Origin: Desulfurococcales archaeon
GTDB lineage: Archaea > Thermoproteota > Thermoprotei_A > Sulfolobales > Desulfurococcaceae
Reading direction: 5' to 3'
DNA length: 64,000 nucleotides
Assembly: GCA_027022365.1 (NCBI GenBank)
Contig: JALVYU010000030.1
Location: forward strand, 1-64,000
Shown in pieces: positions 1-64,000 of the stretch (positions within the stretch are counted from its first letter, which is position 1; each line of letters begins with the position of its first letter). Below the pieces are notes generated by a model. The model was not told where the DNA came from. It saw nothing but the letters and a program-made list of their open reading frames with translations, and did no database searches. A program made the position numbers and the translations under genes.

Positions 1-678
1 GTATGCTGTGTTGCCTGTCCATACAATCCTGATCAGGCCGGGGAAGGTATCATTGACGGGGTCGTGTGCTTTGCCGTTCTCGTCAACCCATACTACTGGT
101 GCTGGGCCGTGATATAGCACTGGCTTGGTTATACCATCCTTAATGATGTATGTGAAGTACCCTGTTATGTTGTCGGGGTTCACGTATCCTAGTACTCTGT
201 AGAATCTTCCTGCGCAGTGTATGTCGTCGTAGACGCTACCATACTCAACACGGAGTTTTGCACCTATTGCTGCGAGCAAGTCATTTGCTGCCTTCTGGCT
301 GGCCGGACCACCGCCGTAGTCGCTGTCTCCTGCTACCCAGATTGCCTTATTGCCTGATGCCAGCCAATCGCTAATAGCCTTCATCTCATCAGGAGTGAAG
401 CCCGTGGTGGGCTGCCCAATGATATAGATGTCGACATCTTTCAGTTCATCGGCTGTAACGGTACCGTTTATTATTTTCCAGTTTACGAATGTTATGTTGC
501 CCATTATGTAGTCTAGGTACTTATCGCTCTCACCATGAGCAAGATCAACAGCCACTGTGATCTTATGTTCTTCCGGCGGTAGTGTTGTCTGCTGGGAATA
601 TGTTGTGATAGGGCTCATTAGAGGGACCGCCACTCCGATCAAGAACAGTGATAGGAGTATTATGGCTAAGCCTCTCAT
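1..678 (-). CDS. Secreted/surface protein, GldG/DUF4350-like (class I GATase-like fold); runs off the window edge
   Basis: Not in the ORF track. Read by hand from ATG at 678: MRGLAIILLSLFLIGVAVPLMSP...KITVAVDLAHGE...DVDIYIIGQPTTGFTPDEMKAISDWLASGNKAIWVAGDSDY. Signal peptide; frame open to position 1; divergent from the ABC operon. Confidence 0.7.
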   Translation of the reverse strand, partial: MRGLAIILLSLFLIGVAVPLMSPITTYSQQTTLPPEEHKITVAVDLAHGESDKYLDYIMGNITFVNWKIINGTVTADELKDVDIYIIGQPTTGFTPDEMKAISDWLASGNKAIWVAGDSDYGGGPASQKAANDLLAAIGAKLRVEYGSVYDDIHCAGRFYRVLGYVNPDNITGYFTYIIKDGITKPVLYHGPAPVVWVDENGKAHDPVNDTFPGLIRIVWTGNTAY

Positions 679-895
679 GGCTATCGACCATAAGGTTCAC
701 AATACCTAAAACTATTTCTGGGAATTTTCATAGTAGCCCATACCTTATAACTCTAATCATTTAAGCTTCAAGGTCGTCTCAAAGAAAACCTTGTTCCCGT
801 AGAGAAGCGTCATCGTGGTTCAGTGGTTTGATTTAATAATGATACCATATATCTAATACATAACAGTCGAAGTAGTTTAGAATGAGCTATCCCGG

Positions 896-2683
896 GTGAC
901 GGAGATGCTTTCAAGAAAGATTGCCTCCCTACTCCTCGCAATAGCCATAATCTCAGCATCCCTCGCCGCTACAGCGACAATGGCCGCGCAGTTCTATACA
1001 ACAAGCAGTGCCGGATGGCCATGGGGTAACGCCCCTGAGCCGTTCCCCTGGCTGAACTGGTTAGCATCGCTACCTCATAAAACAGGAGTCTCTCTAACCA
1101 TTATTACTAGGCATGAAGCCACTGTAATAAACGAGGCAACAAAGGCGTTTCTAAGTAGCCCCGTTGCGCAGAAGCTAGGAATCAAGAACCTCATCGCTAT
1201 CTATGCGGGCCCCGAACTATGGAAAACCTATATCGAGGAAGCATACAAGGCCAATAGACCCATCGACATAGCCTGGGGCGGTGGACCTACGCTGTTCAAC
1301 TACATCGACCAGTGGGGCTACATCCAGCCATTAGACAACAAGACCTACCCCGAGTTCGACGCCGTACTATATGAGCTGTCAAAGATACCTAAGGAGATAG
1401 CAGGTGCTCCAACATATAAGGTGGGGAAGGACGGCCTAGTACATTGGATCGGAGCAGCTATCAGTAGCTTCGGTATAACGATCAACAAGGATAAACTGAA
1501 GCAGTGGAATGTCCCTGCCCCCATCTACTGGATCAACATGACTAACCCTATCTATGCCAAGTACCTACCCGATGTACAGATGCTAGGTATAGCTGACCCG
1601 ACCAAGAGCACCAGCAACACGAGAATGTATGAGATAATTCTACAGGCGTACGGATGGGATAAGGGATGGCGGGTGCTAACACTAATGGCTGCCAACTCAA
1701 AGATATATGATAGCAGTAGCGCAGTGAGAGACGGTGTAATTAGAGGAGAAATAGCGGCGGGAATCACTATAGATTTCTACGGCTATACCGCAATGCACCA
1801 AAACCCCGCATGTGAATACATCATCCCACCCGGCCAGAGCATCGTGAACGCAGACCCGATCGCAATCCTCAAGGGCACCAGATACCCAGTAGCAGCCGCG
1901 GCCTTCACAGCATGGGTACTGAGCCAGTACGGCGGTCAGCAGGTATGGCTACTGCCCGACATCAACAGGCTACCGATCAACCCACTAACATTCCAGACCC
2001 CTGAAGGGAAGAAGAGGCCTGACCTATACGAGGCATGGAAGAAAGCAACAAGCAGCAAGGTAATCAACTTCAATGAGACGCTGGCAGATAGTACAGAGAG
2101 AGCAATGCAGTTCTACTTCAAGGCAACACTCGTCAACGCACATGACACTCTGCAGAGCGTATGGGCAGCCATAGCCAAAGCCTACCTTAACCACAAGATC
2201 AACAAGGAGCAGTTCGAGAAGCTCGTAGGCATACTGACGGCTCCATTCCCGTTCAAAGACCCGACAACTGGCAAAATGGTAACATTCACGACAAAATACG
2301 CGATCTACATTAACCCGAAGCTATCAAGCGGTTCAATCTACCAGGCATTGATGAATGAGTGGGAGAAAGGAGCACGTATGAGATACCAGTTCGCGTACCA
2401 GGCACTACAGGACGTACTCGCAGGTAAACCGATACCCACACCGCCATGGCAGACAAGCACGCAGACAACAACAACTACGACAACAACGAGCCCGGCAACC
2501 AGCCCAACAACCACTACGCCACAATCACCGACTACTACATCACCGACACAGACCACCACAACACCTTCACAGACAACAACAACTACGACAAGTGGTGGTA
2601 TAAGCGCTGGTGAGATCGTGGCCATAGTAGTGGCGATAATCATAATTGTCGCGATAGTAGCCTATTACGCTAAGAGGAAGTAA
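896..2683 (+). CDS. ABC substrate-binding protein, Fe3+/thiamine (AfuA/FbpA-like) class, C-terminally membrane anchored
   Basis: Signal peptide, DIAWGGG, ADPTKSTS, ADPIAILKG motifs; Thr-rich linker, TM helix and KRK tail; upstream of permease and ATPase. Confidence 0.85.
   Translation: MTEMLSRKIASLLLAIAIISASLAATATMAAQFYTTSSAGWPWGNAPEPFPWLNWLASLPHKTGVSLTIITRHEATVINEATKAFLSSPVAQKLGIKNLIAIYAGPELWKTYIEEAYKANRPIDIAWGGGPTLFNYIDQWGYIQPLDNKTYPEFDAVLYELSKIPKEIAGAPTYKVGKDGLVHWIGAAISSFGITINKDKLKQWNVPAPIYWINMTNPIYAKYLPDVQMLGIADPTKSTSNTRMYEIILQAYGWDKGWRVLTLMAANSKIYDSSSAVRDGVIRGEIAAGITIDFYGYTAMHQNPACEYIIPPGQSIVNADPIAILKGTRYPVAAAAFTAWVLSQYGGQQVWLLPDINRLPINPLTFQTPEGKKRPDLYEAWKKATSSKVINFNETLADSTERAMQFYFKATLVNAHDTLQSVWAAIAKAYLNHKINKEQFEKLVGILTAPFPFKDPTTGKMVTFTTKYAIYINPKLSSGSIYQALMNEWEKGARMRYQFAYQALQDVLAGKPIPTPPWQTSTQTTTTTTTTSPATSPTTTTPQSPTTTSPTQTTTTPSQTTTTTTSGGISAGEIVAIVVAIIIIVAIVAYYAKRK
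2450..2592 (+). repeat. Low-complexity Thr/Ser/Pro linker (ACN-codon repeats) in the SBP
   Basis: Encodes QTSTQTTTTTTTTSPATSPTTTTPQSPTTT...; typical linker of crenarchaeal surface proteins. Confidence 0.8.
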
Positions 2684-2812
2684 GGCTTAGTTATACCTCA
2701 AATAGTTTACCAAATAATTTTTTAATCGATTCAATCAATTCTCAAATAGGCCAAACTAAGATTGGAATAAGGAATTTAATCCCGTAGCCCAACATAATTT
2801 ACAAAAGCCATT

Positions 2813-5038
2813 GTGGCGGGGATGCCATTGCAAGAACGCTTGTTTGGCGTTAAAGACACGTTTATAGCTGGCGCCATAGTAGCGTTCTTCTACTTGTTAT
2901 TCACCCAGGAGCTAGGATACCTGACAGGGTATGCCGAGATATTGTGGTGGTTAGTAGCCATACTATGGGCTGCAGTACTGTTCAAGAAGGGTTTCGATTA
3001 CTACCGAATAATGAATAGTTTTGGTCTATCCTTCCTAGTAATAATAGGATTTATATTCGTCTTCTTCGACCTAGCGCTGAAGTTCGAGGGAATACCCAGA
3101 GCTATAGCGTTGTTCCTAATACCCCTAATGACGGTTGCCGTTCTAGGATATATCCATGACAAAATAACGACCGCTAGGGAGCTGAGGCGACGTAGGAAGA
3201 TAAAAGTACCCGTCAATAAGAGGGTTAAGACGACACTCTACAAGCTCGACCCAATAATGATAGTGTTCATTGTGGTAGGCTTCAGCATTCTGATAACATT
3301 CTTGTTAGTCCCAGTATTCATGATGCTATTTAACAGCTTTGTAGTTCCACCTGGTGAGCCGTTCTACTATAATTTTGTATACATATTTAACAATCCACCA
3401 TATGTAAAGCATATGTTACTACCCGGCGAGGCTTCATGGTATGCTGTGATACCTAGTGGTAATACAAGTATTATAATCTTTAAAGGAATTAATTACGGAA
3501 TAGTTGTTAACAGCTTGATCAACTCGACAATAGTTACGACGGTAGCAACGTTTCTCGGCATACTCGTTGCATTCGTGCTGGCAAGATATGATTTCCCCGG
3601 CAAGACGTTCTTTAGAGTATTAGCTATGGTTCCATTGTTCATAACACCTTTCGTGAACGCTTATGTTGTAAGAATATTGTTCGGTCCCCAGGGCCCGATA
3701 TCGATGCTGACCCAGGCGTTGTTCGGGTACCAGATCGAGATCAAGGATCTGGCCGGTATTGCGATGGCACAGATAATGGCTTTCTACCCTATAGTCTATC
3801 TTAACGCCTTCTCTAGCTTCATAAGCATCGATCCAAGTATGGAGGAGCAGGCGGAGAACCTAGGCAGCAAAGGGGCTAAGCTATTCTTCACGGTCACACT
3901 ACCATTGGCACTGCCCGGCATCATCGCCGGGAGCATACTTGTCTTTATATTCAGCCTCGAAGACCTGGGCGCCCCTATAGTGTTCCAGTACCCATGGGTT
4001 ATGAGCTACCAGATATACAGTAGCTTTACCTCAGAGACAGGAATAGTCTCGCCCCAGATAGCAGCCCTAGGATTCATAATGCTATTCATTGCAGTCCTAG
4101 CATTCCTTGCCGTACGTAGCTTCGTCAGCATGAGATCATATGCTATGATAAGCCGTGGAGGCCGCTGGAAACCACGCGTCAGGAAGCTTGGCTGGAAAGG
4201 ACTACTATTCGTATACCTGGTAATGCTACCACTCATAATCTTCACGGCAATGCCACAAATAGGCGTCATCCTCCTAGCCTTCAACATCATACCGCCCTAC
4301 GGCTTCAAGATACAGCTCGACAAGGCCACAGCCAAGTACTTCATAGGAATATTCACTAACCCGACATACTTCCAGTACATCAGGAACACGCTGACCTACG
4401 CGGCAATGGCAGTTGTCCTCGCAACGATCATATCGATAATCATAGCCTATAGTGTCAGCAGGACTAAGATAAGGGTTATAACACCGATCATGGACACACT
4501 GGCCACAATCCCACTAGCAATACCGGGACTCGTCATTGCACTTGGATACTTCTACTTCTTCTCAACGTTCTTCCGCGGAACACCGCTGGATCCTACATCT
4601 GTGACGACCTTCCAGGCATGGATAGTGCTGGTTATAGCTTATACCATACGTAAACTACCATTCGTTGTCAGGTCGGTGTACGCTGGGTTCCAGCAGGTGC
4701 ACGAGGCGCTCGAAGAGGCGTCACTGAACCTAGGTGCCAGTAGGACGAAGACAATATTCAGAATAGTATTGCCGATGATTACGACATACATTATAAGCGG
4801 TATCATTGTAGGCTTCATATACATCACGACAGAGGTCAGCACCAGTATCACGATAGGCGGACTAAACCCAGCACAGGCTCCAATGACATTCATAATGAAG
4901 AACATCTACTATGGAGGGACAGTATACGGTGTACAGTACGTGGCATCAATGGGTGTGCTACTGATACTATTCCAGTTGATAGCAGTGTTGATAATCACGG
5001 TAGTGCTAAAGCAGAGGTATGCATTCATAGGTGTCTAA
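2813..5038 (+). CDS. ABC permease, FbpB/ThiP-type (duplicated TMD) with N-terminal extra TM segments
   Basis: Two EAA loops (MEEQAENLGS, LEEASLNLGA); many TM helices. Confidence 0.9.
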   Translation: MAGMPLQERLFGVKDTFIAGAIVAFFYLLFTQELGYLTGYAEILWWLVAILWAAVLFKKGFDYYRIMNSFGLSFLVIIGFIFVFFDLALKFEGIPRAIALFLIPLMTVAVLGYIHDKITTARELRRRRKIKVPVNKRVKTTLYKLDPIMIVFIVVGFSILITFLLVPVFMMLFNSFVVPPGEPFYYNFVYIFNNPPYVKHMLLPGEASWYAVIPSGNTSIIIFKGINYGIVVNSLINSTIVTTVATFLGILVAFVLARYDFPGKTFFRVLAMVPLFITPFVNAYVVRILFGPQGPISMLTQALFGYQIEIKDLAGIAMAQIMAFYPIVYLNAFSSFISIDPSMEEQAENLGSKGAKLFFTVTLPLALPGIIAGSILVFIFSLEDLGAPIVFQYPWVMSYQIYSSFTSETGIVSPQIAALGFIMLFIAVLAFLAVRSFVSMRSYAMISRGGRWKPRVRKLGWKGLLFVYLVMLPLIIFTAMPQIGVILLAFNIIPPYGFKIQLDKATAKYFIGIFTNPTYFQYIRNTLTYAAMAVVLATIISIIIAYSVSRTKIRVITPIMDTLATIPLAIPGLVIALGYFYFFSTFFRGTPLDPTSVTTFQAWIVLVIAYTIRKLPFVVRSVYAGFQQVHEALEEASLNLGASRTKTIFRIVLPMITTYIISGIIVGFIYITTEVSTSITIGGLNPAQAPMTFIMKNIYYGGTVYGVQYVASMGVLLILFQLIAVLIITVVLKQRYAFIGV

Positions 5039-5099
5039 TCATGATTTCTTCCCTTAATCCTCTTGAAAGAAACACATTTCCCTGGGATGGTGATATGAT

Positions 5100-6182
5100 T
5101 TGACCAGAGTCAGACTCGAAAATATAACCAAAGTTTACGGATCAGTTGTTGCAGTAGATAGAGTAACGCTAGAGATCGAGAGCGGAGAATTATTCACACT
5201 ACTAGGGCCTTCGGGATGCGGTAAGACAACAACGCTCAGAATAATCGCTGGCTTCGAGGTGCCGGAGGAGGGCAAGATCTACTTCGACGACGAGGATGTC
5301 ACTTTCCTGAAACCATATAAGCGCAACACCGCCATGGTGTTCCAAAACTATGCGTTATGGCCCCACATGACTGTGTTCGATAACATAGCATACGGACTTA
5401 GGATCAGGAAACTACCACCCGAAGAGATAAGGAGAAGGGTTAAATGGGCCCTCGAGCTTGTTAAGCTGGAAGGACTGGAGAACAGGTACCCGCTACAATT
5501 GTCGGGTGGCCAGCAACAGAGAGTCGCACTCGCCAGGGCACTTGTGGTCGAGCCACGAGTACTATTGTTGGACGAGCCGCTCTCTAACCTCGACGCTAAG
5601 CTAAGGATAGAGATGAGAGAAGAGATCAAGAAGCTACAGAGGAAACTAGGCATTACAACAGTCTACGTAACACATGACCAGCTAGAAGCTATGAGCATAA
5701 GTGACCGGATCGCCGTGATGAATAAAGGCAAAGTTCTACAGTATGGACCGCCACGCCAGGTATACTTCCGGCCGACAAATCTCTTCGTTGCCGACTTCCT
5801 TGGACGTAGCAATATCCTCTATGGTAAGGCAGGCAAACAGCATGACGGCTACATAGACGTATACTTACCTGATCTAGATGCCACATTGACAGGTGTTCCA
5901 GTAAAAGAGATAACAAGCCGCGATGTAGCCGTTGTAATACGCCCCGAGATAGCAAGGCTCGTCGAGAAACACGAGGCAGTTGAGAACAAGCTTGTCGGCA
6001 GAATAGATCTCGCGATGTTCCTCGGCGATAAGGTTGAACTGAGAGTAGGCATTGGTAAATCAAGTCTTATAATATATATGAGCAATCTCTACGAGCCCAC
6101 CCTAGGCTCGGAAATCACATTCTATCTGCCGAAAGACAGTTTGATCGTACTGCCTGCAGAGAAGCCCCTCAATAAAGAGTGA
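5100..6182 (+). CDS. ABC ATPase, FbpC/PotA-type with C-terminal TOBE domain
   Basis: Walker A GPSGCGKT, LSGGQQQ signature, LLLDEP Walker B, THD H-loop. Confidence 0.93.
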   Translation: MTRVRLENITKVYGSVVAVDRVTLEIESGELFTLLGPSGCGKTTTLRIIAGFEVPEEGKIYFDDEDVTFLKPYKRNTAMVFQNYALWPHMTVFDNIAYGLRIRKLPPEEIRRRVKWALELVKLEGLENRYPLQLSGGQQQRVALARALVVEPRVLLLDEPLSNLDAKLRIEMREEIKKLQRKLGITTVYVTHDQLEAMSISDRIAVMNKGKVLQYGPPRQVYFRPTNLFVADFLGRSNILYGKAGKQHDGYIDVYLPDLDATLTGVPVKEITSRDVAVVIRPEIARLVEKHEAVENKLVGRIDLAMFLGDKVELRVGIGKSSLIIYMSNLYEPTLGSEITFYLPKDSLIVLPAEKPLNKE

Positions 6183-6325
6183 GATAATAAGTATTTTTGA
6201 AATAATTAATACAAAAACAACCCATATTTTTTCTGTTATTAACAATATATACAGGCATGTAAATGAACACAAGTATATTGATTACAAACATATCCTAACC
6301 CTTAAATCACCTAAAGAACAATAAT

Positions 6326-6392
6326 GGAATGGATGAGGTGCCTCCTCGCGCCTGACCGTGGGGGATGAGGAGACGGGTGAGCTCACCGATCG
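6326..6392 (+). ncRNA. Candidate box C/D-type (K-turn/K-loop) small RNA
   Basis: GC-rich island in an AT-rich gap: C-like TGGATGA 6330-36, D' CTGA 6352-55, C' GGGATGA 6362-68, D-like CCGA 6386-89; TATA-like CTTAAA at 6301-06. Confidence 0.55.
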
Positions 6393-6565
6393 AATCTATA
6401 TGTATAAATAGGTAATGCAATACATAGGTTTTACAGTCCCACTAACATTTTCCGTAGAAAAAACTATAGTATTTCATAATATATCTTACATATTCCTCTA
6501 TATATCCTGGGAGAGATAATGTAATATATCACTAGCTATCATAAACTGATTTTCAGGGGATAAAA

Positions 6566-7042
6566 GTGGGAGACTGGAAGAACAGTATCGTGATAAACGG
6601 CAGGACGAGGATCGTATATGAGTACGTCTATGAGACGCCAAACAAGATATCAATACTATATCATAACAGGATAAGTGGTAATTGGCGTAGATACGTGTTG
6701 GAGCTCCATGATGGCATAATCCACGCCGAGGACCTGGAGGAGGCGCTTGAGCTTTCCAAGTACCTCTACAAAATAGTGTCAGAACGCGCATCAATACCGA
6801 ATCTGCCAGTGTACGCCCTACTGATAACTCTCTCGAGAAGAATAAAGGGCCTAGCCTTCAACTGTAAGTCAAGAAAGGAGCTATGTCCGCTAAGGATCTA
6901 TAGGTTTGACAGAGACGGTGTTCGGAGAGAGCTCAGCGTCTCTAGCATGATCGAGCAGATGTATAGGATATCGAGAAAATACGGACTCGCAATAGTCATA
7001 AGGACAAAGCACAGACAAGTCGTTACTTCGCCCGCAGTCTAA
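6566..7042 (+). CDS. Hypothetical basic protein
   Basis: 158-aa ORF with host-like composition; no motif recognised. Confidence 0.6.
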   Translation: MGDWKNSIVINGRTRIVYEYVYETPNKISILYHNRISGNWRRYVLELHDGIIHAEDLEEALELSKYLYKIVSERASIPNLPVYALLITLSRRIKGLAFNCKSRKELCPLRIYRFDRDGVRRELSVSSMIEQMYRISRKYGLAIVIRTKHRQVVTSPAV

Positions 7043-7769
7043 GGATCTCCTTGCCGATCTTTTCCAAGACATCAAACATCTTCTTTCTCTTCTTTATTTT
7101 CTCACAAGGAGAATAATCATGTATCTCCCTGCATCTCTCATAGAGCTCGCTCAAGAAAACAGAGACATTACTATATATTCTCTCCAGACTACTAGGCTCT
7201 TTAATGGTGTTCATGGCCTGCACAAGGATCTCCTCGATGAGATCTGCTAGGCTGAAGAGTAATTCCTCATTGACGAGATAAGAATGTGGAGCTAGTTCGA
7301 CGAAGCCTGTAAGTGCCTCGCTTGCCGCTTGTGAATCAATTATACCACTTTGTATCAACATGTTTATTAGGTCTGCCAATTTATCCGGTGGAAACGAGAG
7401 TATTGTTGAATAAAGCATTGTCTTGTAGAGCTCGTCGAGGTTGACACTCTTGGGCTTCGCTGATAAAGTGCTTAAAACTAGTCTCGAAGCATCATAGTAC
7501 TTCTCCATAAAACCTAGTAACTCCACTACTAGTGCAATACCATAGAGACGCCATAGCCCCTCATCAATATGTTCGATCTCCTTCTTAACGATCTTAAGCA
7601 GATCTTCTAACACTTCGGGATTAGCCCGGAGTTTTTCAACAATACTGTTGATAAGAGAAGAATCACTGGTCCTAAAGATCTGTTTTAACGATTCATATAT
7701 GTCTTCGAAGCTCCTCGTCTTTATAGAGTCAATGAGTTTTTCTTCTATTATCTTCATATTCTGAGCCAT
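7023..7769 (-). CDS. Hypothetical all-alpha protein
   Basis: Amphipathic-helix-rich ORF; the track starts at 7805 but ATG 7769 (MAQNMK) avoids overlap with the upstream gene. Confidence 0.6.
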   Translation of the reverse strand: MAQNMKIIEEKLIDSIKTRSFEDIYESLKQIFRTSDSSLINSIVEKLRANPEVLEDLLKIVKKEIEHIDEGLWRLYGIALVVELLGFMEKYYDASRLVLSTLSAKPKSVNLDELYKTMLYSTILSFPPDKLADLINMLIQSGIIDSQAASEALTGFVELAPHSYLVNEELLFSLADLIEEILVQAMNTIKEPSSLERIYSNVSVFLSELYERCREIHDYSPCEKIKKRKKMFDVLEKIGKEILRLRAK

Positions 7770-7788
7770 AATCCTTGATCCTCTACCG

Positions 7789-8430
7789 CTATTTTTCCTG
7801 CTCAATACACGCTCTTAAGTCGATGTTGTATGATATTGAAGCTTTCGTTGAACTGGTCTTTATCCATCCATATAGATACACTTTGTAGTTACCATATTCG
7901 CTCGGATCAGTTATATTGATATACGCTATTGTCGGCCTATGATGTAATATCCCGTAAGTGAGTTGTTCTCCTGTATTGGTGTTTACTAGAACGAGTTCTA
8001 ACATGTAATCTGATATCCCTTCCATAGACATATTAATTATCATGACGAACCTCCTGTATGGCTGGATAAGCGTTAAACCATTTATGAAGTAGCCTGGATA
8101 CTTGAGGGCACCAAATAATGCGTAGAGATCCGTGCCGTTATAGAGTTTTAGGCCTGCATCGCAGAAAACATAGTATTTTCCGGTCTCTAGATCGTTAAAG
8201 TTCAACTTATCAGAGAGGTACATTAGGTGCCTAGAGCTCGCCATGGCTCTCTTGAGGTCTGGCTCAAATATCTTATTGATGGCTTTCGTGAAGGGTTCGG
8301 GGCTTGTCGTTGTTTTGACAAGGTTTTCGCCGTATTTTCTACCCATATAGAACGATGTTGCGGCTACTCCCAATAATATGACCGCAAATATTATGATTAT
8401 TATAAATGATCTTTTCTCCATTTCTGTCAC
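7789..8430 (-). CDS. Hypothetical N-terminally anchored extracellular protein
   Basis: Basic N-terminus and hydrophobic helix (FIIIIIFAVILLGVAA), then a beta-rich domain. Confidence 0.65.
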   Translation of the reverse strand: MTEMEKRSFIIIIIFAVILLGVAATSFYMGRKYGENLVKTTTSPEPFTKAINKIFEPDLKRAMASSRHLMYLSDKLNFNDLETGKYYVFCDAGLKLYNGTDLYALFGALKYPGYFINGLTLIQPYRRFVMIINMSMEGISDYMLELVLVNTNTGEQLTYGILHHRPTIAYINITDPSEYGNYKVYLYGWIKTSSTKASISYNIDLRACIEQEK

Positions 8431-8596
8431 CGTCTTCTAATTAGTTAAAAATGGGTATGGCTGGTTATAATCATTAATTCTGTACAATTCTTTTGGACAC
8501 ATTATTTCTAGAGAGCATCATCTGATCATGGAAAAGAGTTTATTTATTCTGGCCGAGAAAAGACAATTTAAGCACTATTGTTCCCGGTGGTAGTGA

Positions 8597-9895
8597 TTGA
8601 AGGCTATAGCTAGATCTGCCTTAGCCATAATAGTCGTAGCCATTATAATTATAGCAGGTCTCGCCATATACTTCGCATCAACACAGCAAAGAGGAACAAC
8701 ACCTACAACAACTACGCCGTCACCAACCACAACAGCCACCCAGACCACAGCGACGACAACAACGACTACGACAGCGGCTGTAAAGAAAGTTAATGTGGCA
8801 GTAGTTTTCGACGTCGGTGGAAGAGGAGATCTCAGCTTCAATGACATGGCATACCTCGGAGCGGTGAGGGCAGAGAAAGAACTGGGGGCACATATAGAGT
8901 TCATCACGCCTAGAAGCACCGCTGATATGCAACCATTGCTCGAGCAGCTCAGCAAGAGTGGAAAATACGACTTAATAGTGCTGATCGGGTTCCTATGGAC
9001 CGATCCTCTTAACAAGACCGCTGATAAGTTCCCTAACCAGAAGTACGCGCTGATAGACTCGACAACAGGTGTTGTCAGGAAGAACGAAGTGGACATACTG
9101 TTCCGCGAGCAGGAGTGTGCGGCACTCGTAGGAATACTAGCATCTGCCATGGCCCTAAAACTCGGAGGTAATACTGTCGCAGCATTAGCTGGCATGGATA
9201 TACCGCCTCTATGGAAGTTCCACATAGGCTATCTCTTCGGTGTCAAGTACTTCGAGAAAGAAACAGGGAAGAAGATTAACTTCCTATGGCAGTACACTGG
9301 AACCTTCACTGACACCCAGAAAGGCTATACTGTTGGTATGCAGCTGATTCAGCAAGGCGCTAGGGTGATCTATGGACTGGCGGGCCTGACTCACCTGGGA
9401 ATGTTCAATGCTGTCAAGGACTGGGACAAGCAACACCCAGATCATATAGTACTTGCCATCGGACAAGACGCTAGCCAGGAATGGATCGATCCATACCACA
9501 TACCTATAAGCGGTGCTAAGCGTGTTGACGTCGCAGTATTCACCGCGATCAAGATGGTCGCTACAGACAACTGGAAGCCAGGCATAGTAACCCTGGGACT
9601 CAAGGAGGGAGGTGTAGGCATCTGGGATCTTAACGGTGTGAGGTACTTCGCTGAGCTAGCTTACAAGGAGCACAAGACCAGCCTAACGCCCGATGAGATC
9701 GTCAAGATAGTGAATGAGACAAGGCACAAGTATATACCCGAGTATGCATGGCAGCTAGTCGACAAGCTCAAACAGATGATCATAAGTGGACAGATAGCGT
9801 TCAAGACACCGACAACGCATGACGAGTACCAGAAGATCATACAGGAGCTACAGAATGGGAACCTCGACGCAGCCCTCGAAAAGGGCCACATATAG
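8597..9895 (+). CDS. BMP-family ABC substrate-binding protein (nucleoside/purine)
   Basis: DVGGRGDLSFNDMAY, AIGQD, GAKRVDVAV, LGLKEGGVG motifs; N-terminal TM anchor and Thr-rich linker. Confidence 0.9.
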   Translation: MKAIARSALAIIVVAIIIIAGLAIYFASTQQRGTTPTTTTPSPTTTATQTTATTTTTTTAAVKKVNVAVVFDVGGRGDLSFNDMAYLGAVRAEKELGAHIEFITPRSTADMQPLLEQLSKSGKYDLIVLIGFLWTDPLNKTADKFPNQKYALIDSTTGVVRKNEVDILFREQECAALVGILASAMALKLGGNTVAALAGMDIPPLWKFHIGYLFGVKYFEKETGKKINFLWQYTGTFTDTQKGYTVGMQLIQQGARVIYGLAGLTHLGMFNAVKDWDKQHPDHIVLAIGQDASQEWIDPYHIPISGAKRVDVAVFTAIKMVATDNWKPGIVTLGLKEGGVGIWDLNGVRYFAELAYKEHKTSLTPDEIVKIVNETRHKYIPEYAWQLVDKLKQMIISGQIAFKTPTTHDEYQKIIQELQNGNLDAALEKGHI

Positions 9896-10009
9896 CCAGG
9901 CTAGAAAGGATCTTCTTCCAAAACATAAACATTATTTTTATTCTCATCCGCTTATTTATTTATACTAAACCAAGACCGCTCTTTACAGAAATATAGGTGG
10001 TCGCTCTCA

Positions 10010-11518
10010 TTGCCGGAGCCTGCTGTTGAGATGCTTCATATCACAAAAATATATCCGGACGGCGTTGTCGCTCTCCGCGACGTAGACTTCGTTGTTTACA
10101 AGGGAGAAATCCATGGACTGCTAGGAGAGAACGGTGCTGGTAAGACCACTCTCATGAGAATCCTATATGGAGAGATCAAGCCAACAAAGGGAGAGATCAG
10201 AATCTTCGGCAAAAAAGTAAAGTTCAGAGGCCCGTGGGATGCGATCAAACACGGCATAGGAATGGTGTATCAGAAATTCACATTAGTACCAACATTCACA
10301 GTCATAGAGAACCTTCATCTCAGCCACCTTGCTATTAACCCTAAAGCTACAATATCGGAGACAAGGAAAAAAGCTGAAGAACTAATGGAGACTGTTGGGC
10401 TCAAAGTCCCCCTGGATACCGTTGTTGAAGATCTTCCTATAGGTGTTCAGCAGAGAGTAGAGATTATTAAGACACTATTGCGAGACGCCAAGATACTTAT
10501 CCTCGACGAACCAACCAGCGTACTGACACCTATCGAGACAGAAGAACTCTTCAAGACACTGGCACGGCTGAAAGAACTTGGAATAACAGTCATATTCATT
10601 ACACACAAGCTTAAAGAAGTCAAACGCGTTACCGATAGAATAACTGTTCTTAGAAGAGGTAGAAAGATAGACACAGTCGAGACGGCGAAAGTTACTGAAG
10701 TAGATCTGGCGAGGATGATGGTTCAGAGAGAAATAGTGTTAAAGATCGAGAAAAAACCAGCAAAGCCTGGCCGAATCGCCCTTGTGATCGAGGATCTATG
10801 GGTTAGAGACGAGAGAGGCATCGACGCAGTAAAAGGGGTATCACTCGAGCTACGTGAGGGAGAAATACTCGGCATAGCGGGAGTTCAGGGTAATGGTCAG
10901 AGAGAACTCGCAGAAGCAATAGCCGGGATAAGAAAGATCTACAAGGGAAGGATAAAGCTGTACGACAAGGACATAACGCGTTTCTCGACACTTGAGCGAT
11001 ACAGAAACGGTCTGGCGTATGTCCCCGATAGCAGGGCTGTAGGACTGGTACTAGACATGTCTTTACGCGAGAACGTGGTTCTAACAAATATCTACAGGAT
11101 ACTGGGCAAGCTAGGCTACCTCGACTGGGGAAAAGGGGATGAGATAGCAAGGAAGGTTGTGGAAGAACTCGAAGTTGTTACGCCAAGCATACTAACTCCC
11201 GTTAAGTACCTTAGTGGTGGAAACCAGCAGAAAGTAATGGTTGGAAGAGAGATTGTTAGAGAGCCGCAAGTGTTTATTGTCGCCGAGCCTACCCAGGGAC
11301 TCGACGTCGGCGCAACAGAGTTCATAAGAAAGATGCTTGTAAAACTAAGGGACGAGGGCAAAGCCATTCTTCTGATCTCAACGGATCTAGACGAAATCCT
11401 GCAGCTCAGCGACAAGATAGCGGTTATCTACGAGGGCAAGATAATGGCGGTAGGTAAGCCGGAAGAGTTCACCCTCGAAAAACTCGGTCTCCTAATGGGT
11501 GGTGTACATGCCGAGTAA
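10010..11518 (+). CDS. Nucleoside ABC ATPase (NupA/YufO-like, tandem NBD)
   Basis: GENGAGKT, LILDEPT, second half LSGGNQQK and PTQGLDVGA. Confidence 0.92.
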   Translation: MPEPAVEMLHITKIYPDGVVALRDVDFVVYKGEIHGLLGENGAGKTTLMRILYGEIKPTKGEIRIFGKKVKFRGPWDAIKHGIGMVYQKFTLVPTFTVIENLHLSHLAINPKATISETRKKAEELMETVGLKVPLDTVVEDLPIGVQQRVEIIKTLLRDAKILILDEPTSVLTPIETEELFKTLARLKELGITVIFITHKLKEVKRVTDRITVLRRGRKIDTVETAKVTEVDLARMMVQREIVLKIEKKPAKPGRIALVIEDLWVRDERGIDAVKGVSLELREGEILGIAGVQGNGQRELAEAIAGIRKIYKGRIKLYDKDITRFSTLERYRNGLAYVPDSRAVGLVLDMSLRENVVLTNIYRILGKLGYLDWGKGDEIARKVVEELEVVTPSILTPVKYLSGGNQQKVMVGREIVREPQVFIVAEPTQGLDVGATEFIRKMLVKLRDEGKAILLISTDLDEILQLSDKIAVIYEGKIMAVGKPEEFTLEKLGLLMGGVHAE

Positions 11519-12584
11519 AGATGGGTTCTTCCAAAAACTCAGGGCTAGATTCAGGGCCAGAGCCCAAGACTATGGCATGGCTGCTCTCGAGGTGTTCTTA
11601 TCTGCCGCTATAGGCTTTCTTGCAGGTGCCCTGGCTCTGCTGGTTCTAGGATACGATCCCCTCAAGGTCTACGAGGTACTGTTTTCATGGGGATACACTG
11701 ATATAGGCTATCTCCTCTTGAAGTCGACTCCACTGATAATGACAGCAATAGCGTTCAGCATACCAGCACTAGCCGGCGTATTCAACATCGGTGGCGAGAG
11801 CCAGCTATACGTCGGCGCTCTCCTCGGCCTCCTTGTCGCCTACTATATCCATAATGCTCCCCTAGCAATCGTAGCGGCAATCCTAGGAGGAGCCGGCCTT
11901 GGCCTCTTCATAGCATTGCTGAGAGTCTATCGCGGCATAAATGAGGTAATCACAGCAATAATGGTTAACTGGATAATGTACTGGCTCCTCGCATACCTTG
12001 TAACGGGGCCGTTTAACAACCCGAAGCTTCCACAGCAGAGCGTGCCTGTGCCGAAATCTGCCCAGATACCCGTATTTAGTATTGGAGGAGTCAATATTGC
12101 TGGCTCATTCATCCTGGCAGTTATAGGTGCGCTGGTGATCTACTACATAGTATTCTACACGAAGACAGGATATATAATGAGGGTCTCAGGCCTATCACCT
12201 GCCTCCGCGAAATATGCGGGTTTCAGCCCCGAGAAAGCAATATTGACGTCAATGCTTATCGGCGGCGCTGCGGCTGGCTTCGGTGGAGCACTACTAGTAT
12301 TGGGGGACGTGCACAGCATAGACACAACACTATCAGCTGTATACGGCCTGGGATTCACTGGAATCGGTATTGGATTGCTCGGCAGAAACAACCCGATAGG
12401 AATAATATTCGCTGCAATATTCTTTAGCGGCCTACTAATAGGCGGCCAGTACGTCGAGCTCTTCTTGAATGCTCCGCCGAACCTATCTGACTTCCTGATA
12501 GGAGTAATAGTGATCGCACTTTCTATCCCCTACGCCTACAGGTTCATAATAAGCTGGATTAAGAGGAGGAGGATGGCGAAATGA
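11508..12584 (+). CDS. Nucleoside ABC permease (NupB/YufP-like)
   Basis: FNIGGESQ, INEVIT, LGRNNPIG motifs; ATG 11508 overlaps the ATPase end. Confidence 0.88.
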   Translation: MPSKDGFFQKLRARFRARAQDYGMAALEVFLSAAIGFLAGALALLVLGYDPLKVYEVLFSWGYTDIGYLLLKSTPLIMTAIAFSIPALAGVFNIGGESQLYVGALLGLLVAYYIHNAPLAIVAAILGGAGLGLFIALLRVYRGINEVITAIMVNWIMYWLLAYLVTGPFNNPKLPQQSVPVPKSAQIPVFSIGGVNIAGSFILAVIGALVIYYIVFYTKTGYIMRVSGLSPASAKYAGFSPEKAILTSMLIGGAAAGFGGALLVLGDVHSIDTTLSAVYGLGFTGIGIGLLGRNNPIGIIFAAIFFSGLLIGGQYVELFLNAPPNLSDFLIGVIVIALSIPYAYRFIISWIKRRRMAK

Positions 12585-13507
12585 TCACGGGAGCGGACAT
12601 CATAAATCTCTTATCTTCAACACTCATATCAATGGTGCCGATACTGCTGGCCAGCGTAGGAGAGATAATCACCGAGAAGAGCGGGGTAGTTAACATCGGG
12701 TTAGAGGGGATCTTCATAATATCATCGTTTGCGGCCACGGTGGTTGCATACTATACTGGCGACCCATTACTCGCACTGCTTGTCGGAACCATTGTTGGCT
12801 CGCTCTCGGGCCTACTACATGGGGTTATAAGCGCTTATCTAAACGGCGACCAGATAATTGCAGGCGTCGGTTTCAACAGCTTCGCCTACGGGCTAGCACT
12901 AATGATCATGGTTGCTCTCTGGCAGAGCTACGGTAGTAGTCCAACCGTCAAGACTCTTCCAATGATACTCGTACCCGTCGCTGGCACGACATTGTACATA
13001 CCACCATTAGCGATCGCCGCCTTCATAGTAGCCGTACTAGCCCATTATTGGCTAAACAAGACACGCAGCGGTCTAAAAGTACGTGCATGCGGAGAGGACC
13101 CGAGAAGCGCCGAGTCAATGGGTATAAATGTCAGGAGGACAAGACTCTACGCTACGATCCTAGGTGCAACCCTTACAGGGCTGGGAGGCGCCTACTTGAC
13201 TGTGTGGTGGATAGGCCAGTTCACAAAGTTCATCAGTGCTGGTAGAGGATTCATTGCACTGGCAAACGTCGCCTTCAGCAACTGGAACCCATTACTGGCG
13301 ATACTAGGTGCACTGATATTCGGGTTCTTCAGCGCGCTCTCGATATTCCTACCGCTCAAGCTACAGCAGATATACCATGTCCAGTATACTGCCCAGATAT
13401 ACCTGTTCAATACAATACCCTACATAGCAACACTAGTAATAGTAGCCTTCATAATGAAGAGGGTAAGGATGCCGCGTGCACTTGGAAAGCCATACATAAA
13501 AGAGTAA
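12581..13507 (+). CDS. Nucleoside ABC permease (NupC/YufQ-like)
   Basis: EKSGVVNIGLEG, RACGEDPRSA, GRGFIALA, PRALGKPY motifs; ATGA overlap. Confidence 0.9.
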   Translation: MITGADIINLLSSTLISMVPILLASVGEIITEKSGVVNIGLEGIFIISSFAATVVAYYTGDPLLALLVGTIVGSLSGLLHGVISAYLNGDQIIAGVGFNSFAYGLALMIMVALWQSYGSSPTVKTLPMILVPVAGTTLYIPPLAIAAFIVAVLAHYWLNKTRSGLKVRACGEDPRSAESMGINVRRTRLYATILGATLTGLGGAYLTVWWIGQFTKFISAGRGFIALANVAFSNWNPLLAILGALIFGFFSALSIFLPLKLQQIYHVQYTAQIYLFNTIPYIATLVIVAFIMKRVRMPRALGKPYIKE

Positions 13508-14509
13508 TTATATGAGAAGATGTATCTTCACCACTCTACGATCAAAGCTTTTTTCGAACCCCTTAACTCCGTCCTCAAGCCTATACTCGGCGGAAACCAG
13601 GTCATCTACGCGTACAATACCTTTCCTCAGCAACTCTATCGCTTTAGGAAACGGCCCACACCTGCTTCCAATGATCCTGGCTTCCTTTACAACCAGTGCC
13701 GTATAGTCTAGGGAAACCCTTGATCCATGAGTGCTCTTCGCTGCGATAACCCCTCTTGGCCTAACGATTCTTATGGCCAGGTCTACGCCAGCATTACTCC
13801 CAGAAGCCTCCACTACATAGTCGAAACCGGCTCCTTCAGGAGTATATTTCTCTAAGGCATACTCTGCATCCCCCGGAGACAATACTTCATCGGCGCCAAG
13901 CCGTTCGGCCAAGCCAGCCTTGGGGCTTCCTGGCCGTGCAAAAGCAACGATCACCTCGGGCTCATATTGTCTGAGTACCTGGATGGATAACAAGCCTATA
14001 GTACCAATACCGATCACAGCCATCCGCGACCCCTTACTGGGTGGGGCCATCTCAGTCATCTCGACAACAGCCGCCAATGGCTCCACAAAGGCGGCCTGCT
14101 TATCTGTTAAGCCGTCCACACTATGTAGAAGGTCCTGCCTTGTCAGCACGTACTCGGCCATACCCCCATCAATACTTATTCCGATTGTCTGCCTGTAGGG
14201 GCAATGAGTGGGCATGCCCTTCCTACAGTACCAGCATCTCCGGCAATGAACATTTATCTCGGTCGTTACCCGCTTCCCTACAAGGTCTTCACTGGCCTCA
14301 TCGCCAACCATATCAACAACTCCGGCAATCTCATGGCCAGGTATCAGTGGTAGCTTGAAAGGCCTGTATGTCCCCTTGTAGAAAGCTTTATCTGTACCAC
14401 AAATACCTACTCTCTTAACCCGTATCCTTACCCAATCCCCCTTGGGCACGGGATCGGCTACTTCTTCTAGCCTAAGATCACCTGGTCCATGGAGCACAAG
14501 GGCCTTCAA
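13508..14509 (-). CDS. Zinc-dependent MDR alcohol/polyol dehydrogenase
   Basis: GICGTD, GHE, structural Zn CxxCxxC-x7-C, VEPLA, GIGTIG Rossmann motif. Confidence 0.9.
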   Translation of the reverse strand: MKALVLHGPGDLRLEEVADPVPKGDWVRIRVKRVGICGTDKAFYKGTYRPFKLPLIPGHEIAGVVDMVGDEASEDLVGKRVTTEINVHCRRCWYCRKGMPTHCPYRQTIGISIDGGMAEYVLTRQDLLHSVDGLTDKQAAFVEPLAAVVEMTEMAPPSKGSRMAVIGIGTIGLLSIQVLRQYEPEVIVAFARPGSPKAGLAERLGADEVLSPGDAEYALEKYTPEGAGFDYVVEASGSNAGVDLAIRIVRPRGVIAAKSTHGSRVSLDYTALVVKEARIIGSRCGPFPKAIELLRKGIVRVDDLVSAEYRLEDGVKGFEKSFDRRVVKIHLLI

Positions 14510-14729
14510 GATATGTTCTCACCCAGAATTAACGTTGGTTAGCATATTCTTGTTAAGGGTTTTTATCTTCATGGCAGACCGGTAATTTGTAATGCATATA
14601 GCGAGAATATGTCTATAAGGATAGGTATTAATAACCACAAATATGACATAAACTATTTCTCGAACAACGTTAGAGAAAAAATACCGCTAAAGAAAACATC
14701 TATACTAATGCGCTCGGAGGAATATTGTT

Positions 14730-14945
14730 ATGGATTTGCCGATGCTCCTAATAATTGGATTCATACTCGGAGTAATAATCGCGTATTTGTTAGGAGTAAA
14801 GAATAGGGCGGTACTGTTTCTGGCGGGATTAGCTGGTGCCATACTAGCCCCGATCCTTATAACAGTCATAACAGCTTTGATCCTATTGGCGATAATCGGC
14901 TTGGTAGTATTAATAATACTAGTGATAATCGGGCTACATACCTAG
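14730..14945 (+). CDS. Small hydrophobic membrane protein
   Basis: 71 aa, almost entirely hydrophobic; GGAGG SD upstream of ATG. Confidence 0.65.
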   Translation: MDLPMLLIIGFILGVIIAYLLGVKNRAVLFLAGLAGAILAPILITVITALILLAIIGLVVLIILVIIGLHT

Positions 14946-15018
14946 CTATCGTTACCCGGGATTCCTCCTTCTTTAAACCATAGCCCGACGAATTATTCTT
15001 AGTGGAGGGGCTGATTCC

Positions 15019-15741
15019 TTGGACAAAACACTCCACATAGGTATACCCATTAGAAGGGTGCCAAGCAAAGCTGTAGTTATGGGTGATCCTGAGAGAATAG
15101 ACTTAGTACTAGAGCTGATGGATTCGTGGAGAGACCTAGGCCTTCGGAGAGGATACCGGGGCATAGTGGGAAAGATAGGCGCCAACATGATCGGAGTATA
15201 TAGTCACGGCATAGGAGGCCCGTCGGCAAGCATAGTCTTTGAAGAACTAGTGAAAGCAGGGGTAAAAACCATAGTCAGGCTCGGAACATGTGGTGGGCTC
15301 CGAGAAGATATTAAACCCGGAACAGTAATCGTAGCCACGGCTTCTGGCGTTAGGAAAACGGGTTGCTCGACAAACATGTACGCCGGAGACAATACTCCCC
15401 CAATAGCTCCGGATCCCTTATTGGTCTCAAGAATTTATGAAAGCCTAAAAGCGAGCGATGCTAATGTCTTGCTGGGACCAGTTTTCACAAGTGATGCTTT
15501 CTACGCCGAGGCACCAGGCCTTGCAAGAGAGCTGGCTGGACTTGGATATATAGGCATAGATATGGAGACGGCAATACTGTATTACCTCTCGTGGATGAGG
15601 GGTTACCGGGCTGCATCGGTTCTTATAGTGAGTAACAACCTTGTAGCTAATACCGATGAGTATCTCTCAAATCAAGACATGATAGATACGATAAAGAAAG
15701 TATTCAAAACCATAGCAGAAACACTCACCGGTGAGAAGTGA
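15019..15741 (+). CDS. Nucleoside phosphorylase (PNP/UDP family I, DeoD/MTAP-I-like)
   Basis: GDPER, HGIGGPS, VRLGTCG, TSDAFYAE, IDMETA motifs. Confidence 0.9.
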   Translation: MDKTLHIGIPIRRVPSKAVVMGDPERIDLVLELMDSWRDLGLRRGYRGIVGKIGANMIGVYSHGIGGPSASIVFEELVKAGVKTIVRLGTCGGLREDIKPGTVIVATASGVRKTGCSTNMYAGDNTPPIAPDPLLVSRIYESLKASDANVLLGPVFTSDAFYAEAPGLARELAGLGYIGIDMETAILYYLSWMRGYRAASVLIVSNNLVANTDEYLSNQDMIDTIKKVFKTIAETLTGEK

Positions 15742-16343
15742 TGAATACAATAATAGATGATATAAAGAGACTCGTCGAGAAGCTCATGGGCAATGATTTC
15801 GCCCACGGATACCCGCACGTGGCTCGTGTGAGAAGATATGCTTGGCTCATCGTAGACAATGAGGGACTCAATATCGATGAAACTGTGCTGGAACTAGCCG
15901 TTCTCCTACATGATATCGGTAGGAGGATCGGCGAGCCCCACGCCTATTATTCGGCTCTGCTCGCCCGATCAATACTTGCAGAGAAAGGGGTGCCGGCCAA
16001 TAAGATCGAGAAGATAACCAATGCGATTCTCTATCACAGTTTCAGCTACGCCAGGAGAAACAATATAGAGCCCCTCAGTGATGAGGCCAAAGTATTGAGC
16101 GATGCAGATAAACTCGATGCTCTTGGAGTCGTCGGTCTCGTAAGAGTATTCTTGTTTGGTGCCGAACACAATAGGGGATTCGAGGACAGCATAAAGCATT
16201 TCCGTGAAAAGATATTCCGGCTCAAAGATCTTATGCACTACCAGTACTCTAGAAGACTAGCCAGAGAACTAACCATGAGAACACGTAAAGCACTAGAAAT
16301 GCTCCTCGAAGAAACAGGTTATAAGGAGCAGTGGAAGATTTAA
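15738..16343 (+). CDS. HD-domain phosphohydrolase
   Basis: AHGYPH, LLHDIG, DADKLDALG motifs; coupled to the phosphorylase gene. Confidence 0.88.
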   Translation: MMNTIIDDIKRLVEKLMGNDFAHGYPHVARVRRYAWLIVDNEGLNIDETVLELAVLLHDIGRRIGEPHAYYSALLARSILAEKGVPANKIEKITNAILYHSFSYARRNNIEPLSDEAKVLSDADKLDALGVVGLVRVFLFGAEHNRGFEDSIKHFREKIFRLKDLMHYQYSRRLARELTMRTRKALEMLLEETGYKEQWKI

Positions 16344-16411
16344 TTATATCAATTCTCCTCTAAATTATTTTAAGATATATTGTACGCCCTCGTCTATATA
16401 GAGGTGTAATT

Positions 16412-17224
16412 TTGGCTGACCCAATAGGCTCACTGGAGTATCTCCCAGGCATTATTCTAGGGCTCATCATCGTGATAATATTCCTGTCAATGAGTATAAA
16501 GATCGTTCGTGAATACGAGCGAGCAGTAATATTCCGTCTCGGCAGACTCCTAGGAGCTAAAGGCCCCGGCATATTCTTCATCATCCCTTTTGTCGACAAC
16601 TTCATCAAGGTAGACCTGAGGCTAACAACAGTAGATGTACCGGAGCAGCAGATCATTACAAAGGATAATGTCACTGTTGGTGTCGACGCAGTGGTTTACT
16701 ATCGTGTATTCGACCCTGTACTAGCCGTTACTAAAGTTGAGGATTACAACTACGCCGTGATGATGATGGCCCAGACAACCCTAAGAGATATCGTCGGGCA
16801 AGTGGAGCTCGACGAGCTTCTCACAAGGCGTGAAGACATAAATAAGAGGCTACAAGCCATCCTAGACGAAGTAACTGATCCATGGGGTATAAAGGTAACG
16901 GCGGTCACGCTGAAACAGGTGAGACTACCGGAGTCAATGCTCCGTGCGATGGCTAAGCAGGCAGAGGCTGAGAGATGGAGGCGTGCAAAGGTTATCGAGG
17001 CCGAGGGTGAGAGACAAGCATCAAAGATACTGGCCGAAGCAGCAAAGTTCTATGAAGAACACCCAGCAGCTCTCAGGCTACGTGAGCTACAGACACTGAT
17101 AGAGGTTGCTAAGGAGAAGAACATGATAGTCATAGCGCCGAGCAGTCTCGGAAGAGACATCGAAACACTAGGTATAGCATTAGGAGCTACAAAAGGTCCT
17201 AGACTCCGTACAACAACGGAATAA
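16412..17224 (+). CDS. Stomatin/slipin (SPFH, band 7) protein
   Basis: EYERAVIFRLGR, ITKDNVTV, AQTTLRD, AKQAEAER, LRLRELQTL motifs. Confidence 0.95.
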   Translation: MADPIGSLEYLPGIILGLIIVIIFLSMSIKIVREYERAVIFRLGRLLGAKGPGIFFIIPFVDNFIKVDLRLTTVDVPEQQIITKDNVTVGVDAVVYYRVFDPVLAVTKVEDYNYAVMMMAQTTLRDIVGQVELDELLTRREDINKRLQAILDEVTDPWGIKVTAVTLKQVRLPESMLRAMAKQAEAERWRRAKVIEAEGERQASKILAEAAKFYEEHPAALRLRELQTLIEVAKEKNMIVIAPSSLGRDIETLGIALGATKGPRLRTTTE

Positions 17225-17244
17225 GTCTTCATGGGCGATGTGAA

Positions 17245-18600
17245 GTGAGAGGAATTGAACCAATTATTTTTCTTTCTAGGATCACCCTCTTCCTCATAGG
17301 ATTATCTCTCCTCCTAACTGGTGCTGTTGGTCTAGCTCAGAGCCAGGGTATGCATAGCTTCGTCGTTGTAAAGATAAATAGTGAGATAACATATGGTACG
17401 GCATACCTTGTCCAAGAAGCCATCAATGAGGGGGAGAAGCTCGATGCTCCTGTGATAATTATTCTTGACACTCCAGGAGGACTGCTGGCGGCTGCCCAGG
17501 ACATCATAGAGTATATAAGGAATAGTAATGTCCCGGTAATCGGGTATGTTTACCCGGTCGGCGCAGCCGCTTGGAGTGCAGGGACGCTAATACTCATGGC
17601 CACACATATAGCTGCGATGGCGCCCGGAACCAATATAGGGGCTGTCCAGCCGGTCCTCTACAATCCTACGACCGGGGAGTATCAGCCGCTCAATATGTCA
17701 AAGGTGATAAACCCTGTTGTATCGATGATAACAACTCTTGCACAAGATAGGGGTAGAAACGTTACAGCCGCTAAGAACTTCGTTCTCCACGATTTAACGC
17801 TCAATGATCAGCAGGCGCTTAAATACCATGTCATCGATCTGGTCGCGAGGAATATAGATGAACTGCTGGCAAAGATTAATGGGTGGAAGGTCAAACTAGA
17901 TAATGGTAGAGAGTACGTGATCAATAGTAGTAATGCCCACGTAATATATTACAGCGGTAGCCTCAGAGCAGCAATAGTCACGGCAGTAAGCGATCCCATA
18001 GTGAACAGCCTCTTAATGACAATAGGCGTTCTAACATTAATATTCAGTATATTGTCCGGCCACCTGCTCTTCGTACCAATAGCTGCGGCCTTAATAATTA
18101 TTAGTCTTCTTGGCATGGGGTTTAATCCCAACATGATAAGCCTAATACTTTTAATAATAGGTGCCATCGCATTAGCTATAGAAATACATACACCGGGATT
18201 CGGCGTTCTTGGATTTACTGGGATCGTATTGATAGCATTAAGCATAGCTCTCCTACCAGTACTTAATCCCGGGTGGCTCGTAGCTCCAAGCTATCAAAGG
18301 ATGCTGTTCTGGACAGGGATCAGCATAGGCATTGTCCTAGGGATATTCATGGGCATAATGCTATACAAGGTATTGAAGGCGAAACTACAACCGCCAAAGC
18401 TTAAGACCCTTCCCCTCGGAATCATCGGTAAAGCGATCGACGACATACCTGCTAATGGTCAAGGATTCGTGTTGATTGAGGGAGAATACTGGAGAGCCAC
18501 GAGCGATGAAGATATCAGGAAGGGCGAAAAAATAATTGTGATCGGCAAGGAAGGACCAATACTTAAAGTCAAGAAGCTTGAGGGGGAAGCCCAGGGCTGA
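17245..18600 (+). CDS. nfeD: NfeD (STOPP) membrane serine protease, ClpP-class
   Basis: LDTPGG, AWSAG (catalytic Ser), MAPGTNIGA, TM bundle, C-terminal OB domain (GEYWRA); stomatin operon partner. Confidence 0.9.
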   Translation: MRGIEPIIFLSRITLFLIGLSLLLTGAVGLAQSQGMHSFVVVKINSEITYGTAYLVQEAINEGEKLDAPVIIILDTPGGLLAAAQDIIEYIRNSNVPVIGYVYPVGAAAWSAGTLILMATHIAAMAPGTNIGAVQPVLYNPTTGEYQPLNMSKVINPVVSMITTLAQDRGRNVTAAKNFVLHDLTLNDQQALKYHVIDLVARNIDELLAKINGWKVKLDNGREYVINSSNAHVIYYSGSLRAAIVTAVSDPIVNSLLMTIGVLTLIFSILSGHLLFVPIAAALIIISLLGMGFNPNMISLILLIIGAIALAIEIHTPGFGVLGFTGIVLIALSIALLPVLNPGWLVAPSYQRMLFWTGISIGIVLGIFMGIMLYKVLKAKLQPPKLKTLPLGIIGKAIDDIPANGQGFVLIEGEYWRATSDEDIRKGEKIIVIGKEGPILKVKKLEGEAQG

Positions 18601-18677
18601 AAAACGATCCATTATCCAGGTTTATTATGCTGGATAATACTATATTCTAACGGATATACATCCATGGGTGCCCCCAG

Positions 18678-19283
18678 TTGGTGCGCCGCCTAGTTATTAA
18701 TATATATCTATTATTCATATTCATCCTCTTGTTCATGATATACTGTGTGGTCACGGGTCATTTATCCCTCGCAGTAATAACTGGTTATGCAGGCCTAGTT
18801 ATCCTTATCCCTGTGCTCTATAGGAAGAGAATATGTCTAGTCGTGGCGCACGGTATTTTCTCTAACATAATGATTACTTATAGTTTGTTCGCAGTAGTTG
18901 GTACTAGTCTCGGTACCGTAGACGCACTCGTTAGTAGTTGGAGAGCCAAAGCGTTCATATGGCTTGCATTCATAACTATACTGATGGTGTATATCGATAT
19001 CGCAACTCTTCCGCTATACCTTGTTGTCAGCGGCATTATAGGTATGTATGGCGGTTTTTGGAGTATTACTTGGGCGATACTCTGGAAATCAACAGGGCAT
19101 ATCATAGATTACAACATATGGGTTATGCCCGACACCTATCTCCCAGAGATCATATACTGGCCCATAGTGTTTAGTTCGATAGCAATATACTTTATAGCGA
19201 TGATCTATAGCTATAGGAGGAAAGAAGTAATAGCCGAGGAAAGATCCAGGAGGTGTAAGAACATTCATTTAAAAACCATCTAG
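18678..19283 (+). CDS. Hypothetical polytopic membrane protein
   Basis: About 5-6 hydrophobic segments; AT-rich. Confidence 0.6.
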   Translation: MVRRLVINIYLLFIFILLFMIYCVVTGHLSLAVITGYAGLVILIPVLYRKRICLVVAHGIFSNIMITYSLFAVVGTSLGTVDALVSSWRAKAFIWLAFITILMVYIDIATLPLYLVVSGIIGMYGGFWSITWAILWKSTGHIIDYNIWVMPDTYLPEIIYWPIVFSSIAIYFIAMIYSYRRKEVIAEERSRRCKNIHLKTI

Positions 19284-19290
19284 CCTTTTC

Positions 19291-19851
19291 TCATGGGAGC
19301 TTGATGACTTTATCAAGTCTTCTCAACGTATTACGATGATCTAGCTCGTAGAGTGTTATCTTGAGCTCTTTGCCGTTAACCTCTATGATCATCATGCTAG
19401 GCTTCATGGATCCTCCGGCACCGCCCCAAGCACCTGTGAGGCTACCTGGGTTCAAGAGCAATCTTTTCTTGTCCAGGCTCCACTTTATGAATGGGCTATG
19501 CGTATGACCCGTGAGAAGCACGTCTACATCTAACGATACAGCTATTCTTGTCAAGTCCCTCGTGTTTCCCCTAGGATATATTCCGTGGCCGTGATGTACT
19601 CCAAACCTTATCCCATCCACAAGGAACCTGGCTGTCCTGGGAAGGGGTAGGTAGTCCATGTTTCCCTCTACATAGAATGTTTTCTTACCTAGTCCGAGAA
19701 ACCAGTCGAGCACTTCTTTGCCTGTGAAATCACCAGTGTATACGGCTATATCCCAGGGTTTCCCCCCCTCGATGATCTCTTTTAGCTTGTCCGGCACTTT
19801 TTCCGCTCTGTCGGGTATATGGGCGTCTCCGATTACTAGTATGTATGGCAT
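19291..19851 (-). CDS. Metallophosphoesterase, YfcE/Vps29-like
   Basis: LVIGDAHIP, TGD, VEGNMD, HHGH, GHTH, NPGSLTGA motifs. Confidence 0.88.
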   Translation of the reverse strand: MPYILVIGDAHIPDRAEKVPDKLKEIIEGGKPWDIAVYTGDFTGKEVLDWFLGLGKKTFYVEGNMDYLPLPRTARFLVDGIRFGVHHGHGIYPRGNTRDLTRIAVSLDVDVLLTGHTHSPFIKWSLDKKRLLLNPGSLTGAWGGAGGSMKPSMMIIEVNGKELKITLYELDHRNTLRRLDKVIKLP

Positions 19852-20491
19852 AGTTTATCGCCTCCGAGTACTTCCTATCAAAATCCCTTATCCACTCAAA
19901 TATACTCGATACTTCTCTATGGGGTGGGAATCTTATCATGTTTGCTCTTGTGTTGATAAGAGTGTTTTTAAGCTCTATATGGGGTGCTGTCACGTTTGCT
20001 TCTCCAAAGACGGTCTTGCTTATTTTATATCTTTTTATGAATTTATAGTGGAACATCGGCTTCCTACTCCTTATTATTTTATGATATGTTTTCGGCTTTA
20101 GTACGAAGATGTTTAGTCGGCCGGAAATATATGCTGCGTACAACTGTACTCCGCTGATATATTGTATCGCTAACGGGATCTTCGTCGAGGGTATGGAGTA
20201 TCTTGATATAAGGCCTTTCGATAACCGCAGTATGTTTGCTAGGAATATTTCATCGTTCTTGCTGATACTGGGGTGGCCTATGAAGGCCGCTACAAACTGT
20301 ATTATCCCCACTATGAATGCGAAGAGTATGGTTGTGCCGTAAGGGATGAATTGTAGCAGTTCAGCGATAACTAGTGCGATAAGGGAAAATGCTAGGGCAA
20401 TTATGCCTCTCATATTTCTTTTATGTAGACCCACATAGCATGGTCTTGGGAGATCCTGTGAATCCCACCAATTCTTTTTCTCTTTCTCCAT
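19730..20491 (-). CDS. Hypothetical protein with two N-terminal TM helices
   Basis: ATG 20491 with GGTGG upstream; two hydrophobic helices; 3' end runs 122 nt into the phosphoesterase gene. Confidence 0.55.
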   Translation of the reverse strand: MEKEKKNWWDSQDLPRPCYVGLHKRNMRGIIALAFSLIALVIAELLQFIPYGTTILFAFIVGIIQFVAAFIGHPSISKNDEIFLANILRLSKGLISRYSIPSTKIPLAIQYISGVQLYAAYISGRLNIFVLKPKTYHKIIRSRKPMFHYKFIKRYKISKTVFGEANVTAPHIELKNTLINTRANMIRFPPHREVSSIFEWIRDFDRKYSEAINYAIHTSNRRRPYTRQSGKSAGQAKRDHRGGETLGYSRIHW

Positions 20492-20504
20492 TATGCTCAG
20501 CCAC

Positions 20505-20580
20505 CGCTAGGATCAGCTGGGTAACCGCGCCTTCATTGCCATTATAGGGCTCAGGCTCCCCGAAAAATCATCATCTAAGC
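20505..20580 (-). ncRNA. Box C/D methylation-guide sRNA
   Basis: Minus strand: gcttag-ATGATGA(C)-tttttcggggagc-CTGA(D')-gccctataatg-GCAATGA(C')-aggcgcggttacccag-CTGA(D)-tcctagc; short terminal stem; CTTTAA about 27 nt upstream. Confidence 0.85.
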
Positions 20581-20681
20581 GTTATATGATACAGTGTTTG
20601 TTCGGGTTAAAGATATTACTGCCTAACATTTATCATTGTTTTAAATAGTTAGTTGTTAGGTTACCCTAACGGTGATCTATT

Positions 20682-21065
20682 ATGGATATAGAAGCAACAA
20701 TAATAAGATACATAGGCGGCAAAACCGGCTGCATAACGCCATTCAAACTATCAAGAATATTAGGACTAGCCGAAGCATACTACATGGCCGATCATGGAGA
20801 GAGGTTGACCGGTCTAAAATATATCTGTACACTTGGAACATTCTACATAGAAGGATTTGAAGAGCTAATAAAGGACTGTTTCGAACGGAACCCGGAGAAG
20901 CATTGTCTAGAGTATAAATGTGGAGAAGTTGAGTTGCCGGAGCATATTTCCATGTATGTTGACAAGGCGATACAGGATCTGGATACCGAGGATCTCGATG
21001 AGATAAATCGGAGAGTCCTAGATAACCCGTTCTTTAAAAAACTTTGTAACAAACAAACGGGGTGA
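20682..21065 (+). CDS. Cys-rich hypothetical protein, weakly SocA/DUF4065 (Panacea)-like
   Basis: GGTGA SD; ITPFKLSRILGLAEAYYMADHGERLTGLKY resembles the DUF4065 core; six Cys; first gene of a 4-gene operon. Confidence 0.6.
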   Translation: MDIEATIIRYIGGKTGCITPFKLSRILGLAEAYYMADHGERLTGLKYICTLGTFYIEGFEELIKDCFERNPEKHCLEYKCGEVELPEHISMYVDKAIQDLDTEDLDEINRRVLDNPFFKKLCNKQTG

Positions 21066-21072
21066 AAACATA

Positions 21073-21957
21073 ATGATTAATATCGCTGTGACGGGAGGGA
21101 AGGGTGGTACGGGGAAAAGTCTTGTCGCAACTAGCCTTGCAATACTACTATCCAAGAATATAGATGGCCTGGTTCTGGCCGACACTGATCTGGAGGGCCC
21201 CAACGACCACGTCATACTGGGTATCGAGGAGCTTGAGAACCAGGAGTCTATAACATTGTTTCTACCATTGATCGACACCACTAAGTGTACCCGGTGCGGG
21301 GTATGCGTGAAGATATGTGATACGGGCGCCCTATTCATGGCTGGGAGAGCCTACCCAATAGTTTTTCCCCGGCTATGCAGTGGATGTAAGGCATGCTACT
21401 ACGCCTGTCCATACGGCGCGATCAGGGAGGCTGGCCACGTCTTAGGCTACACCTACGTGACCCCAGTCTGTTTCGGCAACGGATGCTTTAAGCTCGTCAC
21501 CGGCATGCTACTTGAGGGAGAGGAGCACACGCCTCCCGGCGTATATAGGACGCTCCAACGAGCATTGGAACTAAAACCTGAACTGCTCATCGTAGATACT
21601 GGTGCTGGCACAGGAAATGCTGTATCAATGGCTTTCAGAGACTCTGACCTCGTGATCGTCGTAACCGAGCCTACGCCGCTTGGAGCACACGATCTAGACT
21701 CCATCCTCGAGGTAACCGATGCGATGAATAAACATGTATGGCTTATAATCAACAGGCACGGTATAGGAGATGTTACGATATTGGAGACGGTTCTTCATAG
21801 GCATCGTGTGGAGAAAATATTTCGTATACCCTACGATAAAGCCGTTGCCGAAGCCTATGCTTATTCCAAGCCCCTCATAATCCATTATCCTAAATCACCC
21901 GCATCCAAAGCTCTCATAAAGATATCGGATGAACTCATGGGGTGGATAAAGCATTGA
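21073..21957 (+). CDS. MinD-superfamily P-loop ATPase with inserted 2x[4Fe-4S] ferredoxin (COG1149)
   Basis: GGKGGTGKS, CTRCGVCVKIC and CSGCKACYYACP, DTGAGTG, VTEPTP motifs. Confidence 0.9.
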   Translation: MINIAVTGGKGGTGKSLVATSLAILLSKNIDGLVLADTDLEGPNDHVILGIEELENQESITLFLPLIDTTKCTRCGVCVKICDTGALFMAGRAYPIVFPRLCSGCKACYYACPYGAIREAGHVLGYTYVTPVCFGNGCFKLVTGMLLEGEEHTPPGVYRTLQRALELKPELLIVDTGAGTGNAVSMAFRDSDLVIVVTEPTPLGAHDLDSILEVTDAMNKHVWLIINRHGIGDVTILETVLHRHRVEKIFRIPYDKAVAEAYAYSKPLIIHYPKSPASKALIKISDELMGWIKH

Positions 21958-22928
21958 TCGAGATAAGCATAGCTAGTGGTAAGGGTGGTGTAGGCAAGAG
22001 CCTACTAGCATCTCATTTAGCCCTTCTCCTATCGGGTAAGAGGAGACTAGTAGCCGTTGACGCTGACGCCGAGGCACCCAACATGAACATTGTCCTCGGA
22101 ATAAAGGACTGGGATAGGGTAATTGAGCATCATGAGGGGAGAAGAGCATTTATTCTCGACAATAAATGTACGGGGTGCGGAGAATGCTTGAATGCCTGCC
22201 AGTTTGGAGCAATAAGAGTGGTTGATGGGAGATATGTTGTTGATAGATGGTTGTGCGAGGGATGCTATACCTGTAGCCTCGTATGCCCGGTGAAAGCAGT
22301 AAGGTTCGAGAGAGATGTTCTTGCGGGATGGATAAGGATCAAGGAGAAAACACGGTGGGGCTTCCCACTAGTGTCAGCTGAAATAGTTCCCGGGAGACCC
22401 AATAGTGGTAAACTGGTTACCGAGGCTCGTAACACAGCGAGGGAGCTGTTTAGAGAAGCAGAGCTCATGATCCTGGACTCGGCAGCAGGGATAGGGTGCC
22501 AAGTAATTGCGAGCCTTGCGGGGAGCCATGCAGCAATACTTGTTGCTGAACCCACACGGGCAAGTATAAGTGATCTAAAGAGGATCGTAAGGCTTACCCA
22601 GCACTTTAGAATACCATCAATGCTAGTGATCAACAAGTATGACTTAAACTCGCAACTCTACAGAGAGCTGAAGAGGATCGCCCACGAGAACAAACTATAT
22701 TACCTAGGCGAAATTCCTTATGATGAAGAAGTCCCACGCTCCTATGTATCCATGAAGCCCCTCATAGAATACAATCCTGATTCGGGGGCCGCTATAGCAA
22801 TTAGAAGGATTGCCGAGAGACTCGATAATATCTTGTCAAGGTTTGATGAGTGGCGCCTGGAATACCTACCTGAAGCTTATAAGCCGTTCGAACCCATAGT
22901 TATTAGACCGGATAAAACGTTAGGATAA
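21942..22928 (+). CDS. MinD-superfamily P-loop ATPase with inserted ferredoxin (COG1149), paralog
   Basis: SGKGGVGKS, DADAEAPN, CTGCGECLNAC and CEGCYTCSLVCP, SGKLVT, DSAAGIGC motifs. Confidence 0.9.
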   Translation: MDKALIEISIASGKGGVGKSLLASHLALLLSGKRRLVAVDADAEAPNMNIVLGIKDWDRVIEHHEGRRAFILDNKCTGCGECLNACQFGAIRVVDGRYVVDRWLCEGCYTCSLVCPVKAVRFERDVLAGWIRIKEKTRWGFPLVSAEIVPGRPNSGKLVTEARNTARELFREAELMILDSAAGIGCQVIASLAGSHAAILVAEPTRASISDLKRIVRLTQHFRIPSMLVINKYDLNSQLYRELKRIAHENKLYYLGEIPYDEEVPRSYVSMKPLIEYNPDSGAAIAIRRIAERLDNILSRFDEWRLEYLPEAYKPFEPIVIRPDKTLG

Positions 22929-22952
22929 CCTAACATGTGAGGGTGGTAAAAA

Positions 22953-23285
22953 ATGGTTAGAATAGCTATTCCGACCGAGAAGGGCGGCCTCGAAGACAGT
23001 ATTTATCCGAGATTCGGCAGAGCCCCAACATTCACGATCATAGATATAGAGGAGAAACAAGTCAAAAACGTCAAAGTAATCGAAAACCCAGGCTATAGAG
23101 CATCCGGAGGAGCGGGCGTGAAGGCAGTACAGCTCCTAGCAAATGAAGGAGTAGAAATAGTGATGGGGCCAACGCCCGGTCCGAACGCCTATTTTGCACT
23201 AAAGAATGCCGGCATAAAACATTATCCTGTGCAAGGCCTTAATGTAAGAGAGGCTGTCGAAGCATTTCTAAGAGAAGATGATTAG
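22953..23285 (+). CDS. NifB/NifX-family cluster-binding protein
   Basis: RIAIP, FGRAPTF, ENP, GGAG, GPNA motifs. Confidence 0.9.
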   Translation: MVRIAIPTEKGGLEDSIYPRFGRAPTFTIIDIEEKQVKNVKVIENPGYRASGGAGVKAVQLLANEGVEIVMGPTPGPNAYFALKNAGIKHYPVQGLNVREAVEAFLREDD

Positions 23286-23375
23286 CGGCGAAAACAATCA
23301 GTCGGGTGTGTTGATCTCATCCCTAGCGGTCGTGCCGGGAGTAATTCATCACCATGGATGAAATGATAACGCCGC
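23285..23375 (-). ncRNA. Box C/D guide sRNA with flanking terminal stem
   Basis: Minus strand: GTGATGA(C, 23352-46)-attactcccggc-ACGA(D')-ccgcta-GGGATGA(C')-gatcaacacacccga-CTGA(D, 23301-298); flanks GCGGCG 23285-90 and CGCCGC 23370-75 are complementary. Confidence 0.8.
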
Positions 23376-23385
23376 ATTTTTATCT

Positions 23386-24117
23386 CTACCGTCCACGTAG
23401 GATTTTCAATAACCTAAAGTTATAGGGAAGCGGAACCAGTACGCCTGCTAATCCACCGAATATTTTACGGTTATAGATCTTTTTCATCTCCTCCCACAAC
23501 TCGTGGTCTCCAGCCAAATAGTAGTCTATTACGGACTGCATTATGTCCGTGTAAACATATATGTCGAGAAACGGGTTATCAGTTATCAACTTAATTGATG
23601 TTGTGACGAGAAAAATGAAGAGGTCCCAGGCATGGTGTACTTTGTTCCTAGACTTTATAGCCTGTTCCGCGTCAATAAAATAGACCTTTTTCCCGCTTAT
23701 GATGAAGTTTTGGAACTTGGTGTCACCTAGTGCATAGCCATAATCATGTATACTCCTAATAGCCCATGCAACATCCCTGTAGTCTCTTTCATCAAGCCCT
23801 GGAACGAATTTTTCGCCCTCAATAAATTCTCTAACAAGCCTGATTTCTCCCCAATCGATCAGGATAGGGCGTGGAACAGGAATCTTGCCAGCCAACTCCC
23901 TCAGAAAAACAGATTCTCGCTCCAATCTTTCGCGAGGAACAAATGTGAATGGAAAAAGGGTTAGTGGCAAGCTAGCAGATTTAATGATAAACCACTTAAG
24001 GAGACCTGGCGTACGATCATATTTTTTCAAAGCATATTTTACACCATTAATCATTATGACTTGTGTCTGGCTGAAAAGTTCGTCCAATATATCTAGTAGT
24101 CCTCTCCTTTTCTCCAA
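23386..24117 (-). CDS. Atypical Ser/Thr protein kinase (Bud32/RIO-like fold)
   Basis: YALKKY (beta3 Lys), ERE, VREFIEG hinge, LGDTKFQN catalytic loop, FIDAE. Confidence 0.75.
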   Translation of the reverse strand: MEKRRGLLDILDELFSQTQVIMINGVKYALKKYDRTPGLLKWFIIKSASLPLTLFPFTFVPRERLERESVFLRELAGKIPVPRPILIDWGEIRLVREFIEGEKFVPGLDERDYRDVAWAIRSIHDYGYALGDTKFQNFIISGKKVYFIDAEQAIKSRNKVHHAWDLFIFLVTTSIKLITDNPFLDIYVYTDIMQSVIDYYLAGDHELWEEMKKIYNRKIFGGLAGVLVPLPYNFRLLKILRGR

Positions 24118-24157
24118 TTCGAGAAGTCACCGCGAGAATAAATTAATGGTAATATCT

Positions 24158-24442
24158 CTAGTCATAGAGATCCTCGGGTATTTCGATAATGCGTTTACCC
24201 GCTACCACCTGGTCTACACTATGAATAGCTCCTCCCAGCTCCTCTATGACCATCCTGATCTCGCCATAATCAATATCCTGGCCCTCAATAACAACAATTA
24301 TGTTCTGGGTCTCAACATCTACCTCTTTAACAGTAATGTTCACAGCGTCAACACCCTCTACCTTGGAGAGGTTCTCGGCTACATCCACGATGCTGGGGCC
24401 TTTAATAGGTACCAGTACGTCGAGCACGAGACGTTTTATCAA
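24158..24442 (-). CDS. DUF211 family protein
   Basis: IKRLVLDVL..P...VEGVDAVNITVKEVDVET...GGAIHSVDQVVAG. Probable start is TTG 24442; the track start at 24604 overlaps rpl13e. Confidence 0.85.
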   Translation of the reverse strand: MIKRLVLDVLVPIKGPSIVDVAENLSKVEGVDAVNITVKEVDVETQNIIVVIEGQDIDYGEIRMVIEELGGAIHSVDQVVAGKRIIEIPEDLYD

Positions 24443-24573
24443 GGCCTCATCAATCACCACAATACAGTATGGAATAGACCGGGTATTAAGCATAATGGGA
24501 ACAGGATAAAAATTATAATAAGAAGCATAGTATCCCGAATAATAGAGAATATATTCGCTGATGGTGTTCGGAT

Positions 24574-24822
24574 ATGGCAGGAGAAGTAGTCCCACCAGAA
24601 CCAATAGTGAAAAGACCTATACTGAGAAAACATGGAGGCCTAGACCAAGGAACCCGCGTAGGGAGGGGCTTCAGCAAAGGAGAACTAGAGGCGGTTGGCC
24701 TCGATTTTAAGACAGCTATGAAGCTCGGCCTCAGAATCGATGCGAGGAGAAGGAGCGTCCACGAATGGAACATACAGGCTCTAAAAGAGTATCTAAAGAA
24801 GATCGGCTATTTGAAGGAGTGA
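24574..24822 (+). CDS. rpl13e: 50S ribosomal protein L13e (eL13)
   Basis: RVGRGFSKGELEAVGL, GLRIDARRRSVHEWN: archaeal L13e signature. Confidence 0.92.
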   Translation: MAGEVVPPEPIVKRPILRKHGGLDQGTRVGRGFSKGELEAVGLDFKTAMKLGLRIDARRRSVHEWNIQALKEYLKKIGYLKE

Positions 24823-24978
24823 ATTTATCTTTTATATTTCATTCAACATTATTTTACAGATGATCGCCCGTGGATCATTGATGTACAATTCTTTTGAACA
24901 TTGTAGAGGTATAGGAAATCTGTAAAGATCATCCAGTAATTACAAGTGATCATTGTTTTAAAGTTCAAGTAAGAACGA

Positions 24979-25050
24979 TGTATGGGTCCTAGGGGGAGTC
25001 ACCCCTGTTCATCCCATCCCCTGCTCGGGGGTGTTACAGGGGCCGGTCAT
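24979..25050. ncRNA. GC-rich two-tier hairpin, candidate structured ncRNA
   Basis: CCCCTGT 25002-08 pairs ACAGGGG 25036-42; inner CATCCCC 25015-21 pairs GGGGGTG 25027-33; sits in strongly AT-rich intergenic DNA. Confidence 0.45.
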
Positions 25051-25301
25051 ATTAGTTCTTAGGCCAAAGCTCTTTAATATTTTGTTCAACATTTTAATAT
25101 TGACATAATTGGTGGGACATTAATCCCACAAAGTCATTCTATACATTATAAAAAATTTCAAAAATAATCGTGGGTATACTGAAATTTTTTCTCCGTACCA
25201 CATAAATTTATTAAGACACTATCTGATGGAGCTTCAAGAAGTAAACATAATATCCATGAGAGGCCCTAACTAGAAACTCGGCAAGAGCGGAGGACAGAGA
25301 A

Positions 25302-25646
25302 ATGACTCTATCATTATATAATGATGTAGCTGGAGAAGTCAGCAAGATATCGGACAATATTATGGAGATCTCAATCAGATCCCGTAGCAGAGTTGTAAGT
25401 GTAAAGCTAGACGAAACCACAATCCATATACTCGATAAGCAGGTCAGACGGATTAATGCGCGGAGCCGTAGCGAAGTAATCAAGGCATTAATAAAGGCTT
25501 TTGTATACGCAATGTCAGAACTGGAAGCGCGTACAAATAGCGAACCCTATAGGCTGAAAATAGTGGTAAGCGTTGAAGACGAGTTTACGGGCAAGACAGG
25601 TAAGGTAATAGTTAAGCTTCCAGATACTAGTGTTGTCAGATATTAG
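25302..25646 (+). CDS. Ribbon-helix-helix (CopG-like) DNA-binding protein
   Basis: RVVSVKLDE...ILDK...SRSEVIKALI pattern; GGAGG SD. Confidence 0.7.
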   Translation: MTLSLYNDVAGEVSKISDNIMEISIRSRSRVVSVKLDETTIHILDKQVRRINARSRSEVIKALIKAFVYAMSELEARTNSEPYRLKIVVSVEDEFTGKTGKVIVKLPDTSVVRY

Positions 25647-25696
25647 TTTAGTATACTAGTGTAGCTGACAGCTTATCAAAATAATGCTATTGAGAA

Positions 25697-26092
25697 TTAT
25701 TCTTCGCTTGTCCCAGATGTCCCGCTCGAATTCTTCAGTTTCTCAACAATAAGCCTCACAATATCCGCGGGTAAACTTATCTGGTGTGCAAGCTGTTCTA
25801 TAGGGACACCACCATATTCCTCTAATGCCTCCTTAACCGCTGTTATTGCCTCAATATAGTAGACTTTTCTGCTTATCCTTCTCCGGGCTATTAGGCCGAG
25901 CCTATTAAGCTCTGCAAGATATCTTGACTCTATTGTTCTAGGCCTTCCAGTAACTTTTGCGAGATCTTCGGCCGTGGCTTTCTTGAGTTCTATTACTGCT
26001 TTTAGAGTTCGCCACAGTGGCGGTGAGAGGATAATTCCTCTTTTCATAAGAAACCTTATATCGTATATACTACAGAATTCCTCGTTTGACAT
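25697..26092 (-). CDS. Winged-helix DNA-binding protein with a second C-terminal HTH
   Basis: ATAEDLAKVTGRPRTIESRYLAELNRLGLI...RKVYY (wHTH), then IEQLAHQISLPADIVR. Confidence 0.75.
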   Translation of the reverse strand: MSNEEFCSIYDIRFLMKRGIILSPPLWRTLKAVIELKKATAEDLAKVTGRPRTIESRYLAELNRLGLIARRRISRKVYYIEAITAVKEALEEYGGVPIEQLAHQISLPADIVRLIVEKLKNSSGTSGTSEE

Positions 26093-26388
26093 AGGTTTTT
26101 CCCTCTTGTTATCCTCTTCAACAAGCTTTATTTTGTTTTATTGCTTAAATAATTTTCTCTATTTCCATTAAGATGTTGTGTTTTATCATTAAGTTATACC
26201 TATTCTGAATGAATTCATTGATCTTTATTCTAATTCTTGTTTGTAATAAAACATTATTATCTAGAGGGAACTGTCATATAGAAATATAACATATCATAAA
26301 TTATGAAAACTGTAAAGGAATGTTTTAGGTAAAGAAAAGATAAAGCATATACTATAATACCGGATAAATAATATCTAAAACCATTGAG

Positions 26389-27063
26389 GTGACTACCATG
26401 AGCTCTTGGTCTTGGCTCGCGGGTAGGAGGCTAAAGGAGATAGTTAATAAGAGTTTCAAGCACCTGGAGCTCGTCAACAATGTTGTTTCCATGCTCGACG
26501 AGATAATTAGTGAGCTCCTCAAGAACAATGTAAATGCTGGTTTAGCTAAATTTGATGATCTGAACAAAATGGAAGAAAAAGCAGATGTCGTGAAGCGAGA
26601 AATATTCGTGGAGCTTAGGAGCGGCTACATACATCCCCTGGATCGCGAGGATCTTCTACGTTTGATACTTACGGCGGACGATATAGCCGCCTATGCGAAA
26701 GCCGCTACCCGTAGACTCGTGATAATATATAGGCTTGGATATACTGTTCCGGGAGAGCTGTTAAAGATACTCAAAAATATGACGAGCAAGATAGTTGAAG
26801 CTTCAAAACTGATTATCGAGGCAGTAAACACTATTGGTCACGACCCGTCGAAGGCATTGTCGATAACGCATAAGATCGAGGATATAGAGGAGAACGTTGA
26901 CGATCTACGTATGGAGGCCTATAAATTTCTCTATAAGATGTGCAAGGACAGAATAGGGATCGAGTGCATATTGTACAAGGAGGTCATCGATGACGTAGAG
27001 AATACAAGCGATCGCTGCGAAGACACTGCCGACGTAATTAGAATTATAGCCGTATCGATATAA
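26389..27063 (+). CDS. DUF47/TIGR00153 PhoU-like phosphate-transport regulator
   Basis: EEKADVVKR, PLDREDL, DDIA, EENVD, ENTSDRCED repeats. Confidence 0.88.
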   Translation: MTTMSSWSWLAGRRLKEIVNKSFKHLELVNNVVSMLDEIISELLKNNVNAGLAKFDDLNKMEEKADVVKREIFVELRSGYIHPLDREDLLRLILTADDIAAYAKAATRRLVIIYRLGYTVPGELLKILKNMTSKIVEASKLIIEAVNTIGHDPSKALSITHKIEDIEENVDDLRMEAYKFLYKMCKDRIGIECILYKEVIDDVENTSDRCEDTADVIRIIAVSI

Positions 27064-27108
27064 TGTTGATGTGATTAAAAAGACATAACAACATTTTATG
27101 CGGAGCAC

Positions 27109-28623
27109 TCATCGCTCCTTATGCTTCTCCATTATGTAGTATATTAGAAGCCTTACACCCCATCCTGTAGCGCAGTCCCTATAGTATGGCTTCTTAGGTA
27201 GCCCGTTCTCGACATATGCTACCCCAGCGATATCCAGGTGCGTCCATTTACCGGGGTCTTCGAGGAACTTGCTGAGGAATGCGGCAGCCGTTATTGCTCC
27301 CGCTGGCCGCCCGCCAATATTGTTCGTGTCTGCGAATGTGCTCTTCAGCTGTTCATAGTATTCCTTCCACAGAGGCATTCTCCATAGTTTCTCGCCGATC
27401 TTCCGGCCGATCTCGTAGAGTTTCTCGGCTAGCTCGTCATCGTTTGTGAACAAGCCTGCGGCATAATTGCCGAGCGCGATCACTATTGCTCCCGTGAGGG
27501 TCGCGAAGTCGAATATCTTTGACGGCCTATAGGTTTTCTCTATGTAGGAGAGCGCGTCCGCCATGATTATTCTTCCCTCTGCATCAGTGTTGCCGACCTC
27601 TACTGTCAGACCATTGTACATTCTGATGATATCGCGTGGCTTGTAGGCTTTAGGGCCTGGCAGGTTCTCCACGGCCGGCAGAGCCACCACGATGTTCACG
27701 GGGAGCTTGAGTGATGCAGCCGCTTTGATGATCCCAAGAGCTACTGCTCCGCCGCTCTTATCGTACTTCATCCTCTCCATCGACTGTGCCGACTTGAGGT
27801 CTAGTCCGCCTGCATCGAAAGTAACCGTCTTTCCAACGATCCCTATGTCCCACTCGTCCGCTTCTCTCCCCTTGTACTCGAGGATTATGAGCCTGGGCGG
27901 TACGCCTCCACCACTCCCTACAGCTAGTATACCGTTCATCCCCATCCGTCTAAGGTCATCTACATGGAACACCTTTATGCCTAAGCCATAGGTTTCTGCG
28001 AGCTTCCGGGCCTCCTTCTCTACTTCTTCGGGGTTCATCTGAGAGCTGGGGGTATCCGCTATTAGTCTGGCGTAGTTCACGGCGTCTGCCAATAGAGTTG
28101 ATCTCCTGATGATCTCATATGCCCCGCTTATTTCTTCCGGGTAAACAATTGTCAATGATTTAATAGTCTTCTCTCTCCGTTCCTTAGCCTTAAATAATTC
28201 TCCAGGATCATAGAGGGCTATCTCTGATGCCTCGATACATTGTGCAAGGACATCGCCGGGATCAAGATCGATTGACTTATCGAAATAAACAACTATATCT
28301 TTTGCCTTTAGATCCTCAAGCACTCTAATTATTTTAGCACACGCGATCCTTATAGATTCAAGGCTCGGCTTTTCACCCAAGCCTGCCAATACAAGACGTG
28401 CATAGCTTTTAGGAAGATATGTTATCCTGATCTCGCCCTCCTCAGCCTTAAAGTCTCCCTCGCCGATAACCTGGTTAATCACGTCTTTCCACGACTCCTT
28501 GATAATGTCCGGTATGATGGGCTCACCACTGCTTTGAGGAACAAGCACAGCGAGGGTATCGGCCTCGATGCCTAGAGGTGTGCCCTGCTTAAAGCTGTAG
28601 TTAAGCCTAGCCACAATGACCAC
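27109..28623 (-). CDS. pepA: Leucyl aminopeptidase (M17)
   Basis: VGKTVTFDAGG, MKYDKSG, NTDAEGR, ATLTGA, HLDIAG motifs. Confidence 0.95.
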   Translation of the reverse strand: MVIVARLNYSFKQGTPLGIEADTLAVLVPQSSGEPIIPDIIKESWKDVINQVIGEGDFKAEEGEIRITYLPKSYARLVLAGLGEKPSLESIRIACAKIIRVLEDLKAKDIVVYFDKSIDLDPGDVLAQCIEASEIALYDPGELFKAKERREKTIKSLTIVYPEEISGAYEIIRRSTLLADAVNYARLIADTPSSQMNPEEVEKEARKLAETYGLGIKVFHVDDLRRMGMNGILAVGSGGGVPPRLIILEYKGREADEWDIGIVGKTVTFDAGGLDLKSAQSMERMKYDKSGGAVALGIIKAAASLKLPVNIVVALPAVENLPGPKAYKPRDIIRMYNGLTVEVGNTDAEGRIIMADALSYIEKTYRPSKIFDFATLTGAIVIALGNYAAGLFTNDDELAEKLYEIGRKIGEKLWRMPLWKEYYEQLKSTFADTNNIGGRPAGAITAAAFLSKFLEDPGKWTHLDIAGVAYVENGLPKKPYYRDCATGWGVRLLIYYIMEKHKER

Positions 28624-28679
28624 CAGGCATATATCTAGGTGCTTACGCGGTAATAAAGACGAGGCAATTCATGTAGCAT

Positions 28680-30245
28680 CTAGTACAGGCTTGACTTAGG
28701 TGGGCAATGATCAATTATTAAAGAAGACTGAACAGTAGTGTTAAGCCCAACAAGGTTCATCGCTGTAACGACTACAACGTATCTCCCGTCGGGAAGGTTT
28801 TCTTCTATATCGAGGACTGCTTCCCTGCCCGAGATATGGAAAACAATGGTTTTACTTGTTTCTTCACCCCTTACCTCGACCTTGATCAGGAGCACCCCTG
28901 TATCGTTATCAATAGCCTTAACATTTAGATCGAGAGCTCTACTTACACCATCGTTGCTTCTAAGCTTGATCTGTAGATCTGGAGGAGTATTATCTCGGGG
29001 GCCGAAATACGATATATTGAACAGATCCAGCGTATTGTTTCCCAACACTACGATATAGTATTGGTTCGAATCAATACATCCGAGCCAGGCCACGCGGGGA
29101 AGGCTAGTGTTTAGGCTCCAGATAAAAAGCGATGCAAGGCTCATTATCTTTGTCGAGTCCTTGTCTACAATGAGTACCTCCTGGCCTCCATCCCCATTTA
29201 TGTCAGGGAGAACAACTGGTTGTCCATAACCTATCGACTTAACTGATCGCCAGAACCACCCAGTGACGATGTCGTATATTTTGACGTCCCCTGTAGAATT
29301 GAATACTAGGAGTTTATCTAAGGTTACCAGAATATCTACCGGACCAGCGAGGCTTTTCTCGTAGAGTTCACGGTAGACGCCCATCAGGTATGCATGAACA
29401 CTATATGTTTCCCTGCCTAGAAGCGATAATGTCTTCTCAACAATCAAGGCCAATACTCTGTTGCCATGATCGACAAGGATGGTCTTATCTGGGAGAGCAT
29501 TTGTCAGTGTTAGGCCCATCTTATAGTTGCCGTAAGATAGGCTGATCCTTGAGATGAAACGTGCCCTGACCTCGTCTTCGTGGACGACAATTGTTTCCGT
29601 CGAGCCCTGCGATAACGTGGGTGTTTCCACCCATGGGTTTATTGTTGGTACGGGAGCGTTAACCGCTAGGTACGCTGTGCCTTCATCGAATATTATCTCG
29701 GTGCTATTGTTTTTGAGGCTCCACTCAAGTATTATCGTTGAGAAGTTTTCATCGAGAATATCGAGTCTATAAAAATAATAAACTATTGTGTCATTGATTA
29801 GCTCGAACCCCCTTGATAACCTGTACCCGCTAGGTATGCGTATTTCCCTACCTGCGTAACTGGTACCATTTATCCATAGATAAGGCCTTGCATAAATGGT
29901 TTCATTGTCCCGGGTATACGTTATGATCAGTAATGCAGGAGCAGTATTGTTAAATCCTATGGTGAAGTTCACGTGGCTTCTCGTGGTTAGATTATAGATA
30001 AGCTTGTTTAATACAGGATCATATATTATGACCTGGTTCTTAGAACCTACTATAATATAATATGTATTATTGGTTCTGATAACGTTACCATAACCACTTG
30101 TACCACTGATTTTTAGCCCATGTATTTTCCTGAGAAGATAGAAGCCGGGCGGCGTGATCGGCTGGGCTTGAATAGGGGTGGGAAGGACTAGTAGGTGTGA
30201 CAGAATGATCGCAAGTGCGAGTATTAATAACAATCGCTGTATCAA
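28680..30245 (-). CDS. Secreted beta-rich protein (propeller-like plus Ig-like domain), possibly C-terminally truncated
   Basis: Signal peptide, many NxS/T sites, FG-GAP-like PDINGDGGQEV, Ig-like DNTPP...DNDTGV...LPDGRY...VTAMNLVG. Confidence 0.65.
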   Translation of the reverse strand: MIQRLLLILALAIILSHLLVLPTPIQAQPITPPGFYLLRKIHGLKISGTSGYGNVIRTNNTYYIIVGSKNQVIIYDPVLNKLIYNLTTRSHVNFTIGFNNTAPALLIITYTRDNETIYARPYLWINGTSYAGREIRIPSGYRLSRGFELINDTIVYYFYRLDILDENFSTIILEWSLKNNSTEIIFDEGTAYLAVNAPVPTINPWVETPTLSQGSTETIVVHEDEVRARFISRISLSYGNYKMGLTLTNALPDKTILVDHGNRVLALIVEKTLSLLGRETYSVHAYLMGVYRELYEKSLAGPVDILVTLDKLLVFNSTGDVKIYDIVTGWFWRSVKSIGYGQPVVLPDINGDGGQEVLIVDKDSTKIMSLASLFIWSLNTSLPRVAWLGCIDSNQYYIVVLGNNTLDLFNISYFGPRDNTPPDLQIKLRSNDGVSRALDLNVKAIDNDTGVLLIKVEVRGEETSKTIVFHISGREAVLDIEENLPDGRYVVVVTAMNLVGLNTTVQSSLIIDHCPPKSSLY

Positions 30246-30297
30246 CGCATGTGCACCGGGATAAAGATAGACTAGACCAGGATTAAAAACAAGTCTG

Positions 30298-31617
30298 CTA
30301 TCTCGTTAAAAGGTGGAAGCCGAGAGACGTTCTTCTTTTCCTCTTGAATAGCTTCATGGTAAATATCTTTTCCGTCCCTATGATCCTGGATGCGATGTAT
30401 AGTACTATGATGGCGTAGGCCCACGAGGAGAAACCAGCCACTAGCTGAGCAGTATAATTACCGGCCAGGCCGAGACTAAGTATGAATACAAGGTTAGCAA
30501 ACGGAATAGCCGCTATGGCTGTCTGCTGTATAGGGCTCATGCTTGTTATATCTAGGAATAAGCCGATGAAGATTGACAGCATTAGTGGTGCAATAATGTA
30601 TCCACTAATTATCTGTGCGCTCCTAACATCGTCCACAAACATTGCTAGTAGAAGAGCTACTCCTAGGGCTAGGAAGAGCGTGCCGAACCCAGCTATGACC
30701 AGGACTGCCGGGGTCTGCACCCCCACAGCTTTTACTAGTGCTGATAAAGCGATTGACGAGGATGCACTACTGTTTGTTGCACCGAGGCTTGACATCTGGG
30801 AGAAGTACCAGGCCATTATGGCGAAGTATGCTCCGCCACCTATTAGGCTAACTATGAATGCAGCGGTTACTTTCGCGGCGATGAGGCTGAACCGGCTAAG
30901 AGGAAGGGTTAGTAGGGTCTCCAGCATCTTCTGTTCTTTTTCAACAGCGATACTCGTAGCTGATAGCTGGGCTACGAAGCCTGCGAGTAATCCTATTATT
31001 AAGGGTACGAAGAGGCCGAGCATAAGCAGTGGCCCGGTCACTTGTGACGGTTCAATATTCTTTATAATGATATTCCCGATAACAATGTTGCTTGTACTGT
31101 TCACGGGGGAAGACACGTACTCCGGCGATAGCCCGGCTTTCTCAAGGATCTGCTTTGACAACATGTCGGAGTACTGACGTATTATTCCATAAACCTTGTA
31201 TCCCATCATCATACTTGTGAAGCTGATCCCCCTGATCTTATAGTATACCTGGAGATACGCCGTGTATCCTCTGGTCAGGTTTTCGGAGAACCCTTTCGGG
31301 ATAACTAGGATGCATAAGGCATTATCGTAGTTCTTTATGGCGGAGTCTATATCGTTGTATCTGGTCACAGTGTATTTATGGCTTGTCAAGTAATTGATGA
31401 AGTTCTCCGCCCAATACCCATGATCTAGATCAACTAATAATATTTCGCCGCCCGGCTTCATCGCCTGCTTCACGGCCTGCGTTGTCATTGCACCCATAAT
31501 ACCGTACATCAATCCCGTTAGGACTACTGGGACAATAATCATAGTTATTAGTATCTTGGGATCACGGATAATGCTCTTCATCTCCTTAATGAATATGGTT
31601 AAGAACGCGCTCCTCAT
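30298..31617 (-). CDS. ABC-2 exporter permease, NatB-like
   Basis: KEMKSIIRD, large extracellular loop, EKEQKMLETLLTLP motif. Confidence 0.88.
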   Translation of the reverse strand: MRSAFLTIFIKEMKSIIRDPKILITMIIVPVVLTGLMYGIMGAMTTQAVKQAMKPGGEILLVDLDHGYWAENFINYLTSHKYTVTRYNDIDSAIKNYDNALCILVIPKGFSENLTRGYTAYLQVYYKIRGISFTSMMMGYKVYGIIRQYSDMLSKQILEKAGLSPEYVSSPVNSTSNIVIGNIIIKNIEPSQVTGPLLMLGLFVPLIIGLLAGFVAQLSATSIAVEKEQKMLETLLTLPLSRFSLIAAKVTAAFIVSLIGGGAYFAIMAWYFSQMSSLGATNSSASSSIALSALVKAVGVQTPAVLVIAGFGTLFLALGVALLLAMFVDDVRSAQIISGYIIAPLMLSIFIGLFLDITSMSPIQQTAIAAIPFANLVFILSLGLAGNYTAQLVAGFSSWAYAIIVLYIASRIIGTEKIFTMKLFKRKRRTSLGFHLLTR

Positions 31618-32357
31618 ATCTCCTCGCCTCCAACGATCTTCGCGAAAACCTCCTCTAGGTTCTCCGCCCCATACATACTCTTGAGCTCGGCCGGTGAGCC
31701 CTCGGCGACGATGCGGCCCTCATGTATTATGCCGACACGATCGCAGAGGTACTCCACCTCCAGCATGTTGTGGCTGCTCAGTAAGACCGTTACGCCGTAT
31801 TCTCTCGTGTATTTCTTGATGATTCTCCTCACCCTCGTCGAGTTTATAACGTCGAGCCCGCTTGTGGGCTCATCTAGGATTGCCAGTTTTGGATGTACCA
31901 TGAGTGTCTTGGCGATCAGAAGTCTCCTCAGCATCCCCTTGCTGTAGGTCTTGATCTTGTCCTTGATCCTCATCCCGAGACCACTGATCTTCCATGCCTC
32001 CTGGATCATCCGCCTCTTCTCCTGCTCGTCCTCAGCGTAAAACGAGGCTATGAAGTCTAGGAACTCCAGGCCTGACAAGTATTTATATGCTCCCGCTTCT
32101 TCGGGTAGGTAAGCTATGAGTCTCCTGACTTTCTCCGGCTCGCTCTTCACATCATATCCGTAGATCCTCGCCGTCCCGCTCGTCGGCTCAAGGATGGTGG
32201 CGAGTATTCTGAGGGTTGTTGTTTTGCCTGCTCCATTCGGGCCTATTAGCCCGTATATCTCACCCTCTTCCACGGTAAAGCTAAGGCCTTTCAGCGCCTC
32301 TTTTCCGCCAGGATACACTTTATGTAGGTCGTTGACCTCTACTACTTGTGTGGGCAA
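31614..32357 (-). CDS. ABC exporter ATPase, NatA/CcmA-like
   Basis: GPNGAGKT, YSKGM, ILDEPTSGLD, SSH motifs. Confidence 0.92.
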   Translation of the reverse strand: MPTQVVEVNDLHKVYPGGKEALKGLSFTVEEGEIYGLIGPNGAGKTTTLRILATILEPTSGTARIYGYDVKSEPEKVRRLIAYLPEEAGAYKYLSGLEFLDFIASFYAEDEQEKRRMIQEAWKISGLGMRIKDKIKTYSKGMLRRLLIAKTLMVHPKLAILDEPTSGLDVINSTRVRRIIKKYTREYGVTVLLSSHNMLEVEYLCDRVGIIHEGRIVAEGSPAELKSMYGAENLEEVFAKIVGGEEI

Positions 32358-32442
32358 GCCTTATTACACCTTGATCACAAACTGTTACCTCGGAGTCAGA
32401 GGTATTATTTCAAACATCTAATATATAAACTCTGCTCAACCA

Positions 32443-32808
32443 GTGATCATAATGGACAGGGAGAAAATCAAGCAAAGAATACTGAGAGATCTACGGCTAG
32501 GACTATACAAGTTGATAGTACTCAGTATCATCTACAAATACGGGCCTATACACGGCTATAACCTAAGGAAGAAGATCGAGGAATTATCCCGCGGACTACT
32601 AAAGCCCAGCGAGAGCACAGTATACGATACACTCAAAAAGCTGGAAAAACTCGGATTAATCGAGAGCTACTGGGTTGCATCATCTGGGTATCCAATGAAA
32701 AAGTACTACCGTGTAAAGGCTGAAAACCAAGAACTTATTATAGAAATAATCCGTGAAGCCCTCAAAGAGGGGGAGATCATAAGTAGGATACTCCGTGATA
32801 TACCATGA
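32443..32808 (+). CDS. PadR-family transcriptional regulator
   Basis: GPIHGYNL, SESTVYDTLKKLEKLGLI, KKYY motifs. Confidence 0.9.
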   Translation: MIIMDREKIKQRILRDLRLGLYKLIVLSIIYKYGPIHGYNLRKKIEELSRGLLKPSESTVYDTLKKLEKLGLIESYWVASSGYPMKKYYRVKAENQELIIEIIREALKEGEIISRILRDIP

Positions 32809-33645
32809 CGGATCAAGTTAGTCTAGTCCTGGATATATACGTGGCCATATTCGTGATAGCGGGTTTAATAACAATAATTATCGGCTTATATGGAAAAGTC
32901 ACGCCGTTCCTAGGGCTGAGAATAGGCTATATTTATGTGTCTAGGAGGCTATGGCGAAAATACAATATCGTCACGGGAATCTCGTCGATAATCTATGCAC
33001 TAATACTCTACATTATATCTATATGGTTCAACAACATATTACTTATCATGATATCTCCGCTACCCTACCTAGCATTACTCCTCATAATAGTTTTCATGGC
33101 CGAGCGGGAAGCCGAGCGAGAAAGCCTCAGGACACCGCAGGAGACCAGGGGAATAGAGTTCAAGAAAGGATTCAGGACGGCTATTCCAGCTATAATTATA
33201 AGCCTTATTGCATACGTTTCCTCTATAGCATACATTATTCTATCATACCCGCTTCTCCCATCCAGAGTTGCATCGCATTTCGGCCCAGGAGGACAACCAG
33301 ATGGCTTCATGGCTAAGAATGCCCTACTATTAACGAGTTTCCTAGCAATACTTGTGCTCGCAGCTATAACCTTCTTCCTAGCCTATTTGGGCATCAAAAA
33401 ACCGGAGGCCTTACATGAAATGGGACGCGACAGTGAAGACCGTGGATGCTCTCTTCGTATTCCTAGCATACATCAACGTGATCGTATCTCTAGCCCTTGT
33501 AGACACAGTATACTATAACCTAGAGGGAAAACACCTTCTGCCGTCTGGAGCAGCAGTATACTTGTTCGTGCTACCAACAATAGTATTCCTAGCTATAACC
33601 TTCTACTACGTTGTGAAAGGATACCAGAAGCCCTATCTACCCTGA
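32805..33645 (+). pseudogene. SdpI/DUF1648-type membrane protein split across two frames (32805-33518 and 33415-33645)
   Basis: FLGLRIGY...W (SdpI-like) and YPLLPSRVASHFGPGGQPDG (DUF1648). Hydrophobic sense is lost after KKPEA and resumes in the +1 frame (MKWDATVK..., two TM helices). Confidence 0.7.
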
Positions 33646-34409
33646 CCACGTACATCCACGACGAACTTCCTACTATAACGTAGTATCCACCTAGTACCAT
33701 GACCAAGCTTCAACCCGCTAATGACCTTCTCGGGATCCATGACATAGCATCCCGCTATACGGGTAATCCCTGTATCCTTGAGAAAAACCGGGTGAAGCTG
33801 AGCCGTCGGGCCGACAAGCACTTTCTCTCTTGCTCTACTGGTCATGCTCAGTACATAGTCCATCGAGCCATTAACCAGCGCCGAGCCTGTAATGAACACT
33901 ATGTCGGCGCGGCTCCCCATGAATGATATATATGTCCCCGGCAACGAATCACTTCTCCTACAAGGATCATCCTCGAGGACAAGTACCTCCCGGGCCCTGC
34001 CGCGGACACGCTCAACCAGCGGCCTAATGTCGCCGATAAATAAGACTACGTCTTCATCACTGATGTCTACTGCATCCGATGCATCAACATCATTGTCTAG
34101 ATCAATAGGGCCCGTTTTATCGTATAGGTACTGAGAATACGTGTTGAGCAACGCAAATCCGATCTGCCGCTCATATGGTTCACTTGATAGGATATATTTC
34201 ACTAGATCCGCCGGGTTAATGAATTCAATATTAGGTGGTCTCCTACGGAGATGATCGGTAAACGTGTGTGATAATCCAAGATACTCCTTAGCCCCTATTC
34301 TTACTAGGGCATAAGTGTATCTAAGACAGATACATGCATCGATAATTTCTATAGGCGTGTGTTCATATGCTTGCTCTATATTTTTCACCAGACGATCATA
34401 AAACTTCAT
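33633..34409 (-). CDS. DUF364 family (Rossmann-like, putative metal-chelation) protein
   Basis: IGFALLN, ADIVFITGSALVNGS, VLVGPTA motifs. Confidence 0.85.
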   Translation of the reverse strand: MKFYDRLVKNIEQAYEHTPIEIIDACICLRYTYALVRIGAKEYLGLSHTFTDHLRRRPPNIEFINPADLVKYILSSEPYERQIGFALLNTYSQYLYDKTGPIDLDNDVDASDAVDISDEDVVLFIGDIRPLVERVRGRAREVLVLEDDPCRRSDSLPGTYISFMGSRADIVFITGSALVNGSMDYVLSMTSRAREKVLVGPTAQLHPVFLKDTGITRIAGCYVMDPEKVISGLKLGHGTRWILRYSRKFVVDVRGQGR

Positions 34410-34649
34410 TATGGCGCCACCATTCGTTGATTGGCCGTGCTAACCTAAATGCGTATCTCGGCGGAAAAACTATAAAATCTTATAATGCAGGCTTGATTCT
34501 CCATATATAGAGTCTCATCTGGATATATCGGATACTACTTTGTTGCTCCCGAGAAAAAAGCATGATGCACCATTTATTAGGTTAGATCAGGCTGGCGCCT
34601 AAGAATACGATAAAATGTAGCCGCTCTAATGACAAAAACAACAAGGAGC

Positions 34650-34730
34650 AAGGGTCCGTGCCCGCTTACTGCTTTTCTCGGCATCGCCCTATGAAGGGGG
34701 CTTCCATCCCGGGTTCCTCTTCATCCCATG
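34650..34730. ncRNA. GC-rich structured element in a 430-bp intergenic gap
   Basis: ATGAAGGGGG 34691-700 pairs TCCTCTTCAT 34715-24 with two G-U pairs on the + strand; second GC patch GGGTCCGTGCCC upstream. Confidence 0.3.
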
Positions 34731-34841
34731 TAGGATAAAACGACATAATAGTTAATCAAGGTTTCTTATTAAGGAGAAAATGATGAGTAGGTATGAAGGT
34801 AATAAGATAAAAGAAAAAATAACAGTACTAGGTATTTAGCC

Positions 34842-35195
34842 TTATTTTTCGCTTGTGTATTCCTTTATGGCTTTCTCGACGAGCTGAACATATGCAAGAG
34901 CAGGTCCGCCGTTCATAACTACTGCTACCCATGACGCCTCCATGATTTCCTCCGGTGTAGCGCCAGCTTCAAGTGCTGATTTAACATGGAGTGCTATGCA
35001 CCATTTACAGTGGGCGACAACACTTAACGCCACAGCTATAAGCTCCTTGGTCTTGGTATCTAATGCTCCGGGCTTATTAACTGTCTGGAGGAGATTAAGG
35101 AACGCTCTCGTCTGGTCTGGAAATTCTTTAAGCCATTTCTTGAAGGATTCTTGAAACTCCTGGCTAAGCTCTCGCATCAAGCCCGATTCACCCAT
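34842..35195 (-). CDS. Carboxymuconolactone decarboxylase/AhpD-like protein
   Basis: ALDTKTKELIA, CKWC...H, GATPEEIMEA motifs. Confidence 0.9.
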   Translation of the reverse strand: MGESGLMRELSQEFQESFKKWLKEFPDQTRAFLNLLQTVNKPGALDTKTKELIAVALSVVAHCKWCIALHVKSALEAGATPEEIMEASWVAVVMNGGPALAYVQLVEKAIKEYTSEK

Positions 35196-35291
35196 TTATG
35201 AATATAAAGAAATAGAACATTATAAGCATTAATTTTTATACCAAACTATATAGTATGGGTATGCGGCTCGTTTAAGGAGGTTTAACCCGGT

Positions 35292-36611
35292 TTGCTGATC
35301 GCGCATCTAGCAGATACACATCTCGGTAAGAAACAATACCACTTAGAGTGGAGGGAACAAGATTTCTATGATGCTTTCACATATGCTATCGAGCAGGCAA
35401 TAAGCGAACACGTTGATGCGATCATTATTTCCGGCGATATGTTCGACACATACAAACCACCTAACCGGGCAATAAAAATCGCCCGTGATACTCTTAAGAG
35501 AGCAGCGGACAAGGGGATCAAAATATACAGTATCCTCGGCGAACACGATACCCCCAAGACAAGGGACTATCCACCACAAGTACTAGTTCCCGAGATCAGG
35601 CTTCTCGGCATAAACGATTACATGGATATCATTGAGAAGGATGGGGCAAAGTACACGATAGCTGGAATAATACATCATCCCCCGACACAGAGGGGGCTAG
35701 CGAACCTGAAGAAAAAGATTAAACAAATAGCGGTTGATGCTGAGGGCAAAACCTTACTCATGCTCCACCAGACAATAATCAATTTCTTCAAGCTCGAGAG
35801 GGGTCTGGAGATACACGAGATACCCGAGAACATAAGCTATGTCGCCATGGGCCACCTGCACTGGAGAAAACTATACCGTAGAAGCAATGGCCAACTCATA
35901 GCATATCCAGGAAGCCTCGAGATAACGAGCGTGGACGATATAGATGATTGGAAGAAAAACGGTAAAGGCTTCTACATAGTTGACCTGTCGGGAGACCGGC
36001 CGGAGGCCGACAAGATAGATGTTCCGGTCACGCCACAGGAGAAAATAGTGCTCGAATACCCCAAGCACAGGATAATGCTTGCAAAGATTATGCCTGAGCT
36101 CCGAAAACACGCGGAAAGCGGCAAGCTGATCATCCACGTAATCCTTCATTTACCCAGGAAGCTTGAAGCCTCGCCGGAGACAGAGATAAGACAGATCATA
36201 TCCAGGGAGCTGGGCGGAATAGAAAAACTACACATAACGTGGACGAGGAGATACATCGGCGAGGAAGACGAGAAAGCAATAGAGGAGCAGCTCGAAGAAC
36301 AAGACCCCAAAGAGATAGAGAAGAGTGTTATCTCGATAATTCTGGCCGACAACAAAGAGCCAGACAAGGAACACTTGGAACTAGCAGAGACAATAGTAGC
36401 GCTCAAAGACATGCTCGCCAACGACGACCTCATCAACGCGCAGCACCTAGTCGAAGAGATAGCGAGACACGAGTACTGGCTAAGAAAGATCAGGCTCCCT
36501 CAAGCCACGATAATCACAGTAACCAAGACCATTACCAGTACAAGGACGAGTAGGCCTAGAGAGGCGTCTAGGAAGCCTATGAGGCTAGACGAGTTCCTAA
36601 GAGGAGGATAA
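35292..36611 (+). CDS. mre11: DNA double-strand break repair nuclease Mre11
   Basis: HLADTHLG, SGDMFD, GEHD, MGHLH, YPGSLE; first gene of the mre11-rad50-nurA-herA operon. Confidence 0.93.
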   Translation: MLIAHLADTHLGKKQYHLEWREQDFYDAFTYAIEQAISEHVDAIIISGDMFDTYKPPNRAIKIARDTLKRAADKGIKIYSILGEHDTPKTRDYPPQVLVPEIRLLGINDYMDIIEKDGAKYTIAGIIHHPPTQRGLANLKKKIKQIAVDAEGKTLLMLHQTIINFFKLERGLEIHEIPENISYVAMGHLHWRKLYRRSNGQLIAYPGSLEITSVDDIDDWKKNGKGFYIVDLSGDRPEADKIDVPVTPQEKIVLEYPKHRIMLAKIMPELRKHAESGKLIIHVILHLPRKLEASPETEIRQIISRELGGIEKLHITWTRRYIGEEDEKAIEEQLEEQDPKEIEKSVISIILADNKEPDKEHLELAETIVALKDMLANDDLINAQHLVEEIARHEYWLRKIRLPQATIITVTKTITSTRTSRPREASRKPMRLDEFLRGG

Positions 36612-36616
36612 ACACC

Positions 36617-39454
36617 ATGAGGGCCCAATACACGATAAAAAAGATAATCCTAAAGAACTTCATAAGCCACCGCGAAACAATCATTGATTTCGATCAAGGA
36701 GTAACCGTGCTAATAGGCCCAAACGGCGCAGGCAAGACAAGCATACTAGAAGCAATATATTTCGCCCTAACAGGCAAGGGATGGAGAGCCCAGCGGAGAA
36801 AGAAAGACCTCATCAATACCAGTGCGCGGGAAGCAACCGTAGAGATGATCATGAGTATAGGGGATAACGAAGAACTATACATCAAGAGGAAAATACCGGG
36901 GACACCCACTGACACGATCCTCCAACTAAGAGTCGACGGAAAAACAGTGGATACAGCTAGGGGTGAAGCACAGGTAAACGAGAAGATAAGGGAAATACTG
37001 GGGTTAGACCCGGAGAAGCTGAGGACGATAGCGATAATACCGCAGGGAGGAATAACGAGGCTATTCACAGATCTTACACCCAGCGAGAGAAAGAAGATCA
37101 TAGATACTCTTCTAGGAATAGATGATTACGAGAAAGCATATCAGAACATAGCAGAGCTGGATCTCAAAGCACCAAAACCCCTAGCATCAATAGGGATAAT
37201 AACCGCGACGCCCCGCCAATCAATGATCAAGAACCTCGAGAAATATCTTGTCGAGACAATACCGCGTGAGACAAGAGAAACAAAACAACAGCTGGATAGA
37301 CTAGCAAAGGAGAAGAGCAACGCGGAGAAAGAGATCAAGAGGATCGAGGAAGAAATTAGGAAAATAAATGAGGAGCTCGAAAAACTTGAAAAAGAAGTCA
37401 AAGAGCTCGAAGAAACAAGGATAAAGTATGAGAAGCTGAAGACCATAATAGAGAGGCTATCACGAGAAATAGGCGAGCTCAGCAACAGGATAAAGGAATA
37501 CGAAGAAAAGATCAGAGCGATAGAAGAAAAACTAGTTCATATGAAGCATGTAGAGAAAATACTTGAAATGGAGAAGGAATACAGCGAGTACAGGCACAAG
37601 AGAAAGCGGCTCGAAGAACTCATCGAGAGAAACAAGGAGATCGAAGAGGAGATAAAGAGGCTAGAGCCGATTAAAAAGCGGCTTGAACAACTCATATCTA
37701 GGATCAAGAAGCCCCTCGAACAACTAGAGAAGGAAGCTGAGGAGCGCAAGAACACGATCAAAGAGAAACAGGAGCAACTCGAAAAACTAGCTGGAGAACT
37801 AGAAGCGCTAAAACACGAAGAAGCCGGTCTAGCGAAAGAACTTGAGAACCTGGAGAGCGAGATAAAGGATTTCCTAAGGAAAACAATCAACTTGCTAGAG
37901 ATCAAGGTGACCGATCCAAGGAGAGTTCCCGACATAGTACTAGAGAAGACGATGAAGCTGATCGAAGAACATGATAGATTGAACGAAGAACTCAAAACAA
38001 TAGAGAAAAAGATCGGCGAGTTAGAAGCACTTAAGAAGCAAGAAATGGAGAAACTCGAGATACTTAGGGGGACGGGAGAAGGAAAATGCCCGCTATGCGG
38101 GCAGCCGTTGACAGAGGAACATAGGGCCGAAATAATCAAGAAGACAAGGGAGAAGATAAAACGTATCGGTTCAGAGCTTGATGAACTCGTGAATACAAAG
38201 AAAAAACTAGAGAATAGGCTAAAAACTTTAGAGAACCTAATCGATCAGGCCAGGAACCTGGCGGCTCTCGCCGAACGGGTTAAATCCTTCCTGGAGAAAC
38301 GCGATGTCCTCGAGCCAAAATTGAAAGTTCTGAGAAGAACGATAGTCGAGAAAACTAGGATAAGGGCGGAAATCGAGAAGGAAATCAAAGATCTTGAGGC
38401 GAGCCTCGAAGAAATAAACAACATGATAAATGATGCCAAGCTCTACAATGACCTCGTAAAACTGTCACCCCCGAAGAAACTCGATCTCCTCAAAGAGGAG
38501 AAGAAGAGGATCGGCGATGAGATAACAATGCTGAACCAGTGGATAAATAGTTTCGAGGACAAAATGAAGAAACTGATAGAAGGCAGGAGCGCTGATTATG
38601 AGGAAGTATTTGCCGAAGCAAGGGCAAAATATGACAAGCTAGTCATGCTGGCCGGCCAGAAAGAAGAGCTCGAGAAAGCCCTTGATAAGATCAGGGAGGA
38701 GAAGAAGACCAAGGAGAAGGAGCTCGAGAAGCTCGCCTCTGAATTGGAGAAGCTGAAGAGTAAGATCGAGGAGCTTGAGAAGGCGAAAAAGAGGAAAGAG
38801 GAACTCGAAGAGAAAAAGGAAGAGCTTCTCCGGAGGGAAGCAGAGCTCAGAGCCAGAATAGAGTCTTTGAACGAGAGGATCGAGGAGCTGGGAGAGAAGC
38901 TCGAAGAGCTACGCTCTAGGGAAAGAGCAGTGAGGGAAATACTCTACAAGCTAAAGATCCTACAATGGATCAGGGACAACATCCTACACAGGGACAAGGC
39001 CCCTGCCCTCCTCCGGCGCCGCTATACGAGGTTAATAGAGGCGCTTATGCGCGATTATATCCGTGTATTCGAGCTAGGATACAACGATGTAAGCATCGAT
39101 GACGACTTCAACATATATCTCAAAGCACCCGGATCGAGGACACCGATCGAGATAGCCCGTCTTAGCGGGGGAGAAAAAGTAGTGGTCAGCCTAGTCGCAA
39201 TGCTTGCTCTACACAAGGTTGTCGGAAGCGATAGGCTAGGGTTCCTTATCCTGGACGAGCCTACCGAGTTCCTCGACGATGAGAGGCGGAGAAAACTCAT
39301 AGAGCTCCTCAAGAAGTTCGGGGGCGGGAAGATCATAAAGCAACTCATCATAGTGACACATGACGAGGAGATCAAGGAGGCAGCAGAGACACTCTACCGT
39401 GTAGCGAAGACGAATGGGTACTCGCTGGTTGAGAGAGTCGAGATAGGTGAGTGA
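36617..39454 (+). CDS. rad50: Rad50 ATPase
   Basis: GPNGAGKTS, Q-loop IPQG, coiled coils with central CPLCG zinc hook, LSGGE, ILDEPT, VTHD. Confidence 0.95.
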   Translation: MRAQYTIKKIILKNFISHRETIIDFDQGVTVLIGPNGAGKTSILEAIYFALTGKGWRAQRRKKDLINTSAREATVEMIMSIGDNEELYIKRKIPGTPTDTILQLRVDGKTVDTARGEAQVNEKIREILGLDPEKLRTIAIIPQGGITRLFTDLTPSERKKIIDTLLGIDDYEKAYQNIAELDLKAPKPLASIGIITATPRQSMIKNLEKYLVETIPRETRETKQQLDRLAKEKSNAEKEIKRIEEEIRKINEELEKLEKEVKELEETRIKYEKLKTIIERLSREIGELSNRIKEYEEKIRAIEEKLVHMKHVEKILEMEKEYSEYRHKRKRLEELIERNKEIEEEIKRLEPIKKRLEQLISRIKKPLEQLEKEAEERKNTIKEKQEQLEKLAGELEALKHEEAGLAKELENLESEIKDFLRKTINLLEIKVTDPRRVPDIVLEKTMKLIEEHDRLNEELKTIEKKIGELEALKKQEMEKLEILRGTGEGKCPLCGQPLTEEHRAEIIKKTREKIKRIGSELDELVNTKKKLENRLKTLENLIDQARNLAALAERVKSFLEKRDVLEPKLKVLRRTIVEKTRIRAEIEKEIKDLEASLEEINNMINDAKLYNDLVKLSPPKKLDLLKEEKKRIGDEITMLNQWINSFEDKMKKLIEGRSADYEEVFAEARAKYDKLVMLAGQKEELEKALDKIREEKKTKEKELEKLASELEKLKSKIEELEKAKKRKEELEEKKEELLRREAELRARIESLNERIEELGEKLEELRSRERAVREILYKLKILQWIRDNILHRDKAPALLRRRYTRLIEALMRDYIRVFELGYNDVSIDDDFNIYLKAPGSRTPIEIARLSGGEKVVVSLVAMLALHKVVGSDRLGFLILDEPTEFLDDERRRKLIELLKKFGGGKIIKQLIIVTHDEEIKEAAETLYRVAKTNGYSLVERVEIGE

Positions 39455-40638
39455 ACATGTCTGAGTCTATGATATACGAGGCCCTCGGTAGGCGGAGAGA
39501 CGAGATAATCGGTAAATTGAAAAAGATAAACTTTGACGCCCTGGAGGACATTGTGCGTAAGTACTGGAGGCCCTACCAGCCTAGGACGATCAAGGATCGG
39601 AGCGCAGCGGCTGTGGACGGCGGTGAGGGGAGGAAAGAGTTCTTCGGCTACACCCTATACATAGTCTCAGGGGTCTCCATAGTTTACGCTTCAACGCCGA
39701 GACAATATGGTTTCGTCGATATAGACATCCTGCACCCTCCCAGCATAGGCGAAAGGATAAGCCTGTTCCGCGAGATCCTTGAAGGACGCGCGGGACTCAT
39801 GGCGGCCAGGGAAACAGATACCCTGTTCCTCGACGGAAGCCTTAGATCAATAATGATAGCGCCCCGCCCCCTTAGAGAAGAAACAATGCCTAAAACCATT
39901 AGCCGGGCCCACGAGCTATTCGGTGAGAACGTATTCCAAGACCTAGAAGCTACTGTGCTGGAAAATCTATACGACTATGAGAACACATGGTATAACCCCA
40001 TAACAAGCCATACATTCATGAAGGATAAGACCCTGACAGACGAGCACAATGACGCCATAATACTTGTCGAGTACATCGAGAAACTAATCATCTATAGGGA
40101 GCTGCTAAAGAAGATGAAGAAGGGAGAGAACATCCTCGTCTATATCTCGAAGAGGAGTAGAGCGCAGAACTATTTCAAAGACATTGATAAACAACTTCTA
40201 CCCCCCGGAACGCCTTTGCCGAGCGATATCGTGTTGTTCCAGTGGTTCACGAGCGAGCCGGGATATAGCATACCGATCATACCAGAGGAAACCCGTGAGG
40301 CTGGGAGGAGATTCAAGGTAATGCCAAGCGTAGTCGGGCTCAGAGAATTCTATGATAGGCTAAGAATAGCGATAACATATGTTAGACTAGTAGAGGACGG
40401 CCCACTACTCAAGCTAGAGATACCTGTTTTCGGCTGGAAGGGGGAACTGGAGGGCCTAGTCGAGAAACTAATGGATAAACTCTACACGTCTTCATCACCC
40501 AGCGACGGATATCCCTACCCCTTGATCGAGGTGGACAAACAGGCAAAGATACCACGGGCCGTGGTAGATAATGTGGCCTTGCTTCTAGGCTTATCTCCCA
40601 TCCCAAGCGGGAGAGAGGTGCTTGGAGAATGGCGTTAG
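39451..40638 (+). CDS. nurA: NurA 5'-3' nuclease
   Basis: AAVDGG, LFLDGSL, ISKRS, GYPYPL...D motifs; operon context. Confidence 0.9.
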   Translation: MNMSESMIYEALGRRRDEIIGKLKKINFDALEDIVRKYWRPYQPRTIKDRSAAAVDGGEGRKEFFGYTLYIVSGVSIVYASTPRQYGFVDIDILHPPSIGERISLFREILEGRAGLMAARETDTLFLDGSLRSIMIAPRPLREETMPKTISRAHELFGENVFQDLEATVLENLYDYENTWYNPITSHTFMKDKTLTDEHNDAIILVEYIEKLIIYRELLKKMKKGENILVYISKRSRAQNYFKDIDKQLLPPGTPLPSDIVLFQWFTSEPGYSIPIIPEETREAGRRFKVMPSVVGLREFYDRLRIAITYVRLVEDGPLLKLEIPVFGWKGELEGLVEKLMDKLYTSSSPSDGYPYPLIEVDKQAKIPRAVVDNVALLLGLSPIPSGREVLGEWR

Positions 40639-42197
40639 AGCCCCTAGGCCTTGTCGTCGGGGAGGCCAAGAATGTGGAGATAACGTTTACGGCGAATAGG
40701 CCTCCCCAAGTAGGAGAATATATCTTGGTAGAATATCCGAGAACAAACTGTTACGAGACCATGGATTGCAGCTATGTCCTGGGAATAGTCGAGGCGAGCC
40801 TTATAGGTAATCCCATGATGAATAATCTCTCTGTCAAGCCAGACCATGTCGAGAAAGCATTGCAGTTCGGAGCAGAGAGGCACATCTACATGGTTGGGAA
40901 GGCCCGGCTACTCTCATGGGTTGAGCCCCTCGCAGAGAAGAAGGTTCTCTACGCACCAAAATATCCTCCAATGCCAGGTGCAAAAGTATATAGAGCGGAC
41001 GATCATACATTGCAAGAGGTATTCAGCTGTAAGGAAAACAAGTGTATACCAATAGGTAGGCTTGTAAACCACCCCAACGTAAAGGTCAACATAGACGTTA
41101 ACGCCATCATGAGCAGGCACCTGGCAATACTCGCTGTAACGGGAGCTGGAAAATCCAACACCGTGGGGGTACTGCTTGATAGGATAGCCGAGAACCTTGG
41201 AGGAACAGCTCTTGTAATAGACATGCACAACGAGTACGGAAACATAGCGGGCGACAAGACAAAGATACTAGCTCCAAGACTTAACCCAGCCAGTCTCAGC
41301 GTCTGGGAATACTACTCCCTCCTAGGCCTCGACGAGAATGCATCAAAACAGCGCATGTACTTTGCCAAAGCATATGACGAGACAACCAAGGATAAAGAAT
41401 ACCTCAAACACCCAGAAGAATTCATACCAAAACTAAGAGAGGCGCTCGAAAAGTTCACAATGAACAAGAGCTACGCTAGTGACAAGAGATCAATAATTGA
41501 CGTAATAAACAAACTCGACGAGCTCATGAGGAGATACGGTGGAACAGTCCTCTCGCCCGAGGCCCCGATCAATATCGAGACCTACGTCGAGCCCGGGAAA
41601 ATAAACGTGCTACAACTAGGTAGCGTAGACGAAGACGTAGCTGACGCCGTGACCTACCATTACCTGAACAGTCTATTGGCTAAGAGAAAAGAATACGTTA
41701 CATCCAACGGGAGATCCGGGTATCCCGTACCAATACTCATAGTTATCGAGGAAGCCCATATACTCATACCCCGCGACCGTAGAACATTAACAAAGAGCGT
41801 TGCAGCCCGCATAGCACGTGAGGGCAGAAAATTCGGCGTCGGATTAACTCTGGTGAGCCAGAGACCCAAAAACATAGATGAGGATGCGCTAAGCCAGACG
41901 AACAATAAGATAATATTGAAACTCGTGTCCCCGGAGGATCTTAGATATGTTCAGAGAGCGAGCGAGACACTAAGCAATGAGCTACTAGAATTGCTCCCGG
42001 CCCTCAATGTTGGAGAAGCTGTTCTCCTCGGAATGATGATACCCATACCCGCAATAGTCAAGATAGACAAACACAGGCATAAGAGCAAAGGATCAGATAT
42101 CGATGCTGTCGAAGAGTGGAGTAAATACAGTAACGAAATAAAGGGAAAGGAGAACGAAAACGAGCTGGACGGATACGACGACTTCATAATGACCTAG
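40629..42197 (+). CDS. herA: HerA helicase/translocase
   Basis: HAS barrel, RHLAILAVTGAGKS, IEEAH, AREGRKFG, SQRP motifs. Confidence 0.95.
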   Translation: MALEPLGLVVGEAKNVEITFTANRPPQVGEYILVEYPRTNCYETMDCSYVLGIVEASLIGNPMMNNLSVKPDHVEKALQFGAERHIYMVGKARLLSWVEPLAEKKVLYAPKYPPMPGAKVYRADDHTLQEVFSCKENKCIPIGRLVNHPNVKVNIDVNAIMSRHLAILAVTGAGKSNTVGVLLDRIAENLGGTALVIDMHNEYGNIAGDKTKILAPRLNPASLSVWEYYSLLGLDENASKQRMYFAKAYDETTKDKEYLKHPEEFIPKLREALEKFTMNKSYASDKRSIIDVINKLDELMRRYGGTVLSPEAPINIETYVEPGKINVLQLGSVDEDVADAVTYHYLNSLLAKRKEYVTSNGRSGYPVPILIVIEEAHILIPRDRRTLTKSVAARIAREGRKFGVGLTLVSQRPKNIDEDALSQTNNKIILKLVSPEDLRYVQRASETLSNELLELLPALNVGEAVLLGMMIPIPAIVKIDKHRHKSKGSDIDAVEEWSKYSNEIKGKENENELDGYDDFIMT

Positions 42198-42203
42198 AAT
42201 ATT

Positions 42204-42608
42204 CTAATCCTCTTTTTCCGTACTTCTCAACAAGAACGGATCCTTGAATATATCAGATAACTTGACCACGCTGGTTTCCCCCGATTTCACACTATGCATC
42301 ACAATAGTTATCCCGGGGTTAAACTCCGCGAGTACCTGGCGGCAGGCACCACACGGCGGTATCGGGTGCTCGAGATCGGTGACTATCGCAATGGCTATTG
42401 GTTTCCTCTCACCATTAGAAACCATCGATGCTACAGCGTTTCTCTCAGCACATATTGTCAGCCCGTAGCTCGAATTCTCGACGTTAACGCCATAATATAT
42501 TGATCCCTGGTCGGTCAGTATGGCGGCCGCGACATGGATGTTGCTATATGGCGCGTAACTGTATCTTAGATGCTTCTTCGCCTCCTCTATTAAGAATTTG
42601 TACTCCAT
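42204..42608 (-). CDS. cdd: Cytidine deaminase (homotetrameric type)
   Basis: YAPYS, GVNVENSSYGLTICAER, PCGACRQ; probable start ATG 42608. Confidence 0.95.
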   Translation of the reverse strand: MEYKFLIEEAKKHLRYSYAPYSNIHVAAAILTDQGSIYYGVNVENSSYGLTICAERNAVASMVSNGERKPIAIAIVTDLEHPIPPCGACRQVLAEFNPGITIVMHSVKSGETSVVKLSDIFKDPFLLRSTEKED

Positions 42609-42670
42609 TTCCCTGCACCAAACTATGATGTTTTTCTTACATGAATTGTTTCGGGTCAAGTACCCTATCT

Positions 42671-43864
42671 TTAACCCTTTCGCTTGGAGATGATTTTCCA
42701 GAGTCTCGTCAATAGGATCGGAGTCAATATGCTTGTCACGTATATCAATATAATAACTCCTGCTACGACCTCATCGTTCAATACACCATATGCTAGGCCA
42801 AGACTAGTAATGACTAGCGCTACCTCCGCACGCGGGATCATCCCTATGCCTGTGAAGAGTGATTCCGGAAAGGACAATCCGCTCAGCTTAGCTGCCAGGC
42901 CGCAGCCGAGTATCTTGCTTATGATCGCCACAGCAACGATGACAATGATCGGTACTATGTATTCTAGGTGGGTGAGGTAAGGCTTGATATCGATCATAGC
43001 CGCTGATAATACGAAGAAGATGCTCGAGAAAATGTTTGGTATAAGGCTGAAACGCTCGATAATGGCTCTGGCGCCGCGTACCTCGCTGAAGGCGAGGCCC
43101 ACGGCATAGGCGCCGACTACGAGGCTTAGATTAACCTTCACGCTCGCCCATGCAACGATCAGTGTGAGGGCGAATAGTATCGATATAATAGTGTCCTGTA
43201 GGTGCCCCAGTCTTGTCAGCCATCGCCAAATACCAGCACTGCCCCTATGGAGTGCTAGTATGAGGAAAACATAGAAGGTTATTGCGACTCCAGCGGTTAC
43301 TAATAGGTCCTCGATGCGTGCACCACCACTGCTTACCATTGCTACAGTTAGGCCGAGGACTATAAGGCCGCCGACATCATCGAGTACAGCGGCTCCGAGT
43401 ATTGAAGATGCTATAGGGTGAGCTATAGCTCCTATATCTGACAAAACCTTGACGGTTAAGCCGACACTGGTGGCCGTGAGAACCGCTCCTATGAACAAGC
43501 ATGTAGCCTGGGGATAGCCTAGGAGGAGGCCCGCGGCGTAGCCCATGAGGAAAGAAGAGATTATTCCGCCGAATGCTATCCAGAAGCTATGGTGGAGGCT
43601 CTTCATGAACTCAGTGAACTTTGTCTCCATCCCCGCTAGGAATAGGAGACTTATGATACCGATCCATTTCAGGAGATCGAGCTCCTCAACAATATTCGGC
43701 GTCAGAATATCCAGGATGCTTGGTCCTAGAACTAATCCAGCAAGTATATCACCAAGAACTGGTGGATAGCCCCTCCAGCTGATCAGCTCCTCGAAAACCT
43801 TGGCAACAACTATGATAACTGCGAGCGCCAATAATAGATCAGCTACCGCGGCTTCACTGGCCAC
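42671..43864 (-). CDS. CPA2 cation:proton antiporter (NapA/KefB-like)
   Basis: LFLAGMET, ATSVG, AAVLDDVG, GMIPRAEV motifs. Confidence 0.9.
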   Translation of the reverse strand: MASEAAVADLLLALAVIIVVAKVFEELISWRGYPPVLGDILAGLVLGPSILDILTPNIVEELDLLKWIGIISLLFLAGMETKFTEFMKSLHHSFWIAFGGIISSFLMGYAAGLLLGYPQATCLFIGAVLTATSVGLTVKVLSDIGAIAHPIASSILGAAVLDDVGGLIVLGLTVAMVSSGGARIEDLLVTAGVAITFYVFLILALHRGSAGIWRWLTRLGHLQDTIISILFALTLIVAWASVKVNLSLVVGAYAVGLAFSEVRGARAIIERFSLIPNIFSSIFFVLSAAMIDIKPYLTHLEYIVPIIVIVAVAIISKILGCGLAAKLSGLSFPESLFTGIGMIPRAEVALVITSLGLAYGVLNDEVVAGVIILIYVTSILTPILLTRLWKIISKRKG

Positions 43865-44081
43865 TCCTTATTCCCCGCGTTGTCCAATATATTTCACATA
43901 ATACAGTTCACAGTATTAATAAATAGAATGAAGGTCCCACGAATTCTAATTAAATAATGGATTAGTTCAAGTGTAAAAACCATATTCTCAAATTTTTCTG
44001 GGAAAAGTCCTTGATAGGGCGTTGTCAAACGATGTGGTTTTCTTCATAACTTATCCCAATGATTAATATGTTCATATTTTA

Positions 44082-45014
44082 CTACCATAGGCCTTGATCC
44101 CAGATGAACTCTATGACCTCATCATGGGAGGGAACACTATGGCTTCCAAGCCTCGAGACTTTCAGTGCAGCAACAGCATTTGCGTAGATGAGGGCTTTCT
44201 TCAAGCTATAGCCCCTAGAGAGGCCTAGGAGTAGGCCTGCCGCGAAAGCGTCTCCAGCCCCCGTGGTATCAACAACTTTTTCGACAGCGAATGCTGGTAG
44301 CTCGTACTCCTCGCCCCTCCTAGTCTTAGCGTATACACCCTCTTTACCGCGCTTAACGACAACCATTTCCGGGCCATACTCGAGAAGCTTTTCGGCCGCC
44401 TCCTTATAGTCCTCGAGGCCAGTGAGGCTCTTTGCCTCATACCTGTTCGCCAGTATTATATCGACTTTTTCTAGTAGCTCCTTGAGGTTCTCGGCCCCTT
44501 TCCTAGCCAGTACTCTGCCGGGATCCCATGATACAGTAGCACCTGTTTCGTGAGCTATACTTGCAGCGACTATGCTTGTATCGGGCCTAAGACTCGCTAT
44601 GTGCACGTACTTCGCCCTGCTGATCAGGGCTCTGTCCAAGTCGCTTGGTTCAAGCTTCTCGGTAGCGCCCTTGAACCCATACATGATCACTCTGCCGGTC
44701 TTATCTATTATGACGATGGTGAACCCTGTGTCTGCGATACATACTCTGACCCCGGAGACATCCACCCCGTGCCTCATGAGCTCATCCACGACCATTCTTC
44801 CGAAATCGTCGAGGCCTAGCTTCACTATTATTCCGGATCTACCGCCTAGCTTGGTGATATCTATTGCAACATTAGCGGCAGAACCGCCTACACCTCTTGC
44901 CTGCCTCAAGATAGGGCTCTCCTGATCCGGGTTGGCGAAGAACTCTACAATGAATCTTATATCGACCAGTGCGTGGCCGACAGTTACAACGTCTAGGTCT
45001 TTCTTGCCCGTCAT
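44082..45014 (-). CDS. pfkB: PfkB/ribokinase-family kinase (crenarchaeal ATP-phosphofructokinase / ribose-1-phosphate kinase type)
   Basis: VGHALVD, GGSAANVA, SWDPG, NRYE, VDTTGAGD. From memory it closely resembles Aeropyrum APE_0012, which is also next to fba. Confidence 0.85.
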   Translation of the reverse strand: MTGKKDLDVVTVGHALVDIRFIVEFFANPDQESPILRQARGVGGSAANVAIDITKLGGRSGIIVKLGLDDFGRMVVDELMRHGVDVSGVRVCIADTGFTIVIIDKTGRVIMYGFKGATEKLEPSDLDRALISRAKYVHIASLRPDTSIVAASIAHETGATVSWDPGRVLARKGAENLKELLEKVDIILANRYEAKSLTGLEDYKEAAEKLLEYGPEMVVVKRGKEGVYAKTRRGEEYELPAFAVEKVVDTTGAGDAFAAGLLLGLSRGYSLKKALIYANAVAALKVSRLGSHSVPSHDEVIEFIWDQGLW

Positions 45015-45125
45015 TTCTATATCCCTACAATAACATATTATTTGATCAAATCTGTAAAATAAGGTTCTATTAATGAATAATACTCAAAGATTTCCTAACC
45101 ATGATTTTATCCGTGAAAAATAGGC

Positions 45126-45962
45126 TTACCTTATGAGCTTAACCGCCTCCTCGGGCGTGAGGCCCTCGTGTACAATTGCTATAACTGCTTTCATCATAGC
45201 CTTCGGGTTCGGGTGCTGAAACACGTTTCTCCCTACTACTACGCCTTTACCGCCGGCGGCTATCACGTTATAGACATCCTGTAGGAACTCTATCTCTTTC
45301 TCGCGCTTCGGCCCGCCGCTCATGAGTACAGGGACTCCTGAGGCCGCCTTCACTACTTCTGCAAAGCTATCCCTGTCTCCAGTATAGTATGTCTTTATTA
45401 GGTCGGCGCCGCTCTCCGCCGCGGCTCTTGCACCGTACTTCACTACCTCGACATCATACCTGTTCGTTATCGCTGGGCCTCTCGGATATGCTAGTTGGAG
45501 GCAAGGCAAACCGTATGATTCGGCCGCATTTCTTATAGAGAACCATCTTTCAAGCATTACGTCTTCGAACTGGCTCCCCCAGTAGACGGTCGCAGCGACA
45601 GCATCTGCTCCAAGGGCTACTGCTTCTTCTACGTAGCCGAAAGTACTCTGCAGCAGCCGCTCTTCCTTCGGCCTTAGGTTGGATTTACTCGTGATCTTTA
45701 TTATCATGGCTGTTCTGCCAGCCCATATATCATAGGTTAGCCTGGCCATGCCGGGAAGCATCATTATCGCGTCTACTCCGGCCTCAACAACGGCCTCTAT
45801 TATCGGCCTCGGATCTATCTTCTCACCGGGGAAATCTCTTGGTCCATGCTCTACTCCATGGTCGAAAGCAAATATTACCGCTTTTCCGTCGTTCCCAAGT
45901 ATCCTTTTCAGTCTAACAGTTTTCCCTACATGTGTATAGGTGGGTAGAACCATGAACATCAC
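45126..45962 (-). CDS. fba: Archaeal class I (DhnA-type) fructose-1,6-bisphosphate aldolase
   Basis: [23 protein letters not shown] (Schiff-base Lys), SGGPK, VGRNVFQ. Confidence 0.9.
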
Positions 45963-46097
45963 CCATGTTATGATATATTGTCATCGTCGTGAATAAGATT
46001 ATCTAAAACCAAATATTTAAACATATAATTATATAATCTCGTGGATGCAAAGAAAAGAAAGAGAAAAGAATATTGAACTAATTGTTTAAATGATTCT

Positions 46098-47111
46098 TTA
46101 AATCGCTAGCTCCTCGAGGAGTTTCTTCCTATCAACAAGCTCTCTCTTCTTCTTGAACAGCCTTGTGCTGAAGTATCTTGCCGCGTAGTCAGGCAGTATA
46201 GTCACGATCTTCTTTCCTTCACCGAGGTTGTACTTCCTAGCTACCTTGATGGCGCATACCACGTTTGCACCGCTACTGATACCGACTGGTAGTGCTTCCA
46301 GCCTGGCGATCTTCCTGGCCATCTCTATTGCCTCGTCACTAGTGGCTGTTACAAAGTCGTTTAGTAGGTACTTGTACCTCTTCACTATGTCCGGTACGAA
46401 GCCGTCGCCCACACCCTCGATCTCGTGGCGGCCCCACGGGCCCTCCTTGCCGGTCTTGAACCATTCTGCAGCTACCGGGCACTCGGCCGGCTCAGCGCCA
46501 ACGACTATTACATCGCGGCACTCCTCCTTAAGCCTCTTAGCTACGCCCATCAGTGTTCCGCCAGTACCTACCTGGGCCACGAATGCGTCGGGACAGCCGA
46601 TCTGGTCCAGGATCTCCTTACCGGTTGTCTCGTAGTGTGCCTGTACGTTTGCCTCATCACCCCACTGGTCAAAGAGGTAGTACTTGTCGGGGTTCTCGGC
46701 GGCTAGCTTCCTGGCTGCCTCTAGTGCTTCTCCAGCATTGCTCTCACCGCCTGGAGTGAATAGGAATTCTGCGCCGAACAGCCTCATGAGCAGGAATCTC
46801 TCTGCGCTCATCTCCTCGGGTATTACTATGAGTACCTTGTATCCTAGGTAGCTCCCGATGGCGGCGAAAGCTATTCCTGTGTTACCGGTTGTCGGTACAA
46901 CGATTGTCATTCCGGGCTTTAGTTCTCCTCTCTCCTCAGCAGCCCTGATCATATAGTAGGCCATCCTGTCCTTGACACTGCCTGTCGGGTTCATGAATTC
47001 TGCCTTAGCCCATATCTCAGCCTTGACGTCTTCGGGCACTACTCGGGATAGTTTAATAATAGGTGTTTTACCGATGCATTCGATTACATTGTTGCATACT
47101 CTTAGGCTCAA
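46098..47111 (-). CDS. PLP-dependent cysteine synthase/CBS-family enzyme
   Basis: IGKTP, KAEFMNPTGSVKDR, TGNTG, VGTGGT, IEGVG, GISSGA, LPD. Probable start TTG 47111 behind GGAGG (track start 47186). Confidence 0.88.
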   Translation of the reverse strand: MSLRVCNNVIECIGKTPIIKLSRVVPEDVKAEIWAKAEFMNPTGSVKDRMAYYMIRAAEERGELKPGMTIVVPTTGNTGIAFAAIGSYLGYKVLIVIPEEMSAERFLLMRLFGAEFLFTPGGESNAGEALEAARKLAAENPDKYYLFDQWGDEANVQAHYETTGKEILDQIGCPDAFVAQVGTGGTLMGVAKRLKEECRDVIVVGAEPAECPVAAEWFKTGKEGPWGRHEIEGVGDGFVPDIVKRYKYLLNDFVTATSDEAIEMARKIARLEALPVGISSGANVVCAIKVARKYNLGEGKKIVTILPDYAARYFSTRLFKKKRELVDRKKLLEELAI

Positions 47112-47395
47112 CCAGTCATCCCTCCCGGGGTATGTTTTTCTTGAGACTATTTGTTGTGCCAGCTCATTAATAATACTAACCATCAATACCTTGTTATAAG
47201 GTCATGGATTAGCTCTGGCCACGGCTGATATTAGGTGATCTAACCCTCTGCGGGAATATCAATTTCTATCTAATAGTCTTTAGTTGATGAAGGCCGCCTC
47301 GTCTCTATTCAATCCATTATATTAAAACATTATAATATATATTCTACTATGATTCTTAGAATATGTTAGATTAGTTCTCGCCGAGGTGAACCAGC

Positions 47396-48283
47396 ATCGC
47401 AAAATTCAGTCTATACAGGCCGAAAAGCCTAGATGACGCCCTGGAATTCCTTAGCAACAATGCTGGCCTTGTGAAGCCCCTGGCGGGCGGCACCGAGCTA
47501 CTACTCCTGATCCGGGACAAGAAGATCCCTACACCAAAGTACCTGCTAGACCTGAACGCCATAAGGAAAGAGCTGAGCTACGTAAAGCTCGAAGAAGACA
47601 AAGTGAGGATAGGCGCGGCCACAACACTCTATGAGCTGAGCCAATCCATTCTCCATAAGGATAAGAGGTATGCCGGCTTCGTCGACGTATTCTACGGCTT
47701 CGCAACCATGGCTATGAGATTCTACGCGACGATAGGTGGAAACATATTATCCGCCACACAATACAATGACTACCTTACACTCCTCACAGTCTATGAACCG
47801 GAACTAGTGTTGGTCAGCAAGGAGGGGGAGAGGAGATTAACGCTCGAACAACTAGTCTTAGACAAGCGTAAACTAGCCATAAAGCCTGACGAGCTCCTCA
47901 AAGAGATCATAATCCCTGTCCCGCCGGAGAACACCAGTAGTAGCTTCATGAAATTCGACCGAAGGAGAATACTGATCGCCGGCGTGGTCACCGGCGCGGT
48001 TCTCCTAACACTCAATGATAACGTGATTGAGGACGTCAAGATATCCTTTGACATGATACGGGAGAAACGCGTACCGGGACGCGCAAAGAAGACAGAGGAG
48101 TTCCTGCGAGGCAAAGAGCTCAGCGAAGAAGTGGTCGAGGAAGCAGCGGAGAAGATCTTGCCCAGCGAGATGGAGAGAGTATCAGACTGGTGGACGACGG
48201 CGGAGTACAGGCTAGACATGTCCAAGGTTGTTTTAAAGCGCAACATATTCCGCGCCGCGAGAAGGATAAGGGGTGGGAAGTGA
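47396..48283 (+). CDS. Mo-hydroxylase (XDH/CoxM-like) FAD-binding subunit
   Basis: YRPKSLDDAL...PLAGGTELL, IGAATT, ATIGGN. The frame extends upstream of GTG 47471 to an ATC at 47396 behind GAGGTGA. Confidence 0.88.
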   Translation: MAKFSLYRPKSLDDALEFLSNNAGLVKPLAGGTELLLLIRDKKIPTPKYLLDLNAIRKELSYVKLEEDKVRIGAATTLYELSQSILHKDKRYAGFVDVFYGFATMAMRFYATIGGNILSATQYNDYLTLLTVYEPELVLVSKEGERRLTLEQLVLDKRKLAIKPDELLKEIIIPVPPENTSSSFMKFDRRRILIAGVVTGAVLLTLNDNVIEDVKISFDMIREKRVPGRAKKTEEFLRGKELSEEVVEEAAEKILPSEMERVSDWWTTAEYRLDMSKVVLKRNIFRAARRIRGGK

Positions 48284-48822
48284 TGGTCGAAACAATACGT
48301 GTAAACTTAAAGGTTAATGGGAAACAATACGTACTCGACATACCGCCGGACGAGAGACTCATAGACACACTACGCTACAGGCTGGGATTCACGAGCGTCA
48401 AAGAGGGATGTGGACGAGGCGAGTGTGGATCATGTATTGTACTCGTCAACGGCCTTCCGAGGCACAGCTGTCTAACACTGACAGCGACACTGGATGGCGC
48501 GGAAATACTCACGGTCGAAGGACTGGCTCCCGAGGGCAAACTACACGCTATACAGGTAGCGTTCCTCGAGACGCGTGGAGTGCAGTGCGGGTTCTGTACT
48601 CCGGCCTTCATGCTTCTGACTAAGGCTCTCCTCGACAAGACCCTCGATCCCAGCGACGAGGAGATCAAGCAGTGGCTGGCCAGCGCTATCTGCCGCTGTG
48701 GAAGCTACCACTACTACTTCAAGGCCGTCAGGAAGGCTGCCGAGTACTTGAAGAAGGGCAAGATATTGTTTGACGAAAAAGAAGTTAGGAAGAACCTCTA
48801 CAAGCTCCCCCTCCTGAGGTGA
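48283..48822 (+). CDS. Mo-hydroxylase [2Fe-2S] subunit (CoxS-like)
   Basis: KEGCGRGECGSC, SCL, QCGFCTP, ICRCG; ATG 48283 overlaps the upstream TGA. Confidence 0.93.
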   Translation: MVETIRVNLKVNGKQYVLDIPPDERLIDTLRYRLGFTSVKEGCGRGECGSCIVLVNGLPRHSCLTLTATLDGAEILTVEGLAPEGKLHAIQVAFLETRGVQCGFCTPAFMLLTKALLDKTLDPSDEEIKQWLASAICRCGSYHYYFKAVRKAAEYLKKGKILFDEKEVRKNLYKLPLLR

Positions 48823-48828
48823 TAATGT

Positions 48829-51234
48829 ATGTCTAAGCCCGAATACGTCGAAATAGTTGAGAAGGTCTTCGACAAGACAAGGTCTAAGCCTACCAAGGAG
48901 TTCAAGTACATTGGTAAAGAGATACTGAGATGGGATGCGATCTCGAAAATACGTGGCGAGAAAATATTCGTTGCCGACCTGATAAACTTGTTCAAGAACC
49001 CGGTATTTGTATACAGTGTGAGGACAAAATACGCCCACGCAAGGATAAAGAAGATCGATGTCAGTGAGGCCGAGAAATACCCCGGCGTAATCAAAGTGCT
49101 AACCTATAAGGACATACCCGGCATAAACGATGTAGGATACGTAATACCGGATCAGCCCCTCCTCGCGGACAAAAAGGTGAGATACATAGGAGACACGGTG
49201 GCCCTAGTAATAGCCGAGAGCCTCGAGAACGCCCGTGACGCGGGAGAACTCGTCAACGTGGAGTACGAGCCCCTAGAAGTAATCCTTGACCCCCTAAAGA
49301 TCGTTGAATGGGGAGGCCTGAGGGAGAAAGAACACACACTCATACATGATGAGCGCGGATCAGATGTAGTATCAAGATATAAGATCAGGGCTGGAGACAT
49401 AAAGAAGGCTGAACAAGAGGCAGCAGTAGTCATAGAGAACGAGTATAGGACCCCGATGCAGGAGCACGCCTACATAGAGACCGAGGCGGCAATAGCGATA
49501 CCCGAGCCGAACGGAGGAGTAACGATCTACGCTAAAACACAGTGCCCATTTGACACACGCAGAGCCGTGGCACAAGTGCTCGGCCTACCCTTCAACATGG
49601 TTAGAGTGATAGCCCCCAGCCTCGGAGGAGGATTTGGCGGTGCAGAAGACGTCGGCAACGAAATAGCGGCCAAGGCAGCCCTAGCAGCACTGGTTACGAA
49701 GAGGCCGGCAGTAGTACTGTTCACAAGAGAAGAAAGTATCATAGGCCACGCGAAAAGGCACCCGATGATAGCCAGGTATAAGCACATGGCGGCCAGAGAC
49801 GGGACCCTCCTAGGAGTAGAAGCAGAGATCATACTCGACACCGGAGCATATGCTAGCCTAGGCCCGTTCGTCGGATGGAGAGCAATAGTACACAGCACAG
49901 GACCCTACAGGGTAAAGAACGCCAAGATAGACCTAGCAGTAGTCTACACCAACAAGGTATACGCGGGAGCATTCCGTGGATTCGGCAACCCACAGGTATC
50001 ATTCGCGGTCGAGAGACAAATGGATCTGCTTGCCGAGGAGCTAGGGATAGACCCTGTCGAGATAAGGCTGAAGAACGCGCTCCGCAACGGAGACCGGACA
50101 GTCCACGGCCAGCTCCTAGACCACGGCGTAGGCCTCGTTGAGGCGATACAGAAAGCGGTCGAGGCCGCCAACTGGTACGAGAAGAGGAAGCTATACGCTA
50201 ACCAGAAAGGCCTTCTGAGGAGAGGAATAGGCATAGCGGTAATGTACCACGGCAACAGCATAGGTGCCGAGGGAGCAGACTTCAGCAGCGCCACCATCAT
50301 AATACAGCGCGACGGAAGCATAATCTTCAGGACGGGCCTGACGGACTTCGGCCAGGGAGCTATACAGGGTATAGTCAACATAATAGCCGAGACACTGGGA
50401 GTACCGCCAACATACATCAAGGTAGAATGGCCCGACACCGCCGCAACGCCCGATGCAGGCCCGACGGTGGCGTCTAGATCAACGGTCATGGGCGGTAACG
50501 CGGCCCTAGTAGCAGCATACAGGCTGAGGCAGAGGCTGAACAGGCTGGCCTCGGAGCTCCTAGGATGTGATCCCGAGAAAATAGTGATTGATGCACCAGA
50601 TGTCTACTGCTCCGATGACCCAGAGAACAAGATAACATGGCAGGAACTAGTAGAGCAGAGCTTCTGGAAAGGCGTGCCGCTACAGGAGTTCGGGTACTTC
50701 AGAGCACCACCGGCAGAATGGGATGAGGAGACCGGGCAGGGAGCACCATACATGCACTACACGTTCGGAGCTATCATAAGCGATGTAGAACTAGACATGG
50801 AGACAGGAGTAGTTAGGGTTAAAGAAGCGGTGACAGCCTACGATATAGGCCGCCTCATAAACAAGACAGGAGCAGACCTGCACGCTATAGGAGGCTATAT
50901 CCAGGGAATGGGCTACGCTCTCATGGAGGACCTATACTATTCGCCCGACGGCAAAGTCTATAATGTCAGCCTATCAACATACCACGTACCAACAGCGCTG
51001 GACATACCTGAAAAGATAACGCCAATATGGGTAGAAGCAGGATTCAGGAGGGGGCCCTACGGCGCGAAAGGATTGGGAGAGCCATCAATCGTAGCGATAG
51101 CGCCAAGCATAGCTAACGCAGTAGCCCATGCACTGGGCGGCGGAGTACAGGTTAGCAAAGACGTGAACAAAATACCGCTAACACCCGACTATATCTACAG
51201 CATAATAAAGAAGTATAAGCTACTCGGAAAGTAG
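48829..51234 (+). CDS. Mo-hydroxylase molybdopterin-binding large subunit (xanthine dehydrogenase family)
   Basis: QEHAYIE, GGGFGG, AFRGFGNPQ, DFGQG, TVASRS, AKGLGEP motifs. Confidence 0.93.
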   Translation: MSKPEYVEIVEKVFDKTRSKPTKEFKYIGKEILRWDAISKIRGEKIFVADLINLFKNPVFVYSVRTKYAHARIKKIDVSEAEKYPGVIKVLTYKDIPGINDVGYVIPDQPLLADKKVRYIGDTVALVIAESLENARDAGELVNVEYEPLEVILDPLKIVEWGGLREKEHTLIHDERGSDVVSRYKIRAGDIKKAEQEAAVVIENEYRTPMQEHAYIETEAAIAIPEPNGGVTIYAKTQCPFDTRRAVAQVLGLPFNMVRVIAPSLGGGFGGAEDVGNEIAAKAALAALVTKRPAVVLFTREESIIGHAKRHPMIARYKHMAARDGTLLGVEAEIILDTGAYASLGPFVGWRAIVHSTGPYRVKNAKIDLAVVYTNKVYAGAFRGFGNPQVSFAVERQMDLLAEELGIDPVEIRLKNALRNGDRTVHGQLLDHGVGLVEAIQKAVEAANWYEKRKLYANQKGLLRRGIGIAVMYHGNSIGAEGADFSSATIIIQRDGSIIFRTGLTDFGQGAIQGIVNIIAETLGVPPTYIKVEWPDTAATPDAGPTVASRSTVMGGNAALVAAYRLRQRLNRLASELLGCDPEKIVIDAPDVYCSDDPENKITWQELVEQSFWKGVPLQEFGYFRAPPAEWDEETGQGAPYMHYTFGAIISDVELDMETGVVRVKEAVTAYDIGRLINKTGADLHAIGGYIQGMGYALMEDLYYSPDGKVYNVSLSTYHVPTALDIPEKITPIWVEAGFRRGPYGAKGLGEPSIVAIAPSIANAVAHALGGGVQVSKDVNKIPLTPDYIYSIIKKYKLLGK

Positions 51235-51398
51235 CTCCCGATTCTTTAACCTAATACTCTTTTTCATTTCTTCCCCTCTCCTTCCAATAATAGATTGCAT
51301 TGTATTCAGAACACTTAGAGGCGGAGACGGAGATATTATAGGGTAATTGCTTCTAGGACCCCAGAAAAGGTTCTCGTGGTTGTAAAAAAGGACTTGTT

Positions 51399-52730
51399 TT
51401 AGACCGGCTTGGCGAACCCCCATTTCTCGAGGGCGCGTGCCAGCTCCTTGTGTGTCTTGGCGTACTCGTCGAGAGGTATTCCTTTCAGTATAGCTTCTAG
51501 AGACTGTCTTACAGCAGCTGCTCCCGCACGCGGCCCGTCGGGGTGGCCCAGCGTTCCTCCGCCGACCTGTATTACCAGGTCTGTGCCTAGGGCCTCGATC
51601 ACGCCGGGCAGGTTCCCAGGATGCAGTCCTCCAGACGAGACCGGCATGGCTGGCTTGATGTGATGCATTGGCTGTTCTAGGTGGAACTCGTCGTCCGGGT
51701 CTGGCTTGAAGTGTGTCTCCCTAAGAATTCTCGCGTATCTTATGACATCGATCTTTCCGCCCTCCAGCTTGCCTACGCCGGCCGTACCGATATGGAGCTG
51801 GTCTACCCCGATGATCCTATATAGTTTTGCTAAGACGTACATGGATATACCATGGTACGGGTTGCGGGTGAATGCTGCGTGCATTGCGCGGTGAGCATGT
51901 ATTGCTAGACCGTATTCCTCGGCAAGGTCACGTATGTAATTGAGTGCCCCCCAACCAGTAACGACGACATCCACCATTACGTAGGGGTTGCCATAGTCTG
52001 CGACCAGTTTGAGTCTTCTCTTCATCTCCCTTATATCACTGGTTATGTTTGCGAACCAGACCTTTTTTTCACCTGTCTCTTTCTCCGCCTTATCGATTGC
52101 TCTCATGATGGCTTTTGCTCTCTTCTCGAAGCTACAGAAGCTCGGGCTCGTCAGGTTCTCGTCGTCCTTAATATAGTCCATCCCGCCTGTGAGGAGCTCG
52201 ATTGCCAGCTTCTCTACTTCTTCGGGTGAATAGCCTACTTTCGGCTTAGGCACTGTTCCCACGATGGGCCTGTCGTAGACCTTGAATATGTCTCTGACTC
52301 CCTTGATACCCTTGCTGGGCCCCTTGAAGTCCTCGAGGAATACTTTGGGGAAGTATATGTCTTCTAGTCTTAGCCCCGCGACTCGCTTCATCCCGAAGAC
52401 GTTGCCGGCGACGCTCGCTAGGAAGCCTGGCAGGTTGCCCTTCTCGAACAGCTCCACCGGATAGGCTATTCTCACGATCCATGAGCCGTCGCCGAGGTCT
52501 TTGAAGTAGTAAGCCTTCGCGCTTAGCTTCTTGACTCTCTCCGTGTCGTACCATGGATATAGTGTTGTCCAGGTACCAGTACTGCTCTCGGCCGCTACTC
52601 CTCCAGCCGCGTCCTCGATGGTGAATCCCGGCGCCGGCTTGATCCTGAATACAGCGATCACATCGTTATCGGGATCAGGGGTGTAGTTCTTATCAATATA
52701 CTGCTTGTATGGCTCGAAACTGTGATGCAA
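51399..52730 (-). CDS. rbcL: Form III RuBisCO
   Basis: AAESSTGTW, GTVPKPK, DYIKDDEN, HAHRAMHAA, GKLEG, SSGGLHPG, GGGTLGHP; catalytic set intact. Confidence 0.96.
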   Translation of the reverse strand: MHHSFEPYKQYIDKNYTPDPDNDVIAVFRIKPAPGFTIEDAAGGVAAESSTGTWTTLYPWYDTERVKKLSAKAYYFKDLGDGSWIVRIAYPVELFEKGNLPGFLASVAGNVFGMKRVAGLRLEDIYFPKVFLEDFKGPSKGIKGVRDIFKVYDRPIVGTVPKPKVGYSPEEVEKLAIELLTGGMDYIKDDENLTSPSFCSFEKRAKAIMRAIDKAEKETGEKKVWFANITSDIREMKRRLKLVADYGNPYVMVDVVVTGWGALNYIRDLAEEYGLAIHAHRAMHAAFTRNPYHGISMYVLAKLYRIIGVDQLHIGTAGVGKLEGGKIDVIRYARILRETHFKPDPDDEFHLEQPMHHIKPAMPVSSGGLHPGNLPGVIEALGTDLVIQVGGGTLGHPDGPRAGAAAVRQSLEAILKGIPLDEYAKTHKELARALEKWGFAKPV

Positions 52731-52828
52731 AAGAACCCCCTCTTCAATGCTTGTATTCTATATTGTTATGGTATTGGGAGGATTAAATATTGTAGTGTCA
52801 AATAATGGGCTGGAAAACGGTAGATGTG

Positions 52829-53977
52829 CTAGTGGACGAACGGATCCTTGAAGCTGAGAACTACTTTCGCAACCTCCGGCCTCATCATGTACTCCGGAGG
52901 CATTTTGCCCTCACGGATCATTTTCCTAAGCTTGGTGCCGCTAATCCTTATCCTGTATTCTTCGGGGTGCGGGCATATCTTCTCATTGACCATACCGCCG
53001 CATTTCTTACAGTAGAATGCTTCCCTGATGAAGAGAGGCACAATCCCTAGGTCTGGGAACTCGTCGAATATCTCCCATGCCTCGTAAGGACCATAATAGT
53101 CTCCCACACCTGCATGGTCTCTCCCCACTATGAAGTGCGTGCAGCCGAAATTCTTCCTAACTATAGCGTGGTGTACTGCCTCACGCGGCCCAGCGTACCT
53201 CATGTTCATGACTAGGCCCGCTAGGACGGTCACGTTTTCGGGGTAATAGTGCTTGATCAGGGCCTCGTATGCCGCGAATATGACCTCGTCTCTATAATCA
53301 CCGGGTTTCTTCCAGCCTATCAGGGGGTGTATGAGGATGCCGTCCGTGAACGTGAGGGCGGCCTTCTGGACATACTCGTGTCCTCGGTGAGGCACGTTCC
53401 TCGTCTGGAACGCGACGATCTTTTTCCACCCTTTCTCTCTGAAGAGTATCCTTGTCTCGGCGGGCCAGAGAATCCTGTGTATAAGGGGGTGCTCGAGATC
53501 CTTAATGAGATCGATCGCTCCTCCCACGAGAAGCTCCTTCATTTCAAACGTCTTCTTTACCCCGGGATGACCCGTGTCCAGGGTCTTGTATACGCTTTGC
53601 GCGTGCTTCTTCTTATCCCAGCCGTAGATCTCCTCGACCCTCATAACCGCTACTGGCTCCCCGCCATAATATAGCGCTATGTCGTCGCCCTCCTTGACAC
53701 CGCTGATCTCTTCGGGATCGACATCCAAGACTATGGGTATCGTCCAGGGTAGATCATTGCTCAGCCTCATATCGTCGAGGACATAGAGGTAGTCCTCCTG
53801 TAGCATGAAGCCCTCCAGCGGGCTAAAAGCCCCGTGCGCTATGTCGAGTACGTCGATGTATCTTTCATAACTTATATCGATTCTTTGAAGCTCACCCGCC
53901 TCGGCTCTAAGGTGCTCGAGCCTCTTGCCACGGGCAACTCTGTTTACAAGTTTTCCTCCATGGGGTCTTGAGACCAT
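52829..53977 (-). CDS. sat: Sulfate adenylyltransferase (ATP sulfurylase)
   Basis: PHGGKL, FSPLEGFM, AFQTRNVPHRGH, YAGPREA, IVGRDHAGVG, ISGT, MRPEV. Confidence 0.96.
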   Translation of the reverse strand: MVSRPHGGKLVNRVARGKRLEHLRAEAGELQRIDISYERYIDVLDIAHGAFSPLEGFMLQEDYLYVLDDMRLSNDLPWTIPIVLDVDPEEISGVKEGDDIALYYGGEPVAVMRVEEIYGWDKKKHAQSVYKTLDTGHPGVKKTFEMKELLVGGAIDLIKDLEHPLIHRILWPAETRILFREKGWKKIVAFQTRNVPHRGHEYVQKAALTFTDGILIHPLIGWKKPGDYRDEVIFAAYEALIKHYYPENVTVLAGLVMNMRYAGPREAVHHAIVRKNFGCTHFIVGRDHAGVGDYYGPYEAWEIFDEFPDLGIVPLFIREAFYCKKCGGMVNEKICPHPEEYRIRISGTKLRKMIREGKMPPEYMMRPEVAKVVLSFKDPFVH

Positions 53978-54000
53978 GTACCTTCACCTCTCCATATGGG

Positions 54001-54240
54001 CTAGATGTAGCCGAGCCTTCTCAGTTTCTCGAGGATCTTTTTCTTGTCTTCCTCGCTGAACGGCTCCTCGTATCTGGCCTCCTCGTGTGCCGCGACAACT
54101 TCTCTCAGGACGTAGGTAACGTACTGGCTGACGCTCGTGAAGCCCGTGTCCTTGATGAGCTCCTTGATCCGGTTATATAGTGTGATGGGTATTGAGACCG
54201 TCGTGTACTTGCCTCTTTTCTCCGGTTCTCTAGGAGACAT
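54001..54240 (-). CDS. RHH/CopG-family regulator co-transcribed with sat
   Basis: YTTVSIP..LY...GFTSVSQYVTYVLRE; C-terminal LRRLGYI. Confidence 0.85.
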   Translation of the reverse strand: MSPREPEKRGKYTTVSIPITLYNRIKELIKDTGFTSVSQYVTYVLREVVAAHEEARYEEPFSEEDKKKILEKLRRLGYI

Positions 54241-54276
54241 GATAGTCCACTCTCCCTATGGGAGCGTCCGTAGTTT

Positions 54277-54300
54277 TTATTAATTAAGCTTAATTAATAA
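54277..54300. promoter_or_regulatory. Perfect 24-bp AT-rich palindrome, candidate divergent promoter/operator
   Basis: TTATTAATTAAGCTTAATTAATAA equals its own reverse complement; lies between divergent RHH-sat and cysC. Confidence 0.7.
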
Positions 54301-54323
54301 CTGTTCCGACGATAGAGGTGTAG

Positions 54324-54878
54324 GTGTTGGGAGAGAATCCCAAGTGCCTCGATAAAGGCATCGTTGTCTGGCTGACAGGTCTTCCGGGAAGCGGTAAGAC
54401 TACTCTCGCCACAAGAGTAGCCGAGAAGCTAAGGAGGGAAGGCTACAGAGTAGAAGTTATTGATGGGGACTGGGCGAGAAAAACAATCAGTCTCGGAGCA
54501 GGCTACACCAAAGAGGAGAGGAGAATACACCTCCATAGAATAGCGTGGGTGGCAAGACTGCTTGCACGCAACGGCGTCATAGTTCTATGTAGCTTCGTAT
54601 CGCCATATAATGATGTACGAGAGATGATAAAGAACATTATCTCAGAAGAAGTACCCTTCAAACTAGTCTATGTCAAGTGCCCTGTAGAAGAATGTATACG
54701 CAGGGATCCCAAGGGCCTATATAAGAAGGCCTTGAGGGGAGAGATCAAGCATTTCACCGGGATAAGTGACCCGTTCGAGGAGCCGGAGAACCCGGATCTC
54801 GTGATAGATACTTACCGCGACGATATCGAGACAAATACCGGGAAGCTCTACAGGTTTGTGAAAGAACTTATCGAATAA
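54324..54878 (+). CDS. cysC: Adenylyl-sulfate (APS) kinase
   Basis: VWLTGLPGSGKTT, IDGD, SFVSPY, RDPKGLY, FTGISDPFEEP motifs. Confidence 0.95.
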   Translation: MLGENPKCLDKGIVVWLTGLPGSGKTTLATRVAEKLRREGYRVEVIDGDWARKTISLGAGYTKEERRIHLHRIAWVARLLARNGVIVLCSFVSPYNDVREMIKNIISEEVPFKLVYVKCPVEECIRRDPKGLYKKALRGEIKHFTGISDPFEEPENPDLVIDTYRDDIETNTGKLYRFVKELIE

Positions 54879-54976
54879 GCGCTTTCTAGGCTAGGAACTA
54901 TCACGTATCATTTTTAATTATAGTATCGTCATTAAGATACATTGACCTATAACGGCGTTATCCTGGGAGAAAACCA

Positions 54977-56155
54977 ATGAATAAAGCCAGGAAGACCCTA
55001 GCGGGAATAGCGATATACACGGCTTTCCGAGGAGTAGCTTTCTCCTCATTCCAGGTACTCCTACCGCTCTATCTAGTCAGCATAGGCTACAAGGTAGCGG
55101 ATCTAGGTCCGCTCGCAACCTACGCCACGGTCGCCACTGCCGTATTTTTACCCTTCATAGGGCATATGGTAGACGCAGGACACCCAGTAACAATAGGCAC
55201 TCTATCAGGAATAATACTAGCCCTAAGCCTCTTAATCCCCGGTCTCTCCTCCTCGTATCTTTCATTCATACTCGTCTACATCCTGAACTCATTATCACTA
55301 ATGATGTGGCAGCCGGCCAGAATATCTGTGGTCGGTAGAATCGTACAATCTGGAAGCCTGGGCAGGACATACGCTGTGTTCACGGCTGGCTTCAACATAG
55401 CGAGAATAATCACTCCATTCGTAGCCGTCACGATCGCTTATGCCATAGGATATAGGAGCACCATGGCCTTAATGTCCATATTCCCGCTTACAGGCGCCCT
55501 CATATACTGCCTGACGGCAAGGCAGGTAGAGATCAGGAAGAGGAAGGTCGAGATCAGAAGCTTGTTTGAAACATACAAGAATGTATACTGGATACTGAAG
55601 CAATACCCTTATCTCTCCCTTTTCTCGTTCTTCGATATCTATGGCTGGCGCCTATGGTTCCCAATGCTCAACGCTTATCTCAAGAAAGCCGTAGGACTGG
55701 ACGATATGGGTGTGGGCCTCTATAACAGTATATTCTCGGCATCAATGCTTGCATCCTCGTATCCCTCCGGATACCTGACGGACAGGATAGGGCCGAGGAA
55801 AGTACTCGCCCTCAACGAGATGCTAGGCATAGCGACGGCGCTCCTCCTCGCACAACACACGCCCATACTAGCCTATATCGCATCGATAACAATGGGGATA
55901 AGCATAGCTTTCTGGATAAACGGGTACAACACCATAACAACACTGCTCATGGGGCCGGAGAAAGCAGGTATTATGAGGAGCAGTATTGATGCTGCGAGAA
56001 CCATAGTATCAGTACCAGCACCAGCGCTGGGCAGCACGATCTATAGTCTAGTCTCTATTTCCGCCCCATTCTACCTAGGCACTGTCTTCATGGGCCTCGC
56101 AGCTCTTTCGATCCTGCTCGTAAAAGGCGGTAAGGAGAAAGATACTCCTAGTTAG
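54977..56155 (+). CDS. MFS transporter
   Basis: About 12 TM helices; motif A GYLTDRIGPRK. Confidence 0.88.
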   Translation: MNKARKTLAGIAIYTAFRGVAFSSFQVLLPLYLVSIGYKVADLGPLATYATVATAVFLPFIGHMVDAGHPVTIGTLSGIILALSLLIPGLSSSYLSFILVYILNSLSLMMWQPARISVVGRIVQSGSLGRTYAVFTAGFNIARIITPFVAVTIAYAIGYRSTMALMSIFPLTGALIYCLTARQVEIRKRKVEIRSLFETYKNVYWILKQYPYLSLFSFFDIYGWRLWFPMLNAYLKKAVGLDDMGVGLYNSIFSASMLASSYPSGYLTDRIGPRKVLALNEMLGIATALLLAQHTPILAYIASITMGISIAFWINGYNTITTLLMGPEKAGIMRSSIDAARTIVSVPAPALGSTIYSLVSISAPFYLGTVFMGLAALSILLVKGGKEKDTPS

Positions 56156-56253
56156 CACTACTAACAACACTGATTCACATGTGCCAAGTAAAAATACAAA
56201 TACCTCAAGAAACCAGTAAAAATACAAGCCCAGGAGATTCGGGGAAACAGGTT

Positions 56254-56760
56254 TTGACGAAAAAATCGGCCCTGCTCGAGAAAATCCTAGATAGGATCCC
56301 GGGCTTTTCAGGCTATAGGAAGAGGGAGAAAATACGTGAAGACGACAGGATAATAAGATCATATATTGTCTCAGTCCTCGAAAACACAATACAATATATA
56401 GAGGACGCCCAGGCCAGCCTCGTAGACATAAACTATGACAAAGCAGTAGCCCTGGACAACCTGCTAAGAAGACTTAGGCTCCTCACCGACAAGATCAGGT
56501 GGGCGCCCCACGGGTACCAGCCACACTACTATATCGTGAAAATAGAGGAAGCAGACCTGGAGAAGCTTAGATCCATAGATGCGGAGATAATTGGTCTCGC
56601 CGAACAATTATCCAAGATAGCCTCCAACATAGCGGAGAAGGCTACGGCCGGCCAGGTTCCCGACCCCAAGGATCTAGTAGGAATGAATGATTTGGCCAAG
56701 AAAATACATGGTTTTCTCGAAGAAAGAAACAAGATACTCATGGGGCTAGGTGAGAAGTAA
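56254..56760 (+). CDS. Conserved-looking helical hypothetical protein, first gene of the SPFH-zinc-ribbon operon
   Basis: LLEKILDRIPGFSGYRKREKIREDD...KIRWAPHGY...; probable TTG start 56254 (track 56179); TAATG overlap with the next gene. Confidence 0.7.
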   Translation: MTKKSALLEKILDRIPGFSGYRKREKIREDDRIIRSYIVSVLENTIQYIEDAQASLVDINYDKAVALDNLLRRLRLLTDKIRWAPHGYQPHYYIVKIEEADLEKLRSIDAEIIGLAEQLSKIASNIAEKATAGQVPDPKDLVGMNDLAKKIHGFLEERNKILMGLGEK

Positions 56761-57824
56761 TGGTTATAGACAAGATAGGTAAGGGAATGGGCTGGCTCGC
56801 CCGAAAGACGAGCGGCTTCGAGCCAAAAGTGATCGAGTGGAAGGATGCTTCGCCAGACGATATCGTCTGGAGATACCCCGACGAAGTCATACCGTGGGGT
56901 AGCGTCGTAATAGTCAAGGAGTGGGAACGCGCAGTGTTCTACCGGGACGGGAAAGTATACGGTGTCCTCGGGCCGGGAAGGCATGTCCTAGACACGCAGA
57001 ACGTGCCGTTCCTGAAGGGCCTAGTCGAAGGCCTCTACGGGCAGAGCATCTTCCGCGCAATAATCATCTATGTCAATATAACACGTAAGCAGGGGAGGTT
57101 CGGCGGACAGAGCCAGACGGTAGAGCTAATACCCGTCAAGTTCCATGGAAGCTACTATTACAGGGTAGACGACCCCGGCTTGTTCGTCAACAAGGTAGTA
57201 GGCCCAGACGATAGGTACACGACCGAGGAGCTCGACGAGTATATCCGCGGATACTTCCTCACAAGACTCATGGCGTTTCTGAGCCAGTCAAGCGTACGCG
57301 ACCTCTACATGAAGGCTGCCGAGGCGGGTAAGAGGGCCTTAATGGCTCTACGACCAGCATTCAGAGAGATAGGCTTGGATCTCGAAGACCTCGTATTCGA
57401 GGGACTCGACGTCCCGCCGGAGTACCGTGAGAGGATGTTCTGGATACTACAAGGAACAGCTGCACAATACCTCGTACAGCAGGAGACCGCCCGGAAGTTC
57501 GCCGAGGCAATAAAAGACACGAAGGCCGGCGGAGCAGTACTTGGTGCAGGAATGGTCGCGATCCCGTGGGCCCTCCAGCCGCCACCGCCAACAGCTTATC
57601 AGCAGCCCCCGGGTCAGCCCCAGCAAGCAGCGCAACAGCCACCAAGCCCTGCAGCCGGAGCAGGCGGGTATACGCCTAGATGCCCGTACTGCGGTAAAGC
57701 TCCTGTCCCTGCGGGCGCGAAGTTCTGTCCATACTGTGGCCACCAATTGAAATGGTGTCCTAACGGCCACGTTGTCCCCGTGGAGGCCAACTTCTGCCCT
57801 ATATGTGGCGCTAAGGTGCAGTAG
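56760..57824 (+). CDS. SPFH-domain protein (YdjI-like) with Gln/Pro linker and double zinc ribbon
   Basis: IEW...IVWRYP...VIVKEWERAVFYRDGK...GPGRH; QQPPGQPQQ linker; CPYC-CPYC-CPNGH-CPIC. Confidence 0.85.
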   Translation: MVIDKIGKGMGWLARKTSGFEPKVIEWKDASPDDIVWRYPDEVIPWGSVVIVKEWERAVFYRDGKVYGVLGPGRHVLDTQNVPFLKGLVEGLYGQSIFRAIIIYVNITRKQGRFGGQSQTVELIPVKFHGSYYYRVDDPGLFVNKVVGPDDRYTTEELDEYIRGYFLTRLMAFLSQSSVRDLYMKAAEAGKRALMALRPAFREIGLDLEDLVFEGLDVPPEYRERMFWILQGTAAQYLVQQETARKFAEAIKDTKAGGAVLGAGMVAIPWALQPPPPTAYQQPPGQPQQAAQQPPSPAAGAGGYTPRCPYCGKAPVPAGAKFCPYCGHQLKWCPNGHVVPVEANFCPICGAKVQ

Positions 57825-57826
57825 TC

Positions 57827-58990
57827 TTGACCGAGGATCAGTCCCTTGTACAGGCCTTCAGATGTAGCCGTTGCGGGGCACCATTGGATGTAACGCCGGA
57901 AACAATCATAGCTGTTTGTAGGTATTGTGGATACCCTAACGTGTTAGTGGATAACCTGCCCGAGGAAGAGATTACAAGTATAAGGGTCGTCCCCAGTCTT
58001 CCTGAGAAAGAAATACTCGAGAAGGCCATGGAGAGGACGAGGAGAGATCCCGATCTCAAAGGCATAGCTGATCAGATAAGATGGAGGAAGCCCTACGGAG
58101 TATACATGCCCTTCTACACGGTCACAGCAAGCCTCGACCTAGAATACTGGATGAAGCTAAGGGTAAGATATGTTGAGAACGTTAGACGTGGAAACAGGTG
58201 GGAGACAAGGACGTATAGCAGGACAATAGATGTATCTGGAAAGGTAAGTCTCCACGACGAGAAAATACCCATCCTAGCGAGAAAGGGCGTCCACGGGTTC
58301 AGTGTCAAGGCGATGGGGCTCCACTACATCAACAAGAACCCAGACACTGTTCCTCTGTCCGGTCTCGACTGGAAGAAATACGGGCTAAACACGCTATCAG
58401 CTGAGTTCTCGAGGAGCGATGCCGAAGATATAGCCCTCGAGATAGGGTTGAACAGGCTGAAAGCCAGGGCTTACGAGGAGGCGGTCTCCAGGGCGAGGGG
58501 CTGGAGAGGCAGGGTCGTGAACGTCAAGGTGTTGGCGAGGCGCTACAACCTAGATATAAAGAAGCTAGAAGTTGAGCCGCTCACACTTGTCCCTTACTGG
58601 AGGCTCACCTATGAGTACCGGGGCGGTATATATCGTTACTATGTGAGCGGCTGGGACGGCGAAGTAGTGATCGCGGAGGAGCCTGTTCTACCGAAGCACA
58701 GGATAGGCTATCTCCTCGCAGGGATAGGTGGGGGAGGATTATCATCGCTCGGAGCAGTCATGGCAGCCACTGCTCAGACACATACCACGGCTTTCCTTGG
58801 AGCAATATTCTTCGTGGGAGGGGTAATCCTATCCTACACGATGGGCCGGAGAATACTGAGCACGGTCAGAGTAGAATCGCCGTACGGAGGCAGTGAGGGG
58901 ATCGAGGAAGAGGTTGAGAAAGTATTCGAGAAAGCAGAGAGCCTATTCGACATGGTTACGGGCGCCCCCATCATAGGAGGTGATGTCTAG
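57827..58990 (+). CDS. Zinc-ribbon membrane protein (YdjG-like), paralog 1
   Basis: CSRCGAPL...CRYCG, YMPFY, LVPYW...Y..YVSGWDG, two C-terminal TM helices. Confidence 0.72.
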   Translation: MTEDQSLVQAFRCSRCGAPLDVTPETIIAVCRYCGYPNVLVDNLPEEEITSIRVVPSLPEKEILEKAMERTRRDPDLKGIADQIRWRKPYGVYMPFYTVTASLDLEYWMKLRVRYVENVRRGNRWETRTYSRTIDVSGKVSLHDEKIPILARKGVHGFSVKAMGLHYINKNPDTVPLSGLDWKKYGLNTLSAEFSRSDAEDIALEIGLNRLKARAYEEAVSRARGWRGRVVNVKVLARRYNLDIKKLEVEPLTLVPYWRLTYEYRGGIYRYYVSGWDGEVVIAEEPVLPKHRIGYLLAGIGGGGLSSLGAVMAATAQTHTTAFLGAIFFVGGVILSYTMGRRILSTVRVESPYGGSEGIEEEVEKVFEKAESLFDMVTGAPIIGGDV

Positions 58991-59919
58991 TGGCTGTCAT
59001 GATGAGGGAGAAAGAAGGAATGGTCGAGATAAGGTGCCCATATTGTGGAGCCGAGTACAGGGTGCCCAGGGGATCAGTTTATGCCACATGCCCCTACTGC
59101 GGGACAACCGTGAAGATAAGCGAGCAGAGAGTCGAGGAGAAACACTATGTGTTCCGCCTAATGATAGACAAGAACAGGGCCTACAAAGACATAGTCGAGT
59201 ATGCTGAACAACAGTGGAACAGTGTCCGCGGACTGGTTGAGAAGGCTTCAATGAATAAGGCGGTTCTCCACTATCTCCCACTATATATTATAAGGATAAA
59301 TATCAGGGTGGAGGCCGAAGAGGGGAGGGAATATAAGAAGTACGTCTCAGCCCTAGCGATGAAACAACCCCCATTCCCCCTACCACCCGACTACGGGTTC
59401 CCCGTGAGGGGTAAGGACACGTTCAAGCCATCAATAATAAAGAATACGAGATACTATATGCCGGATATACCCCCATCACTGATCGTATCGAGGCTTAAGG
59501 CCGAGTACTTGGAAGAGGCCAAGGAGTTTGCCGAAGCGCTTGGCGGCGCAAATATAGTGGATGAGTCAGGCATGGAGGGCGTAGCACATTACCCGTTCTG
59601 GGAGATACACTACAGGTACAAAGACAGGATCTATAGGGGAGTAATAGACGGGGCAGACGGTACAATAGTGTATCTAGAATACCCGCTGAGCACCACAGGC
59701 AGGATAATGACACTATCCGCAGGAACAACGATCCTGCTCGGATGCACCGGGCTCGGAGCAGGGATAGGTGTCCTGGCAGCTCATCCTCTCCTGGGGGTAG
59801 CGGCTGGGCTAATAAGCGGGATCGCCGGAGCCGTGAGATTGTTAACAGCTTCATTCTCCATAATAGGCAGATACAGATATAACCCGGCCGAGGAAGGCTA
59901 CCTAGCCCCTATCCGCTGA
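58990..59919 (+). CDS. Zinc-ribbon membrane protein (YdjG-like), paralog 2
   Basis: CPYCGA...CPYCGT, YLPLY, HYPFW..Y..Y..IDGADG, two C-terminal TM helices. Confidence 0.72.
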   Translation: MAVMMREKEGMVEIRCPYCGAEYRVPRGSVYATCPYCGTTVKISEQRVEEKHYVFRLMIDKNRAYKDIVEYAEQQWNSVRGLVEKASMNKAVLHYLPLYIIRINIRVEAEEGREYKKYVSALAMKQPPFPLPPDYGFPVRGKDTFKPSIIKNTRYYMPDIPPSLIVSRLKAEYLEEAKEFAEALGGANIVDESGMEGVAHYPFWEIHYRYKDRIYRGVIDGADGTIVYLEYPLSTTGRIMTLSAGTTILLGCTGLGAGIGVLAAHPLLGVAAGLISGIAGAVRLLTASFSIIGRYRYNPAEEGYLAPIR

Positions 59920-60006
59920 CACACGTATAAAAACCTCTCAGTTACGTGTTTCTTTTATTAATAGGATCATCCAAAGTAATCATCCAGGCAGGAATGGTGA
60001 ACGGTT

Positions 60007-61371
60007 TTGAAGCCCCGAAAAGCAGTGGTTGTCGGCCTAGATTGTGCTCCTCCCCGGATCCTATACGATGAGCTACGAGACGAGCTACCGGTTCTCGGCA
60101 AGCTTGTGGCCGAGGGCCAAAGATACCTTATGAGGACATGTCATCCCCCAATAACTATACCCGCCTGGATGGTCATGGCCACCGGGAAGCTACCCGGCGA
60201 GCTCGGAATATATGGTTTCAGGCATAGGAGGCTTGGAAGCTACGAGGACATGTACATCGCTAACTCCCGGCTGATCCGTGAGGAACCGATATGGAAAGCC
60301 CTGGGGAGAAAAGGGCTGAACAGCATAGTCGTGGGAGTACCTCCCAGCTACCCGCCCCGCCCGATTAGAGGCTACTTGATAAGCGACTTCATAACACCCG
60401 ATCCCAGTAAGCCCTATACATGGCCCCCAACGCTGAAGAGAGAAATAGAGGCGAGATACGGCCCATATATATTCGACGTCCTGTACAGGACGGAGGACAG
60501 GGACAGGGTCAAGAAAGAACTCTGGGATATGACGACACAGCATTTCCGGGTCCTCGAATACTTGGTCACCCGTAAGAAATGGGATTTCTTATGGTTCGTA
60601 GAGATAGGCACGGATAGAGTACACCACGCTTTCTGGAAGTACTGGGATAAACAACACCCCAAGCACGAGCCAGGGAATAAGTACGAGGAAGTCATACCAG
60701 AATACTATAAGCTGGTCGATAAACTGTTGGGCCCGCTCCTCGAGAAAATACCGCGTGATACTCTAGTATTCATAGTGTCGGATCACGGGGCCAAAGCGAT
60801 GAAGGGAGCATATGCGATAAACCAGTGGTTGATCGAGAACGAGTACTTGGTGCTCAAGAAAAAGCCGGAGAAGCCAGGCGAAGACCTCAAGCCCAACACG
60901 ATAGACTGGGAGAAAACCAGGGTATGGGCATGGGGAGGCTACTACAGCCGGTTCTTCATAAACATCAGGGGGAGAGAGCCCCGCGGAACAGTTGACCCGG
61001 AGGATGTCCCGGGCCTCATAGAGGAGCTGAAGAAAGGCCTCTCAAAACTAGGTGGGCCAGCGGGCAAGAAATGGGATAATAAAGCATATACCCCAGCAGA
61101 AATATATCCGGAGGTAAAGGGTGATCCCCCGGATCTCATGGTGTACCTCGACGACCTCTCCTGGAGACCTGTAGGGACGATCGGTTGGCCTAGTCCGTAT
61201 CTTGAGGAGAACGACAAGGGCCCCGACGACGCAATGCATGACTGGATAGGTGTCTTCACCATATATGATCCTGAGGGAACCATTGAGGCTGGCGATAATG
61301 GCGTGATAAACATTCATGAAATAAGAGGCGTTATCGAGAACATGATCCTGGGAGACAATGCTAGAACCTGA
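60007..61371 (+). CDS. AlkP-superfamily nucleotide pyrophosphatase/phosphodiesterase-like enzyme (COG3379-like)
   Basis: VGLDCA, PPITIPAW (Thr nucleophile), TDRVHH, VSDHG, AMHD; no signal peptide. Confidence 0.85.
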   Translation: MKPRKAVVVGLDCAPPRILYDELRDELPVLGKLVAEGQRYLMRTCHPPITIPAWMVMATGKLPGELGIYGFRHRRLGSYEDMYIANSRLIREEPIWKALGRKGLNSIVVGVPPSYPPRPIRGYLISDFITPDPSKPYTWPPTLKREIEARYGPYIFDVLYRTEDRDRVKKELWDMTTQHFRVLEYLVTRKKWDFLWFVEIGTDRVHHAFWKYWDKQHPKHEPGNKYEEVIPEYYKLVDKLLGPLLEKIPRDTLVFIVSDHGAKAMKGAYAINQWLIENEYLVLKKKPEKPGEDLKPNTIDWEKTRVWAWGGYYSRFFINIRGREPRGTVDPEDVPGLIEELKKGLSKLGGPAGKKWDNKAYTPAEIYPEVKGDPPDLMVYLDDLSWRPVGTIGWPSPYLEENDKGPDDAMHDWIGVFTIYDPEGTIEAGDNGVINIHEIRGVIENMILGDNART

Positions 61372-61657
61372 TACCTATGCTTCTCAGAAGCCTCCTAACC
61401 CTCCTCAACTCCTCCAATACCTCGGCCCCCTTCGGTGTGAGATCGTAGAAAACCCTGTCGTCCTCAATGATCTTCTTTACAAGGCCCTGCTCCTCGAGAT
61501 GCTCCAGCATATTCTTCAGCCTATCATATGGTAGGCGGGCACCGTACATTATTCTCGTCGGGCTTGTCGGGCCCTCCTCAGCTATAGTGTTAAGTATATC
61601 GTAGACTATGCCAGCCTGGCTCCTATACCTGGAGAGAGTCTTCGTCCTCCTCGTCAT
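61361..61657 (-). CDS. Winged-helix transcriptional regulator (HTH_45/DUF4364-like)
   Basis: RSQAGIVYDIL, PTRIMYGARL.Y, LEEQGLV, YDLTPKG motifs; ATGA overlap with the upstream gene. Confidence 0.85.
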   Translation of the reverse strand: MTRRTKTLSRYRSQAGIVYDILNTIAEEGPTSPTRIMYGARLPYDRLKNMLEHLEEQGLVKKIIEDDRVFYDLTPKGAEVLEELRRVRRLLRSIGIRF

Positions 61658-62337
61658 CCCAGCATCACCCTCGCGAGAACTATCAAGAGCGCTATGGGCC
61701 TCAGCACCTCGCCCGCAAGGAACAATAGAGGTGTACCAACAGATTCTCCGGCAAGCCTTAGTATATGACTTGCCAGGAAGACTATGTAAGGCCCTACACT
61801 ACCACCGCCTTTTCTCGCCAATATGATAATGCCTATCAAAAGACCCGCACTAACTAGATCAGAGGCCATGCCGACCATCAGGCCGGGAGCTACTATGAGA
61901 CCGGGGAGTTTCTCTCCGCTCCCCTGCTCAAACCTGACGTATTCGCCCGAAAGTCCCAGCAGGATGACAGCGTAGGATATCGGGAAAAATACACTTGCCA
62001 ACAATACTAGATTCCACGAAACCCCGAACCTGTCGCCTGGCCATGGACTATGACGCCACCCCCCAAGGTGATGCCACTCCATATGCCTTGGCTCCTCCTG
62101 TAGCTGGAGAACAGGATTTACCGGGTAGAGAAGAGCTATTAGCGCGGCAGCGAAACCTAGAACCAGAGCTACACACATTACCGCGTAGCCTATTCCTAGC
62201 CTGAACAACCCCTTGTCCTTGATCTTCCTGGCAATCCCCATTGCTTTAACTGCAATGATTAATGATATTGCAGCACTAATGATCTCTAATAGGGCCAGCA
62301 TAGTGAAGACAGCGTAGTATCCTATATGTCCGTCCAC
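61654..62337 (-). CDS. Polytopic membrane protein with His/Trp-rich loop
   Basis: About 6 TM helices; loop EEPRHMEWHHLGGWRHSPW; GAGG upstream of GTG. Confidence 0.7.
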   Translation of the reverse strand: MDGHIGYYAVFTMLALLEIISAAISLIIAVKAMGIARKIKDKGLFRLGIGYAVMCVALVLGFAAALIALLYPVNPVLQLQEEPRHMEWHHLGGWRHSPWPGDRFGVSWNLVLLASVFFPISYAVILLGLSGEYVRFEQGSGEKLPGLIVAPGLMVGMASDLVSAGLLIGIIILARKGGGSVGPYIVFLASHILRLAGESVGTPLLFLAGEVLRPIALLIVLARVMLG

Positions 62338-62402
62338 GCCTCAACACCATTCTCCTTGATCATTATACTTCCTTATCCCTAATTACTATTGGTTTAAACT
62401 AG

Positions 62403-62424
62403 ACGATTTGTACATACAAATCGT
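62403..62424. promoter_or_regulatory. Perfect inverted repeat (10-2-10), candidate operator
   Basis: ACGATTTGTA-CA-TACAAATCGT in the middle of a 143-bp divergent intergenic region. Confidence 0.75.
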
Positions 62425-62480
62425 GTACACATAGGTTGAAACCATGTTAAAACCTATTCTAAGGAAGGATATTTGCAGAG

Positions 62481-62999
62481 GTGAAGGGCATGAAGGCCGT
62501 ATCAATGCTCGCGGGGATATTGATTGGACTAGCCATAGCGGGAGTAGCTGTTCCAGTAACCTATGGAGTCATAACACATAGTTGGGCGCAGAACACGGCA
62601 CACACAATGAACGGGTGTGAAGACTGTGCATCGCATCACGAATACATGGCTAAGCACTCCGAGTATGTCCATAGCGGTTGCAACGGCAACTGTGATCGTG
62701 ATAGAGATCGAGATTACCTAAGGAATGCTACTGTTGTGACCGGGACTATAGTATCAGTAGACCCGGATAACGGCACTCTAGTACTAGATACTGGTGACAA
62801 GACCATAGACATAATTGTACATGGCAAATGGAGTGACGGTGAAAACGTATTAAACTATAGTGATCTATTATCCAAGCTAACAACGGGAACAACTGCAAAC
62901 ATAACAATCATTATTACCTGTCACGGAGACATACATGCGATCAAGATAATAGTTGATAATCAAGAATACTATATGGTAAGAGGGCATACATACCACTAG
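62481..62999 (+). CDS. Secreted/anchored Cys/His-rich protein with OB-fold-like C-terminal domain
   Basis: Signal/TM helix; HTMNGCEDCASHHEYMAKHSEYVHSGCNGNCDRDRDRD; VTGTIVSVD...LVLDTG beta-barrel pattern. Confidence 0.7.
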   Translation: MKGMKAVSMLAGILIGLAIAGVAVPVTYGVITHSWAQNTAHTMNGCEDCASHHEYMAKHSEYVHSGCNGNCDRDRDRDYLRNATVVTGTIVSVDPDNGTLVLDTGDKTIDIIVHGKWSDGENVLNYSDLLSKLTTGTTANITIIITCHGDIHAIKIIVDNQEYYMVRGHTYH

Positions 63000-63087
63000 A
63001 TATACCTAGGCATTTCCTATATTGTCATGCTTATCAAGAAACTGTTTTTTACAAGAGAAGCCCAGATACACTACCGGTGCAGCTGTT

Positions 63088-63696
63088 TTGAAGAAGAAAT
63101 ACAAGATCATAGCAATGATCATTGTCGTCGGCGTAATTGTAGCTGGCATAGCATACTACTATTTATACCTATCAGGGCCTCCCCTAAAGGATCCCCTGGT
63201 CTGGAGCCTCGTCAAGAACGCGCCAAACACTATCAAGTTCTATAGCCCAGCATTCAAGAACGGGGGCTTCATCCCGAACAAGTATTGTGTCGGGGACGAG
63301 AACAAGAACCCGCCACTAGTTATTGGGGGGATACCGAATAACACCAAGGCCCTCGTCATAGTAATGTATGATCCAGACGCACCACACGGGACATTCTATC
63401 ACTGGATACTATACGACATACCTCCCACAGTACACAAGATACCAGAGGGACTACCGAGATACCCTGTTGTTCCACCATATGGCCTGCAGGGAATCAACAG
63501 CTTCGGCCACGTAGGCTACGATGGCCCAGCTCCTCCCCCTGGGCATCTGCACCACTACTACTTCGTGGTAATGGCGCTGGATCAGCCAATAAACCTTAAT
63601 GAGGGCGAGCCGGTTGAGAAAGTCCTGGATGCCTGTAAAGGCCATGTGATAGCTTACGGGTACTTCTACGGAGTATACGAGATCATGGCTGGTTAG
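63088..63696 (+). CDS. YbhB/YbcL (PEBP/Raf-kinase-inhibitor-like) protein with N-terminal TM anchor
   Basis: SPAF..G..IP, NPPL, YDPDAP, FYHW, YDGPAPPPG, HHYYF..ALD; probable TTG start 63088. Confidence 0.9.
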   Translation: MKKKYKIIAMIIVVGVIVAGIAYYYLYLSGPPLKDPLVWSLVKNAPNTIKFYSPAFKNGGFIPNKYCVGDENKNPPLVIGGIPNNTKALVIVMYDPDAPHGTFYHWILYDIPPTVHKIPEGLPRYPVVPPYGLQGINSFGHVGYDGPAPPPGHLHHYYFVVMALDQPINLNEGEPVEKVLDACKGHVIAYGYFYGVYEIMAG

Positions 63697-64000
63697 CCGC
63701 TTCTCCATAAATCATATAGTTTCTTGAGCTTCTCAACGGGTTCCCTGCCCCAGTCATAATCTATCCTGAGATCGATTATCTTATCATACAGTATGCCGTA
63801 CTCGGTCTGCCCCACCACTAGTAGAGCGGCTGTCTTGTCGCCCCTCCTATCACCGCCCAAGCTGGAGCCGTGCTGGAGAGCTATGAGTAGTGAGCGCGGG
63901 AGACCATGTGTTCCGAGGTTCTCGTCGAATACCCTGCACATAGTCTCCGGTATATCTGGGTCTGCTACGAGGTTTGCGATGCAGACAGAGTATCTCCCGA
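63693..64000 (-). CDS. DUF1028 family (Ntn-hydrolase-like) protein, 3' part only
   Basis: GGDRRGDKTAALLVV...IDLRIDY...PVEKLKKLY; the frame continues beyond the window. Confidence 0.8.
   Translation of the reverse strand, partial: GRYSVCIANLVADPDIPETMCRVFDENLGTHGLPRSLLIALQHGSSLGGDRRGDKTAALLVVGQTEYGILYDKIIDLRIDYDWGREPVEKLKKLYDLWRSG

Follow-up and report, generated by a model that had tools for sequence, protein, structure and literature searches.

Routes that carry an envelope signal to a promoter are known to us in the Thermoproteota for few cases, such as ArnR, and, to our knowledge, this phylum largely lacks histidine-kinase systems. In logic, the closest analogue of the locus considered here is SdpI/SdpR of Bacillus subtilis, a signal-dependent membrane sequestration of an autorepressor (PMC2910880, citing Ellermeier et al. 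2006). In that system, SdpI is proposed to sequester the repressor upon meeting an outside ligand, whereupon the operon is derepressed, and archaeal SdpI homologues are described as adjoining PadR/ParR-type regulators (PMC2910880). The ArnR and ArnR1 proteins of Sulfolobus acidocaldarius are membrane-bound one-component activators, with ArnR combining in one polypeptide an HTH, a HAMP and a sensor domain, and two C-terminal TM segments (PMC6396743).

The locus analyzed here lies at positions 61361-62999 of the window, the 64,000-nt stretch of DNA from a Desulfurococcales archaeon, and comprises the following features:

61361-61657, minus strand: wHTH gene, an ORF of 98 aa; HTH_45/Sso10a family, proposed regulator
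61654-62337, minus strand: membrane-protein gene, an ORF of 227 aa; proposed sensor and partner of the wHTH
61654-61657, minus strand: ATGA overlap of the membrane-gene stop and the wHTH-gene start ('tcat' on the plus strand); predicted translational coupling
62050-62088, minus strand: codons of the His/Trp-rich loop, RHMEWHHLGGWRH, residues 84-96 of the membrane protein, joining helices 2 and 3
62392-62399, minus strand: TATA-like GTTTAAAC, adjoining operator unit 1; putative promoter of the membrane-wHTH operon, predicted from sequence
62399-62415, unstranded: operator unit 1, with core ACGATTTGT at 62403-62411; from aligned contexts of other genera
62416-62424, unstranded: operator unit 2, ACAAATCGT, 13 bp from unit 1
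62446-62453, plus strand: TATA-like GTTAAAAC, about 28 nt 5' of the GTG at 62481; putative OB-gene promoter, predicted from sequence
62481-62999, plus strand: OB-protein gene, an ORF of 172 aa; divergent, with an anchored or exported product
62577-62726 and 62727-62978, plus strand: disordered His/Cys/Met-rich linker and OB-fold domain, respectively, of the OB protein, following an N-terminal hydrophobic segment

As far as SdpI/SdpR is portrayed in PMC2910880, the two systems have in common a membrane protein of about six TM segments and a small wHTH protein, an autorepressor in the one and a putative autorepressor in the other, encoded in one operon, without a kinase; in the module, the operator lies at the promoter of that operon. 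The module differs in that its regulator is HTH_45/Sso10a-like, whereas SdpR is an ArsR protein; in that the order of the genes is reversed relative to sdpRI as given there, with the membrane gene coming first; and in that a separate exported OB protein is putatively co-regulated, sequestration being attributed to the module by analogy. The proteins themselves do not match the SdpI family: no SdpI-family row was returned by Pfam scans of the window's membrane protein and of 24, 12, and 22 relatives (overlapping lists) at E values of up to 0.1, 1, 0.1, and 0.5, with HMMER filters dropping most matches above ~0.1. The likeness to ArnR, within the account of PMC6396743, is that ArnR, too, is a membrane-tied crenarchaeal regulator with an HTH from this broad family, that it acts on particular promoter boxes, and that its phylum is devoid of classical two-component systems, whereas the module splits the HTH (98 aa) and the six-helix protein into coupled genes and has different targets. 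ArnR membership (NF041016) was rejected for the window's wHTH protein, which reaches 22.2 bits where the model demands 400 and does not have the ArnR domain layout.

In line with the kinase-free setting proposed in the first-pass annotation, HisKA has no match in the genome, Response_reg has a single one, on a 2.3-kb contig, and neither a histidine kinase nor a receiver domain is encoded within the module locus, so a two-component system was rejected. The annotation had also failed to recognize a described system, and the literature searched contained no account of the module. It is thus far an undescribed module, which probably connects the membrane with gene regulation and does so without a kinase.

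We tentatively propose that the three parts form a single envelope-response module. A dimer of the wHTH protein would bind the palindrome that separates the divergent promoters (conserved unit about TAGACAAWTTGTCTA) and would control from there both its own operon and the divergent OB-protein gene. The six-helix membrane protein would hold or release the wHTH protein at the membrane depending on the perceived signal, as SdpI does with SdpR. In this hydrothermal-vent lineage, the signal would most likely be a soft or borderline metal (Cu, Zn, Ni, or Cd) that the His/Met/Trp loop binds and the OB protein buffers. The module is a compact, testable candidate, consisting of three proteins and a defined DNA site of ~17 bp. 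Should the membrane protein gate the wHTH, a new family of receptors would be defined, and the SdpI/SdpR principle would have its counterpart in archaea; should the signal be a metal, the module would also point to an unrecognized metal-stress response of vent hyperthermophiles.

Conservation of the genes and the wHTH regulator

The three genes are co-conserved, as the first-pass proposal required. Of 41 non-redundant loci that could be tested, 40 have a membrane-family ORF immediately upstream of the wHTH gene. An OB gene is linked in 21 of the 30 loci with at least 900 nt of upstream sequence, where it is either divergent or heads the operon. At one locus, L045, the wHTH gene stands alone. 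The membrane and wHTH ORFs overlap or are at most 20 nt apart in 37 of 40 non-redundant loci; in the window, the ATGA overlap reported earlier is indeed present at 61654-61657. All 13 weak-match loci from other families of the class contain the pair, and among the best 29 wHTH loci across the phylum, 25 match the membrane profile upstream, three have a multi-TM ORF at that place, and one is at a contig end. Overall, 36 of the 351 genomes that represent the class contain the membrane-wHTH core, at least two carriers (G008 and G280) being single-contig genomes, and it recurs in other classes. The OB gene is divergent in 11 groups and co-directional in 12. The neighbors of the module loci vary and include no metal pump as a regular member; they are LysE in three clades, CorA once, MFS, and MatE, along with DUF2202 and DUF4405 together in a distant clade. 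The locus DNA also occurs in hydrothermal-vent metagenomes. At the level of sequence, these comparative data support a real gene module that is conserved in heat-loving archaea, with the pair recurring across the phylum.

The wHTH protein belongs to the HTH_45 family (PF14947; 3.1e-19, 69.2 bits against a threshold of 25.5), with residues 11-90 aligning to positions 1-75 of the 77-position profile, and marginally passes the NCBIfam model Sso10a_fam (NF053610; 61.7 bits against a cut-off of 60). The nearest solved structures are Sso10a-2 (4hw0, 8e-5), Sso10a (1r7j, 1e-4), and AspA (5k1y, 2e-3), labeled by their depositors as DNA-binding, chromatin, or plasmid-partition proteins, which resemble the wHTH protein in size and in the succession of a wHTH and a C-terminal helix. 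In contrast to these proteins, the module subfamily has its own invariant motifs, YRSQA at the N-terminus and G-x-[RK]-F at the C-terminus; the 21 columns that are invariant among 13 orthologues include YRSQA and G95/F98. We know of no Sso10a, Sso10a-2, or AspA protein that pairs with a membrane protein. DNA binding by the wHTH of the locus is likely. Two other assignments were considered and rejected, namely, an ArsR/SmtB metalloregulator (NF033788; 14.6 bits against 55, and without the conserved Cys/His ligands) and PadR (PF03551; 25.6 bits against 27, the alignment being limited to residues 49-83).

Cys and His are absent from the 21 invariant and nine nearly invariant wHTH columns of the 13 orthologues, and the 98-aa protein has no TM segment. 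Because no invariant column is Cys or His, the wHTH would be unable to sense metal itself, and because it has neither a ligand domain nor conserved Cys/His, its activity would be set by the membrane protein.

The membrane protein and its coupling to the regulator

The earlier description of the upstream gene product as a protein of about six TM segments with a His loop agrees with the AlphaFold2 model, which contains six long helices (pLDDT 80.9, pTM 0.80), and the loop RHMEWHHLGGWRH is present, residues 80-94 being modeled with low confidence. The protein has no Pfam or NCBIfam family match, and its family is small: a search of 1.84 billion proteins gave only 34 representatives at E<=1e-3. 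Foldseek returned no PDB match for the model at E<=1e-3, with CDF/ZnT rows at E values of 0.1-0.3 and a TM-score of ~0.3. The best VIA matches, to designed GPCR-like bundles (Z 13.8, rmsd 3.2, 182 aligned), are borderline, Z values under ~13 being common for helical bundles; natural GPCRs, with seven helices against the six modeled, gave Z values of 10-12.6. Nearly invariant residues (Y122, D/N160, Y184, H191, and R213, with S190-H191 also kept) are situated within the helices, a placement likewise compatible with a transporter or an enzyme. In two genomes, the membrane gene is damaged, with a 1.3-kb insertion in G004 and stops in G164.

DUF7521 (PF24365), an uncharacterized archaeal family of two-helix membrane proteins present also in Haloferax volcanii, matches the first two helices of partner proteins from other classes (14 of 22 at E<=0.01, and three of 22 above the 27-bit cut-off). 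Its 82-position model corresponds to about one third of a module membrane protein. Among closer relatives, matches were obtained for 4 of 12 and 4 of 24 proteins, all below threshold, and there was none for the window's own membrane protein. MASE3 (PF17159) was rejected, with a match in one of 22 partner proteins (E 0.0084, 16.2 bits against 31) and in none of 24 closer relatives.

Conservation of the His loop, and with it the sensing of an external metal through this loop, stood only in part. Of 33 family members, 19 have at least three His in the loop and 12 have at most one; some loops are Met-rich instead. The His-poor loops include those of the genus g97, where the operator is kept (as is, in one member, L072, the OB gene), and those of the entire Acidilobaceae/Thermodiscus/Pyrodictiaceae clade. 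The K+R sums of the two possible membrane orientations are 4.6 and 5.3, leaving the side of the membrane on which the loop is exposed ambiguous; given such near-equal sums, the loop could be cytoplasmic. The analyses point to no particular metal.

The proposal that the wHTH is held by the membrane protein was examined in a fold-based binding test, with a score of 0.57 (runs 0.61, 0.55, and 0.57) against 0.00 for the best of three controls and a verdict of 'weak support' with no interface reported. The runs share at least 94% of their contacts, and the partner pLDDT is at least 79. The mark of this test is reached by 116 of 157 solved complexes and by 2 of 215 mismatched pairs, but with a score of 0.60 or less by only 18 of the 157 complexes, plus both passing mismatches. 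On balance, protein-protein coupling between the two appears slightly favored.

Another interpretation, which we consider unlikely though worth weighing, holds that the locus is an autoregulated operon, with the wHTH acting as a local repressor governed by a cytoplasmic cue or by nothing but its own level, the membrane protein as the regulated effector (in transport, resistance, or envelope maintenance) rather than a sensor, and the OB protein as a second effector. A regulator and a membrane effector sharing one operon is the commonest prokaryotic arrangement, and the polar intrahelical invariant residues (Y122, D/N160, S190-H191, and R213), which are like those of carriers, the dispensability of the His loop in 12 of 33 members, and the low score of the binding test (0.57) would all be compatible with it. 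Nevertheless, a 98-aa wHTH without conserved Cys/His is too small to include a ligand domain, and the membrane protein shows no sequence match to a transporter family, its CDF/ZnT rows in Foldseek remaining at the values given above. Moreover, a 40-of-41 pairing with overlapping genes throughout the phylum and changing targets is more typical of proteins that act together than of a regulator paired with one of the genes under its control.

As to the direction of control, repression is the likelier one, since the TATA-like box for the membrane-wHTH operon directly adjoins unit 1. Extrapolated to the entire phylum, the idea of a membrane protein that gates the wHTH becomes rather speculative: a new family of six-helix receptors with GPCR-like packing and a DUF7521-like N-terminal hairpin would hold and release a dedicated Sso10a-like wHTH, with lineage-specific outputs, here a metal-buffering OB protein, so that unrelated proteins would implement the SdpI/SdpR logic in a kinase-free transmembrane device substituting for two-component systems in the Thermoproteota.

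The OB-fold protein and the nature of the signal

The divergent gene had been described as encoding an exported protein with CxxC and CxxxC motifs and an OB-like barrel. Both motifs are in place (C46-x-x-C49 and C67-x-x-x-C71), and the OB-fold domain is confidently modeled, with residues 84-166 forming a beta domain (pLDDT above 90) that matches OB folds in Foldseek (E ~1e-3, probability 1.0) and VIA (Z 8.4, to SSB). Starting from a later ATG at 62490, the gene yields the 169-aa form found in the protein database. There is no Pfam family for the protein; among its relatives, sub-threshold Pfam matches are to DUF5666 (2 of 14) and CusF_Ec (1 of 14, E 0.17), and G88, G115, and W117 are invariant. 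In being a small exported OB barrel in a metal-like context, it resembles the CusF/SilF metallochaperones, with VIA Z values of 8.1 for SilF-Cu(I) (8bwv; rmsd 2.1, 68 aligned), 7.5 (8bhu), and 7.4 (2l55), values that tie with the 8.4 of generic SSB-type OB folds. With respect to a Met/His/Trp site inside the barrel, as expected for CusF/SilF, W117 is invariant but no Met or His is conserved, and the candidate ligands are in the variable linker and tail.

The linker of the window's protein contains five His; such disordered, His/Cys-rich stretches, which separate the anchor from the OB domain, are 30-64 residues long. At least seven His, Met, and Cys residues in total are present in the linker or tail in 16 of 22 relatives. 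No His, Cys, or Met is present in five of the 22, and a sixth protein, L085, has two; these His/Cys/Met-poor proteins belong to the Acidilobaceae/Thermodiscus/Pyrodictiaceae clade, in which the loops of the membrane proteins are His-poor as well. At another locus, L059, the divergent gene encodes a Met-rich cupredoxin. That a metal is the signal is somewhat doubtful, although conceivable.

A further reading dispenses with metal homeostasis, making the pair a split analogue of ArnR that regulates surface appendages, with the OB protein as a pilin-like or surface-filament subunit exported through a class III signal peptide. Several OB-protein N-termini consist of K-A/G followed by a hydrophobic stretch, which presumably resembles a class III signal, the wHTH weakly matches the ArnR HTH (8e-5, with the bit score given above), and insignificant profile matches were recorded to the archaeal pilin 6nav (E 0.69), DUF973 8tib (E 1), and ArlG (E 0.066). 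All of these matches are far below significance, however, the folded domain is an OB barrel rather than a pilin beta-sandwich, and no pilus assembly genes were found near the module loci. In addition, we know of no pilin with a disordered His/Cys-rich linker between anchor and domain, such as the 30-64-residue one seen here. Taken together, we judge this reading improbable.

The operator between the divergent promoters

The perfect 10-2-10 palindrome reported for the intergenic region, ACGATTTGTA-CA-TACAAATCGT, is present at 62403-62424 and is unique in the 1.74-Mb genome, even when three mismatches are allowed. With arms of at least 10 and spacers of 0-4, the window contains two distinct perfect palindromes and the genome 50 rows, nested ones counted. 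The palindrome is by itself weak evidence; it is the conservation in orthologous loci that carries weight.

The site conserved in other genera is unit 1, with a consensus of about ATAGACAAWTTGTCTAT. Its core, AC[AG]A[AT]T[CT]GT, was observed in all 11 divergent intergenic regions; co-directional loci show it in 4 of 12 cases and loci that lack an OB gene in 2 of 13, and it was not found in 19 of the 36 promoter regions examined. Where co-directional operons have the core (4 of 12 groups), it is located 5' of the OB gene; between the OB and membrane genes, a match with at most one mismatch was found in only one of 12 groups, L060, where the stricter core is not fitted. The core moves with the OB-gene promoter when the gene order changes. 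Promoter regions totalling 11,123 nt contain the motif ACAAWTTGT 10 times, the other 170,476 nt of these loci 6 times, and the whole genome four times. A second unit, often weaker, follows at +13 bp in L065, L043, L009, L068, L067, and L055/56/58; the 10-2-10 palindrome, the 'perfect operator' of the earlier description, is a genus-specific arrangement in which a shorter conserved element is doubled, its two copies 13 bp apart. An operator is conserved upstream of the orthologues in every divergent locus.

The outer pair that had been described as flanking the palindrome exists (GGTTTAAACT at 62391-62400 and AGGTTGAAACC at 62433-62443), but it is imperfect, off-centre relative to the palindrome, and limited to the same genus, with both arms found in G004 and the right arm only, in part, in G001. 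Each arm appears to hold a TATA-like TTTAAA/TTAAAA. The region of the TATA-like GTTTAAAC is kept in G004, and 'catgttaaaa' at the TATA-like box of the OB gene is kept in both G001 and G004.

The distribution of the core also bears on whether the wHTH is a general chromatin protein of the Sso10a type, with the palindrome and gene linkage devoid of specific regulatory meaning, a view that the marginal Sso10a_fam score and the presence of perfect palindromes of such size elsewhere in the genome might encourage but that is highly improbable. Promoters of orthologous genes in different genera retain the core, which shifts along with them, and this argues for sequence-specific binding; a single family of membrane proteins is the strict partner of the wHTH; and the genome has eight HTH_45-like matches, the locus copy therefore being, in all likelihood, one specialized paralogue. 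In the preferred reading, the conserved unit would be the site of this dedicated regulator. A related motif, ACGAWTCGT, is present upstream in 3 of 25 loci of other classes.

The membrane protein and winged-helix gene pair

The module at the right end of the window consists of two overlapping genes and a third that diverges from both:

61361–61657, minus strand: gene of the 98-aa winged-helix protein (wHTH)
61654–61657, minus strand: ATGA overlap of the membrane protein gene and the wHTH gene (tcat on the plus strand)
61654–62337, minus strand: gene of the 227-aa membrane protein
62481–62999, plus strand: gene of the 172-aa OB protein, divergent from the other two

A later ATG of the OB gene, at 62490, gives the 169-aa form found in the protein database. 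The sequence features on which the first-pass annotation had built a kinase-free metal-sensing module were all confirmed, namely, the six-helix protein with its loop, the ATGA overlap, the wHTH, the divergent CxxC/CxxxC/OB protein and the perfect palindrome. As for the interpretation, it is well supported that the module is real, that its operator is conserved and that no kinase is involved, whereas the mechanism and the metal signal are what we infer.

The wHTH is a winged-helix protein that belongs to the Pfam family HTH_45 (3.1e-19) and, marginally, to the NCBIfam Sso10a family (61.7 bits, with a cut-off of 60); according to the respective family models, it is not ArnR, ArsR/SmtB or PadR. 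Its nearest solved structures are Sso10a-2, Sso10a, and AspA. In alignments of relatives, the mean column identity is 62% for the wHTH versus 29% for the membrane protein, and the wHTH carries invariant motifs at both ends (YRSQA; G95 and F98). The membrane protein has no Pfam or NCBIfam family in sequence scans; its AlphaFold2 model, built with an alignment of 24 relatives, is a confident six-helix bundle (pLDDT 80.9, pTM 0.80) in which the loop carrying RHMEWHHLGGWRH is disordered.

The membrane protein family is small: a set of 1.84 billion clustered proteins contains 34 representatives at E ≤ 1e-3. It is present in 7 of 61 close genomes and, by a six-member profile, in 36 of the 351 genomes of the class. 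Loci were gathered via the membrane protein and, in metagenome contigs and GTDB genomes, via the wHTH alignment, leaving 45 groups after removal of duplicates. A membrane-family open reading frame (ORF) lies immediately 5' of the wHTH in 40 of the 41 groups with judgeable upstream sequence, the sole exception being a metagenome locus (L045) with a wHTH and no membrane gene; in 37 of these 40, the two ORFs overlap or are at most 20 nt apart. A richer profile revealed the pair in each of another 13 loci, weak hits that belong to other families of the class. When the wHTH profile was searched across the phylum, 286 of 401 genomes had matches at E ≤ 1e-8, including many ordinary HTH_45 paralogues; among the best 29 loci, a membrane-profile match lies just 5' in 25 and another multi-TM ORF in 3, and one is cut by a contig end. 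Four more Thermoproteota loci (L122–L124 and L127) hold the same pair, and frames of 230–450 aa that resembled membrane-wHTH fusions in them are overlapping frames of separate genes instead. The carriers are metagenome-assembled genomes (MAGs) labelled Desulfurococcales, Pyrodictiaceae, Acidilobaceae, Thermodiscus, and Thermofilaceae, and the listed runs that contain 61300–63100, 10 from 4 studies, are all of DNA and none of RNA, with 6 labelled hydrothermal vent metagenome. Because the pairing holds in nearly all groups, in other families and in the phylum-wide loci, the conserved core of the module is the membrane-wHTH pair, reaching well beyond the genus of the window.

In two other Thermoproteota genomes, a similar wHTH forms the N-terminus of 327- and 447-aa proteins (L125:905–1888, plus strand; L126:1–1341, minus strand) with a long C-terminal extension, KaiC/RecA-like by eye, an architecture that differs from the pair. 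In genome G004, of the same genus as the window (L009/L064), a 1.3-kb insertion with a 384-aa ORF interrupts the membrane gene; the ORF resembled TnpB by eye but was left unnamed, as neither Pfam nor NCBIfam yields a match and the window's genome contains no copy. Another relative, G164 (L018), has stop codons inside the membrane gene. Given these two genomes and the lone wHTH of L045, the sensor may be lost while the wHTH stays intact, as would the OB gene in G004 and G164.

Operator and promoter layout

The 10-2-10 palindrome at 62403–62424 is perfect and unique in the genome; on its own, a perfect palindrome of such size is not beyond chance. Conservation of an operator at related loci was borne out by the aligned promoter regions, but the conserved element is a shorter unit rather than the 22-mer, namely, a palindrome with symmetric flanks around the 9-bp core ACAAWTTGT, approximately ATAGACAAWTTGTCTAT. 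Two such units make up the perfect palindrome of the window's genus:

62403–62411: operator unit 1, core ACGATTTGT as read in the window's genus
62416–62424: operator unit 2, ACAAATCGT, the mirror image of unit 1, 13 bp on

The units have exchanged places in G001, a sister species, which is understandable only if each is an independent site; a second unit at +13 bp, often weaker, is found in several other clades too.

The relaxed core AC[AG]A[AT]T[CT]GT is present in all 11 divergent intergenic regions, in 4 of 12 co-directional operons (5' of the OB gene), and in 2 of 13 groups without the OB gene, 17 of 36 regions across all arrangements. A looser scan of the OB-membrane spacer, allowing at most one mismatch, gave a match in a single one of the 12 co-directional groups (L060), outside the relaxed core. 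Promoter regions totalling 11,123 nt contain 10 copies of the exact ACAAWTTGT, versus 6 in the other 170,476 nt of these loci. From this distribution and enrichment, the site tracks the promoter or promoters of the module, and the operator is almost certainly the binding site, as predicted from sequence, of the module's own wHTH; by eye, there is no clear covariation between the recognition-helix residues of the wHTH and the operator variants. No wider regulon is seen in the window's genome, since the exact palindrome is unique and a search with ACAATTTGT finds ACAAWTTGT at only 4 places in the whole genome. Among 25 loci in other classes, 3 have the variant ACGAWTCGT at 22–53 nt 5' of the membrane gene, and k-mer counting revealed no shared operator in a distant clade of Acidilobaceae, Thermodiscus, and Pyrodictiaceae (L078–L091 and others).

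Unit 1 abuts a TATA-like element, GTTTAAAC, on the side of the membrane-wHTH operon, and another, GTTAAAAC, stands ahead of the OB gene, about 22 nt 3' of unit 2. Such a layout would point to autorepression through blocked TFB or TBP. The imperfect outer pair of repeats that the first-pass annotation placed around the palindrome (62391–62400 and 62433–62443) is present, but it coincides with the TATA-like elements and is kept within the genus only.

Other perfect palindromes of the genome include the following two. One, TTATTAATTAAGCTTAATTAATAA, with 12-bp arms, at 54277–54300 of the window, sits between divergent ORFs (52829–53977, minus strand; 54324–54878, plus strand) and is a candidate operator or promoter element. 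The other, CACAACAAAT-GTCA-ATTTGTTGTG, lies on a 3.9-kb contig of the window's genome (C22:504–527); it has the half-sites ACAAAT/ATTTGT in common with the operator, in the opposite relative orientation, and is probably unrelated to it.

The OB gene and the nature of the signal

In the OB protein, an N-terminal hydrophobic segment and a disordered linker, which contains C46xxC49, C67xxxC71, and five His, precede a well-predicted OB barrel (residues 84–166). The barrel is of a generic OB type. Its VIA scores against SSBs (Z 8.4) and Cu(I)-SilF (Z 8.1) count as tied, and CusF/SilF-type chaperones figure in this tied top group, with no conserved metal site in the OB protein. Several N-termini of the family, including that encoded at 62481–62580 of the window, have K-A/G ahead of a hydrophobic stretch some 22 residues long, which we take to resemble archaeal class III (prepilin-type) signal peptides; comparison with ArlG, a Sulfolobus pilin, and a DUF973 protein gave insignificant matches only.

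Where at least 900 nt 5' of the membrane gene are available (30 groups), a linked OB-protein relative is present in 21, which, together with the pairing, upholds the proposed co-conservation of the three genes. The OB gene is divergent, as in the window, in 11 groups, co-directional and first in an OB-membrane-wHTH operon in 12, and absent from nine. Linkage in two different geometries is good evidence that the OB gene would be functionally tied to the pair. In the distant clade, the OB and membrane genes are separated by the gene of a two-helix DUF4405 protein, making a longer co-directional operon, OB-DUF4405-membrane-wHTH (L078, L079, L083, L085, L087, L091, and L038), whose OB proteins contain no His or Cys; a DUF2202 ferritin-like gene precedes most of these operons, L085 excepted. 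A LysE-type gene is found behind the operon in L078, beside it in L038, and after the wHTH in L068. In L059 (1287–2018, minus strand), the divergent position is held not by an OB gene but by that of an exported protein of 244 aa, Met-rich in its N-terminal region and with a cupredoxin at its C-terminus (Copper-bind, 1.9e-5), and the membrane protein lacks the loop altogether.

The metal reading relied on conservation of the His loop, which turned out to be partial. Many members have a loop rich in His, Met, and Trp between helices 2 and 3; it has at least 3 His in 19 of 33, and Met-rich runs occur in some representatives. In 12 of 33, however, the loop has at most one His, and these include a genus in which the operator is retained, as is the OB gene in one member. 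In 16 of 22 OB relatives, of very different sequence, the linker or C-terminal tail holds at least 7 His, Met, and Cys residues, the extremes being one protein with 11 Cys and another with 11 His; in the clade without the His loop (6 of 22), OB proteins hold at most 2. Judging from these compositions, the His loop and the His/Cys-rich OB protein go together. The Met-rich cupredoxin in the place of the OB gene in L059 and the metal-rich habitat also favor a metal as the signal. Counting against it, besides the His-poor loops, no metal pump is a steady neighbor in the loci, the unchanging residues of the membrane protein are polar and lie inside helices (Y122 in 33 of 33 members; Y184, H191, and D/N160 in 32; R213 in 31), and the positive-inside count does not orient the loop (K+R, 4.6 versus 5.3). 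We conclude that the core device would sense something through the membrane-embedded part of the membrane protein; for the window, the His-rich loop and His/Cys-rich OB protein could be a lineage-specific adaptation, most plausibly to metals, a tentative reading that falls somewhat short of probable.

Proposed coupling mechanism and comparison with known systems

Because the wHTH has no conserved Cys or His and is too small for a ligand domain, it would need a partner to receive the signal, and the obvious choice is the membrane protein, its obligate and translationally coupled companion. According to PMC2910880, SdpI of Bacillus subtilis is a 6-TM protein that meets an outside ligand and sequesters SdpR, the wHTH autorepressor of the same operon; by similar logic, the membrane protein of the module may gate its wHTH. 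A fold-based test of this pair scored 0.57 (runs 0.61, 0.55, and 0.57) versus 0.00 for the best of three controls, with contacts agreeing to at least 94% among runs and partner pLDDT of at least 79, but its verdict was "weak support" and it reported no interface. Of 157 solved complexes, 116 reached the mark of this test, as did 2 of 215 mismatched pairs; just 18 of the 157 complexes, and both passing mismatches, did so with scores of 0.60 or less. Since synteny adds a strong prior to this result, we slightly favor physical coupling of the modelled pair.

The nearest described case in Crenarchaeota, per PMC6396743, is ArnR, which joins an HTH, a sensor region, and two TM segments in one protein; its HTH is related to that of the window, where, unlike in ArnR, the partners are separate proteins. 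By sequence, the membrane protein matches neither SdpI, MASE3, nor any Pfam family. DUF7521 (PF24365), an uncharacterised archaeal family found also in Haloferax volcanii in a control search, matches the N-terminal two helices of other-class relatives (14 of 22 at E ≤ 0.01, 3 above the cut-off). The resemblance of the membrane protein's fold to 7TM receptor bundles is borderline (Z 13.8), and the protein has six helices rather than seven. Foldseek of the model against the PDB gave no match at E ≤ 1e-3, and the ZnT/YiiP and GPCR rows, reaching only E 0.1–0.6 and TM-scores of 0.2–0.5, were not taken to indicate a CDF transporter. Profile searches against PDB sequences returned no matches at E ≤ 10 with alignment A2 and none below E 0.17 with alignment A3. 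The nearest ESM Atlas clusters are unnamed archaeal (DPANN) hypothetical proteins (0.92), and the nearest named family, HisKA_7TM, carried by 10% of one cluster (0.77), is a lead only. The openly accessible literature searched, including the review PMC6393860, contains no description of the module, in agreement with the first-pass annotation. Membrane-protein control of a separate wHTH is a known principle; here it would be built from undescribed protein families that are widespread in Thermoproteota.

HisKA has no match anywhere in the window's genome, whose only Response_reg match (4.5e-32; C35:1627–1962, minus strand) is on a 2.3-kb contig that may be mis-binned into the MAG. Elsewhere in the window, adjacent paralogue-like genes at 57827–58990 and 58990–59919 (plus strand), whose 387- and 309-aa products have no Pfam family above threshold, each encode an N-terminal zinc-ribbon-like CxxC...CxxC motif and a Gly-rich C-terminal hydrophobic segment.
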